From Okamejei kenojei (Eukaryota): a DNA stretch of 64,000 bases. The stretch's first letter is position 1. Each line of letters starts with the position of its first letter. Both the position numbers and the translations under genes were made by a program. Under the pieces are notes generated by a model. It ran no database searches. It had not been told where the DNA came from and saw only the letters and a program-made list of their open reading frames with translations. The stretch covers positions 29,264,001-29,328,000 of the forward strand of contig CM069141.1 in NCBI GenBank assembly GCA_035221665.1, read 5' to 3'. Shown piece by piece: positions 1-64,000 of the stretch.

Positions 1-159
1 ACAAGCAGTGGAAACAGACTTTTTAGACAGGTAAAAGGGTACTTGATAAGTAAGGGTGGAGATAGGGGTACATCAAAAGGGATGGAATGTTGAGATTACA
101 AGCATACCAGACATAAGGGGTCACTGGGTACACGATAACCAAAATATAAAAGTCTTAAC

Positions 160-930
160 AAAAGTCTGATCTGGGATGTTTGCTTGGATGTTTGCTTGCT
201 TGCTTGTTTGCCTGAACTTCTTTGATTCACATCTCTTCAAAAACCCGATGCAGTAACGGTGAAATTTTTACATATTTCGGTAGAGATTTACCTTCATGAT
301 TTCAAAACTCCACTCATCTGAAAATTAGATTCATTATTTCCCGAGTTTTTTTTACTAAAATCGTTCACCAATCTGACATCTTTTAAAAATCTAACGTGCT
401 GAAGCGAGGTGGGGGGATGGAGAGTGGGCAAGGAGAGGGGAGGGAAGAGGGGGAGAGGGGGAAGAGAGGGGAAGGAGAGTGGGAGAGGAGTGGGAGGAGA
501 GGGGGAGAAGAGGGGCGGAGGAGAGGGGGGGAAGGGGACATCCCTCTCTGCCCCCCACTCCCTCTGCCTTCCCTCCCTCTCTCCCCCCCTCTTCCCTCTC
601 TGCACCCCTTCCTCTCTGCCCCCTTCGTCTCTGCCCCCCTCCCTCTCATGGGAGTGGTGAATATTGGGACCTATGGGTGAGTGGTGGAGTATTGTGTTCG
701 CAAACCAGCCCTCCTCGTGACACCACACCCCCCCACCCCTCAATCTCTACCCCCCTCCCTTTGCCTCTCTGCCTCTCTACCCCCTCCCCTTCCTCTCCAC
801 CCCCCCTCTCTAGCCATGCCTGCGCAGTTGGGGGGTATGCATGAATGGATAGGGTGGAGGATGGGATGAAAGGAGCGAATGAATAATATTAATATAATAT
901 CAGGGGGGGGTAGTGTGTGTGGGGGTGGTT

Positions 931-969
<39 letters not shown>

Positions 970-1040
970 ATGTGATGCCGAAGCCCCCCCCCCCCCCCCC
1001 CCCCCCCCCCAACTACGCGTTGAGATGACGGGACCCAATG
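160..1040. repeat. Non-coding interspersed repeat with internal low-complexity tracts, possibly a non-autonomous Helitron/HINE-like element
   Basis: Short (TTGC)n run near 180-210, polypurine tract ~415-538 abutting a polypyrimidine tract ~541-646, (GT)n ~933-967, poly-C 984-1010. Canonical TC...CTAG ends are not intact, so the class is tentative. Confidence 0.3.
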
Positions 1041-1750
1041 AACGAGTACCCTATATTTCTAAACATAAAATAAAAAGAAAAAATGTTGGAAATTGAAGGT
1101 TACGCTTCACCTATGGATTTCTCATCAAGATCACTGACCTGCAATGGCAACTCTGTTTCTCAATTCACAGAAGCCACCTGGCCTTGCTAAGAATGTCCAA
1201 CACTTTCAATTTTTATACCAGTAATTTGAATCTGCTTTTCGTTTCCACTCTTTGACTTGGGCTTACCAACTGCTGCCAACCAACCTGAAATCAGATGACC
1301 CAGCTCACACCTGGAACAAGCCAAGCCCTTCCATTGTCTTCATGGCCCGTGAGCATATCGCTCGGCTGCCATGCCAAAAGAGTCCGGAGGTTCCTTTGAT
1401 TGTAGGATGTGCAGGTCAGAGTATCCTCAGAGTGGTGTGCCTGGGTGATTAAACCAGAAAGCAGGAAAGGATCATCAACCAAGCTTTCAATCTTTAATTG
1501 TTTTCACTGAACAGTTGGAATATACAATAATCAACCTTAAAGGGATAAGAACAGTTTGGCTGTGATGTGCTCAGGCACTGTGACAAGTTCCCAGGAAATA
1601 AGAAGTGGGTGTGTCACAATAATTCCAGCAGTATCGGTCATTGAAATGTACAAGAATCGCTGAACTTTGTTGACAAAATTAGAACCTTCTCAACCAGAGT
1701 GCAGTCTAAGCTATTTGCACAATTATAACCTGAAAAAATCTATTAAAAAT

Positions 1751-1957
1751 CACAAAATGCTGGAGTAACTCAGCGGGTCAGGCAGCATGTCTGGAGAAAA
1801 GGAATAGGTGGCGTTTCGGGTCGAGACAGTCTGAAGAAGGGTCTCGACCCGAAACGTCACCTACTCCTTTTCTCCAGAGATGCTGCCTGACCTGCTGAGT
1901 TATGCCAGTATTTTGTGTCTATCTTCTGTATAAACCAACATCTGCTGTTCCTTCCTA
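1751..1957. mobile_element. MER6/Penelope-pLTR-derived palindromic element
   Basis: ~77-bp inverted arms (1751-1827 / 1841-1917) around a 13-nt spacer. The same sequence abuts Penelope GIY-YIG remnants elsewhere in the window. Confidence 0.8.
1831..1858 (+). ncRNA. Minimal type I hammerhead ribozyme core motif (Penelope-associated)
   Basis: CTGAAGA-A-GGGTC-TC-GACCC-GAAA-CGTC matches CUGANGA / stem II / GAAA / GUC with a vestigial palindromic stem III. Confidence 0.6.
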
Positions 1958-2222
1958 GATATTAAAAGTCACATCTCAAGTTGCACTCTTTGGCAGAACT
2001 TCTGCCTCTGAGACAAGGGTCAATCATTCCAGCACTGATGCAGCAAAATAAAAAATTAACGTTGCCTTTCAATGCAATACAGAGATGGTCCAGCAATATT
2101 CGAGTTGTTATCTTTCCAATGAGGTTTATCTACCATCTCAGACATATAATCGCAAAACATTCTATGGAAGATTCCTCCTGACATTCCAACCAATATTTAT
2201 GTTTCAACCAATGTAATTAAAA

Positions 2223-2257
<35 letters not shown>

Positions 2258-3179
2258 CACATCTTTGCAGTTTGAGGAACCATGCTGCTGTTATATTAAC
2301 TGCCGACTTGCCTTGCATTGCAAACTATCTTCTTGATTGTGACCTGCCTTGGGGCATCTTAGGGTCATGAAAATAGCTTATAAATGCAAAGTTCCTTTTG
2401 TTTATCCTTGGTGCCAGCAAATCCTTTGACAGACCATAATAACAATTCATAACTAGAGCAGTCTTGCCAAATCAGCAACCAATGTAGGTATCCAAGAGAC
2501 TGACTTTTTTTTTTTTACATACATAATGCTGGGCAGATCTCAAGCTGAAACCTCCAATAGAATAGAAATTGAACCAGAGTTCTGTATGATGTCTTAATCA
2601 GTGAGAAAGTACCAAAATTTGCTTTGAAATGTATCAATCAATTCAGCCTGTGTATTTATTATCTAAAAAGAAAATACACCAGGGCTTTGTTTAAATATTA
2701 ACTTCCCAAAATTGATTTTCTGATACATGAACAATGAAACTGGAAATATCATTACCTCTTGTGCAAAACCAGGAGCCGGGGATGCAAATACTTGCTGAAT
2801 GCTTTCAGTAACAATTGCTGGTCGCCTAAAGTTAATTCAATTTCACAAACATAAATTGAAGAGTACGGACACAAGAACATAAATTGAGCACGCAAAACAA
2901 ATCATCATTTTGTGCATGCAAGCCCATCGGTTGCACTACCGGATTGGAATTATGGCTTTTATGTCAATGAAGTTAATAAAAAAAGCATGTCCAGGGACTT
3001 CGAAGTGAAGAGTCTAAAGGCAGAGTGATGTTTGATGAAATTAAAAAAAGAAATATGATTTCAATTCTACTAAACCTTGCTTATTTTGACTGAGTTTTGA
3101 GATTTTCAGAAGATGAGTTATCCATAAGAGGTATGGAAGATGCAAGCGGCTGTTGCTTAGAGAGGGGAGCAATCAATAG

Positions 3180-3350
3180 ATACTTTTAAGGCAGAGCTAG
3201 ATAGATTCTTAATTAGTATGGGTGTCAGGTGTATGAGGAGAAGACAGGAGAATGGGGTTAGGAGGGAAAGATGGATCAGCCATGATTGAATGGTATAGAC
3301 TTGATGGGCCGATTAGCCTAATTATGCTGCTATCATCTATGGCCTTATGA
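3180..3350 (+). mobile_element. HER1/CR1 LINE 3' tail fragment
   Basis: Matches the 3' ends of the longer CR1 copies (…gatcagccatgattgaatgg…gggccga…gccta). Confidence 0.7.
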
Positions 3351-4330
3351 ATCAGAAGGTGACTGGGTGTGTGGTATGCTCACATGTATAGAATAATGAA
3401 GTCCTAGCAGCAATTATTTAATCCTCCCAGCTGAATTAGTGGAACCAAAATATATAAGGACTAGTATGGTAAACAACAGGGATTTTTCAAAAATGTTGCT
3501 TAATTAGCAAGAATTTTATATTAGTCATTCAGGCAAAATACTTCAGCATTTGAGTCTTAATACATAGCACTAAACAGAACAAGGCTGCCACCATAATAGA
3601 ATAAATAGTAACCAATTTTAATCTTGAGATATTTTAAGATAGAGAACAACACAGAAACAGGCCATTCGGCCCAACTCATTGTTAAAGTTTAATAATTCAT
3701 TTTGTTTCTGAAGAATTCACCTTTTCTATTTCTCATTTAAACATGGTGGATCCTCCTAGATGGTTAGAGGTATCCTTGTACAAGTGTGACTGAAGTTCTT
3801 TAAAATTGACAGTTCCGTCAGTGATTCATGATAATGGGCTCTGCAGTTCTGCAGTTTCCAATGAATCAGCTTCTTGGATTCAGAAAAAATCACAGATGGG
3901 CAATTTAAATTCATCTAATTAAATGATTTTGAAATTAAAAGAAAAAGTCTCCTCGGTAGAAGTAGCCATGAAATTGCCATATTAAAATAAAATTGTATCT
4001 GGTGATGGAATGGAAGACTCGCCTACCTGATGCTGTCCCATCCAAAACTGAATGTGCAAGATGACCCCACCTTTTACATGACCTTTGTAGTTCCCTGGCC
4101 ACAGCCTCTCACTCCTAATATCAAGCACACATAGTTTTCTAGTGTGGCCCTCCCGTGCCTCCTCATTCTGGTATACACACAGACAAAGTGACATTATTGG
4201 CCACATCATGCTTGTCTCATTCCACTCTGTTCTCATCCAAAAGCCTTGAAAGCCATTGTTAATTCCCTTTGTGCTGCGGAATTACTCTCATGCCCATACT
4301 TGCTTGTAGCCATTCATGTTGGCTCAGCAA

Positions 4331-4954
4331 TGCCCCTGTCCCACTTAGGCGATTTTTTAGGTGACTACAGGTGACTAGACTGTCACCACATATCGCCGAT
4401 GCGTCGTCTTTATGGTCTCCTCAGTCGCCCAAAGAGTTGTACCTTTTTTCTGGCTGCTGCTGGATTTTGAAATGTTCAAAACTTTTCGGCGACAGTCGGC
4501 GCCTGTGGGCTTGACGCCAATGATCGTAGCTGACGTAAGTGCTGTCGCCAGGATGATGTGGTTTGTCGCCAGGATGATGTAGGTTGTCGCCAGGATGAGG
4601 TAGGTTGTCGCCAGGATGAGGTAGGTTGTCGCCGGTGCTGACTTCGGTGAATTCTATTGGCAACTACCTACGTCAAACCGGCGACAGGTACCAGCAACTG
4701 AAATGTCTTACCTTGTCGTAGCTTGTCGCGGGTGGACGTAGGTTGTTGTAGGTGTGGTCGTAGGTGGACGTACGAATGGGTCGCCGGTTGTCTGTAGCTT
4801 GCCGTAGCTTGACGTCGACTAGGAGGTAGGTTGTTGTAGACATTGTCATAGACATTGTCGTAGGGCGGTCCAGTCGCCGTTTTTTCAGCGACCTGCTATG
4901 ACTATGACAGTCGTCGGCAGTCGCAGAAAAAATCGCCTAAGTGGGATAGGCCCA
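4331..4954. mobile_element. PIF/Harbinger-type non-autonomous DNA transposon (MITE)
   Basis: TIR (t)gcccctgtcccacttaggcgatttttt / aaaaaatcgcctaagtgggataggccc(a); flanks CAA/TAA; internal 21-bp tandem repeat x4 at ~4545-4633. Confidence 0.85.
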
Positions 4955-5333
4955 TAACTGTGCAAATGTCTTAAACTGTTGCTGTGATCAATATTGCCCA
5001 TAATCAACCCTGGACCATTAGGAGGTCCATTCTTCGTATCCACATTCCCAGTTTTTTAATGTATGCAAAAAAAAAATGCATGGCCCTTTTTCCAACAATG
5101 TTTAACGCAAAGAATATGGAGAATCACAGCTATTAGAACAAATGCAGCTCTTACATATACCACACCTGCGTGCTTACATCAGATGCATATGGCATAATTC
5201 ACTCCACAAATCGAGGATTGGTATATTTTTGAAATGCTTCACTGAGGAAATATACTGCTGCACTGAGATAGAGCCTGAAGAGCTTGGAGAATCGACTTTT
5301 GAATGTGCTCTTGAAGGAAAACTGCCTTCCGAA

Positions 5334-6260
5334 ATGTCTACAAGAGCTAAGCCAGATAAGGCAGATAAGGAGAAAGACTTGGAGGACTTAAAGCAAATGG
5401 TAAGAGAACAGAAAGATGAAAAGGTGGACAGAACGCACATGGAAAAAATTATGAAAGATATGACAGATAAGCTAATGCTGAATACGAATACGGGCAATTT
5501 AAGTTATTGAGTCTGTGCAGGATTCGATCAACACCGTAAATAAAAGAATTGAAGATGTGAGAGTTGAACTATTGGAGCGAATGGACAAGGGGGAAGAAGA
5601 CACCAATAAGAAGTTTGTTGCAGTGCATGAGACTGTCGCCTCATATGTGAAAACAATGAAAGAGATGGAGTAAGAGGTGGGGCGAATGGCCGAGGATATG
5701 AAGAAAATGAAGACACAGCACGACCTCACTGCAAAACAGCTAGCAAAATGTTCGGATACGTGCCTAGACTTGGAAACTCGTTCGAGACGCTTTAATCTAA
5801 GGCTAGTAGGAGTACCCGAGGAAGCCGAGGGAGATAACACCTCGGGAGTTTGCTGCGGATCTAATTAAAGAAGCTCTCAATCTTCCTAACCTTCCGAAAA
5901 TTGAAGCGGCACATCGAATTCCGAGATTCAAACAAAAATCCCAAACAGGCTCAGAATACACACGTCAGATCATTGCGCATTTGCGCATGCGAGAATGCTC
6001 ATTTCTTACAACGATCAGCAAAAATCGTTTACAAATCCAGGAGAGTGCATATAAATATGCCTTAACCATCGTGGAAGAGAATAAGTAACTTGAAAAGCTG
6101 TACTGTATGGACACTCTTTACTATTTCAACATGAAATGTGTTCAACAGAAGATGGAACTCTTCCTGTGTTTAGACTCGACGGCTTATCGAGGAATGTTAA
6201 TTCAAGGACATACTGGGTTCCAAGTGAAGTGGAAAAAGATAAACACTGAATACAGAGCTT
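5334..6260 (+). pseudogene. L1 ORF1 (coiled-coil + RRM/Transposase_22-like), frameshifted
   Basis: Charged coiled-coil peptide followed by DLETRSRRFNLRLVGVPEEAEG and IEAAHRI motifs typical of L1 ORF1p. 3' end approximate. Confidence 0.8.
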
Positions 6261-6654
6261 TACAATATAATCTGAACAGAGCAATTACCGTGGTTTAAAA
6301 TGTTTAACTGAATAACCTAATGTTATAGAAATAACACTTTTAACACTTAAAACATAGAATACTATCATAGAAATTGTAATGAACATTAACCAGATCGGTA
6401 GTAAGGGGCTGATTTACAATCTAACATCTATAACTTAATATCTTAATAAGTTTTAAGCAGATTTATAACCGGGTTGTGAGGGGGATGTGGGCTCCTGGCT
6501 CAGATCCAGAAGCCTGCCCTAGGTAGCCCCTTCAACCAATAGCTGATAATTATCGAGGTAAAAACTGATGCTTAACATTCGGTTGATAAAACAGTTAGAT
6601 ATATTTTAGAATACATGTGAAATGGATATATGTACTGCAATTAGGTATTATATA

Positions 6655-8265
6655 CAGTGGCTTGCAAAAGTATTCATACCCCTTGAACATTTCCACATTT
6701 TGTCACGTTACAACCACAAACGTAAATGTATTTTATTGGGATTTTATGTGATAGACCAACACAAAGTGGTGCATAATTGTGAAGAGGAAGGAAAATGATA
6801 CATGGTTTCCAAATTTTATTACAAATAAAAAACTGAAAAGTGTGGCGTGCAAAAGTATTCAGCCCCCCTGAGTCAATACTTTGTAGAACCACCTTTCGCT
6901 GCAATTACAGCTGCAAGTCTTTTGGGGTATGTCTCTATCAGCTTTGTACATCTAGAGACTGAAATTTTGCCCATTCTTCTTTGCAAAATAGCTCAAGCTC
7001 AGTCAGATTGGATGGAGAGGGTCTGTGAACAGCAATTTTCAAGTCTTGCCAGAGATTCTCAATTGGATTTAGGTCTGGACTTTGACCGCGCCATTCTAAC
7101 ACATGAATATGCTTTGATCTAAACCATTCCATTGTTGCTCTGGCTGTATGTTTAGGGTTGTCGCCGTGCTGGAAGGTGAACCTCCGCCCCAGTCTCAAGT
7201 CTTTTGCAGACTCTAACAGGTTTTCTTCCAAGCTTGCCCTGTTTTTGGCTCCATCCATCTTCCCATCAACTCTGACCAGCTTACCTGTCCCTGCTGAAGA
7301 AAAACATCCCTACAGCATGATGCTGCCACCACCATGTTTCACAGTGGGGATGGTGTGTTCAGGGTGATGGGCAGTGTTAGTTTTCCACCACACATAGCAT
7401 TTTGCATTTAGGCCAAAACATTCAATTTTGGTCTCATCAGACCAGAGCACCTTCCTCCACATATTTGCTGTGTCCCCCACATGGCTTGTGGCAAACTGCA
7501 AACGGGACTTCTTATGGCTTTGTTTCAACAATGGCTTTCTTCTTGCCACTCTTCCATAAAGGCCCGATTTGTGGAGTGCACGACTAATAGTTGTCCTATG
7601 GACAAATTCTCCCACCTGAGCTGTGGATCTCTGCAGCTCCTCCAGAGTTACCATGGGCCTCTTGGCTGCTTCTCTGATCAATGCTCACCTTGCCTGGCCT
7701 GTCAGTTTAGGTGGACGACCATGTCTTGGTAGGTTTGCAGTTGTGCCATATTCTTTCCATTTTCAGATGATGGATTGAACAGTGCTCCGTGAGATGTTCA
7801 AAGCTTGGGATAGTTTTTTATAACCTAAACCTGCTTTAAACTTCTCCACAACTTTATCCCTGACCTGTCTGGTGTGTTCCTTGGGCTTCATGGCGCTGTT
7901 TGTTCACTAATGTTCTCTAACAAACCTCTGAGGCCTTCACAGAAGAGCTGCATTTATACTGAGATTAGATTACACACAAGTGGACTCTAATAATGAGGTG
8001 ACTTCTGAAGGCAATTGGTTGCAATGGATTTTATTTAGGGGTATCAGAATAAAGGGGGCTGAATACTTTTGCACACCACATTTTTCTGTTTTTATTTGTA
8101 AAAAAAATTGAAAACCATGCATCATTTTCCTTCCACTTCACAATTATGCACCACTTTGTGTTGGTCTATCATATAATATCCCAATAAAATACATTTACGT
8201 TTGTGGTTGTAACGTGACAAAATGTGGAAAAGTTCACGCGGTATGAATACTTTTGCAAGCCACTG
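6655..8265 (-). mobile_element. Tc1-family IR/DR DNA transposon, full length (1611 bp)
   Basis: ~213-bp TIRs starting CAGTGGCTTGCAAAAGTATTCA with an internal direct repeat TGCAAAAGTATTCA; TA TSD (6653-54 / 8266-67). Confidence 0.95.
6873..7891 (-). pseudogene. Tc1 DDE transposase with stops/frameshifts
   Basis: MKPKEHTRQVRDKVVEKFKAG…, WSDETK, TVKHGGGSIML, QSPDLNPIENLW, ending GSTKY*; split across several ORFs. Confidence 0.9.
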
Positions 8266-8606
8266 TAGTTGATTTGGAATCAGCTCGGTTCTAGTACGGA
8301 TATGTTATGACTTATTGAGGGAACGGAGCTATTTGTTTATTAACATCGACAACGGAAGTCGATACAATGTTTTCTCCCACCAACAGGTGGGCCACTTATT
8401 ACAGTGCCGATAAGCTTGGTCACTGTATTTTCACTTTTACTATTTTTTTTTTACTATCACAATTAATCACATGTGTGTTTTTTTTATTCAAGGATAATTG
8501 CAAAAGGAATCCACAAACTGAACTTGGTAGGTTGACTGTTCCCCCATTGCTTAAAGACCTGAGTTATGGATGCACCACAAGATACATAGGTCCTAAACCT
8601 AGTCAA

Positions 8607-11600
8607 AATGCAAGACACTAAACAAAATAAATCGTGAGGAATCTCATTTTGCACTTGGAATATTAGGGGGGCTAACGAACGTATTAAAAGGGGTAAGATT
8701 TTAGCACAGCTGAAAGCATTTAAGTCAGATGTTATCTTCCTCCAAGAAATGCATCTTAAAGTTCAAGATCAAGTTAGATTGAGGGCCAACTGGATAGTTC
8801 AAACTTTTCATTCGTCATTCACGTCAAAATCCAGAGGCACGTCCATCATGATTCGTAAAGGTATACCATTTAAACAGAAAAATACCTTAACAGATAAGGA
8901 TGGGAGATATTTGATAGTTACCGGTGAGGTCCATGCAATCCCAATCACATTGGTAAATATGTATGCGCCTAACTTTGATAATCCGCATTTTTTTAAATAA
9001 AATTTTGAATATAATTGAATTATAATTGGGGGAGACTTTAACTGTGTCTTAGATCCTTCTTTAGATAAATCCAGTCAAATACAACAAGGTAATACGAAAT
9101 CTAAAACTAGTGAACTTTTAAGCACATATATAAAAAATACAAATATAACCGATGTTTTGAGGATTGCAAATCCGACAGGCAAGGAATATTTGTTTTATTC
9201 AGCGGTACACAAGACTTACTCACGTATAGATTATTTCCTGGTAGACAAAAAATTAATTCCGTATACTCTTAACCCAAAATACCACACAAATACGATTTCA
9301 GATCATTCCCCCTTGACTTTAAAAAAAAAAAATAGAAGGCATGTCTAAGAATACATCGTTCTGGAGGTATAACCCCCAAATTTTAAAAGACCCGCAAAGG
9401 GAGTATATATCTAAGACAGCAAATTGATCTTTTTTTCGAAATAAATGATATGCCTGACACACCACCTACATGATCTTTCAAAGCTTTTATTAGAGGTGTT
9501 ATAATCTCATACCAAGCCTTTCAGAATAAAAAAAATAAGAATGAACAATGGCAGCTAGAGGAACAAATTAGACAATTGGATATAGATAATGCTAAAGACC
9601 CGTCCATGGATAAACACAATAAAATATTAATACTAAAATTCAAATTAAATAAATTACTATCAGAGAAAGTTATAAGATTATTCCAAATTACAAGACAGGA
9701 GCAGTTTGTATTTGGGGAGAAGCCTCGTAAACTTCTCGCACGCCAATTAAAAAAAACGAGAAAAGGAACACACGATTTCAAAGATTAAATCAGACAAAGG
9801 GGAAGTATTAACATTACCGAATGAAATTAATAAAAGATTTGTGCAATTTTATGAGAATTTGTATACATCCAAAATGACAACAGACACAATCACTGAGTTT
9901 CTGGATAATTGCAATCTTCCCAAACTAGAATTGCAGGAACAAGAGGAATTGGGAGCACAAATCTCAAATGAAATAGAAGAAACAATATTCTCATTAAAAA
10001 ATGGAAAAATACCAGGTCCCGACCGATTTAGTAATATGAATTTTATATAGAGCCCCTAGAGCTCTATATATAAAAGTTTTTACCAGAATATTAACTAATA
10101 ATATTTTATCCATGAAATTTCAACTGTCAAGAGGTAATAGACAAGGTTGTTCATTATCACCATTGTTATTTGCCCTCATAATTGAACCACTAGCAGAAAG
10201 TATCTGAATATCCACGGATATAAGACAAAATATTCAAACAATATAATATAATTATATGCTGATGATGTACTTTTGTACATCACAAAGCCTCATATCACTA
10301 TACCCAATATTTTAAATTTAATTGAGGATTTCGGTTCATTTTCAGGTTACAGAATAAACTGGAATAAAAGTGAAATCATGTCAATAAAACCGAGAGATTC
10401 TATACATTTCGAACAATTTCCTTTTAAAATAGTTGGGAAAAAATTTAAAATACTGGGCATTGAAATTACTAGAAGATATCAAACATGTTTAAAACGCAAA
10501 CTATAACCCTGTACTTAAGAAATACATAATTTAATTAAATTCTGGAAAACGCTCCCGATGTCCTTAATAGGTCGAATAAACGCCATAAAAATGATTTTTC
10601 TACAAATTCTATACTTGTTCCAATCAATCCCACTATATCTACCCAAAAAAGTTAAAAAAAAATTGGACTCAGATATTACAAATTTTTATTTGGGATTATA
10701 AGACCCATAGAATACAAAGACCCACACCTGAATAAACCCAAAGTAGTAGGGCGATTAGCACTTCCTAATTTTATGTATTATTATTGGTCAAAATATTAGA
10801 AATATGATTCAAGTGTTGGATAATGCTTCATCAACCGGAATGGATCATTATGGAAAAAGAGGACTGCTCCCCCTTTAATATTGGTGCGATCCTTTCTTTC
10901 ACCAATGACGGTGAATAATACAAACTACAACAAAAACCCAAATATATAGTATAATCAGAATTTTGGAAACAAATAAATACAATTTAAAATTAAGAAACTT
11001 ATCTCTCCTATCTCCTATCGCTAAAAAACCCTCTGTTTAAAAAAAAACCCTCGATTATAGACAAATCATTCATACAATGGGAAAGAGCAGGAATTAAAAC
11101 TTTGGGAGATTTGCATGATACGGGTAACTATTATCATTTAAACAATTACAACTAAAATACAATCTGGGTAACAATCAGTATTTAAATATTTCCAAATATG
11201 TGATTATTTGAAAAAAACATGCACATGAATTTCACATAATGCCATTAGACTTACTAGATGAAGTAATGAATACAAAGGCGGAATCACCAAATTTAATTTC
11301 ACATATATATAATATTATACTAAATACAGTAATACCAACAATGGAAGGTATTAGAGGTGAGTGGGAAAACGAACTAAGCATCAAAATTTCCAATGAAAGG
11401 TGGAAAGAATACTTATTAAATTTGCACAAATGCTCAATTAACGTAAGACACACTTTAATACAATTTAAAATTATATATAGATTATACTACTCAAAAACTA
11501 AATTAAATACATTTTTCCCTAACGTTTCACTGATTTGTGATAAATGCCACTGCCAAGAAGCTACAATAGCGCACTCATTCATCTCTTGTACAAAAAATCA

Positions 11601-11927
11601 AAAGGTTTTGGATTGAAATCTTTGAAATATTCACAAAAGTGTTTTAAAATAAAAATGACACCAAAGCCAGAATGGATTATTTTTGAAACAGAGAGGTAGT
11701 CCAGAATTAAATGCGTATCAAAAGAATTTATTTGATTACAGCTTAATAATAGGAAAAAAACTAATCTTAAAATTCTGGAAAAATGCTCCTATACCAACAT
11801 TAAATATTGTGGATTTCAACTATGCTTGAAACACTACATCTGGAAGATATCGGACTCCACCTGGAAGGAAAATCAGAACGCCTTCTTTCAGACGTGGTCT
11901 GCATTTATAGAATTGCTACAAGATAGG
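8607..11927 (+). pseudogene. L1 ORF2 (APE endonuclease + RT + C-terminal cys-rich region), disrupted, with an internal RT deletion
   Basis: CTWNIRG, VIFLQEMHL, NMYAPN, IGGDFN, YSRIDYF, ISDHSP, PGPD, RQGCSLSPLLF, YADD, CDKC…H motifs. The sequence jumps from just after PGPD (~10080) to RILTN, so early RT subdomains are missing. Confidence 0.88.
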
Positions 11928-12381
11928 GTGCATGAGTACCTCGGGCCTTGGTAGGGGTTTGGGATGAAAAACTATGGAGTTTGGTGATTCCTTTTGCGTG
12001 ATATATATAACAGAGTAACTGGCTTTTTTTTTTCCTTTTCCTTTATTTTTAAGGGTCTATCTCTTAACCCCCTTTCTCTAATTCTTTCACCAAGGGTTTC
12101 TTCTCCCTTTTGGCACGCTCTTTCACTATCACAACTATTTTCACCTATTTCACTCTCTTTCTTTCTATTCTTTTTCTTTAAAAGCCATAAAATTATGGGG
12201 TACAATGATTGTAACAAGATATATGTGAAGTACATTGATGTAAAATAAAATATTTTTAAAAAAAATTTAAAAATCGAGGATTGGTGATGAGGACAAACAA
12301 GTAAATACAATTTAAAGCAAACTATTTTATATAAAATGGTAATACCATTTAAAGGACTTATTTCATGAAGATGGCATCAGA

Positions 12382-13121
12382 ATTATCTAAATGGTGGCCG
12401 ATTAGGAAAAGGGGAGATGCAGCGAGACCTGGTTGTCATGGTACACCAGTCATTGAAAGTAGGCACGCAGTTGCAGCAGGCAGTGAAGAAAGCGAATGGT
12501 ATGTTAGCTTTCGTAGCAAAAGGATTTGAGTATAGGAGCTGGGAGGTTCTACTTCAGTTGTATAGGGTCTTGGTGAGACCACACCTGGAGTATTGCGTAC
12601 AGTTCTGGTCTCCAAATCTGAGGAAGGACATTATTGCCATAGAGGGAGTGCAGAGAAGGTTTACCAGACTGATTCCTGGGATGTCAGGACTGTCTTATGA
12701 AGAAAGACTGGATAGACTCGGTTTATACTCTCTAGAATATAGGAGATTGAGAGGGGATCTTATAGAAACTTACAAAATTCTTAAGGGGTTGGACAGGCTA
12801 GATGCAGGAAGATTGTTCCCGATGTTGGGGAAGTCCAGGACAAGGGGTCACAGCTTAAGACCGAGATGAGAAAGACTTTTTTCACACAGAGAGTGGTGAG
12901 TCTCTGGAACTCTCTGCCACAGAGGGTAGTTGAGGCCAGTTCATTGGCTATATTTAAGAGGGAGTTAGATGTGGCCCTTGTGGCTAAGGGGATCAGGGGG
13001 TATGGAGAGAAGGCAGGTACGGGATACTGAGTTGGATGATCAGCCATGATCATATTGAATGGCGGTGCAGGCTCGAAGGGCCGAATGGCCTACTCCTGCA
13101 CCTAATTTCTATGTTTCTATG
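12382..13121 (+). mobile_element. HER1/CR1 LINE, 5'-truncated
   Basis: LYRVLVRPHLEYCVQFWSP, RRLRGDLIETYK, RTRGHS; ends in a (ctatgttt)n tail. Confidence 0.92.
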
Positions 13122-13608
13122 AATTAAAGTCACTATCTCAAAAAATCACTGTGCCATTTCCCATTAAGCAGCATGCTGCTTAAAGAGATAACCACCGCTA
13201 CACTGAATAAATTAAATACTATATGGGAACGTTACAAAATGAGCAACTCAGGATAAGATTTATGTACCATTTGTGATGACAATCATGCCCAACTTATGAC
13301 ATTGTCATTCACGAGTTATCTAATCAGTCCACCCACAATGAAACAGCATCAACAGCTTTTTATCCCACAACCTCTGTGTCACTCTCTGTAGGTCAAAGAT
13401 ATTAAATCATTCCAGACAAGCAGTTAGAAGAAAGAAGATTCACATAAATTATGTTAACAGCACCAGAACCATTCATTACAAACTGGAGAGCTACTCGATC
13501 TTCTCTACAACTTTTATCCTTGTACCAAACTGTATATCCATAAATAATTATAATTATATATGATAAATAATATCCATAAATAATCAGTTATTCCAATGGG
13601 TAGATTTA

Positions 13609-13912
13609 GAGTGGCAAGGTGGCAATGCAGTTGAGTTGCTGCCTTACACCGACAGACATCTAGGTTTGATCCTAACTACGGGTGCTGTCTGCATGGAGTT
13701 TTGCGTTCTCCCTATGACCGCGTGGGTTTTCTCTGGGTGCTCCAGTTTCCTCTCATGGTTTCCTCCAAAGATACATAGGTTTGTAGGTTACTTGACTTTG
13801 GTAAAATTGTAAATTTTCCCTCGTGTGGAATAGTTTTAGTGTACAAAGTAATTGCTGATCGGATTGGACTTGGTGGGCCAAAGGGCCTGTTTCCAGGCTG
13901 TAAAGTCTAAAC
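13609..13912 (+). mobile_element. HE1-like V-SINE
   Basis: Decayed tRNA-like head (ggtttgatcc B-box), V-domain (ttctccctatgaccgcgtgggttttctctgggtgctccagtttcct), tail gggccaaagggcctgtttcc. Confidence 0.8.
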
Positions 13913-14849
13913 TTTAAAGGCGATGTTGCACTGGCAACTGTTTGATTTTTCAGATGTCAAGTGGGCTGAAAAGTGTCAATTCTTCACCATGTGGAATTAA
14001 TGAAAGTCTTCCAGACTGTTAAGGCCCAATGTACTTAGTGGAACAATACACCGGGTAGTACTAGTTCGTGAAAACCTCAATCTATCAATCACCATCTTGC
14101 CCTACTTTCAATGTCTTCATTCCAAACTATTACTTCTGAGTCCATTCCTCTTAGCAACAGCTTGTGTCACAGACTGACAATGCTAACAAAAGGTGGCATG
14201 TCAAATTCTTTTAGCTTGTGGCTTCCCAATTTTGCAAGGAATTAATTCAAAAGCAAATTGCGTGCTTCCACTTATTATTTCAATAATTACCTTATTACTT
14301 CAATATCGTGACTCATTTCTTGCACCTTTGTTTTGCTGCAGAAACTAATCTAAGTCCATTTATCCTCTCTTTATAGCTCATTGATCCAGATCCTCAAGGA
14401 AATTGTTCCTATTCAAAAGCAAACACGTTATTGAAACATAATAGGATTTTTACGGTTTAAAATAGCTTAAAATTAAAAAGCCAATATCATCAAGAACTTG
14501 CTTTTTTACAATATCTTCCGACCCTTTGTGAATTAATTTTGAGCTTGCTACTTTATCCCTTTCCAAAAAATATAAAATGAAAGACAAAAGAAAGGTCATT
14601 CAGGTCTTCAAGGGTTACACTAACTTAAACGTTCATGGCAAAGTGAAATATTTGATTTAGTATCCGTTTCTGTAACGTTATTTCCCCCTAGTGTTCACTA
14701 AGGGTATTAAACAAAAGCTTTACTAGAAATCCATCTTTATATGCAGGATGATGTGAATCTGAGAACACCATCAAGAATACGTCACTGAAGTGATATACAT
14801 AATAACAATTATATTTCTGTGCTTTAAACAAGCAATACTCAAGCTCTAA

Positions 14850-15610
14850 ATAAAAAGTGTTGGAGGAACTTAGCAGATCAAGCAACACCTGTGAGGGTAC
14901 ACAAAAAGTTTTAAAGAAGGAACTGCAGATGCTGGAGAATCGAGGGTACACAAAAAGCTGGAGAAACTCAGCGGGTGCAGCAGCATCTAAGGAGCGAAGG
15001 AGATAGGTGACGTTTCGGGTCGAGACCCTGCTTCAGAATGGACTGTGACAGACTGATTTTATTGGGGGGGGGGGGGCGGGTGGAGAGGAAAAAAGATCAA
15101 TGTGCTGTTAGGAAGATTGTACCTCCTGAGCCAGAACAAGACACTAAAAACATGGTGTTGGAAGGAACTGCAGATGCTGGTTTACACCGAAAATAGACAC
15201 AAAAAGCTGGAGTAACTCAGCGGGTCAGGCAGCATCTCTGGGGAAAAGGAATAGGTGATGTTTTGGATCGAGTCCTTTCTTCAGACTGAGAGTCAGGGGA
15301 AAGAGATATTGCAGGTAAATAAAACAAATGAATGAAAGATATGTTAAAAATAAATGTAATCGAGGAAAGTTGGAGCCCACAATGGTCAATTGTTGGCTGT
15401 GGAGTAGGTAATAACGAGTTATACAGACAGTGAGACTCAACAGGATGACAGTGAAACTAATACGATGACTAGGGTGGGGGAAGGAAGGAGAGAGAGGGGA
15501 TGCAAGGATCAATATTCCCTGTCCTGCTGAGTTACTCCAAATGTTTGTGTCTATCAATATTCATATCACTGGGTTTCAAGCTGCCCAAGTGAAATATCAG
15601 GTACTGTTTC
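14850..15610 (-). mobile_element. Tandem Penelope pLTR/MER6-like fragments
   Basis: Repeated gaaggaactgcagatgctgg…aactcagcgggt units; decayed hammerhead cores at 15009-15036 and ~15257-15284 (- strand); GIY-YIG 3' remnant at ~15555-15610. Confidence 0.7.
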
Positions 15611-16082
15611 CAAAAAAACATGGAGTTGCTTGGAAGAACTACAGTCCTGAAAATATAATAGAACACCTATATGTGGCTGTGAGGGGAGAAAACATGTTGA
15701 AATCCATACAAAACCAAATAAAATTATATTATACATTATGCTTCCAACAGTGCCAAGGATTACTGGAAATTGCTCATCAAGGCCTGAAGCTTAAAATAAA
15801 TCAACAGATGAATGGGTCAGCAGGCACATTGTATTCAGATGCTGCTCTATATGGAGCCACATGTTAGCAACAGAATGGAAATATTATTACACTCAAAATA
15901 TGTAAACATTTTTACAGCACACACAATGAAATACCAATCAATCTAATCATGTTTAAGACTATTTTTATGTGATGTGTTGTTCTCCTGTTATTCTTTACCT
16001 GCACTATTTTCTCTCAAGACCCAGCCTAGTCACCCTCATGTTTTTTTAAAAGAGACTTTACTCTTTTAAAATATATAGATCA

Positions 16083-16180
16083 AGTCTGAAGAAGTGTCCC
16101 GACCCGAAACGTCACCCACTCCTCTTATCCAGAGATGCTGCCTGTCCTGCTGAGTTACTCCATCATTTTGTGTCTATCTC
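16083..16180 (+). mobile_element. Penelope pLTR/MER6-like half element with hammerhead core
   Basis: CTGAAGAAGTGTCCCGACCCGAAACGTC at 16086-16113. Confidence 0.7.
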
Positions 16181-16195
16181 CAGCTAAGGCTTCTT

Positions 16196-18487
16196 AGAAA
16201 CATAGAAAAATAGAAAATAGCTACAGGAGGAGTCCATTCGGCCCTTCGAGCCAGCACCGCCTTTCATGGCGATCATGGCTGATCGCCCCAATCAATGGCC
16301 TGCCTTCTCCCCATATCCCTTGATTCCACTAGCCCCTAGAGCTCTATATAACTCTCTCTTAAATCCATCCAGTGATTTTGCCTCCACTGCCCTCTGTGGC
16401 AGGGAATTCCACAAATTCACAATTCTCTGGGTGAAAACGTTTTTTTTCATCGCAGTCTTAAATGGCCTCCCCTTTATTCTAAGACTGTGGCCCTTGGTTC
16501 TGGACGCCCAACATTGGGAACATTTTTCCTGCATCAAGCTTGTCCAGTTCTTTTATAATTTTATATGTTTCTATAAGACTCCCCTCATCCTTCTAAACTC
16601 CAGTGAATACAAGCGTAGTCTTTTCAATCTTTCCTCATATGACAGTCCAGCCATCCCAGGGAGCAATCTCGTGAACCTACACTGTACTGCCTCAATCACA
16701 AGGATGTCCTTTCTCAAATTAGGTGACAAAACTGTACGCAATACTCCAGATGTGGTCTTACCAGAGCCCTATACAACTGCAGAAAAACCTCTCTACTCCT
16801 ATACTGAAATCCTCTTGTTATGAAGACCAACATTCCGTTAGCTTTCTTCACTTCCTGCTGTACCTGCACGCCAACTTTCAATGACCGGTTAACCAATGTA
16901 CAAGGACACCCAGGTCTCGCTGTACCTCCTCCTTACCTAACCTAACCCCATTGAGATGATAATCTGCCCCCTTGTTTTTGCCGCCAAAGTGGATAACCTC
17001 ACATTTATCTATATTATACTGCATCTGCCACGCATCTGCCCACTCACTCAACCTGGCCAGGTCATGCTGCAAACTCCAAACATCCTCTTCACAGGTCACC
17101 CTGCAAACTCCAAACATCCTCTTCACTGTTCACACTGCCACCCAGCTTTGTGTCATCCGCAAACTTGTTAGCGTTGCTCCTAATTCCCTCTTCCAAATCA
17201 TTAATACATATGGTAAACAGTTGCGGCCCCGAAACCGAGCCTTGCAGCACTCCACTGGCCACTGCCTTCCATTCTGAAAAGGACCCGTTCACTCCTAGTC
17301 TTTGCTTCTTGTCTGCCAACCAATTTTCTATCCACGTCAACACCCTACCCCCAATACCATGTGCTCTAATTTTAGTCACCAGTCATCCATGCGCGACCTT
17401 ATCAAAGGCTTTCTGAAAGTCTAGATACACTACATCCACTGGCACCCCTTCATCCATTTTACTTGTCACAGCCTTAAAAAATTGCAGAAGATTAGTCAAG
17501 CATGATTTCCCTTTCATAAATCCATGTTGACTTGGACTAATCCTTTTACTGCTATCCAAATGCTCCATTATTACCTCTTTAATAATTGACTCCAGCATCT
17601 TTCCCACAAGCGAAGTCAGGCTATCAGGTCTGTAAATCCCCATTTTCTCTCGCTCTTTTCTTGAAAAGTGGGATAACATTAGCTATCCTCCAATCCACAG
17701 GAACTGATCCTGAATCTATTGAACATTGGAAAATGTTCACCAATGCGTCCCCTATTTCTAGAGCCACCTCCCTGAGGACCCTGTGATGCAGACCATCAGG
17801 CCCCGGGGATTTATCATCCTTCAGTCCCATTAGCCTACCCAATACTATTTCTCTCGCCTAATGAAAATTTCTTTCAGTTCCTCGACCCTCTTAGATCCTC
17901 TGTCTTCCATTACTTCTGGGAGAATGTGTCTTCCTTAGTGAAGACAGATCCAAAGTACCTGTACAACTCTTCTGCCATTTCCTTGTTGCCCATAATAATT
18001 TCACCCGTGTCTGCCTTCAAGGGACCCACATTTGACTTTGCTACTCTTTTTCCCTTAACATATCTAAAGAAGCTTTTACTGTACTTCTTTATATTCCTGG
18101 CCAGCTTCCCTTCGTACTTCATCTTTTCAGCCCGTATTGCCCTTTTTGTTTCCTTCTGTTGTCCTATGAAAGTTTCCCAATCCTCTGGCTTCCATCTACT
18201 CTTTGCTGTGTTATACATCTTTTCCTTTAGTTTAATTCTATCCCTAATTTCTCTTGTCATCACGGTTGCCTCCTACTCCCCTTAGAATCTTTCTTCCTTT
18301 TTGGATTGAAATGATCCTGTGTCTTCCGGATTATGCCCAGAAATTCCTGCCATTGCTGTTCCACTGTCATTCCTGCTAGTATCCCTTTCCAGTCTACCTT
18401 GGCCAGCTCCTCTCTCATGCCTTCATAGTCCCCTTTGTTCAACTGCATCACTGCCACTTCCGATTTAACCTTCTCCTTCTCAAATTC
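16196..18487 (-). mobile_element. HER1/CR1 LINE, 2.3 kb, 5'-truncated
   Basis: RT motifs KSPGPDG, QHGFMKGKSCLTNLL, YLDFQKAFDKV, FADDTKL; same subfamily as 55895-58937; internal ~34-bp tandem duplication at 17067-17127. Confidence 0.93.
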
Positions 18488-19669
18488 TTGTTTTCATACA
18501 TGAAGGATTGTCCTCTGGTCTTTCATCATTTTATGGATGTTATCACCATCCAATTCAAAGCTCATCATTTGCTAATGATTATTTGCACTGTGAGCTTTGT
18601 TTTCAAGATTTATTGAAAATGTTGACATTAGCACAAAGATTAAGCAGTTTAACAGTAAAGAAGCATTCACTGTCATTCTTATAGCTTTGTCAAGGTTAGC
18701 TATTCTTTCTATTCCTTACTGCTGAGAAAATATGGTACAACTGTTAATACCCGCAGTTTACTGTGATTTTGTTAACTGCGGGGAAAGGGGGTTGAGAGGG
18801 GGGGGGGGGTCTTTTCTTTATCTCCTTGGAAAAGGAAACAGCCAAGATATGAGAGGGATTGTCAGAATAGGAGAGAAAGCACCTAGATATTTGGAAGGAT
18901 GTGTGAATTGCTGGTTATTCACGTTGTCACAATGTGACACAGCTAAATAGTGATGTCATTACACGGCTTCTAATAGTGTGTGACCTCATAATGTCCACTT
19001 GTCCACAAGGCAGAACTTGATTGGCTGAGGGGAGGTCTACATAAAGCCACTGCATGGGTCACTATTTTTAGAGAGGACATTTAAAATTGAAGTTGTTTCG
19101 TGAATAGCTATTCTCCTGCAAGGTTACCACAGTAAACCCAATGTGATTTAATTTTGCACAAGCTTGTGCAATAAATATCATTTGATCTTATGACATCATA
19201 AGTATCACATTATGATACAATTAAATAGTTTGTAGGTCACTTAGGTCTCAAGTTCATTGCTACTGATCATGAGAATCAATGACACACTGTCTCCACGCGA
19301 TATTTAACACAAATTCGGTGAGTTATCTCATTTCTAATATTCTTACTGTGCATTACTTATGTGTTTACAGTTACATGACATCAGAATAAAATGTTATTGT
19401 GACAGAGAAATGCTGATATTTTCTGTGGGAGCAATGCTTATGCCAAATTCCTAAATAATATAGGTCAAATGCAGTTCAGAGCATCCACTATTCTTTGCCA
19501 TCAGTGGATCTTAATGTCAATAAAAAATTGAATTGCTGATAACCTTCCACAAATATTAATCATCCCTTTAATATCTACACTCAAAATGTATATGCCTGGA
19601 ATCCAAATCCTTTTATTATCCACATAGGCTTTCAGTTTTATTGGGATTACATAGGTACATAAAAACCTA

Positions 19670-19950
19670 GCACAGGATTAGGCCCTTCGGCCCATTATGT
19701 CTGCACCAACCATGATGCCAAATTAAACTAATTCCTTCTGTCTACACATGGTCTGTATCCCGCTTTTCCCTACCTGTTCATATGTCTGTCTGAATGCCCT
19801 TTAAACATTGCTACTGTATCAGCTTCCATTACCACCCATCCCAGCGCATTCCAGGAGCCTATTGTCTTCGGTGTAAAAAAGATTTGACTTGCAAATCTCA
19901 ATTAACCTTACCCACTCTCACATTTCACATTTCCAGCATTTTAGATTGTC
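19670..19950 (-). mobile_element. Old CR1 3' fragment
   Basis: ggcccttcggccca tail and degenerate CR1 3' sequence. Confidence 0.55.
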
Positions 19951-21039
19951 TTCCTTGTGTAAAACAAATCCCTATTACGTTTCCCATAACTTTATCAGAT
20001 ATTTATATATTTCTATCGGCAATATGTCTAAGGTCAGACAGGTTTTCACATTAGATCCATCATCTTATACCTACTGTTTTAGGATGGCTATGTTTTTGTT
20101 AGCATAGCAAAATATTATAGGAAGTCTATTTTCAAGGGACTTTCCAACGGTATTCAGCAGGACAGACAATGTATTCGAATGAGAGAAACATTCCTCTTGT
20201 TTTCTCCACCTCTCCCTCCCTCTGCAACTTAAAACATTCTTGTTTTGCACTTTTCCAGTTCCAATAAAGAAACATTAACATTCTGTAAGTGATGGCCAAT
20301 GGCAAACTCTTCAATTGAGATGTCTACATTTAGATATAACGGTGGCATTTAAAACAATTTGTTTATATTCATAACATAGATATTAAGTTATTTATCTTAA
20401 ACAATTGTTAACATTAGAACTGAAATGTCACCAAATTTAAATGAAAGAATTAGCTATTTATTATCATCAAATTTTTGAAACTACTATCACAATGTAATAA
20501 TCTAAAATAGTAAGATTAAATGAGAACTTACCAAGTTTGAAGTTTGATCTGTATTTTACGAGGAGTCGCGGTGAGGGATTTCGTGAAGACCCCGCCAGCA
20601 CGCATGCGCGGCATCCTTCAAAGCAGCGGTGTGGAATCACAGAACCAACCATGACTGAAAATAGTAAGATGAAAACGTAGAACTACCTGTTTGACCTGAT
20701 GATAGAGGGTGGGAGCGGTGGGCACGAAATCCCTCACCGCGACTCCTCGTAAAATACAGATCAAACTTCAAACTTGGTAAGTTCTCGTTTAATCTTACTT
20801 TTTACTTCGGAGTCACGTGAGTGACTTCGTGAAGATTTCAAAGCTCTGTGATTTCACGCCCTGAACAACGTCCATGCTTATCACACTGCCGCCATTCTGA
20901 TGGAGTAAGACTGTTAATGGAGTTCAGTTGACAGTGGCTGAAAAATCAACACAATTTATTAATCAACTAAACAACAACCCCTAATTCGGGGCCAGACATT
21001 TACTGAGCGGTACCCAGGATAGCTTCTGCGAATGTCGCA

Positions 21040-21990
21040 GGAAACGGCCAGAGACTTGTTATAGAACCGTTTGAAAGGTTTTTCCCCCACTGGCCCAGCC
21101 CGCAGTGGCGAAAATGTGGTCCATGGGCACCTCCATGGCTCTCGCTGCAGCCCTGGTGGAATAAGACTTAAAAATGTTAGTAGCAACTCCTGCTGCACCC
21201 AGCACCACCCTGAGCCACCTGGCGATCGTCTGTGTAGTCACCGATGATGCGGAGGTTTTATGACTGATGAGGAGACCCTGTTCCTTCATCCTGATAACTC
21301 CAGTAAACTCGGATGTAGTGGTGGAGATGGGTGACTATGCAGAGTGTGGCATCTACAGGGTACGCCCGAAATTCCAGCTGCAGCCCATGCACCCCTGGCC
21401 TGTGCTGTTTTAAATAACTCTTTACCAAAGAATTTTTATTTGACCAGGGTTGGCCACCATGCTGTCCAGTCGCAGTTTTTGTAACATCTGGACTCGTTGG
21501 GCTGTCGTCAGTGCCATGAGCATCACCACCTTAAGGGTGAGCTGTTTCAAATGGTAGCTCATCTATTGGAGCCCAGCTCCTCAGTAGGGTCAGCATGATC
21601 CCCACATCCCACGTTACAGTATATCTGGGTCGTGGAGGGATTGGTATTGAATACTCCCCTCATTAGTTTAGACACCAGGTGGTGGGAGCTGATACCTATA
21701 TCCAGGTATGAATACAGCGTACTCCTGTCGCTGTTGATGGCACTGTAGCTGAGGCCAGCATCAAAATGGGGCCTGCTAGAAACTCCAACAGATCCAGTAT
21801 TGTTGCGGAGTTGGAGGACTTGTTGTTCCGGGCACAGAAACCTCCCACTTTCTGATTTGAGTGAGGTATTGTTTGCGGGTTGATTCCCGACACGATGCTG
21901 CAATAAGGTTCATGGCTCTTGACGAGATGCCTGCCCGGTTGAGCGGTCTTTTCAGAACCTGCAAGCCAACAAGTTTAATGACCAAGGCAA
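21040..21990 (-). pseudogene. DIRS1 tyrosine recombinase
   Basis: LIAASCRESTRKQY; LTLKVVMLMALTTAQRVQ (catalytic R); FKSYSTRAAA (H-x-x-R box, decayed); AGW…FKRFYNK (catalytic Y). Frameshifted. Confidence 0.85.
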
Positions 21991-22340
21991 GGATGACTGA
22001 CCCCCCCCTGTAATGGAGTGAGTAATCAATTTGGGATGTTTCCCAATCGCCATCCATGGTTGTTGTACATTTCTACAACCATCGGGTACCATGGTTGTGT
22101 AGGCCAGGTCGGGAATGATCAATATGTCAGTTGCAGAGTCTAGTTTAATTTTCTGCAATACCCGACTGGCGAGACAGCATGGGGGAAATGCGTAGCAACC
22201 CCATTTCCCCCAATGGATAAAAATGCATCCCATGCTATTACCCCAGGGTCTGGTTCCCACAACACATACGTTGGTATTCGATGGTTCAGCCTGGACGCAA
22301 ATAGGTCAACATCTGGTGTCCCCAATTTGAGCTATAATAT
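21990..22340 (-). pseudogene. DIRS1 DNA N6-adenine methyltransferase-like domain
   Basis: PDVDLFASRLNHRIPTYV…DAF…W…YAFPP…RVLQKI. Confidence 0.8.
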
Positions 22341-23720
22341 CTCCAAAATTTGGGGGTTCAACATCCACTCAATGTTGTCATTGAAGACACGTGACCTGGT
22401 GTCCGCCACTGAATTAAGCTTACCAGGCAAATAGGTCGCAGTAATCCAAATATTTCTTTCAATGCACCAGTGCCAAATTGTATTAGCCAATTCATTGCAA
22501 ACTAGCGACCTGATACTACCCATATGATTGATGTAAACCATTATTGTAGCATTATCTATTCGAAAGCGGACATGTAATTCTATGAATTAGTACAGTAAGC
22601 CCGCAGTCCATGAAATGCCCCCCCAGCATTTCTATATAGTTTATCCCATGTGACTCCAGGAATGTAGACTCATGAGAGTTCCATCTGCCACCACAACTGG
22701 ACATCGTACCAGTTGCTCCCCAGCCTGGTGCACTTGCGTCAGTTAGTAGCACAACATCAGGGTTGCTCCCTATAATAGGTCAATGACACTCTTTAATATT
22801 ATCTACCCACCATTATAGCTCGTTTCTAGCTTCCAGTGGTAACCGAAGTGGCCGATCAAACAGCCAGCATTTGTTTTTTAATGCTGTGATTTGTGACCTT
22901 TGTGAATTTCGGTAGTGTAGCGGTCCGAATCGTGCAGCTGGGAATGTAGTTACCAATTTAGAGTTACCAATACCAATAACTTTTTGCTGTTCGCCACATG
23001 GTCGATACCCTGGCGCAAGCAAGATTGTGGCACTCTTCTGATATAGCAGTAGCTTTATTAGTGGGGATGATAAACTTCATTAAATTAGTGTCTAAGGTGA
23101 ACACCAAATCCATAACCTGTACCGGGTGCAGTTTTTGACTTGTCTGGATGGATTACAACCCCAGCTTCTCAAGCAGAGCCTTGGTTGCAGCCACTCCTTG
23201 AATTGCCAATTGGAGGGTCTGCCCCACTATAAGGATTTCATCCAATATGCCATCACTATAATCTTGTTGTCGGAGAAGAGCCAATACAGGTAAATACCAA
23301 CTTGGTAAACAGCCTAAGCTGTGATGGTTCCATTAGGCAATGCACCCTTCCAGACAACTTCAGAATTCCCTGTGAGCCTCAGCGATGGGCACCGTATAGC
23401 ATGCTTCTTTCAAATTGATACATGCCATAAAGTACCCTGAGTAAAAGCTTCCACCTAGCTGTTCCAAAAAGTATCCATTTTGACATGGGTATATTGTACA
23501 AAAAGTGTTCAACTCAGCTAAATCGATTATAATGCGACATTCCTCTTCTTTTTTACTGCTGGTGAACATATTAGGCTCAACTCAATAGGTCCATGCTTGG
23601 TTATGCCAATTACCACTTTTCCCTGCTCGCCATATAATTTCAGCATGCCCTGCCTCCACCTCTTCTTGGGATAGAGTAAATTCCTACGAGGCGAATGCTG
23701 AGTATGGGAATCTATACCTC
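22340..23720 (-). pseudogene. DIRS1 reverse transcriptase / RNase H
   Basis: CRIIIDLAELN, INLKEACYTVPI, decayed YLDD near 23235-23255, LTDASAPGWG, INYIEML, YLPGKLNSVADTRSR. Confidence 0.85.
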
Positions 23721-23899
23721 CCATGAATTATATACCCTTGAACACTTTGTAAAATAAACTCATCTGTGGTGACAGTTTTCCTCATATGTCCAAGGCCGCC
23801 CGCAATCGCCCACCTATTCGTACAGGAGGGATACTACGGCGTGAGAGGAGCCAGACCCCCTTACCTCCATAGTGAACGCGGTTCCATACATACGGTGCT

Positions 23900-25430
23900 T
23901 CGGGTGGACGTTATGGAGGTTGACGGCCCGGCGGCCGCATTTCCCATGCAGGCCGCTGTTGGCCTTGCCCTAAATGGTCGTTGTATTTATTGAGATGGAG
24001 GTAGGTAGAATCTTTGTGCCCTATCCGGCAGCCTTGATTCACAGGTTGTATTAGGCTGTTGCCGGTGATATGGGTGAACTCTGACCGATGGAGTTTCATG
24101 AGGCCCACTGTTTTGGCCTCCTTTGTCCAGTCCCTTCACCTGTTTGTACAGGTCTCCAAGCAACTGATGCGACGGTGGAGCGGTAATGGTCGGCACAACC
24201 CCGCGAATTTGGGGTTTAGTGTGGGCTATATGGAGCTCTTACGCAGGCAATATATCTCATACTGGGCGTTGCATAGGAGTGCTATTTACTGGACACATTA
24301 TCCCCGATCAGGGTTTTGCAAACGCCGTTATGCCCGTGGAGAACCTTTCTCCAAGGTATTATTGAGAATCTGACTCCAGAGTTGGTGCATACGTAGGCAA
24401 TCAATGGTGCCCACCAATTCGTGGTGCAGGGTTCACCTGTCTGGGTAGAAACGGCAAACTTCACTCACCACATCCAGCATCCTCCTCATGCTCTGGTTCA
24501 GCGGTCACTGGCTGTCCCTGGTCGTCGTCAAACTCAGCAGCTGGGCAATCATTAATGCTTCTGGCTGGAGACGATGAGGAGCTGAGCGGAGTCCTTGCAC
24601 GGCTAGTGGATGCCCCCCGAGTCCCGTTCTTCTCGTTCTCGGTCCCGCTGGAGATGTTGCACCATTTAAGAGCTCCAACCGCTCAATGTGACCGTCCCTG
24701 CGAGATGCAGCGGACAAGCCGACTTCCCCAGGCCCTGCAAAAATTCACTGGGGCTTCCACCATCGGACCTCACCCCCTTAGGGTCTATGGTCCAATGGCA
24801 GGTCGTCGTGACCTACAGCCCAAGTAGGGGTCATACGACTCCCGCACGGACTCTCCGCTAGTCTGTCTTCTCCCAGACTGTGGCGGCCCACCTGGCAGAT
24901 AAGAAGGCAGGTGAGTTGACTCGGCGCCGGCCCCCGGAACCTGGCTCCCCGGAGTCCGTGCAGGCTTACCTCCACACTTACACCATTACTTGGCGTGGAG
25001 GCGCATGGTCGGCCGCTCGCAGCGCTGAGCTGACCGACCGCTTCCTGCTGCCACCTCCGCCCTTGACCGCAGCCTGACGGGGTGTGTTGTCGGCGGTATC
25101 TGCTCCAGCAGGCCTACACGACGCAGCAGTGTTATGCCCGGGCTGCACGATGGCAGATATCCCTGGCTGCGGTACATTAAGCACTTTGCAGGACTCCCCT
25201 GTCGTGCGGCTGTCCCCCGGCCCAGCCCCCTCGGGTCTACTGGAGCTCGGGGAGAGGTTGCCTGTAAAGAAAACAAGACCCCTTGCCACGTACCTGTATT
25301 CCCCCTTATTCTCTTGGGGGACGGGGGGCTCGGAGTCTGGACCCGTTGCTTGCAGCTCCGTAGCGGTAACCCATTCGGGTGAGTCGGCCCCTGTATTAGC
25401 GGGAGCGCCCGACTCTGCATTCCTGCCCCC
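23900..25430 (-). pseudogene. Probable DIRS1 gag-like ORF1, degenerate
   Basis: Position upstream of RT and GC-rich fragmented ORFs; no diagnostic motif recognised. Confidence 0.45.
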
Positions 25431-25989
25431 ACCGTTGCGTTAAAGCTGCCGGCGTTCCTTGCAGCTCCGGGGACAAGGGCCGTCGGCTGGCCGCAGCTCA
25501 GCTCCGCTCCTCGACAGCGTCGTCCTGCAGCCCTTGTCCAAGCTGTAAAGGAAGGTAATACTTACCTGCCGGTCTTGTGAAGGAGCCGGTGGGGAGAGCG
25601 CACTCCCCCCCCCCCCAGCTGCCGCTGCAGATGCGCGCGACGATATGCCGCGCACGCGTGCTGGCGGGGTCTTCACGAAGTCACTCACGTGACTCCGAAG
25701 TAAAATAGTATTTAGAACCTCCTGCCAAAGCTTTGACAAACAATGGAGAAAAGTTCAAGAGATTGTGTTTAAAAACTATTTTACTTATTTACATTATTTT
25801 ACAGAAGTCGGGGTTGGGAATTAGGAGATATCCTAAAAAAACACCTTCCTACGATGCAATTGTTGCTGTGAATGATCTAACTCTCTTAAGCTTGTGAGAG
25901 TATATGTGCAATACCTAATGGTGGTTTATCTGTTTATGTAACCCACATCGAGGGTACTGTAGGCCAGTGAACCTCATGACAATGGTACG

Positions 25990-27395
25990 GATGCAGTTGG
26001 AGAGGATTCTTCTGGGGAGAATTGACGGCCATTTAGTAGGGAATGAGTTATTTATCGACTGTGAACATGGCTTTATATGCAGCATGTCTTACTAACTTGA
26101 TCAAGCATTTTGAGGAAGTGCCAAAGGTGATCGATGCCAGTAGGATGGTGGATGTTGTTTACATGGATTTTAGCAAGGCATTTGATAAAGTCTCCCATGG
26201 AGGATATGGTCATATGGATTTACAACTGTCCTACTGGAGCGGCATGGTGGCTCATGTTTGAAACTGACTACGGGTATTTGTCTGTACGGAGTTTGTACGT
26301 TCGCCCCGTGAACAGCGTTTTCGGGATCTCCAGTTTCCTCCCACACTCCAAAGATTAGCAGCTTTATAAGCTAATTGGCTTAGTATAATTGTAAATTGTC
26401 CCTAGTGTGTGAAGGATAGTGTAAGTGTGTGGGGATCGCTGGTCGGCGTGACTCGGTGGGCCTGTTTCTGTGCTGGAGATCTGTGATGAATGGAGTTCTG
26501 TAGGAATCTGTGCTGCAACCTGTGTTGTTTGTGACATATATATAAATGACTTGGATGAAAATGTGGCTGGGTTGGTTGGTAAATTTTGAGGTGACACCAA
26601 GATTTCTGGAGCGCCAGACTGCGAGGAAGGGTGTCTAAGTGAACGGCGAAATATACATCAGTGAGAGAAATAGGCAGAGAAATGGCAGATGGAGTTTAAT
26701 CTTAGCAAGTGTGAATGTTGTACTTTGGGAGGTTGAACCTAAGGTGAAAATATGTGATTAATGATACAACCCTTAACAGCAGTGTTGTACAGAGATATCT
26801 TGGGGTCTAAGTCCATAACTCCCTGAAAGTGGCAGCACATGTGGATAGAGTAAAGAAGGCATATGGTATGCTTGCCTTCATTGATCGAAGCATTGAGGTA
26901 TAAGTCAGGAAGTCATGGTGCAGCTTTATGGGACTTTGGTTAGGCCGCATTGGAGTATTGCGAGCAGCTCTGGTAACCCCAATACAGGAAGGATGTGGAG
27001 GCTTTGCAAAAAGGGTGCAAACAAGGCTTACAAGAATGATGCCTGGATTAGAGGGTATTGTAAGGAGAGGCTGGACAGACCTGGATTGTTTACTCTGGGA
27101 CGCCGGAGTTTGAGGGGAGACCTGATAAAAGTTTATAAAATTATGAGAGACATGAATGGGGTAGACAGTTAGAACCCTTTTCCCTGGATGGAAATATCAA
27201 ATACAAGAGGGCATCACTTTAAGGTGAGAGGGGCAAACTCTAAAGGAGATGTGCAGGGCAAGCTTTTTCATAGAGGGTGGTAGATGGATGGAACATGCTG
27301 CTGGGGATGTCAATGAATTTGGCTTGGTATCATGTTCGGCACAGACATTATGGGCCGAAGGGCCTGTCCCTGTATTGTACTGTTCTATGCTCTTG
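25990..27395 (+). mobile_element. Older CR1 LINE fragment with a nested HE1-like SINE (~26237-26480)
   Basis: CLTNL…VDVVYMDFSKAFDKV, LVRPH, LRGDLIKVYKIMR; tail gggccgaagggcctgt. A SINE V-domain interrupts the RT region. Confidence 0.82.
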
Positions 27396-28426
27396 TGTGT
27401 AACAATAATATCTTCTTGTAATTTTAGTTCGGTCTACAAGTCTTTCACGCAAATGTGGTAATCCTTTCAAATGAGAATTCAAAAACCATCAGATGAAAAG
27501 ATTTAAAATGGATCATTAATCTGCTTTATTTCACAGAAAATAAATAGTATAGGGACAGATTAAAAATTTGCCATGGCTGTACTATTTACATTCATTTTTT
27601 ATCAACATTCTACATTTAATTGGCTCAAAAATCAATTACATTGTGATTTTCTTTTCTCACGTTAGCATATTCTGGATGTGAAATATAATCACTAGCCACC
27701 ATATTTTAAAATGAGACATCTTTAAAAGGTTGCAACACTTAGTAACTTACTCAGGATCATTACATTGAATACCTTGTGATTTTATGCAACATAATAAATT
27801 AAGACAAAATGAATATCCTTCAGATTTAGTATAGCTGGACGCTAAATTATGAGAAAATGTAGCTTCCGAATCCAATGAATGCAATCCACCTAAGATCTGT
27901 TTATTTGTCATAGTGGTAATGTTAGTATGCCTGGTCTCATTCAAATTAATGTCAGTACTCGGGAGTTGATTATGGTGGACGCAGCAATGGATTTCTGCTG
28001 AAAATCATGGTGGATTTGGGGTAATTTCTGTTGTTTGAATTTGCTGACCAACTGGTACTGACCTACATTGTGTAAATGTTACATCCTGTCTTGCTTTCCA
28101 ATTTGGCAAAGGAAGCATTGTTATCAGAGAACCTTTGAATGTTACTGAATTGTAAGTGAACAATACCACTCAAAATATGATTGAGTAAATTTAGATAATT
28201 GATAAAGCATCAAATCGTGGGACATCCAGAATAGAGTTGATGGCTGTAACAGGCCTTTGTGGCCAGCTGCAGATGGGACTGTAAAGCGGCACCAAAATGG
28301 CACCTCTTGCTTTTGGATTCAGTGGTCTGTTCTGTGCTGACTGGGACGATTGTGCTTACGTACTGGGGTAAGCTGTATGCCCAAAATGTATTTCACTGTA
28401 CCTGGTACACGTGACAATAAAGAAAC

Positions 28427-30502
28427 TGTGGCGTCAGCCTAAACACGGCCCACTTATGCTCGAACCCTCTTCAGGAGATACGAGGGCGGGCACGTGACGT
28501 CTTGGGCTAGAGGGAGTGTCCTGGTTCTTAAGGTCTCTCATCTCAAGACCTAGGGAAGTCAATAGGTAGCTGAGCCCGAGAGTACAACCTCGATCAGCTA
28601 CAGCAACATTGTAATATGGTTAGCGCACCAACTTTACGTGTCACAACTGAATAAACAACCGTTTGAACCGACCTGACGTCTCACCTTTATTCACCATGTA
28701 TGGTGCCGCTGCATTGGTGACCCCCGACTGTACAAATTGAAATTTAGACTCACCTGAAGCACGCAGCCTCGGGAGACCTGATGTCTGCAGCCGGCTGCCC
28801 AGCCCTGCAGAACTACGCTACCGCCAACCCTGCCCTGCAGTGAGGTGCTGCCTCTTCCCCACCAGCTGCTGCTCACCGGAGCTGAGAAGCCGTGGCTGCC
28901 GCCGCTCTCCTGCTCCCGGCAATGGGGCAGGCCGCCTAGTGCATGACCTCTGCATGACCTGCCTGGAGCCGACCACCAGAGTGGAGAGGTTGTACCCGCC
29001 ACCGCTGCCCCACCACCTGCTGCAGGAGCTGCGAATGTAGCAGCCTCCTGCGAACGTAGCAGCCTCCTGAATGACACACGCCTGCCGGTCCTGGGAGCAG
29101 AGAGAAAGTACCGGCTGCTCTCCCGCTCCCGACAATGGACCAGGGCCTGGTCTCACACGGTGAACACGGCTCCAGGCCCCGCACTGCACCGGCCCCCCAC
29201 CGCTCCAGGCCCGGCACCCGCCTCACCTCACCCGCACCGCACCGGGACTCACCGCCCCAGACCCGGCACCGCAACAGGCCTCGCCACAGCTCCGCGCCCT
29301 GTCCTGTACCGCACCTGGCCCCGCCGGCCTCTGCCCAGGGCCTAACCACCCGATAGGACGGGCTTACCTGGGGCGCCTGCCAAAGACGCCCTTCTGCTCC
29401 TCACCGGTCTTGAATCGCTGGTGAACGCCACCTCAGCCGGCCGGCAAAATAGCCGCCGAGGCCTCCTACAACAAGCGGCCGACCTGACTACAAAAATGGC
29501 CGCCGCGACCGGCCGGAAGTGAAGCTCGAACTTACCGTCCACAGCGCCAACCCCAGGCCGGAAGCCGTCATTGCAGCCTCACCGCCGTCCATAGCGCCAC
29601 CTTCCAGCCGGATGCAGTTCCTGCAGCCTGACTACTGGCAACAGCACCTCATTCAGGCCGGAGGCTGTCACTGCAACACAGCTTTCCTATCATGCACTAT
29701 GAACGCTGGACAATTTGATCTTTGGACACTGATTGCACTGTAATTTGTCTTTTTACTGTTCATTTTTGTGTTCACTGCATTTCCACACTCGGTTCAGAAA
29801 TTAGTTTGTTTATTTTATTTAGTTTTTTTTCCCATCATCGTTGTTGGGGGCCATATTTCACAGGATACTCTCCCTTAGCTGGTCGAGGAAATGTGACCGT
29901 GTCTCTTCGGTCTGGCGGCTACTGCATTGGTCTCCTCGCACCCCTCGGTACTTCGGGATCTCCCACGCAGAGCGTCACTGCGCCGGTGGAGAGCTCCGTC
30001 CCGACCCACGCCAGGGGTGTCCCAGACCCCTTCCATCCAGCGGCTTCTGCATCGGTCTCCTCGCATTCCTCGGTACCTTGGGATCGTCCATGCAGAGCGT
30101 CACTGCGCCCGTGGAGCCCCACGTCCCGACCCACGCCCGGGGTGTCCCAGACCCACATGCAGGAGCCGTCCCTCGACCACGCTATTCCTTCCGCCGATTC
30201 TGGGGGGGGGGGTCCTGTGGCATCAGCCTAAACACGGGCCACTTATACTCGAACCCTCGTCAGGAGATACGAAGGTGGGCACGTGACGTCATAGGCTAGA
30301 GGGAGTGTCCTAGTACTTAAGGTCTCTCACCTCGAGACCTAGGGAAGTCAACAGGTAGCTGAGCCCGAGAGTGCAACCTCGCTCAGCTACAGCAACATTG
30401 TAATATGGTTAGCGCACCAACTTAACGTGTCACCAGTGAATAAACAACCGTTTGAACCAACCTGATGTCTCACCTTTATTCACCACGTATGGTGTCGCTA
30501 CA
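28427..30502 (+). mobile_element. Non-autonomous LTR retrotransposon (Ty3/Gypsy-type cis signals)
   Basis: Two 287-bp TG…CA LTRs (28427-28713, 30216-30502; ~23 substitutions by eye); 4-bp TSD AAAC; PBS TGGTGACCCC(C)GAC complementary to tRNA-Trp 3' end (28715-28728); poly-G PPT 30202-30212; no gag/pol motifs recognised inside. Confidence 0.92.
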
Positions 30503-30510
30503 AAACCATT

Positions 30511-30753
30511 GAACTATTGAACCACCAGCACTATGCTACACACTAGGAAACAATTTATATTTTTACCGAAGACAATTAACCTACACACATGTATGTCTTT
30601 GGAGTGTGGGAGGAAACTGATGCACCCAGAGAAACCCACATGGTCACGCGGAGAATGTACAAACTCTGTATAGACAACACCCGTAGACAGGATTGAACCT
30701 GGGTCCCTGATGCTGTAAGGCAACAACTCTACTGCTGTGCCACCGTGCCGCCC
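30511..30753 (-). mobile_element. HE1-like V-SINE
   Basis: Reverse complement starts ggcggcacggtggcacagcagtagagttg and includes B-box and V-domain. Confidence 0.85.
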
Positions 30754-31209
30754 CCTACAAGCTAACTTTTCCTGATTTGAATTACTCCCTTTAATAACAG
30801 ATGAAGTGCAAAAATATCACATGGAGATTAACTATTTCTTCTTGTTAAAGATTAGTTCACAGGCACAGATTTTAGGAATGTTAAGACTTGCTTTACAGTC
30901 TGTCATGGGATTGTAGTTCTGTTGCACCTTGCTTATGCTTTCTTGACAAGTTTATTGATCCTAAATAATTTCTTATGTTTTATCTTTCCACTCCTGAACC
31001 ACATCCAATATGTTCTATGTTCTCCTCATTTCTAATGAACAAAGGTTTGTTCTTCATTTTCTCCATCTTCCTGTTAACAGAAAATTATAATATTTGGATG
31101 GTGGTAATGAAAATATTTGGAGAAATCACTAATGCAAATTTCGTAATTACTTCCTTCAATGTTTAAAGAAGCATTCATGAATCAGTCATCAGTTATCATG
31201 GGAAAGGGA

Positions 31210-31565
31210 AATTAGAGATATAGAAGGAATATAATACATAGAAAGTATATAGTACGTGAACAATAGATTTTCAAGAAGCAATGATGATTAAGGATAGTTG
31301 AGCCCACAATGGTCCATTGTTGGCTGCGGACTAGGTGATAATGAGTTGTACAGACAATGAAACTCAACAGTATGACAGTGAAACTAGTACGATGACTAGG
31401 TGGGAGAGGGACAGAGAGAGAGGGGAGGCAAGGATTACTTGAAGTTAGAGTAATCAATATTCATACCGCCATGTTGTAAGCTGTCCAAGTGAAATATGTG
31501 GTGCTGTTCCTCCAATTTGCATTTGGCCTCACTCTGACAATGCATGAGACCCAGTACAGAAAGGT
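31210..31565 (-). mobile_element. Penelope-like element 3' fragment
   Basis: Encodes the GIY-YIG C-terminus (…HCQSEAKCKLEEQHHIFHLDSLQHGGMNID…); similar to 15300-15610. Confidence 0.75.
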
Positions 31566-31870
31566 GAGACACTTAGGATTAGGCTGTGAAATGTCTTCAC
31601 TCAGTGTGGTGAACCTGCAGAGTTGTCTATCTGGAAGGCAGTGGAGTCCAAGGCACTGATTATATTTAAAAAGGTAGATAGATTTCTAGGCATCAAGCAC
31701 ATCATCAGGTAGGGAGAGTATAGAATCATGGTCTTGAGATCAAAGATCAGTTATGATTTTATTAAATGGCAGAGCTGGCTTCAATCGCATCACTGCTCCA
31801 AATTGTCTATGTTCTTCTGTTTTAGGTAGGAGTAGAAACAATTTTGCCAAGGCAAATCCTACAAGTAGCT

Positions 31871-32185
31871 TTAGTTTTAGTTTTAGTTTCGAGATATAGT
31901 GCGGAAACAGGGCCTTCTTCCCATCAAGTCCGCACCGACCAGTGATCCCCCCACATTAACACTATCCTACACACACTAGGGACAATTTACATTTATATCA
32001 AGCTAATTAACCTACAAACCTGTGCGTCTTTGGAGTGTGGGGGGAAACCAAAAATCTCGGAGAAAACCTACGCAGGACAGGGGGAGAACATACAAACTCT
32101 GTACAGACAAGCATACAAAGTCAGGATCGAACCCGGGTCTCTGGCGCTGTGAGGCAATAGCTCTACCGCTACGCTACTGTGCCAC
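31871..32185 (-). mobile_element. HE1-like V-SINE
   Basis: B-box ggttcgatcc, V-domain, (ctaaaa)n tail. Confidence 0.85.
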
Positions 32186-34079
32186 TCTTGAAATAGTGAT
32201 ACAAGATCTAACATTTATATTCAACCAGCCACTGGAACTTCAGTTTAAAAACGTGGAACCACTCCCAGTCATATACATACAGGAAGACTTCCAATGCTTT
32301 GTTTAAATAGACTGAACACAATTATTTATATTTGTACGACTACTATAAAAGTTCCCCCCATTCATTGGGGCATATTTGACCTTTCAGTGTATTACTGTTT
32401 TATCAGCATATTAGTTATTTGGTTACCAGATTGAGTCGTTACCTTATTAGTTATCTTGATGTTTCGAGGGCATTGATGACACTTGTGATGCAGCACAGTA
32501 ACCAACTTAATTAAACAGTGGTACACCAGTGGTATTTCTGGTCAGCAATTCAGCTAGGAATTTTAAACCAAAACCCATGGGATACCTCTTTGTCAAACCT
32601 TTGCCTTATCACAGACAGTATTTGGCAAAACAAAAGATCTGCAAGGAATTATTCATTTATGGGGTGCAGAATGGATAAGGTACTGGTTTCTTTAATTAAC
32701 TAAATGGATTTAAGTTCTCAAGATGCATATGGAGATAGCACAGTTCTTTACTGTGTATTATTGGAGAAAATGTTTTGGCAGGAATCAATCAGTCATACAA
32801 CATGGAAACCGGCCCTGTGGGTCAACCAAGATGGCCGTCTAAGCTGGTCCTATTTGCCCGTGTTTGACCCATATCCTAAACCTTTCCTATCCATGTAAAT
32901 ATCCAAATGTCTTTTAAATGTTGTTACTGTACCTTCTTCAACCACATGTATTGGCAGCTCATTCTGTATAAGTACCACCCTCAGTGTGAAAAGGCTGCTC
33001 CTCAGGTTCCTGTTAATTCTTTCTCCTTTCACCTTAAACCTTAAAGTCCTCTAGATCTTAATTAATCAACTGGAGAAAAGACTATGCCATAACCCGAGTT
33101 ATGCCTATATATATTTATTTGCAGAATGTGGACATACTGACAGGATCAGCGATTTTGCCAATTCCTAATTGCCATTAGGAAGGCAGTGGTGAGGCATGGC
33201 CTGTTGTGATGTAATTTAATGATTTTTCTACCTGCTACCCGGGGAGTTTAGAGCAAAACATGTTAGTGGATCTGAAATCAGATATAGGCCGAATCCACTT
33301 CAGGTAGCAATTTTCCTTCCTTGAAGGCCATTGGTGAAACTAGTGGTTTTTTTAACAACAATCTGATCATTGTTACTGAGACTAGTCTTTTGTTATACAA
33401 TTTGAAATTATTTAATTTAGCGTTTAAATGTCATGATGGTATTGAAATTCACATTTCATCATTGAATCAATGGTCCTGTACCATAATTGGCAAAGGCTAC
33501 CCTAATTATAAACACAATGCTGTTTTTGAAACTTTCAGCTTGTTATTATAGATCCAAAATTCGACATGTTTCAGGTCACTTCCATTTTTAGACATAAAAG
33601 ACATCTTTCGCCACTGGTAGCCACAGAAACATCATTTGATGCAGTTTTCTGCACCAGAATCTATTCTCAAATAAAATAGAAAAGACTTTTAGTAGAGGTT
33701 ATTATTGGGTACTTAGATTAAGCTATTTTAATATGAAGATTTATTACCTCTCACCTGACCTGATGATTTTTTCCGGAATTTTCTGTTTTTATAAAAAAGA
33801 CACTCTCTGCTGGAGGAGAAACTTGGATAAAATTACAATTACTAGCGCACTGATACTGAGCAAACCGTTGGAGCACCGGATGTCAGGTCTTTACGGGTTT
33901 CAAGGGAGTGCCTTAAATTATACTGTTAATGTGGTGGTTAGACACAAGGAACTGAAGATGCTGGTTTATGGAAAAAAAAACATACAAAGTGCTGGAGTAA
34001 CACAATGGTCAGGCAGCATATCTGGAGTATATGGACAGGTGATGTTTTGGGTCAGGATCCCATTTCAGAGATAGTTTAC

Positions 34080-36870
34080 GGATACGTTTTAATTTTCCAA
34101 AATTCCTCAGATTTGTGGAAGGTTCCCTGAGATTAGAAAACAGTAAATGTAACTTCTTGATTCAAAAGGGATTGAAACAGAAAACAGTAAACAACAGGCT
34201 GGTTAGCTTGTAGAAACAAAGAACTGCAGATGCAGGTTTATACCAAAGGTTAGCTTGACATGTGTCACAGCGAAAGTTTGAAAAAATAATATTATTTTTA
34301 CATTAGCACCGGACATATTGAACAAATCAAGGTCATCAGGCAAGTTGGCATGATGTTTCACCTATTTATTGGAGTTCCTTCGAGAAGTGAATAGTGAAAG
34401 GCTTGGATAGAGTGGATGTGGAGAGGATGTTTCTACTAGAGGAGTGTCTAGGACTAGAGGTCATGATCTCAGAATTAAAGGACGTTCTGTTAGGAAGATG
34501 AGGATAAATTTCTTTAGTCAGATGGTTGTGAATCTGTGGAATTCTTTGCCACAGAAGGCTGTGGAGGCCAAGTCAGTGGATATTTTTAAGGCAGAGATAG
34601 ATAGATTCGTGATTAGTATGGGTGTCAGAGGTTGTGGCGAGAAAGGCAGGAGAATGGGGTTAGGACGGAGAGATAGATCAGCCATGATTGAATGGCGGAG
34701 TAAAATTGATGGGCTGAATGGCCTAATTCTACTCCTAGTCCTTATGGCCTTATGACCTTAAGTAACAAGTGGTGCCGATAAAGGTTAAAAAGTGGACGTT
34801 CAGATTTTCAGAAACTTTTCATAAGGTACAGCATCAAAGTTTATTGCAGTAAATACAAGCTCATTCTTGGGTGATAGCATCTAGGCATGTATGGAAAATT
34901 GGTTGGTTAATAAGAAACTAAAATAAACCATAAATAACTTCTTGTTTTTCTGATAGCCACCATACAACAACTACAGGGATCAGTGATACTCAGCTCTTTA
35001 TGATTTATATACATGACTAGCATGAATGCACTGAAGAGTGGTTACTAAATTTACTGATGATACTGTAAATAAGCTATTTCGAAGCTTCCCCCCAGTCTAG
35101 GTCAATCAATAAGCCACTGAGTCAGGCACTGGAACATCTAAACTTTATTTTTGGAAAGCACAACAAATCACCCCATATGATACCTAAACCCCTGCAGGTT
35201 CGATCCTCGTATCTGCCTGGCCAAGCCCTTTAGCCTTGTGCAAGCAGAAACACTCCAAAAGGTCACACAGTCCCAAGCGCTCTTCCAGAAGATCGACCAC
35301 GGACCTCGTGGGGGCTGCCTTTTATAGGTCCCCGAACCTTGAGGGGGCCGAACTACAGAGGGGTGGTATATTTACAATCCAATCAAGTATAACAAATTAC
35401 AATAATACATTACTGACAGGTACACAGGCCAATTACAGAATCTTACATTGTTGCAGGTGAAGCTTCCAGAAGAGGCTAATGGAATCTTGAGAAATGCAAC
35501 ATTTACCCTGGGATTCAAACAAACCAGACAGGGCTTAACATTTCAACCAATCAACACTTAACAGGGTAACTGTCTCGCAACATTATTCACAATATATACA
35601 AGGCACTTTCAGAGAGCCAATAAACCTCTTTTTACATTTCCTATGATCTCCTTTGCAGAAATCTCATCCATCTGTCCACTGACAATGCAACACTCATCTG
35701 GACCCCAGACTTGCTGGCACTATTCAGAAGCTTGTCCCATTTCTACAGAGCACACCAGACTTGACCAAAATGGCCTAGCAATTCATAAGTCCTTATTGAA
35801 GTGCGGGTTCTATGGCTGCTCGATTTCAGCCAGGATTACCAATACCAGGGAAGGAAAAAGGGTTTGGAAATAGACAAGACATTACAGAGTGAGATGGATT
35901 GATTAACTCATTTGCAAAAAAATGTGAAATTGTCCATTTAACAGGAAAACATAAAAACAAAAGAAGCTTCTTATATAAATCGTGAGTGATTGTAGATCTC
36001 TGAAATGTAGAGATCAGTGTGTTCTAGAGCATGATTCATAAAAGGGTCTTGTGTAGGTGGAACAATTACTTAAGGAGGCTAATAGAGTATTATCACTGAA
36101 AAAAAAAAACACTGGAGAGGTGGAAATCTAAAATGAAAAAAAAAACAAGTGCTGGAAACATGTAGAAGGTTTGGTGAAAGGTCATTAATTCTGTTTTTCA
36201 CTCCACTGCATGTTATCATTTATTGCAAGGTGGAATTGATTAAAAAATTAGGGGAGTTAATAATACAAATGAAGCATATCATCTAAATTATGTGAGATGG
36301 CAGAGGTCTAGGATACTGAGAGCTGGGTGTTCTCATTCACGATTTGCTAAAAGTGCTAAAAGTTACTAAGCAGGCGATGGTAATTAGGAAAGCCAGCTGA
36401 ATATTATCATTTATTGCAAGGGAAATTGAATACAAAATTATGGAGATATATGGTAATGATTTGATCATTTCTGGATTCCACACAGTATTTTCACGGAGGA
36501 TACTAATGTGCTGGAAGTCATTTAGAGAAGCATTATGAGAGAGGATAATATTGGATTTGATGATTTATCTTATGCAGAAAAGCTAGGCTTGTATTCTCAG
36601 GCCTTTATAAAAGTGAAAAGGGATCTTGAAAGGGTGATGTGGAAAACATCTTTGCTTTTATGGTTCAATCTAGAGTCACTATTTACCTGTGTTTACCTCA
36701 GAAACATCTTTTTTTTCCCTCAAAAGATCAAACGTCATTGGAGTCTCATCTAAGGAAAGGGGCAGCAAAAGGGAAAAAGATTACGAAAGTAGACAGAAGT
36801 GGGAAGGTCATGCTTGTCAGATCAGCCATGATCTTATTCCGTGGTGGAGTGTCCTCCGCCTGCTTCTGAT
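34080..36870 (+). mobile_element. Old CR1 LINE with nested insertions (younger CR1 tail 34395-34760, solo LTR, MER6-like pieces)
   Basis: Degenerate RT sequence in collinear order (…KF(T)DDT…LQ…) ending in gatcagccatgatcttatt. Confidence 0.6.
35064..35841 (-). mobile_element. Solo LTR (778 bp) inserted in an old CR1
   Basis: TG…CA ends; 4-bp TSD ATAC (35060-63 / 35842-45); on the - strand TATAAAA (~35320-26) lies upstream of AATAAA (~35144-49). An alternative inner end at 35636 lacks a TSD. Confidence 0.65.
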
Positions 36871-38164
36871 TTGTACATTCATAGTTCCATGTAGATACTG
36901 TTTTTGCATATCACCGGCTCAGTGTTATTGCACCACAACAATTCATATTCATGCAGTGCCTCGTGAATAATAAAATACTCCCGGGCTCATCATGTGAGCA
37001 TTATTCAATAATGGTTTCAGAAAGTTTAGTTAGGAGAGGGGATTAGTTAAGTCAGGAGGTATCCTGTTAGGATTTTGTCAAGGCAAAGATGGTACTGCAA
37101 TCATCCATAACAAGCGCATATATGTGAATTTGCAGTTTGCTGGACTTTTGGGAGGTAAATGCGACAGGGAGAGTGATAGTGGATCATCTTGCGTAGTCTG
37201 CAGAATGTCTTGGAGGGATAAGTGAGAAAACATGGGTCAGTCCTTGTGTATGCGCTGCATAGGACCCATCAAAAGAGTAAATTGGAGCCTTCAGGTTCCT
37301 GCACAAGAGGAGGCAGTGAAGTGTGTTGGGCACTCCTGAGTGGGCGCTCTGGAGGAACCATCAGCACGTACAGAAGGAAGTTGTAGACTCGTATAAGATG
37401 GTGTCCATATTGCTCAAGATATTTCCTTGGGAATGGTTATGTGCTGTGCAGAAACAGTTTTTTGGACTTGGACTGCGTCACATTGAAATTGCACAGGACT
37501 AGGAAGAGGCCAGCTGACTGACTATAATGAGCTTTCATGTTTCTTTCAGTGTCTGTGGCTGCTACTGTTGGTTGTGTCCAATGAACACTTTGACTTCTCT
37601 GGAAATCTATAAAAGCTGGATTGCATAGAGGGCGCTTTGGATTTTGGGGTCTGCCCATGGACTTGTTGAATCCCAAACAAAATTGCAAAGAAATTGGGTG
37701 CTTATCACTATTAATACCTCTTCATCATTAATACCTCTCCATAATTTCTTGCCTTTCCTGTCAAGGGTTATGGTATGATGTGTTGGGTCATCTCATGACT
37801 TGACTTGCAAAGGGCACATGAGGTAGGAAAGCAATTACATTTACATTTCTCAGAGGTGAATATAGTGTACGATTCCTCTTGACCAGATCATTGACCTGGT
37901 GTCCAGGTTAAGGTATGATGAGGGGTGGGGTTGGTGGGAGGTGAATGCTGGGGTAAGTCAAGTAAAAAAAAAACCCTCAGCTATGGAGAATTAGCAATGA
38001 ATGTAGAGTCATTGGACCAAAATTGACATTTTAATCACACATTTTGTGTATTTTGTTTAATATGGCATATCCAAGCACCAAGTATTCTCGAGTTCACCCT
38101 AATATGAATGTTATTTAGCAAGTATGAGGAAATGAAGATACAATTATCATTCTCCAGCCCATCA

Positions 38165-39020
38165 TATGACTTGGACAGGTTGGGGGAGTGGGCAAATGCA
38201 TGGCAGATGAAGTTTAATGTGAGGTTATACACTTTGGTATCAAAAACAGGAAGGCAGATTACTATCTAAATGGCGTCAAGTTGGGAAAATAAGTACAATG
38301 GGATCTGGGGGTCCTTGTTCATCAGTCTATGAAAGTAAGCATGCAGGTCCAGCAGGCAGTGAAGAAAGCGAATGGCATGTTGGCCTTTATAACAAGAGGA
38401 ATCGAAGATAGGAGCAAAGAGGTCCTTCTGCAGTTGTACAGGGCAATCACACCTGGAGTATTGTGTGCAGTTTTGGTCCCCTAATTTGAGGAAGGACATT
38501 CTTGCTATTGAGGAGGTGCAGCGTAGGTTTACAAGGTTAATTCCCGGGATGGCAGGATTGTCATATGCTGAGAGAATGGAGCGGCTGGACTTGTATATTC
38601 TGGAGTTTGGATGGATGAGAGGGGATCTTATTGACATATATAAGATTGTTAAGGGTTTGGACACGCTAGAGGCAGGAAACATGTTCCCGATGTTGGTGGA
38701 GTCCAGAACCAGGGGCCACAGTTTAAGAATAAGGGATAAGCCATTTAGAGCGGAGACGAGGAAACACTTTTTCTCACAGAGAGTTGTGAGTCTGTGGAAT
38801 TCTCTGCCTCAGAGGGCGGTGGAGGCCGGTTTTCTGGATACTTACAAGAGAGAGCTAGATAGGGCTCTTAAAGATCTATATCTTTAGGAGATCAGGGGAT
38901 ATGGGGAGAAGGCAGGAACGGGGTATAGATTGGGGATGATCAGCAATGATCACATTGAATGGCGGTGCTGGCTCGAAGGGCCGAATGGCCTACTCCTGCA
39001 CCTATTGTCTATTGTCTATT
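38165..39020 (+). mobile_element. HER1/CR1 LINE, 5'-truncated
   Basis: QFWSPNLRKDILAIEEVQRRFTRLIPG…RTRGHSLRI; (ctattgt)n tail. Confidence 0.92.
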
Positions 39021-39044
39021 GAAATGCATAAAACCTGAGATTGT

Positions 39045-39415
39045 TTCGTTTACCTTAGAGATACAGCGCAGACACAGGCCCTTCGGCCCACTGAGTCTGC
39101 ACCGACATGCGATCCCCGTGCACTAGTACTATCCTACACACAAGCTGTTCAGATCAGTTTAGGTTATTGTCATGTGTACTGAGGTACAGTGAAAAGCTTG
39201 TGTTGCATGCTATCTAGTCAGCTGACAATTTTTTTGCCAAAGCCAATTAACCTACAAACCTGTAGTCTTTGGAATGTGGGAACGAAACTGGAGCACCCGG
39301 AGAAAACCCACGTGGTCACGGGGAAACAGTACAAACTCCATACAGACAGCATGCGTAGTCAGTATCGAACCCAGGTCTCTGAACCTGTAAGGCAGCAACT
39401 CTACCGTTGCACCAT
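39045..39415 (-). mobile_element. HE1-like V-SINE with a nested LINE-tail fragment (~39155-39225)
   Basis: SINE head, V-domain and tail, interrupted by ttattgtcatgtgtactgaggtacagtgaaaagc. Confidence 0.75.
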
Positions 39416-40375
39416 TGTGTTTCCCATTGGTTGACAGACATTTCAGATATGGATTTAAGAGAGAGTTGGATAGAGCTCTCGGGGCTAGTGGAGTCAAGGG
39501 ATATGGGGAGAAGGCAGGCACGGGTTATTGATATTGGACGATCAGCCATGAACACAATGAATGGCGGTGCTGGCTTGAAAGACCGAATGGCTTCTTCCTG
39601 CACCTATTTCCTATGTTTCTATGTTTCTATATGAGGCTGTTCCACTAGTTTCTAACTTATCTGTTTCATGAATGTATTACTGAAGATCAGTCATGTGTGA
39701 TTGCAGAGAATAAATTATAGCATGGTTTGGTTAGCTATCTCTTTTAAAAACATGCCTCAATTTCAAGGAAGTGGCATAATCACTGATGCACTCCATCAGA
39801 TTTGGTTATGGACAGTCTTTGGTAAGTCTATTATTCAGTGCGGGCTGCATTTTCAGGTAAGTATCTAATGGAAATATAACAAAAGAATGAGGTCTTTGAC
39901 TTTATAACGTACCAATAAGTTTGGAACTTGAAAATATCAAGAATGTTGCTAATTTCTTCTGCATAATGGAGGAATTTCAGAAGGAGAGCTTAGATTGAGG
40001 GAGAATTTGAATACTGTTTAGCCAAGTAATTATGAGATTATTGGAACATTCAGGATGCCTGTTACCTTCAGTGTTTCCTTAGCTGAGACTGGGGAGTTCA
40101 GTCAGTCTGCATCTTAGCAGAGAGTTGGGAAAAATAGAAATTAGCAAAAACGCCTCAGAATCTCAGTTCTGTCCCACACATTTATTATTGACGAAACATT
40201 GGATCCCATGTTCACATGGGAGGGCTGGTCCCCCAATGCAATATTCCACCTCTCCACCAATTCCAATATTGGTGACCAGTGGGCGGGGGGTTTCTGGAGT
40301 GCTAGTATGGGTGTTGTGGGCCGAAGAGACTGGTTTCCAGAGGGCTAGTATGGACATTGTGGGCTGAATGGATCC

Positions 40376-40570
40376 TTGGGCTGGCAGCTCAGTCACTCAG
40401 GCGTGGTGGGCTGGCAGCTCAGTCACTCAGGCCTGGTGGGCTGGCAGCTCAGTCACTCAGGCCTGGTGGGCTGGCAGCTCAGTCTCTCAGGCCTGGTGGG
40501 CTGGCAGCTCAGTCATTCAGGTCTGATTGGCTGGTAGCTCAATCACTCAGGCCTGGTGGGCTGGCAGCTC
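40376..40570. repeat. 30-bp minisatellite, ~6.5 copies
   Basis: Unit ctggcagctcagtcactcaggcctggtggg. Confidence 0.95.
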
Positions 40571-40739
40571 ATCAGGCCCGAAATCTCACATTTTCTGGCA
40601 CTTTTTCTGGACTTTTCCTGGCCTGGCACAGGCCTTTTGGGCCAAAATGCCCCTCCTGGGCTAAGACGGTCATTTTGGGCAAAAGGGACAGGTTTCTCGG
40701 CTAATGGGGGCCTTGTGGGCCGAAATTAGTGGTATCAGG

Positions 40740-41262
40740 CAGGCCAAACAACTCATTTAATTTCATTTCCATTTCAATTTCCATTTCCATTTCCATTTCC
40801 ATTTCAAGTTCAAGCACAGGGCAGGCCAAACATCTAATTTCATTTCAATTTCCATTTCAATTTCCATTGCCGTTTCAAGCACAGGGCAGACCAATCAACT
40901 CATTTCATTTCCATTTCATTTCCATTCCAATTGCAGTTTCAAGCACAGGGCAGGCCAAACAGCTCATTGCATTTCCATTTCATTTCCATTTCCATTGCAG
41001 TTTCAAGCAGAGGGCGGCCAAACAGCTCATTGCATTTCCATTTCATTTCCATTTCATTTCCATTTCATTTCCATTTCAATTTCAGTTTCAAGCACAGGGC
41101 AGGCCAAACAGCTCATTGCATTTTCATTTAATTTCCATTTCCATTGCAGTTTCAAGCACAGGGCAGGCCAAACAGCTGATTGCATTTTCATTTCATTTCC
41201 ATTTCCATTTCCATTGCAGTTTCAAGCACAGTGCAGGCCAAACACCTAATTGCATTTCATTT
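40740..41262. repeat. Composite tandem repeat, ~8 units of 60-85 bp
   Basis: Constant block gcagtttcaagcacagggcaggccaaacagctcattgca alternating with variable (TTTCCA/TTTCA/TTTCAA)n runs. Confidence 0.92.
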
Positions 41263-41274
41263 AATCATCTACTC

Positions 41275-41750
41275 CTCAGTGTGCAAAATCTACCACTTTG
41301 ATCTTGTTTAAACCCCCTCCCTCTTACCTTAAACCTGTGCCTTCCAGTTTTAGACCATGACAAACAGACTCTGTCTATCTGCACTATGTGCCTCTGAGAA
41401 CTTTATATACCTCTATCATGTCACCTCGCAGCATCCTTTGCTCCAGGGAAACTAGTCGCAACCTGTTTAATCTCTCCAATAACTGAAGTCCTCCAATGTA
41501 TGCAACATTCTGTGAATCGTTTCTGCACCCTCGCTTGCTTAATTACATCTTTCCGATGGTCTTGTAACCAGAACTTCACACAACAGTCCTCGTGAACCTT
41601 AACCAATGCTTTGCACAACTGTAACATATTGTCCCGACTCTTGTATCCAATGCTTTGGCTGATGAAGGCATGCGTGTCATATGCCTTTTTCACCACCCTG
41701 TCTACTTGTGTTGGCACTTTCAGATAACTATATACTTATACCTTAAGATA
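41275..41750 (-). mobile_element. Old CR1 3' fragment
   Basis: VDRVVKKAY…MLQLCKALVK…RVQKRFT. Confidence 0.75.
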
Positions 41751-42634
41751 GTAACTCTGCCGCTGCATGACTGCGCTGCCCCATGTAGATGATGACCACT
41801 GGCCTGTCTCTATCAATCCTCAGCCACCTGTACAAAAAAAACTCAAAGAGATCAAAAGATTGTTTCATTTTCCTCTGCTATGTAAGATGCTCACTGCACC
41901 CATTTATAAAATAATACTTAGCTCACCACATGATCAGAAGTAGGGCTCACTCATCTTTGCAACTGTTCGCTAAGACGTCTCAGAAAAAAATAAGGAAACA
42001 AATCTTCTGGAAGGGAAATTGAATAAAGTATAATTTCTGAGGGAAGAACAAAGGTTTTTTTGTCATTCTACCATGCTGGCAGCTGTAAAATGGATGACAA
42101 AGGTGGAAAATTGAACTGGAACATTTAAAGCATTTTTTCAATGTTGAAAGTTGTGTCATAATAACATGGTACTGATAATAGGACAGTAGTATTGTTGATC
42201 AACTCCTAAATGGAGCAGGTATAAACAACATTGAGGAAAAGCAACACTAATATTATACCAACAAAAGAAAGATAGGCAATTGTTTGTGGCATTTTGGAAT
42301 GACAAATCTACTTCAACCATTTTGGCATCAGTAAATTTTTGAGCAAAGTTGCCACCCCAGTAACATTTCTGACCCCACAGTGAGCAACCAAGCATAGACA
42401 CTAATTCAGTCATGAATGAACAAAGCACTAAGATTAAGATGACCATATAAAATGTCCTAAGGTCAATGAGAAATCAAATCCCTGTGAACAATACCAAGAA
42501 GTATATGAAGATGTACACCAAGAAAAAATTGCAACATGTTCTTTTAGTTTGACATTATATGAGTGACACCTATGGCTCATTAGTGGGAAGGCAGTTTAGA
42601 AACCTCTGCTTGGTCATCAAAATCCTCAAACTAT

Positions 42635-43200
42635 CATAGTCATAGTCATAGGCAGTAATAGAGCTATACAGAGCAGATGCCGGCTCTACGGCACAAAATC
42701 GCCCATGCCAAAAAAATTGCTTAACTGAGCTAGTCCCACTTGCCTGTACCTAACCTTCCAAACCTTCCCATTCATGTACCTGTTCAAGTGTTATTTTAAA
42801 TGTTGTAAATGTACCCACCTCTATCACTTCCTCTGGCAGCTTGTTCCATAGCATTCTTTGTGTGAAAAAAATGCCTCTCAGATCAAGGTCTCTTTTAAAT
42901 GTTCCATCTCTCACCGTATACCTTTGCCCTCGATTTAAACTCCCCCACCCTGTGGAAAAGACTGGCTATTCATCTTATTTATGTTTCTCATGACTTTATA
43001 ACCTCTATGTTATCCCTAGGCCTCATATTCCAAGGGTAAAAGTCCAAACCCATCCAGCCTTTCATTATGATTCAAACCTTCCAGTTTCAGTAACATCCTT
43101 GTAAATGTTTTACATCCTTTTCAGTTCAATGATATCCCTCCTCAAGCTAGATGACTAGAACAGTACACTGTAGTCCAAACACGGTTTTGCCTATGTCTGG
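42635..43200 (-). mobile_element. Old CR1 3' fragment
   Basis: (ctatga)n tail and degenerate CR1 ORF2 end. Confidence 0.65.
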
Positions 43201-43399
43201 TGCAGTTTGTCCCTGTGATTGATACTGCATTCAATTCCCTCTCCCTCCAAAGGAATGAAATAAGTCTTTCTAGTAAGCATTATATTAGGACATTCTTAGA
43301 TAGTAACATTTTGCAAGTTCAAAAATCTGGAATAGGACCATGCTGCAAAGAAGTTCCTTGCCCATTGAGACGCCTCAATGATTAAACCAGTCTCAGCTC

Positions 43400-43637
43400 A
43401 CTAACTACTGAACTACTGTACTACTATCTACCTGTTTGGTGACCCTCGGACTATCCTTGATTAGACTTTGCTGGCTTTTACCTTACACTAAACAGTATTC
43501 ACTTATCGTGTGTCTATGCACTGTAAATGGATTGATTGTAATTATGCATTGTCTTTCTGCTGACTGGTTAGCATGCAACAAAAGTTTTTCACTGTACCTC
43601 GTATACACATGACAATAAACTACACTGAACTGAACTA
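43400..43637 (+). mobile_element. LINE 3' UTR fragment (Rex1/L2-like; clade tentative)
   Basis: Ends ttttcactgtacctcgtatacacatgacaataaa(ctgaa)n; the same tail occurs at 28390-28420, 45153-45280 (-) and 52480-53097. Confidence 0.6.
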
Positions 43638-44317
43638 AGGGACCTGACCCTGTTCCCCTGCTTCTTCATGAACTGCACAACGATGAGAAACCTCTGAAAC
43701 AGAAAATAAATGAGCCCTGATAATTACTGTGCCTGCGTTTCTCTTTGTTCAGTCATTGAAATGACATGCAGCAGTAAAATGTATCAGAGATATTTAAAAT
43801 TTGGTCATTGTGCAGCTGTGGCTTACGATTAGATACCAGCTGTGGCTCTTCGATGGCAATTTCATCTCTGACATAGAATACTAGGGTTTCAAACTTGGAT
43901 TCTTACACTGGAGCTCAGGTGATATTCCATTGTAGTACAGAAAGAATGGGGCCTATCAATATGTCATCATTTAGATCTGTTGACTCAGTTCCATAATACC
44001 CTTACTCATAGTCATACAGCATGGAAACAGGCACTTTGGCACAACTTTTCCATTCTGCATCTCAGCTCGCCATTTGCCCACATTTACCATTTTCATCTGA
44101 ACCTTTCCAATCCATAGGGCTACATGAAAATCCATGGCATTATTGAAAGAAAATCAGAAGTGTTCTATTTGGAACACTCTGTTCCAGTGAAATCCAATGG
44201 TCCCACTTACATGATGAAATTCATTTCATTTATTCGGCCATACTCTTCAGGGAAACATGGGAATATAAAAGGCAATACAAACTGTATGTTTAGTTGAGTA
44301 TAGTTGAGTTTAGATTA

Positions 44318-45149
44318 TGGGCCTGTCCCACAGTCGACTTTTTAGCCGACTGCAGGAGACTATGCAGTCGCCACATGGTCGCCACATATCGCGGGTGGTT
44401 GCCAGGGAATCGCCTTCATGGTCGTGAGGAGTTCCCACATTCTGGGAACTCGTCGCGGCCTCATTATGGTCACCGTTAATTTTTCAACATGTTGAAAAAT
44501 TAGCGGCGACTAGAATGAAGCCGCCATGGAGAGTAGCGAGAATTCTCAAACCGTAGGTGGGTTGGCAGGAGGTCCTAATAGGTTGCCAGGAGGTTGAAGA
44601 TTCTCGTAGGTTCTCATAGGTTGTAGCCGGTGCTGACCGGTGAATTTCATTGGCTCACTGGGAAAAAAAGGTAAGTTTTCAGAACCAAGGATAACCGACC
44701 GGTAATGTTAAATGTGTGCCGAACTTCACAGCCGTGTATCTCTGGCGTTGTCTTCAATCCTTTCCCCCCCCCTTTTTTAAAGGACTTACCGTACACTGTG
44801 CTTTAGCCATCTTTTTACAGCGCCAAACTTCGTGTTCATCGCAGTGTGTGCCTGTATCACCTTGTTTGCACCGTGTGAATTTTTTAGACAGGGCAATGNN
44901 NNNNNNNNNNNNNNNNNNNNNNNNNNNNNNNNNNNNNNNNNNNNNNNNNNNNNNNNNNNNNNNNNNNNNNNNNNNNNNNNNNNNNNNNNNNNNNNNNNNN
45001 NNNNNNNNNNNNNNNNNNNNNNNNNNNNNNNNNNNNNNNNNNNNNNNNNNNNNNNNNNNNNNNNNNNNNNNNNNNNNNNNNNNNNNNNNNNNNNNNNNNN
45101 NNNNNNNNNNNNNNNNNNNNNGAACAATCGCCTAAGTGGGACAGGCCCA
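44318..45149. mobile_element. PIF/Harbinger-type MITE spanning an assembly gap
   Basis: TIR TGGGCCTGTCCCAC…GTGGGACAGGCCCA; TTA TSD (44315-17 / 45150-52). Confidence 0.85.
44899..45121. other. Assembly gap (N run)
   Basis: 223 consecutive n. Confidence 1.
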
Positions 45150-45532
45150 TTAGTTTAGTTTAGTTTATTGTTACCTGTACCGAGGTACAGCGAAAAGCTC
45201 TTTGTCGCATGCTACCCCATCAGCGGAAAAACTGCGCGTTTACAATCAAACTGCCCACAGTGAACAGATACAGGATAAAGGGCTGCTGTTGGAGTAGAGG
45301 TGTAAGAGTGGAGTAACTCTACTGAATGATCACAGATCCACTCTGGGACCAGCACCCAGATTATGTTCTTGCATTGCAACAATGACTGTACTTCATATTG
45401 TATGTGAAGTAATCTTGCAAAGTTTTGAGTTTGTAAATCAATATTACTTATATCATTATTATGTATTCTTTCTGTTAATTAACCATTTAGCAATTCTTTT
45501 ACAGCTGCTTGACTTACTTTGGAGAAATGAAA

Positions 45533-46105
45533 ATGGCTTCTACTTCAGCTGTTGGTAATTTAAAAGAAGAATTAAATTGTTCAATTTGCTGGAATATATA
45601 CACCGAACCAGTTTCACTATCCTGTGGGCACAACTTTTGTCGTAGTTGTATTGAAAAGAACTGGGACAAAAAAGATACTGGGCCAGGGTATTCCTGCCCA
45701 GAGTGTCGTGCAGAGTATGCTCAGAAACCTATACTACACAAAAATTTGAAACTAAGTAACATAATAGAACGTTTTGAAGCCACCCAGATGAACGAAGAAC
45801 CACCTAAAATCTTCTGTGATTTCTGTTTGGATAGTCCTCTCCCTGCAGTGAAGACATGTATGAACTGTGAAGCCTCTTTATGTGAACATCACTTGAGGAA
45901 GCACTCTGAGAAAGCTGCTCAGAAAAACCACCTACTGATTGAGCCTGCAAGTTCACTGGAAGACAGAAAATGTTCTGATCATGAGAAACTAATTGAATAT
46001 TACTGCCTAGATGACCATTCCTGTATCTGTGTGACCTGCTATGTTGCTGGACCACATAAGAACCATGACATACGCATTTTAAAAGACATACACAATGAAA
46101 CAAAG
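45533..46105 (+). CDS. TRIM25/finTRIM-like E3 ligase, coding exon 1 (RING, B-box1, B-box2)
   Basis: LKEELNCSIC…LSCGHNFCRSC…YSCPECR; CDFC…AVKTCMNCEASLCEHH; CSDH…YC…CICVTC…HKNH. Acceptor ttttacag at 45504, ATG in AAAATGG context (alternative ATG 45527), donor AAG|GTGAGC, phase 0. Confidence 0.95.
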
Positions 46106-46232
46106 GTGAGCGATTTTGTACTCAAGTGGTAAAATTACGGATATGCCATATTGATTACAAGATATTTCGTTGCACACATTTTAATGTTTAGCAATACATT
46201 TTACCTTAACTGGTGCAGTGATCTTTTAATAG

Positions 46233-46328
46233 GCCAGCCTTTCCGAGAAACTGGAGAATCTACAGAGCTGCAGACTAACCTTAGAGGAAGCTACAAAAGA
46301 ATTGCAAGGAACTGAAGTGAACTTAAAG
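46233..46328 (+). CDS. TRIM coding exon 2 (96 bp, coiled-coil)
   Basis: tag|…AAG|gtaaat; ASLSEKLENLQSCRLTLEEATKELQGTEVNLK; canonical TRIM exon size. Confidence 0.92.
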
Positions 46329-48404
46329 GTAAATCTGTGGTGATATGCTACTTTTTAATGTATTGTCTGATTGGTGATACATTTCTTATATTGTGAAGTG
46401 ATAAGCAAGTACACCAACATTGGTAACTATTGAAATAAAGTAACCCAATCCACTTACTGCGGAAGTATATATGAGAAACCTCTTGATAATTCATAGAGTA
46501 CCAGAAAAAGCCCAGAAATAACATACACAAGCAAAACAAGAAAAATACAAAGATAAAATATTGGATTATATTTGTTGCTTCTTTATATACTGTGAATGAA
46601 AAACAACCATTTACAAAACTGTCAGTGTCCCAGCTCAATAATATAATCTCTCTCCACACCAACATGTTTCTTGATGGAGCTTATTTCATCCCACACCCTG
46701 TCCCTTGTCCCTGAATGTACAATGTCCCTGTTTGTTCCCAGTCTTTACTTAACCCATTGTCTCTTGCCCCAGTTCCCTTGTGTTTTATATTTGCCTCACC
46801 GAGCTATTACCCCACCCATCTCCAACATTTGACCACACCAGTTTCCTGAACTGATTTCCTTCCCGCATGGAGCTGAGCCATCTTAGTGGTTTGCACCACA
46901 CCTCAGGTGAAGGTGCTCTCACAATGTATCTGGTGAAGGAGTTCCAAAGTTTAGACTTACCATTGATAATGGAATATATTTTAAGTGTGAGACATGGAGG
47001 GGTATAAACAAGATTGGATTTATTCTGCTTTTTGTGAATATGATATGCCTGGGGAGTGTTCGATATTTTTTGGAAAAATGCTGTCAATATAAATGTACTG
47101 AAATATCTTGGCTACGGAAGCGACCAGTTCCAGAATCTAAGTGATCAGTACCTTAGTCAGGATATTATCTAGTCGTTATCCTTTGCTGCATCCAATGTTC
47201 CCAGCATTTACTTGATTCTGTGTGGTCAAAAAGTGGGTCTATGATGGTGGCATCTCAGACGGAGGCCAGGATGGATCATCCACTCAATACATCGTGCTCA
47301 ACATGGTTATGAATATTTCAGACTAGTTTGTAGCACTTACTCACACAATGAGCCCAACCATTATTGAGGATGCAGAGGTCTAGGAATGTCTGCCTCCCAC
47401 TATCCAATTATCTATCAATATTTATGATTAAAGGTTGCAAGAATGCAGAGCTTAATACGATAAGCTCGTTGTGGGTTCATTTAGCTTTGTCTATTGCAAA
47501 CTGCTTTTGTTGTATTGTGCACTTAGTCTTGCACTATATTTCAACAGGAGCCACCTCTTTTTAAAGAATACCTGGTGGTGTTCCCAGCATGACCTTCTAC
47601 ATTCCTCACTGAATCAGGGTTAATCTCCTGGCTTGATATTAATGACAGTGAGGGGTATGCTGGGCAATGAGGTGACAGATTGTAGTGGTGTACATTTCTA
47701 CAGGTGATGATGCTCTACAGTCCCCACGGATACCCTGGTCAATGTAGTCATGTCTGTTTTGAGTCCACCTAACTAAACACAGAAACATAGACATGGAAGA
47801 CACCGATAAGGACAGACAGTCCTTAGAATTGAATTAATAAATTGGAAAGAAGCTGAGAAATAGGTACAATGACAACATTATTGAGAAAACAAATTCTGGT
47901 GGTTTCTCAATCAATGGAAATCTTTAAAAATGCCACAAATAATTGTTCATACTGTTTCCTATTGGAGATATGGCCAGAGGTCTAAAGAAACCTGCAGAAC
48001 CTCATGTCTGACCAGTTTTACTTCATTTATAAAAAATGCCATGGAAAATCAATGCAATCTATTCATATATTTTTCATTCATGATATGCTTTTGTCATCAA
48101 CTATTAATTTTTTACTCCCCTTTTTTGACCAATGAATACATTTATAGTAACAAGTAACAACATGAGGAAAGATATAACAGTGATTAATAGTGTACATTTA
48201 TTATTGGAAGGGAAATATTGAAATTTTCATCCTAATATATTCTTCCTCAAATCATCCTGATGAATCATTTTCAAAAGGAATTTCTGCAGCCGCAGAAAAT
48301 CAATTAAAATGCAACTTTATTTCATTTCTTTATCACCCATCATCCTATTTCTTGATGCCAGCAAAAATCCAGAGAAACAAATCAAGAGAAGGAAATCATT
48401 GTTT

Positions 48405-48980
48405 CTTTTTTTTAAATTAATAGTTTTTATTGGAGGGGAAAAAAAAAATCACAGTACATCTGATGTATAGCATTACATTTTCCTCCATTTTGTTTTTTAT
48501 AAATAATAATAATAATATAAACAAAATAATCCTAACCCACCCTCCCTAAACGTCCCTTGGCAGCTTATTTTTTCACAATCCAAATATATCACAAAATCAA
48601 ATGCACTTTTTAACAATAATAAAGTAACAAAAGGCAGATCCCCACTTAATGTCAAGTGCCCTCAGTCAACAGGTAGTTCCTTTAGACCCTCAAAGTATGA
48701 TAAAAAAAGGGTTCCCATTTCAAATAAAACTTTTTCACAGACCCCCTCAATGTGAATTTAATCTTTTCTAACCTTAAAAAAAAACATGACGTCTTCCAGC
48801 CAAGCAGCGGCAGATGGAGGAGTATTAGATTTCCAGACCAGCAAGATTCTCCTACGGGCCAAAAGTGATGTAAATGTAATGATATCAGACTGGGTTGTAT
48901 TTAAATCCAAGGTTTTATCTGCTACACCAAATACAGCTACAAGCGGACAAGGTCTCACTGTCATCCCAAGGACTTCTGAA
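48405..48980 (-). mobile_element. L1 3' fragment (different family from 5223-12270)
   Basis: SLLARRRILLVWKSNTPPSAAAWLEDVMFF (ORF2 C-terminus), 3' UTR, AATAAA and poly-A on the - strand. Confidence 0.85.
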
Positions 48981-48981
48981 T

Positions 48982-49170
48982 GTGTAGGAAGGAACTGCAG
49001 ATGCTGGTTTGAACCGAAGATAGACACAAAATGCTGGAGTAACTCTGTGGGACAGGCAGCAACTCTGGAGAAAAGGATGAACTCCGAAGAAAAGGACCCA
49101 AAACATCACCTATTCGTTTTCTCCAGAGTTGCAGCCTGACCTGGGGGAGTTACTTAATATTTTCTGAACA
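48982..49170. mobile_element. MER6/Penelope palindromic element, decayed
   Basis: Inverted arms as at 1751-1917. Confidence 0.7.
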
Positions 49171-49807
49171 TTCCTTGTAGAGTAAGATGAACAAAAGGAG
49201 CTGGTGAAGGGGAATAATAATAAAACAAGAAGACAGAAAGCACTGAGTACCATTTGTTCAGGTGGAAATACTGGCTTAATCACCGAAAGGAAAACACAAG
49301 GGACGGAAAGGCCTCTGCTATGTATCACGGTTGTTGAAAATCTTCTGAAATGTAATCAATATCATAATTTTGGGAAATATAGTTGAAAATTTGCACACAA
49401 CCAGCAATGTGATAATGACAAGATTACCGGCTTAGGTTACATCAGTTGAGTTATAGATATTGGCTAGCATATTAATGAAAACTCTAAAATGTTCTTTTAA
49501 TTGGAAATGGAGCAGTTACATACATATGTGTGAATAGAGAGGGCTATGATCCTGCTGAAAGGTTATATATACATTAAATAATTCACATTAATTAAATTGA
49601 AATGTTGAGTTTCTTTTTAGTGCACTGCCGACTGGGCCCCAACTATATTTATAAAATCCAGTGCAGTTACTCATCTAGGCTACTTCAACTGTACCTCTTG
49701 AACCTATAACTTCCAGCATCCAGAAGATCAGGCGAAGCAAATTAATAGGGAACATCACTACCTAGATGGTCCCTTCCAACCATCCTGGCTTGGAAATAAA
49801 TCCCCCA

Positions 49808-50450
49808 AGAAGTGCTGGAGTAACTCAGTGGGTCAACCAGAATCTGTGCAAGGAAACTAAAAAATCAAATGTTGTGTCAGGACCAATTTTCAGACTGGAG
49901 TAACGGAGAAAAGGCTGGTAAAGAGAGTTGGGATGGAATAAAGCCTGTCAAGTGATAGGTGGATACCGCTGAGGGAGTTGATTGTCAGATTTGGGGGAGT
50001 AACTGACAGAGGTGAAAAGGAGACACAAGGGGATCAGATAAGGAAAAAAGAGGAAGGGTGAAATATAAATCCAGAGGAATGATTCGGGAAAAGTAAAAAA
50101 GGGGGGGTGGGGAGAAGAAGAGGGGGATAAAAGGTAAATATTGATTCAGGGGTGGGAGCTTACAAAGAAGGGGAAAGCAGAAGGATGACTGGGATAGTGA
50201 GATATAATGGAAGAAATGAGTGCACACCAGGTTGCTGGGGATAGGGGAGGTGCAAGAGAACGATAGGAGGGGCAGCGATGGTATGAGGTGTTGGTCTTCC
50301 AGTTTGCATGTGGCCTCACTTTGGCAATGGAGTAGCCCAAGCACCAAAAGGTCATTTTGGGAATTGAAAGGAGGGTGAAAATGATTAGCTACTGGAAATT
50401 CCAGTGGGGCTTGGTGGACAGAGAGCCCATGTTGAGTGAAATGGTATTTG
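49808..50450 (-). mobile_element. Penelope-like element fragment
   Basis: VLGLLHCQSEATCKLEDQHLI followed by a pyrimidine-rich pLTR and MER6-like end. Confidence 0.75.
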
Positions 50451-50755
50451 GTAATGGTAAATGGAAATTATATTTTTTATATCTCAAGGGTGAGAATATA
50501 AGGTACTAGAAGGTACTAGAAGTTATGGTTTTAGCAGTACAAAGCTATACAAAGCTTGAGTTTGAACACAACCATAGCACTGTGATCACTACTGGGCACT
50601 ACAGCTTTGGAAACATATATAAAGCTTGAATAATTACAGATGGTACGGGTCTCCAAATGTTAAGCAATGAAGATGTATTACACAAATTGAGGTTGGATTC
50701 CTTAGAATTTAACAAGTTAAGGTTTTCTCTCATTGAAGCTTTAAAGATATTCACT

Positions 50756-50893
50756 TCTTCTTCTTCTTGCGTATGGCGTGCACAGCCTAAAGTTGTAAAC
50801 TTGTTCTATTTTATCTTATTTGATTGTGCACGCCAGGTTGATTGCATTCATCAAAATAGGGCAGACCACGTGAAGGTTGCAATCTTTCACCCC
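50756..50893 (-). mobile_element. 138-bp non-autonomous non-LTR retroposon with (GAA)n tail
   Basis: 13-bp TSD AAAG(A/G)TATTCACT (50743-55 / 50894-906); 3' stem GGCGTGCACA…TGTGCACGCC; inserted in an old CR1 (~50480-51100). Confidence 0.85.
50840..50893 (-). ncRNA. HDV-like (delta-like) ribozyme fold, probably inactivated in this copy
   Basis: P1 GGGGTGA/CTGCCCT with G1-U wobble, P2 GATTGCA/TGCAATC, P3 ACC/GGT, L3 TTCACGT, J4/2 (C>T)GAA. Confidence 0.7.
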
Positions 50894-51108
50894 AAAGGTA
50901 TTCACTGATACTGAGGGAAAGAGATCAAAACAATTTCTACTCAATGAGGAGACTAGCATTAGGGGAGAGAGCCCAGAATTGAGACAGGCCTTTCAGTAGT
51001 GAAATATCTAACACTTTAAAATGTTAGCCACATAAAGTGATTGATGCTAATTCAATTATAAATGTCAAATCTGCACAAATCTGAGAGAAATGTTGTATTA
51101 AAGGATAT

Positions 51109-51962
51109 TTTTAGTTTTCAGATACAGCATGGAAACAGGCTCTTCAGCCCACCGAGTGCGCTCTGACCAGCGATCACCTAACACTATCCTACACACCAGG
51201 GACAATTTACAACTTTACCAAGCCAATTAGCCTACAAACCTGTATGTCTTTGGAGTGAGGGAGGAAACCAGAGCCCCATAGAAAACCCACACAGGTCACG
51301 GGGAGAACATACAAATTCCATACAAACAGCACCCATAGCCAGGATCGAACCTGGGTCTCTGGCGCTGTAAAGGGCCTGTCCTACCAGCATCCGACTCCAT
51401 GTGGTGAGCGCGACCAAACTGGCAGCGGGGGCCGCGCGGAGGTCGGGTGATCCCTGTACAGGGCCATTCCCAACAGCATGCGCCTGCATGCGAAGAGCGC
51501 GACCAAACCGGCAGCGGGGGCGGCGCGGAGGATGGGTGAGTGGCGCAACGCGGCGGGAAGTGAGGCGAACTTGGAGCGAAGTCTGAAAGGAAAGTTCGCC
51601 AGGACAGAGAGGGACACACAGAGAGGGGCACAGAGGCACACACAGAGAGGGCCATGGAGCCACACACAGAGAGGGTCACGGAGGCACCTACAGAGAAGGT
51701 CAGAAAGGAGGCACGACGTCGAGGCGGTGTGTAATGCTTCGAGGCGACTGCAAGCGTGGAATTTTTGAACATGGTCAGTTTTTCGAAGCCCCACGCGATG
51801 TCGGGACGAATTCCGCACAATTCCGCACGGCTCCGGCGATCGAAGTGGGACCGGCCCCGCGACGCTGGACGGCTCAAGCGACCACGTTAGGACGCGCTCA
51901 TTGCATGGAGTTGCATGCGGGTGGAACAGGCCCTTAAGGCAGCAACTTTACCACTACACCAC
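51109..51962 (-). mobile_element. HE1-like V-SINE split by a Harbinger MITE
   Basis: SINE sequence ctggcgctgTAA|ggcagcaac resumes after the insertion. Confidence 0.85.
51371..51934. mobile_element. PIF/Harbinger-type MITE, GC-rich
   Basis: TIR AGGGCCTGTCC…GAACAGGCCCT with subterminal match (gcatccgactccatg / catggagttgcatgc); TAA TSD (51368-70 / 51935-37). Confidence 0.9.
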
Positions 51963-51968
51963 AATGCA

Positions 51969-52350
51969 GGGAGTGGAAAATGGCAACCATTAAATGGTTT
52001 ATTGAGCATCAACTCAATTGTTTTGATCAACAATCATCAGGGTAGTGGCCCAAATCTTCCCAATAAAAAAGTTTACAATCCTCCAACTTAATGCTGAAGG
52101 ACTTTCCTGGAAAAAGCATGATTATCTGGAAAACATGTTTGACTCAAAACACAGACATCCTTGCAGTGTGAGAAATCCACAACTACAAGGATCAATCAGC
52201 ATACCATTGTCATATCTTTGTAAATTATCTTATGACTACTCTTAACCAATATAATACCTGGAAGCTCACACAAAGAATGCCACCACAGATTTCCAAGTGA
52301 TCTGCAATACATCAACCCCAAACCTGTGTGTTGACAGGGTTACCAGCCAC
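51969..52350 (+). mobile_element. Internally deleted Ingi/Vingi-like (I-group) LINE remnant
   Basis: FTILQLNAEGLSWKKHDYL then (frameshift) DILAV*EIH, resembling an APE endonuclease N-terminus of Ingi/Vingi type; clade assignment is from recalled motif similarity. Confidence 0.5.
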
Positions 52351-52575
52351 CATAATATACGGAGCTAGGGCACAAATGCTGAGATTCTCATGGACTGTGG
52401 AACATCTATCTTTGATACCAAACAATCGGAAAACCGCATTGTAGGCTGCTCTGGAAGGTTAGATTGCCACAGTTTCTTACCACAGCTAGAGAGTGGCCCT
52501 GAACTACTATCTACCTCATTGGTGACTCTCGGACTATCTTTGCTCAGACTACAGGCTTTACCTTGCACAAAACGT

Positions 52576-52953
52576 CAAAGATCTTATAGCGGAGCAAGAT
52601 AGACCACTCCTGCTAAATGCAATGGGCTGACGTGTAGTACGCAACGGAACGGAACGTGGGCCTTTTTTTCATCCATTTCCGTAACCGGACCTGACCCGAC
52701 TCGCAGTGTAATCAACGTTGTGTTAATGAATTAAAATTCTGAAAATGAGGAGAAGATTTTTACCAAATAACTTTTATTTTTATGAGGATGTTTCCGTAAC
52801 CGGCTTCCGTCTCCGCACTATTATCCTATGGGATCTTTGGTGCAGAGACGGAGCCGGTTACGGAAATGGGCCTTAAATTACCCATGAATCTGCCCATGAC
52901 CATGCTACGTCTTTTTCATCGAGTGGACTATCTTGCTCGCTATAGGATCTTTG
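52576..52953. mobile_element. 378-bp MITE with ~33-bp TIR and 8-bp TSD (P-like or hAT)
   Basis: CAAAGATCTTATAGCGGAGCAAGATAGACCACTC … GAGTGGACTATCTTGCTCGCTATAGGATCTTTG; TSD C(A/T)AAACGT; inserted in a LINE 3' UTR (52480-53097). Confidence 0.88.
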
Positions 52954-53329
52954 CTAAACGTTATTCCCTTCTCATGTATCTAAACACTGTAAATGACTCG
53001 ATTGTAATAATGTACAGTCTTTCTGCTGACTGGTTTGCACACAACAAAAGTTTTTCACTGTACCTCGGTACACGTGACAATAAACTAAACTGAACTGTAG
53101 GCTCCTGTGGGATTTAAGAGTACAAGCATATAGTTCCCTGACAGTGACATCAGCAGGTAGATAGGGTGATGAATTAGGCTTTGGTATGCTCACATACATC
53201 AGTCAGGGAATTGAGGTAGAAGGTGGGGCATTATGTTACAATTGTTCAAGATGTCGATGAGGCCGCACTTGGAGCGTTATGGTCACCGTTATGTAAGAAA
53301 TATGTCATTAAGGTGGAATGATCGCAGAG

Positions 53330-54210
53330 AACCGGACCCTTCTTCAGACTTATTGAGATGGGGGGGGGGGGAGACCTGGGAGAGAGGAGGGGCAATGGTG
53401 AGTGATAGGTAAATGTAGATGAGGGGCAGGGGGTGACAGTCAGATGGTTGGACAAAGGCCTGAGATGAAAAGGGAAAAGGAATGAGGAGGATAGAAGAAG
53501 TGTGAATTGTGAAGTTAGAGGAAGGAATATAGGTGGGAGGGGGAGGAGTGAAATTTGTACGTGTCCAGATGGGGCACAGGGAAGAAAAAGGGGAGGAACA
53601 TAGGGAATGAAGAAAGGGAAGGGGAGGGTGGGGGGTTGTAGGTTAATTACCTAAAATTGGAAAATACAATGTTCATAACATTGGATTGTAAGCTATGCAA
53701 GTTGAATATGAGGAGTGGTTCTTCCAGTTTGTGTGTGGCCTCACTCTGACAATGGAAGAGGCCCAAGAGAGAAAGGTCAGTATGGGAATGAGGAGTTAAA
53801 ATATTAGCAACTGGGAGATCCAGATGGCTTTGGCTGACTGAGTGCAACTGTTCAACAAAATGGTCACCTAATCTATGCTTAGTCACACTGATGTAAAAGA
53901 GGCCACATTGGGAACACCGGATGAAGTAGATGAAGTGCGACTAGGGTTCACAATTCACGCTTCTTCTCTCCTTATCTCACACCAATTCTTTATTCATACC
54001 TGACCTTTGTCCAACCATCTGCCTATCACAGTCCTCCCCAACCCCTCACCGGTATCTATCTATTACTCGCCAGGCTATGTGCTGCTCCTCTTCTCTTCCA
54101 GTTTTCCCCTAGAAGAGAAGAGGAAAGATCCCAACTCAAAATGCCACCCATCCATGTTCTCCAGAGATACCGTCTGACCCACTGAGTCACTCCAACGATG
54201 TGTGTCTTTA
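53330..54210 (-). mobile_element. Penelope-like element with inverted pLTR
   Basis: GIY-YIG segment TKHRLGDHFVEQLHSV…LPVAN…HCQSEATHKLEE…MNIVFSNFR (53647-53886), with pLTR copies in opposite orientations (53330-53480 and 53960-54210). Confidence 0.8.
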
Positions 54211-54829
54211 TCTATTATAGAGTAATTGATTCATAGATTCATAGCATGGATGTTCACTAAGCACCCATGTACAGTGACCCTACACTAGTCCCACTATATT
54301 CTCCTCACATTGTCCTCACATTCTCATCAAACCCCTTTCCCCAGAAGCTTTTTACTAATCTACAAATTAGAGCAATTCCCAGTGTCAAGTTAACATGCCA
54401 GCCATGTGTTGGCATTGAAAACCAGCCAACTGAAATTGTTACAAGGAAGGTGATGAAGAAGTATTGATTTAAATTGATTTAAATTCCAGGTAAATCAGAT
54501 TAAGTTACATTAAGGGTCTCAAGGGGGACTAAATGGTATTTTTTTGATTTGATGTCCCTTTATTCTCATATGCTAATTGGAGAACCTTTGTCTGAAATAG
54601 CTGGAGTATTTTCATTTCAATTTATTTTATGCACATAGAAGAATTCTGGTAAATGTACTTAAAAAGTGCATAAATATTATCTTTTATAATTAGGTTTAAT
54701 GACCATTAGACCTATGTTTTTACAATGCAGGCATTAATCCATGTAATTAAACCTTACTTTAAATTGCAAAGCTTCCAGTGCCTGTTATTTTGTTCCTACA
54801 TGTGAATTGGATTTTTTTTATTTTTACAG

Positions 54830-55063
54830 AAAGACAGTGCTATTTTGAGGAAACAAATTTCAGACTTGTTTCAAGAAATTAGAATGCTATTAACAAAGCA
54901 AGAAAAGCAAATCTTGGACACAGTTATAACAGAGAAAAACATAAACCTTTCAAAAGTCTTGAAGAAAATACAAGAATTAGAAATTAAAAGAGAAGTTATT
55001 ACTCATCTTATTCAGGAAGTCCAAGACCTGAAAAATCAGAAAGACCCGCTGTTCTTTATTAAG
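54830..55063 (+). CDS. TRIM coding exon 3 (234 bp, coiled-coil)
   Basis: ttttacag|AAAGAC…ATTAAG|gtaaaa; KDSAILRKQISDLFQEIRMLLTKQEKQIL…QKDPLFFIK. Confidence 0.92.
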
Positions 55064-55797
55064 GTAAAAAAGGACTTTAATCATTTTGATATATAACATG
55101 TCAAAAATGCCTTATGAACTGTACTGTTTTTAAGATTATAAAGTCATAGAAAGATATAGCATGAAAATGGGCCCTTCAGCCCACTAAGCCTGCTCTGACC
55201 ACCAACCATCCATTTACATTATCCCTACACTAATCCCATTGTATTCTCTCCACATTCTCAAGAGTTTGACACGGGTTGATTAACCAAGAATGCCATAAAA
55301 TAAATCAGAGTTCAGCTGAATGTATTGATGCCTTTATGAAGTTTAACTTTGAGTAAACCTGCCTTCCCTTCTTTTACTTTTCCTGAAATCTCCAAAATGG
55401 TAAAATCCAAATTTGATACAGCTTATTCCCTACTGTCTAATTTACCTGCCTTTTTTTCCCACTTTTGGTAACATACTCGCTTTCATATGTAAAAATATAT
55501 AACTCATTGTGCATCATCTTGTCGGAAGTGGCACAAATGGAACAAGCTTGTTCAAAATGGCTAATTAGAGTTTTGTAATATTTCTAATAAGGCAATGTTA
55601 TGCGTTAGTTTGGACATTTATGCTTTTTAAGATTGTGCACTGCTGTGTTTGAAGGAGGAGAGTTTGTTTGCATGGAGGATGGTGTTGGTGAGACGGTGTA
55701 CATATATCATGTTGGATAAACCAATTGATCTTCTGCAAAGAGGTACACAATCCTACAGAAAGAGAAAAGGATATAGAAAAGCAAACTTGTATGCTGT

Positions 55798-55815
55798 TTC
55801 AGAGAAACTGAAACT
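55798..55815 (+). promoter_or_regulatory. Overlapping GAS and ISRE motifs (candidate)
   Basis: TTCAGAGAA (55798-806) overlapping GAAACTGAAACT (55804-815); motif match only. Confidence 0.35.
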
Positions 55816-55894
55816 GCAGCTGTGAAATCATCAATTACACAGTTACATTAATTTTCAGACTCGGCTATTTATGAAGTTATTAACAGTGATTGAC

Positions 55895-58800
55895 ATTGAG
55901 ATTGGGATAGTCGGGGACTGAGTTAAAGGGAAAGAGGGTAAAGGGATGGTTAATGACCCCAGAATTAACAGGAAAGGAAGCTCACAAAGGGATAGGAGAG
56001 TATGGCCAAGTGTAATAGGGATCGATGTGAAAGGTGAGATGCGTAAGATATTAAATGTATTGTATATGAATGCGCGAAGTATAAGAAGTAAAGTTGATGA
56101 GCTTGAGGCTCAGTTAGAAGTTGGTAGATATGACATTGTGAGGATTACTGAGACGTGGCTGCAGGAGGATTGGGCCTGGGAACTTAATATTCAGGGTTAT
56201 ACATCCTATAGAAAGGAGAGGTAGGTGGGCAGAGGAAGGGGGTAGCTCTGCTGGTGAGGGATGGAATTCAGTCCCTTGTGAGGGAAGACATAGGGACTGA
56301 CGAAGTAGAGTCACTGTGGATTGAGTTGAGGAATTGCAAAGGCAAGAAGACACTAATTGGTGTTATTTACAGACCCCCAAATAGTAGCCCAGATGTAGGG
56401 TATAAGTTGCAGCAGGATTTAAAACTGGCATGTAACAAAGGTAATGCCACTGTGGTAATGGGGGATTTCAATATGCAGGTAGATTGGGAAAATCAGGTTG
56501 GTTCAGGACCCCAAGAAAGAGAGTTTGTAGAATGCCTCCGAGATGGATACTTAGAGCAGCTTGTCATAGAGCCGACCAGGGAAAAGGCAATTCTGGATTT
56601 AGTGTTTTCCAATGAACCAGATATGATAAGAGAATTCGAGGTAAAGGAACCGCTTGGAGGTAGTGATCATAATATGATTAGTTTTAATCTGCAATTTGAG
56701 AAGGAGAAGGTTAAATCGGAAGTGGCAGTGATGCAGTTGAACAAAGGGGACTATGAAGGCATGAGAGGGGAGCTGGCCAAAGTAGACTGGAAATGGATCC
56801 TAGCAGGAATGGCGGTGGAACAGCAATGGTCGGAATTTCTGGGCATAATCCAGAAGTCACAGGATCATTTCATTCCAAAAAGGAAGAAAGATTCTAAGGG
56901 GAGTAGGAGGCAACCATGGATGACAAGAGAAGTTAGGGATAGAATAAAACTAAAAGAAAAGATGTATAACACAGCAAAGAGTATCCGGAAGCCAGAGGAT
57001 TGGGAAACTTTCATAGGACAACAGAAGGAAACAAAACAGGCAATATGGGCTGAAAGGATGATGAAGGGAAGCTGGCCAGGAATATAAAGAAGGACAGTAA
57101 AAATGTTTAGAAATGTTAAGGGAAAAAGAGTAGCAAAGTCAAATGTGGGTTCCTTGAAGGCAGATACGGATGAAAATATTATGGGCAACAAGGAAATGGC
57201 AGAAGAGTTGAATAGGTACTTTGGATCTGTCTTCACTAAGGAAGGCACAAACAATCTCCCAGAAGTACTGGAGGACAGAGGATCTAAGGGGGTCGAGGAA
57301 CTGATGTTCATTAGGCGAGAAATAGTATTGGGTAGGCTAATGGGACTGAAAGTCGAAAAATCCCCGGGGCCCGATGGACTGCATCCCAGTTCCTCAGGGA
57401 GGTGGCTCTAGAAATAGTGGATGCATTGGTGATCATTTTCCAATGTTCAATAGATTCAGGATCAGTTCCTGTGGAATGGAGGATAGCTAATGTTATCCCA
57501 CTTTTCAAGAAAGGAGCGAGAGAGAAAACGGGGAATTACAGATCAGTTAGCCTGACTTCGGTGGTAGGAAAGATGCTGGAGTCAATTATTAAACAGGTAA
57601 TAATGGGGCATTTGGATAGCAGTAAAAGGATTAGTCCAAGTCAACATGGATTTATGAAAGGGAAATCATGCTTGACTAATCTTCTGCAATTTTTTGAGGA
57701 CGTGACAAGTAAAAAGGATGAAGGGGTGCCTGTGGATGTAGTGTATCTAGACTTTCAGAAAGCCTTTGATAATGTCCCGCACGGGAGACTGGTGACTAAA
57801 ATTAGAGCACATGGTATTGGGGGTAGGGTGTTGACATGGATAGAAAATTGGTTGGCAGACTGGAAGCAAAGATGGGAGTGAACGGGTCTTTTCAGAATGG
57901 CAGGCAGTGGCGAGTGGAGTGCTGCAATTCTTGGTGTTGGGGCCGCAACTGTTTACCATATATATTAATGATTTGGAAGAGGGAATTAGGAGCAACACTA
58001 GCAAGTTTGTGGATGACACAAAGCTGGGTGGCAGTGTGAACTGTGAAGAGGATGTGAGGAGGTTGCAGGGGGACCTGGACAGATTGAGTGTGTGGGCAGA
58101 TGCGTGGCAGATGCAGTAAAATATAGATAAATGTGAGGTTATCCACTTTGGGGGCAAAAACAAGGGGGCAGATTATTATCTCAATGGAGTTAGGTTAGGT
58201 AAGGGGGAGGTGCAGCGAGACCTGCGTGCCCTTGTACACCGGTCACTGAAAGTTGGCTTACAGGTACAGCAGGCAGTGAAGAAAGCTAATGGAATGTTGG
58301 CCTTCATAACAAGAGGATTTCATTATAGGAGTAAAGAGGTTCTTCTGCAGTTGTATAGGGCTCTGGTGAGACCACATCTGGAGTATTGTGTACAGTTTTG
58401 GTCTCCTAATTTGAGGAAGGACATCCTTGTGATTTAGGCAGTGCAGCGTAGGTTTACGAGATTGATCCCTGGGATGGTGGGACTGTCATATGAGGAAAGA
58501 TTGAAAAGACTAGTCTTGTATTCACTGGAGTTTGGAAGGATGAGGGGGAATCTTATAGAAACATATAAAATTGTAAAAGGACTGGACATGCTAGATGCAG
58601 GAAAAATGTTCCCAATGTTGGGCGTGTCCAGAACCAGGGGCCGCAGTCTTAGAATAAAGGGGAGGCCATTTAAGACTGAGGTAAGAAAAAACTTTTTCAC
58701 CCAGAGAGTTGTGAATTTATGGAATTCCCTGCCACAGAGGGCAGTGGAGGCCAAATCACTGGATGGATTTAAGAGAGAGTTAGATAGAGCTCTAGGGGCT

Positions 58801-58937
58801 AGTAGAATCAATGGATATGGGGAGTAGGCGGGCACGGGTTATTGATAGGGGATGACCAGCCATGATCACAATGAATGGCGGTGCTGGCTCGAAGGGCCGA
58901 ATGGCCTCCTCCTGCACCTATTTTTTATGTTTCTATG
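55895..58937 (+). mobile_element. HER1/CR1 LINE with near-complete ORF2 (APE+RT), frameshifted, in TRIM intron 3
   Basis: LYMNARSI, ITETWL, IYRPPN, MGDFN, GSDH, SPGPDG, QHGF, FVDDTKL, VRPHLEYC; ctatg tail. Confidence 0.95.
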
Positions 58938-59096
58938 ATCACACAAAGTTTGTAATTTTTTTACAGTTTTAAAATGAGACACTGGTGCATTTTCTAAACA
59001 AAATGGAAGATACAGCATGACTTTTCTATAAAGTACACAGTTCCATGAATTTCAATATTATGTAATAAAGTGAAAGATGGTTTATTTATTTTCCAG

Positions 59097-59119
59097 GATT
59101 TCAAGTCTACATATGAAAG
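59097..59119 (+). CDS. TRIM coding exon 4 (23 bp)
   Basis: ttttccag|GATTTCAAGTCTACATATGAAAG|gtagga; canonical 23-bp TRIM micro-exon, in frame. Confidence 0.85.
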
Positions 59120-59186
59120 GTAGGAATTTGCACAACACAAGCAAAAAGACCAATTTTAACCTAGCATATTCGGTAGAACAATGACA

Positions 59187-59320
59187 AACTGAAGAAGTGT
59201 CTCGACCCGAAATATCATCACCTGTTCCTTTTCTCCAAAGAGGTTGTCTGACCCGCTGAGTTACTCCAGCTTTCTGTGTCTACCTTCGGTTAAAACCAGC
59301 ATCTGCAGTTCCTTCCTGCA
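59187..59320 (+). mobile_element. Penelope pLTR/MER6-like half element
   Basis: CTGAAGAAGTGTCTCGACCCGAAATATC core at 59189-59216. Other decayed copies lie at ~33940-34070 and ~59860-60090. Confidence 0.7.
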
Positions 59321-60365
59321 CAAAGATAAATTTCCTGTTGCATTCAACCCACCTTGGGTTTATCGACCAAAGACCAAGCAACCCAAGTTTCGTGACATTT
59401 ATCTCCACAATAATAATGAGAGCACAACTCACTCTTCCCTTCATTCTATGCCCAATCCACGACTACTTCCATAAAAAGTCCTTTCCTGGTTTCAAACAGG
59501 GGGTGACGGATTGTGTCAACGTTGTATCAGTCAGAAGCAAAAATTGTTCGGGCTGATCCCTTCAGATTATATGTCAGGTGCAGCATGGCATAAAGCGTGA
59601 CCTCAAAATGTACTCAGCAATCTGAAATCCCCTCCTCATGAATAAAAATACAAAATAGAACTATTACAACAGTGACACAATATAAAACTATCTGCACAAT
59701 TTTGTCTTCATATTTGATTTTTTTAAAGGCAAGAAAGGATGCAAAGCATAAAAGTTTAATCGAATATCCATAATTGGTATCTGGAAAGTCAGATTTGAAT
59801 CTGAATTTATCATTGTATGAAAATACTGAACATCTTAATAGGTTTCATCAATTACATCAAAGGACTGCAGATGCTGGTTTACAAATAAAAGATACAAAGT
59901 GTTGGAGTAACTCAACGGGTCAGGCAACACCACCGGAGAACATGGATATGTAACGTTTTGGGTCAGGACCATTCTTTAGACTGTTTATGGTGGGTTGAAG
60001 GAAGCTGGAAGAGAGATGGGGGCAAGCCCCCACTATCCATGTTCTCCAGACATGCTGCCTGAGTGCTGGGTTACTTTCGCACTTTATGTCTTTTTTTTAC
60101 ATCAAAAGATATATTTTTTTAAATGTTCTATTGTCTTTGTGGGTGTAGGTTATTTCACCATTCCTATGCTCTTTTTGTGTGAGGAAAGAGATGGGAAGGA
60201 ACAACAGGCAAGATTTCTCATAATATTTATATATAGATGGTACAATGCATCATTTCAACATGATCTACATTAATCAGAGGACTATGTGAACACATAGGAA
60301 AAGAAAAAAATCATTTTTAAGAAGTTTCCACAAAAGTTCTTAACATATTTGAAATGTATCTGACA

Positions 60366-60642
60366 GGTCATGTCATAAGTGATAGGAGTAGAATTAGGCC
60401 ATTTGGTCCATCAATTTTACTGCAATTCAATCATGGCTGATCTCTCTCCCTTCTAACCCTATTCTCCTGTCTTCTTCCTTTAACCTCTGACACCTGTACT
60501 AATCAAAAATCTATCTCTGCCTTAAAAATAGCCACTGACATGGCCTCCACAGCCTTCTGTGGCAAATAATTCCACAGATTCACCACTCACTGATTAAAGA
60601 CATTTCTCCTCATCTCCTTCATAAAAGAACATCCTTTAATTG
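60366..60642 (-). mobile_element. CR1 3' tail
   Basis: Reverse complement resembles 34470-34760. Confidence 0.75.
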
Positions 60643-60749
60643 TGAAGGAGGTTGACTATAATAAAACAAATTGTACCAAACAGTTTGAGGTATAAAGTAT
60701 TTTAGTAGAAACTCTTGTTTTCAATCTAATGGCTGTAAAACTATTTCAG

Positions 60750-60886
60750 GATTTCCAACAACAATACTGAAGTAGAAACACTCAGGGTTTCCTGGAAGAA
60801 GCTTGATGAATCTACAATATCGACCATTAAACAAGAAACTAAACGGATTTTTGAGATGTTAAACACACTAATTTTTGACCACCCTG
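60750..60886 (+). CDS. TRIM coding exon 5 (137 bp, linker)
   Basis: tttcag|G ATT TCC…CCT G|gtatgt; phase-compatible with exon 4; ISNNNTEVETLRVSWKKLDESTISTIKQETKRIFEMLNTLIFDHP. No stop, so the gene continues beyond. Confidence 0.8.
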
Positions 60887-60964
60887 GTATGTACTTAACA
60901 CTGGTTGCGTGAAACCTATTAAGGCAAGGTGTTTGATATGTAATACAAATATGTATTAATTATG

Positions 60965-61606
60965 TGAGAAATGGCATACTAAAAAAGCATCAAGACACAC
61001 AACTACATAAAAGTCAACATAAACATCCACCACAGTGGATTCCCCACATTCCTCACTGTGATGGACGGCAATAAAGTCTAACCTTCTTCCTTTTTATTCT
61101 CCCGTGGTCGGGGCAGTCGAACCATCCGCAGTCGGGGCGATCGAAGGACCTGCAGGCGGCAATAGAAGCCCCCGCATCAGGGCGATCGAAGCTCCCGCAT
61201 CGGGGCGATCATAGCTCCTGCGTTGGGGTGGTCGAAGCTCCCGCGATCGGGGCGGCTTGGAGATCCTGAAATTGGTCTCAAACTAGAGACCGCGAGCTCC
61301 ACGATGTTAGTCTGCATGCTCCCGCAGTTGGAGCTCCAAGGCGATCCCCGACAGGGATCACCAGCTCCACAATGTTAAGTCCGCAGGTTGGAGCTCATGA
61401 AGTCAGTCTCCAGCAGAGGCCGCCAGCTCCTCGATGTTAGGCTGCAGTATGGAAGGAGATATGATACGGAAAAAAATGGCATCTCCGTCGAGGAAAGAGA
61501 TTTAAAAACACTAAAACATCAATTTAATACATACCAAAAGCCAACAAAGAAGGAAGGGACGAGACAGCCTGTTGGCGAGGTGGCCACTGCTGGCGCCACC
61601 CGGTGG
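60965..61606 (-). repeat. Unclassified GC-rich interspersed repeat with ~22-bp tandem subrepeats
   Basis: Subrepeat tcggggcgatcgaagctcccgca at ~61110-61255; sharp GC shift against the AT-rich intron. Confidence 0.5.
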
Positions 61607-62739
61607 TTGATCACTGATTCTCAAAGTAAATTGAAAAGACATAAAAAAGTGGCTGAATTAGTATATCATGAGTACAAGGGTCACCGCAAAGAATTATAAT
61701 TTTTTTTGCAATTTTGTTGCACTGATGTTACTTTATTTGATATTCAGTAGGCAATAACCAAATAAATTACTAAGCAATAAAATAGGAAATATGCATATAG
61801 AGAAAAACAATCCAAGGAATACATGCTCTTGTATATTTAAATCAAGAAATGGTTTATCTAGAGAATAAATTGTAACATTTTTCATAAGATAGTATTGATA
61901 AAGTCAGGTGAAGAAGAGAGGAGTAAGTTGCTGCCAAGACAGTGAAGTAATTCCACAGCAATTGAGGATGATGAATTGAAAGATAGAGCTGGCATTCATA
62001 ACAGGCAAGAGACACTAATTGCGAGAATGAAAGAAAAATTCTCAGTGGCAAGATATCAAAATTACCCAATAAAGGATAAGTAATTGTGACCAAGGATGTC
62101 TCTGATTATATCTATGAAGTTTATTTTAACAATAAATTCAATCATATTTTTATTGTGACTTTATTGGAGAGAATGGGGAATAGGAGCTCAATAAAGAAAT
62201 TGGAAAAATGTGATTCAGAGCAATAAACATGTTTCAGAATGTAAGAATCCTTCGCTTTTAAAGAGAAGAGAAGACTGACAGCAGTTCCTTCATTCCTCAA
62301 AATTATTTGAATGATGGTTTTATTCAAACATTTTCTATGACATATTGTTTTGTGTGATTTTTATCCTGACAGCGTGGGATAAATTTACGATGACATGAAA
62401 TGAATGATTTAAGGGAAATGGAAAAGTTGAAGCGGTTGATATCCCGTTGGCAGTTGGAAATAAAAAGATCTAAAGAAGGGAGAGGGCCATCCGGGGGAGT
62501 CCAAGAGGTGGGGTCTGGTTGAGATGGGAAAAGGGGTCATCACTGGGTGGTGCGGAGTTCTTCCCATGGAAAATCTTTAGCTGCCTAGAGTCTGCACCTG
62601 AAGATATCCCCCCAGGAGTTTTGGGACTGGGGCCGCGGCTCCCTTAAGCCAGCAAGTGGCAGGTGCTGATGACACACACCAGTGCAGCTTAGAGTAGGAA
62701 CCTCAAAAAAAGTTCATACGGCTGTGACATCGAGCCAGT

Positions 62740-64000
62740 TACATGGAAAATAGGTGCAGGAGGAGGCCAATTGGCCCTTCTAGCCTGCACCGCCATTCAT
62801 TGTGATCCCATGGCTGATCATCCACAATCAGTAACCCGTGCCTGGCTTCTCCCCATACCCCTTGATTCCGCTAGCCCCAAGAACTCTAACTTTTAAATTC
62901 ATCCAGTGAATTGGCCTCTACTGCCTACTGTGGCAGAGAATACCACAAATTCACAACTCTGGGTGAAAATGTTTTTTCTCATCTCAGTTTTAAATGGCCT
63001 CCCCTTTATTCTTAGACTGTGGCCCATGGTTCTGGACTCCCCCTTGGGAATTTTTTTTCCTGCATTAGATTGTCTAGTGCTTTTATAATGTTATACGTTT
63101 CTATAAGATTCCCTCTCATCCTTCTAAATTCCAGTGAATACAAGCCCAGTCTTTCCCATCTTTCCTCATATGACAGACATGCCATCCCGGGGATTAACCT
63201 CATGAGCCTACTGCCTCAATAGCAAGAATGTCCTTCCTCAAATTAGGAGACAAAAACTGCACACGATACTCCAGATGTGGTCTCACCAGGGCCCTCTACA
63301 ACTGCAGAATGACCTCTTTACTCCTATACTCAAATTCTCTCATTATGTAGGGCAGCTTTCTTCACTGGCTCCTGTACCTGCATGCTTACTGTCAGTGACT
63401 GGTGTACAAGGACACCCAGGTGTCGTTACATTTCCCTTTTTCCTAATCTGACACCATTGAGATAATATCTGCCTAGTTGTTCTTGCCGACAAAGTGGATC
63501 ACCTCACATATATCTACATTATACTGCATCTGCCATGCATCTGCCCACACTCTCAACGTGTCGAAGTCAACCTGCAACCTCCGAGCATCCTCGTCACAGT
63601 TCACACTGCCACCCAGTTTTGTGTCATTGCACATTTGCTAGTGTTACTTTTACTCCCATCATCCAAATAATTAATATATATTGTAAATAGTTGCTGCCCC
63701 AGCACTGAGCCTTGCGGCACTCCACTCACCATGACCTGCCATTCCGACAGGGACCCATTTATTCCTACTCTTTGTTTCATGTCTGCCAACCAATTCTCTA
63801 TCCATGTCAATACCCTACCCCAAATACCATGTGGTCTAATTTTGCCTACTGATCTCCTGTGTGCGACCTTATCAAAGGTTTTCAGAAAGTCCAGATACAC
63901 TACATCCACTGGCTCTCCTTCATCCATTTTACTTGTCACATCCTCAAATAATTCCAGAAGATTAGTCAAGCAGGATTTTCCCTTCATATATCCATGCTCT
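62740..64000 (-). mobile_element. HER1/CR1 LINE, runs off the window end
   Basis: MKGKSCLTNLLELFEDV…YLDFLKTFDKV…SGVPQGSVLG; 3' tail at ~62745. Confidence 0.93.

Follow-up and report, generated by a model that had tools for sequence, protein, structure and literature searches.

A dispersed, internally deleted LINE derivative in Okamejei kenojei with a predicted HDV-like ribozyme lacking P4 at its 5' end

Internally deleted derivatives of LINEs are an already known class of retroposons, to which SIDE, RIME, NARTc and Vingi-N belong. R2 SIDEs are described as about 0.5 kb long, rare and confined to the 28S rDNA (Eickbush and Eickbush 2012, PMC3414825). [quoted passage not shown] Ribozyme-headed internally deleted LINEs also include the trypanosomatid NARTc, RIME and SIDER with the Pr77 ribozyme (PMC4035085), but their hosts are protists and Pr77 is described there as having a P4 helix and promoter activity. 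A further likeness is seen in the hedgehog, where many internal-deletion families are described as coming from one Vingi LINE, Vingi-1_EE (PMC5786205).

As for the ribozyme itself, minimal HDV-like or theta ribozymes are described as nested double pseudoknots without P4 and with the catalytic C first in J4/2 (PMC10879173), which is also the form predicted here. According to the same source they come from metagenomes and phages, nearly 99% of them in Caudoviricetes, with the theta forms adjoining tRNAs, whereas the form in the present family heads a vertebrate retroposon. The mammalian CPEB3 ribozyme (RF00622) has the same L3 heptamer, the same CCCUGU after P3' and the same core numbering as the present family, but it is a single-copy, intronic, sense-strand ribozyme with P4 that is conserved by selection, and it has been reported as absent outside mammals.

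The window, that is, the whole stretch of DNA analysed, comprises 64,000 nucleotides of Okamejei kenojei (contig CM069141.1, positions 29,264,001 to 29,328,000). On its minus strand a retroposon whose 5' end is an HDV-like ribozyme had been predicted from the letters alone. P1, P2, P3, L3, the target-site duplication (TSD) and the tail were all found where they had been placed, and the retroposon is real, with thousands of family copies and no match to the reversed control patterns. Its features are as follows, element positions being counted from G1 (50893).

50756..50893, minus strand: whole element, by alignments a decayed subfamily A copy of a non-autonomous, internally deleted LINE derivative
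50840..50893, minus strand: predicted HDV-like ribozyme without P4, 54 nt, predicted to be inactive in this copy
50893-50887 with 50864-50858, minus strand: P1 (element positions 1-7 with 30-36)
50886-50885, minus strand: J1/2 of the ribozyme
50884-50878 with 50846-50840, minus strand: P2 (positions 10-16 with 48-54)
50877-50875 with 50867-50865, minus strand: P3 (positions 17-19 with 27-29)
50874-50868, minus strand: L3 of the ribozyme, 7 nt
50857, minus strand: P1.1 position 37, A in this copy and G in the family
50850-50847, minus strand: J4/2 (positions 44-47), with the catalytic position 50850 being T in this copy and C in the family
50845..50847, minus strand: AUG formed by the last J4/2 base and the first two of P2' (positions 47-49), from translations of LINE copies L268, L269 and L271
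50817..50893, minus strand: part derived from the LINE 5' end (positions 1-77), by alignment to LINE copy L268
50825..50835, minus strand: 5' arm of an 11-bp end-pairing helix, from the LINE 5' end directly after the ribozyme
50757..50797, minus strand: part derived from the LINE 3' end (last codons, stop, short 3' UTR and tail), by alignment to LINE copy L266
50789-50787, minus strand: LINE-derived ORF stop codon within that 3' part
50774..50784, minus strand: 3' arm of the end-pairing helix, from the LINE 3' UTR
50754..50775, minus strand: CATACGC motif and (AAG)n tail, the last two bases overlapping the downstream TSD
50894..50906, minus strand: upstream TSD of 13 bp, by comparison of the flanks
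50743..50755, minus strand: downstream TSD, by comparison of the flanks
45530..46129, plus strand: TRIM gene RING/B-box exon, by Pfam match
near 54806-55093, plus strand: putative TRIM coiled-coil exon, without Pfam match

The TSD has the predicted length of 13 bp, with one mismatch within it (12/13). The window copy is 138 nt long against 141-142 nt in most of its closest matches, and is 92-94% identical to the best 39 other copies. Seven of seven P2 pairs and three of three P3 pairs are formed in it, while P1 consists of a G-U, three G-C, a U-G and a G-U pair and one A x C mismatch. Its ribozyme differs from the family majority at six positions (7, 8, 31, 37, 41 and 44), among them the P1 mismatch, the loss of the P1.1 pair (positions 22-37) and the T at the catalytic position, which the original prediction had already recognised; its reading of the T as CpG decay is in line with a ribozyme divergence of 8.8% at CpG sites against 4.7% at non-CpG sites. 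The copy fails a strict HDV descriptor and gives no ribozyme match in an Rfam scan, and it misfolds in its minimum-energy structure, whereas P1 and P3 form as required in two intact family copies. Because C44, G37 and one P1 pair are lost, the ribozyme of the window copy is likely inert, and exaptation of this copy was rejected, as it is among the more damaged ones of the family. The element lies on the opposite strand to the TRIM gene and between the RING/B-box exon and the putative coiled-coil exon, so it is probably antisense in a TRIM intron, as had been proposed.

The family is dispersed over many contigs. In the 2.76-Gb genome there are 2,111 candidates for the whole element; a 22-nt 3' pattern is matched exactly at 3,125 sites and a 35-nt ribozyme core at 5,243, and both reversed controls gave 0. 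Among the first 70 of the 3,125 3'-pattern matches in contig order, a sample of which one member served as reference, 9 also match the ribozyme core exactly. A rough estimate from these sequences would put the family at about 41,000 copies, that is, tens of thousands, on the assumption of equal decay across all subfamilies. In the same sample, chosen by the 3' end alone, 61 copies start at positions 1-5 and 9 are truncated. The expected pile-up of 5' ends at G1 is therefore present, but it is no proof of cleavage, because many elements as short as 140 nt will be complete regardless of how their 5' end arises. Exact TSDs of 8-15 bp were found in 72 of 109 copies with both ends, of which 31 abut G1, 19 overlap it and 22 leave 1-4 extra bases, and the flanks of the copies are otherwise unrelated target sites. 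Thus the unit has been amplified with the marks of target-primed reverse transcription, namely TSDs, a simple-repeat tail and some 5' truncation. A side observation is that T stands 5' of G1 in 63 of the 109 copies against a background of 28%, mostly as the last base of the TSD, which may mean either that such targets are preferred or that a non-templated A anneals there. Assembled contigs from four organisms cover the element with the same boundaries, as a record of presence only.

The original prediction regarded the family as a ribozyme head combined with a LINE 3' recognition tail, and expected a LINE common to both ends. Such a LINE was found, with a length of about 3.1 kb, a single ORF and the same 5' ribozyme and 3' tail as the short element. 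The window copy aligns at positions 1-77 to the LINE 5' end and at positions 97-137 to the LINE 3' end. Both predicted parts are present, but the element, with 77 nt of LINE 5' sequence and 41 nt of LINE 3' sequence, is an internally deleted LINE rather than a head grafted on a tail. On these alignments the window element is one of at least four junction types of such derivatives, and the family is a non-autonomous LINE derivative of the SIDE type, made of the two ends of a LINE found in the same genome. Sorted by eye, 30 loci with LINE-type 5' sequence comprise three deletion types (8 + 7 + 9) and 6 LINE bodies. The four junction types all keep the ribozyme, the 5' arm and the 3' end, every short type retains 20-35 nt past the ribozyme, and a fifth, very common subfamily is also present. 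A Pol III SINE was rejected, as the head is the LINE's own 5' end, a simple regular expression finds no A or B box in the window copy, in agreement with the absence of visible pol III boxes noted before, and there is no such Rfam match. R2 SIDE identity was also ruled out, for the family is dispersed and not in 28S rDNA, and its partner has an APE and not a restriction-like endonuclease.

All LINE copies examined in the genome are broken, several of them with 5' inversions. The inverted 5' segments, which often contain the ribozyme (L151, L189, L198, L215, L226, L267, L273 and L277-L280), resemble twin-priming insertions. In addition, short elements sit inside copies of their own parent LINE (L199 near 2060 and L266 near 500, in strand-oriented coordinates).

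A 10-bp stem-loop had been described after the ribozyme. The inverted repeat is there, but it is 11 bp long in the window copy (50835-50825 / 50784-50774; fold z = -3.68, 0/200 shuffles), and a pure 3'-UTR hairpin was rejected because the 5' arm originates at the LINE 5' end, where 3 kb separate it from the 3' arm. In the LINE, the 5' arm lies directly after the ribozyme and the 3' arm directly after the stop codon. Among 120 short copies, 111 retain the 5' arm. Position 61, which is A in LINE-like types, is G in 59 of 63 copies of the window's subfamily, turning a mismatch into a G-C pair. When 30-nt windows of five families were compared in a matrix, stability was highest for the cognate pair in 5/5 columns and 4/5 rows. 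Compared with shuffles, the pairing is strong in family F4 (0/300) and in a metagenome family (1/300) and moderate in the window family (7/300), while it is not significant in F2 (41/300) and F3 (61/300). For four metagenome copies belonging to one family, none of the body windows equals the 5' end in pairing with the 3' UTR (0 of 264-313), whereas in three of four decayed copies of the genome's own LINE the end-pairing is no better than that of body windows. Related LINEs thus appear to have similar end-pairing with different sequence, strong in two of the five families, and we lean, with some reserve, to a functional helix.

We regard it as likely that the family is an internal-deletion retroposon of the 3.1-kb LINE, whose intact relatives cut themselves out of read-through RNA and are then copied by the LINE protein. 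A host transcript would read through a copy on its sense strand, and the 54-nt ribozyme is predicted to cut 5' of G1. The 5' arm after the ribozyme would then pair with the 3' UTR and join the two ends, as it would over 3 kb in the LINE. The LINE protein, if non-LTR biology is a guide, would bind the CATACGC(AAG)n end and insert the RNA by target-primed reverse transcription. The outcome is the copies with TSDs of 8-15 bp, which mostly start at G1.

The main rival is an internal Pol II promoter. According to this explanation the first 77 nt or so are both ribozyme and promoter, as in Pr77, and cleavage only trims or rescues read-through RNA. Pr77 of L1Tc/NARTc, from the sister Ingi clade, is described as having promoter as well as ribozyme activity (PMC4035085), and bipartite LINEs are expected, in the account of Kojima (2018), to be transcribed by Pol II from their 5' ends. 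The 20-35 nt kept past the ribozyme could be promoter, but end-pairing would also explain them. Furthermore, a capped transcript might leave an extra G at the 5' junction, provided that the enzyme copies the cap, and none of the 11 single extra bases, a small sample, is G. We therefore hold a promoter of this kind to be unlikely, though it is the strongest of the alternatives.

Release by self-cleavage from host transcripts would depend on an intact ribozyme, and the family majority letters do give a 7-bp P1 from G1, a 3-bp P3 and a 7-nt L3 with U20 and G25. As had been predicted for a consensus, they also show the catalytic C, the G after P1' and a fully paired P1. The catalytic C is first in J4/2 (C-N-R-A); the predicted CGAA occurs there in the window's subfamily, while the LINE and the commonest subfamily have CUAA, which is also found in 70 of the first 100 exact core matches with C. 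Subfamily differences fall at tolerated positions, that is, 32 (A or G opposite U5), 45 and 8. In the 61 full-length copies C44 is kept in 52 and G37 in 60, all of P1 is paired in 34, all seven P2 pairs in 37 and all of P3 in 46, and 12 pass the full set of structural checks. The 72 cores that lack C44 in the -UAA context are scattered and stand against 5,243 cores with C; among the lineages sampled no amplified one lacks C44. The strict HDV descriptor passes 18 of 70 family copies and has 0 matches in 404,560 nt of unrelated LINE loci; on these grounds, together with the copy number and the reversed controls, a chance fold was rejected. In an Rfam scan of 15 family loci none reached a curated cut-off and there was one weak match to RF02682, a model that includes P4; family copies score 16-20 bits against its cut-off of 44, and one intact copy aligns to it exactly from G1 to C54 with 16 bits. 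Intact family ribozymes are predicted to cleave themselves 5' of G1.

The ribozyme is 54 nt in total and the "minimal P4" of the original prediction does not exist, as only 6 nt lie between G37 and C44. This opens a second rival explanation, in which the fold is a non-cleaving vestige kept for protein binding or translation initiation and the G1 end is set by the transcription start or by protein processing. P4 is indeed present in all related families parsed and missing in the window family, and the catalytic C could be sequestered if G37-U38 paired with A43-C44, leaving UUCG as the loop. Moreover, the first AUG in frame with the LINE endonuclease ORF (positions 47-49) overlaps J4/2 and P2', that is, the catalytic strand of the ribozyme, which would conserve those bases anyway. 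C44, however, lies upstream of the AUG and is nonetheless retained by all the amplified lineages sampled, intact copies form the required P1 and P3 in their minimum-energy fold, and HDV-like ribozymes without P4 are described as cleaving in vitro (PMC10879173). A vestige is accordingly considered very improbable. Theta ribozyme identity was ruled out as well, since the flanks are target sites with TSDs and not a phage tRNA 3' end.

The partner LINE was found by a pattern in which the TAG of the element was taken as the ORF stop after W-x4-D-L-x-L. The pattern gave 298 matches against 1 in the control, and these are LINE 3' ends with a C-terminal zinc knuckle and the same tail; we take this ending and the zinc knuckle to fit Vingi. 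In Pfam searches LINE pieces match reverse transcriptase and endonuclease, the latter above the cut-off for PF14529, and P0001, the closest homolog that is intact, has one ORF of 1,019 aa, is 75% identical and gives no RNase H match. The partner LINE thus has APE and RT but no RNase H in a compact single ORF, which is how Vingi is defined in PMC13708176. Its length is near that given for the gharial Vingi-2_Gav (3,128 nt), whose 5' end, in the supplement of PMC5786205, shares the L3 heptamer and the CCCUGU motif. The partner LINE therefore probably belongs to the Vingi clade, an assignment made from architecture rather than from a tree with named references. Of the 120 homologs listed, not one bears the name of a clade, and no Vingi chain was matched in the PDB. 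An RTE-type or other partner, which would leave the mechanism unchanged, has in its favour that RTE elements are likewise described as single-ORF APE LINEs with bipartite derivatives and ribozymes, but the PF14529 match, the length, the shared 5' motifs and the presumably Vingi-like C-terminus make it the most improbable of the alternatives. Vingi elements were once named Ingi, and earlier "Ingi" ribozymes may include some Vingi ones. A search of the genome with PF14529 gave a two-ORF Nimb-like LINE and CR1-like LINEs. The Nimb-like LINE is abundant and has an (AAG)n end (L101-L130, L135, L139 and L146; one 1,276-aa open frame in L112); it was rejected as the partner, for the (AAG)n end is alike but neither end is otherwise common to both.

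A protein search also revealed four more related Vingi-like LINE families (F2-F5) in the same genome (L455-L474). [quoted passage not shown] The strict descriptor passes 4/8 loci of F2, 1/6 of F3, 0/5 of F4 and 0/1 of F5; all the matches (5/20 loci) are at 5' ends in sense and none is antisense. The 5' end of F4 is HDV-like by eye, with a bulged P2, and in F2 the P1.1 pair is U22-A37 in place of C22-G37. The P4 inserts are 78-89 nt long in F2, F3 and the metagenome relative L295, while the window family has none. An Rfam scan of 7 sister-family loci gave none at the curated cut-off and nothing for F2-F4.

Among metagenome relatives, a descriptor search gave three matches in 84 loci. The best Rfam match of such a relative is the CPEB3 model RF00622 with 25.2 bits; relatives score 22-25 bits against the cut-off of 35 of this model, which includes P4. 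In an alignment of the three metagenome relatives, six family copies and the window copy, 93.8% of cells are paired (0/500 shuffles as good) and 8/18 pairs have double-sided changes (1/500 shuffles; slid controls 1-3 pairs), although these scores are inflated by relatedness and two rows are partly misaligned (P1 of L346 and P2' of L295). In P2, double-sided changes occur in 4/7 pairs across relatives. A CATACG-like motif stands before the microsatellite tail in family F2 and in distant relatives with different tails (L282, L283, L286, L301, L306, L322 and L342), and is a possible signal for recognition of the 3' end.

The 5' end of gharial Vingi-2_Gav, taken as positions 2-74 printed in the supplement of PMC5786205, matches the RF00622 consensus by eye at 46/48 core positions, that is, 35/37 through P1.1 and 11/11 at J4/2-P2', while P4 differs. 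This likeness of sequence suggests that the CPEB3 ribozyme is an exapted Vingi 5' end. A Vingi 5' end nearly identical to the CPEB3 core would give the CPEB3 ribozyme a testable origin, and no paper linking the two was found in the literature searched.

What goes beyond the original prediction is the lack of P4 in a 54-nt ribozyme, the helix joining the LINE ends and the LINE AUG in the catalytic strand. No account of the family or of its features was found in the parts of the literature consulted, which also covered PMC5753468, PMC10919898, PMC7761336, PMC3391268, PMC8233481 and a 2026 preprint; Repbase, Dfam and patents lay outside the search, and a prior mention is possible. Within the same scope there was no dispersed, high-copy vertebrate case with a ribozyme lacking P4, nor was long-range UTR pairing of this kind found. 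If the reading is true, minimal HDV-like ribozymes, reported almost only from phages, exist at very high copy number in a vertebrate. The window copy is likely dead, yet the family is a good test bed and would offer a direct test of whether intronic self-cleavers are purged in the sense orientation. In addition, comparison of the four natural deletion types narrows the cis signals that a Vingi-like LINE minimally needs to about 112 nt. If the ends do pair, Kojima's question, why bipartite derivatives arise in so few clades of LINEs, would have an answer. Vingi is described as under development for RNA-based gene insertion, where UTR design matters.

A wider proposal may be put forward tentatively, and we do not yet favour it. 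The Vingi-type clade would carry a 5' HDV-like ribozyme and an end-joining helix, so that any small deletion that keeps the ends could found a mobile family. The 54-nt version without P4 would have seeded tens of thousands of copies, thousands of them still able to cut host transcripts, and the 5' end of the clade would be the source of the CPEB3 ribozyme.

Finally, viral contigs gave no relative, and GTDB contigs gave only non-LTR retrotransposon fragments (L358-L404), which in prokaryotic genome bins are most likely eukaryotic contamination. The 64-kb window also holds what we take, from translated motifs, to be CR1-like copies, an L1-like copy at about 5100-11600 on the plus strand and a Tc1-like transposase remnant at about 6940-7690 on the minus strand.
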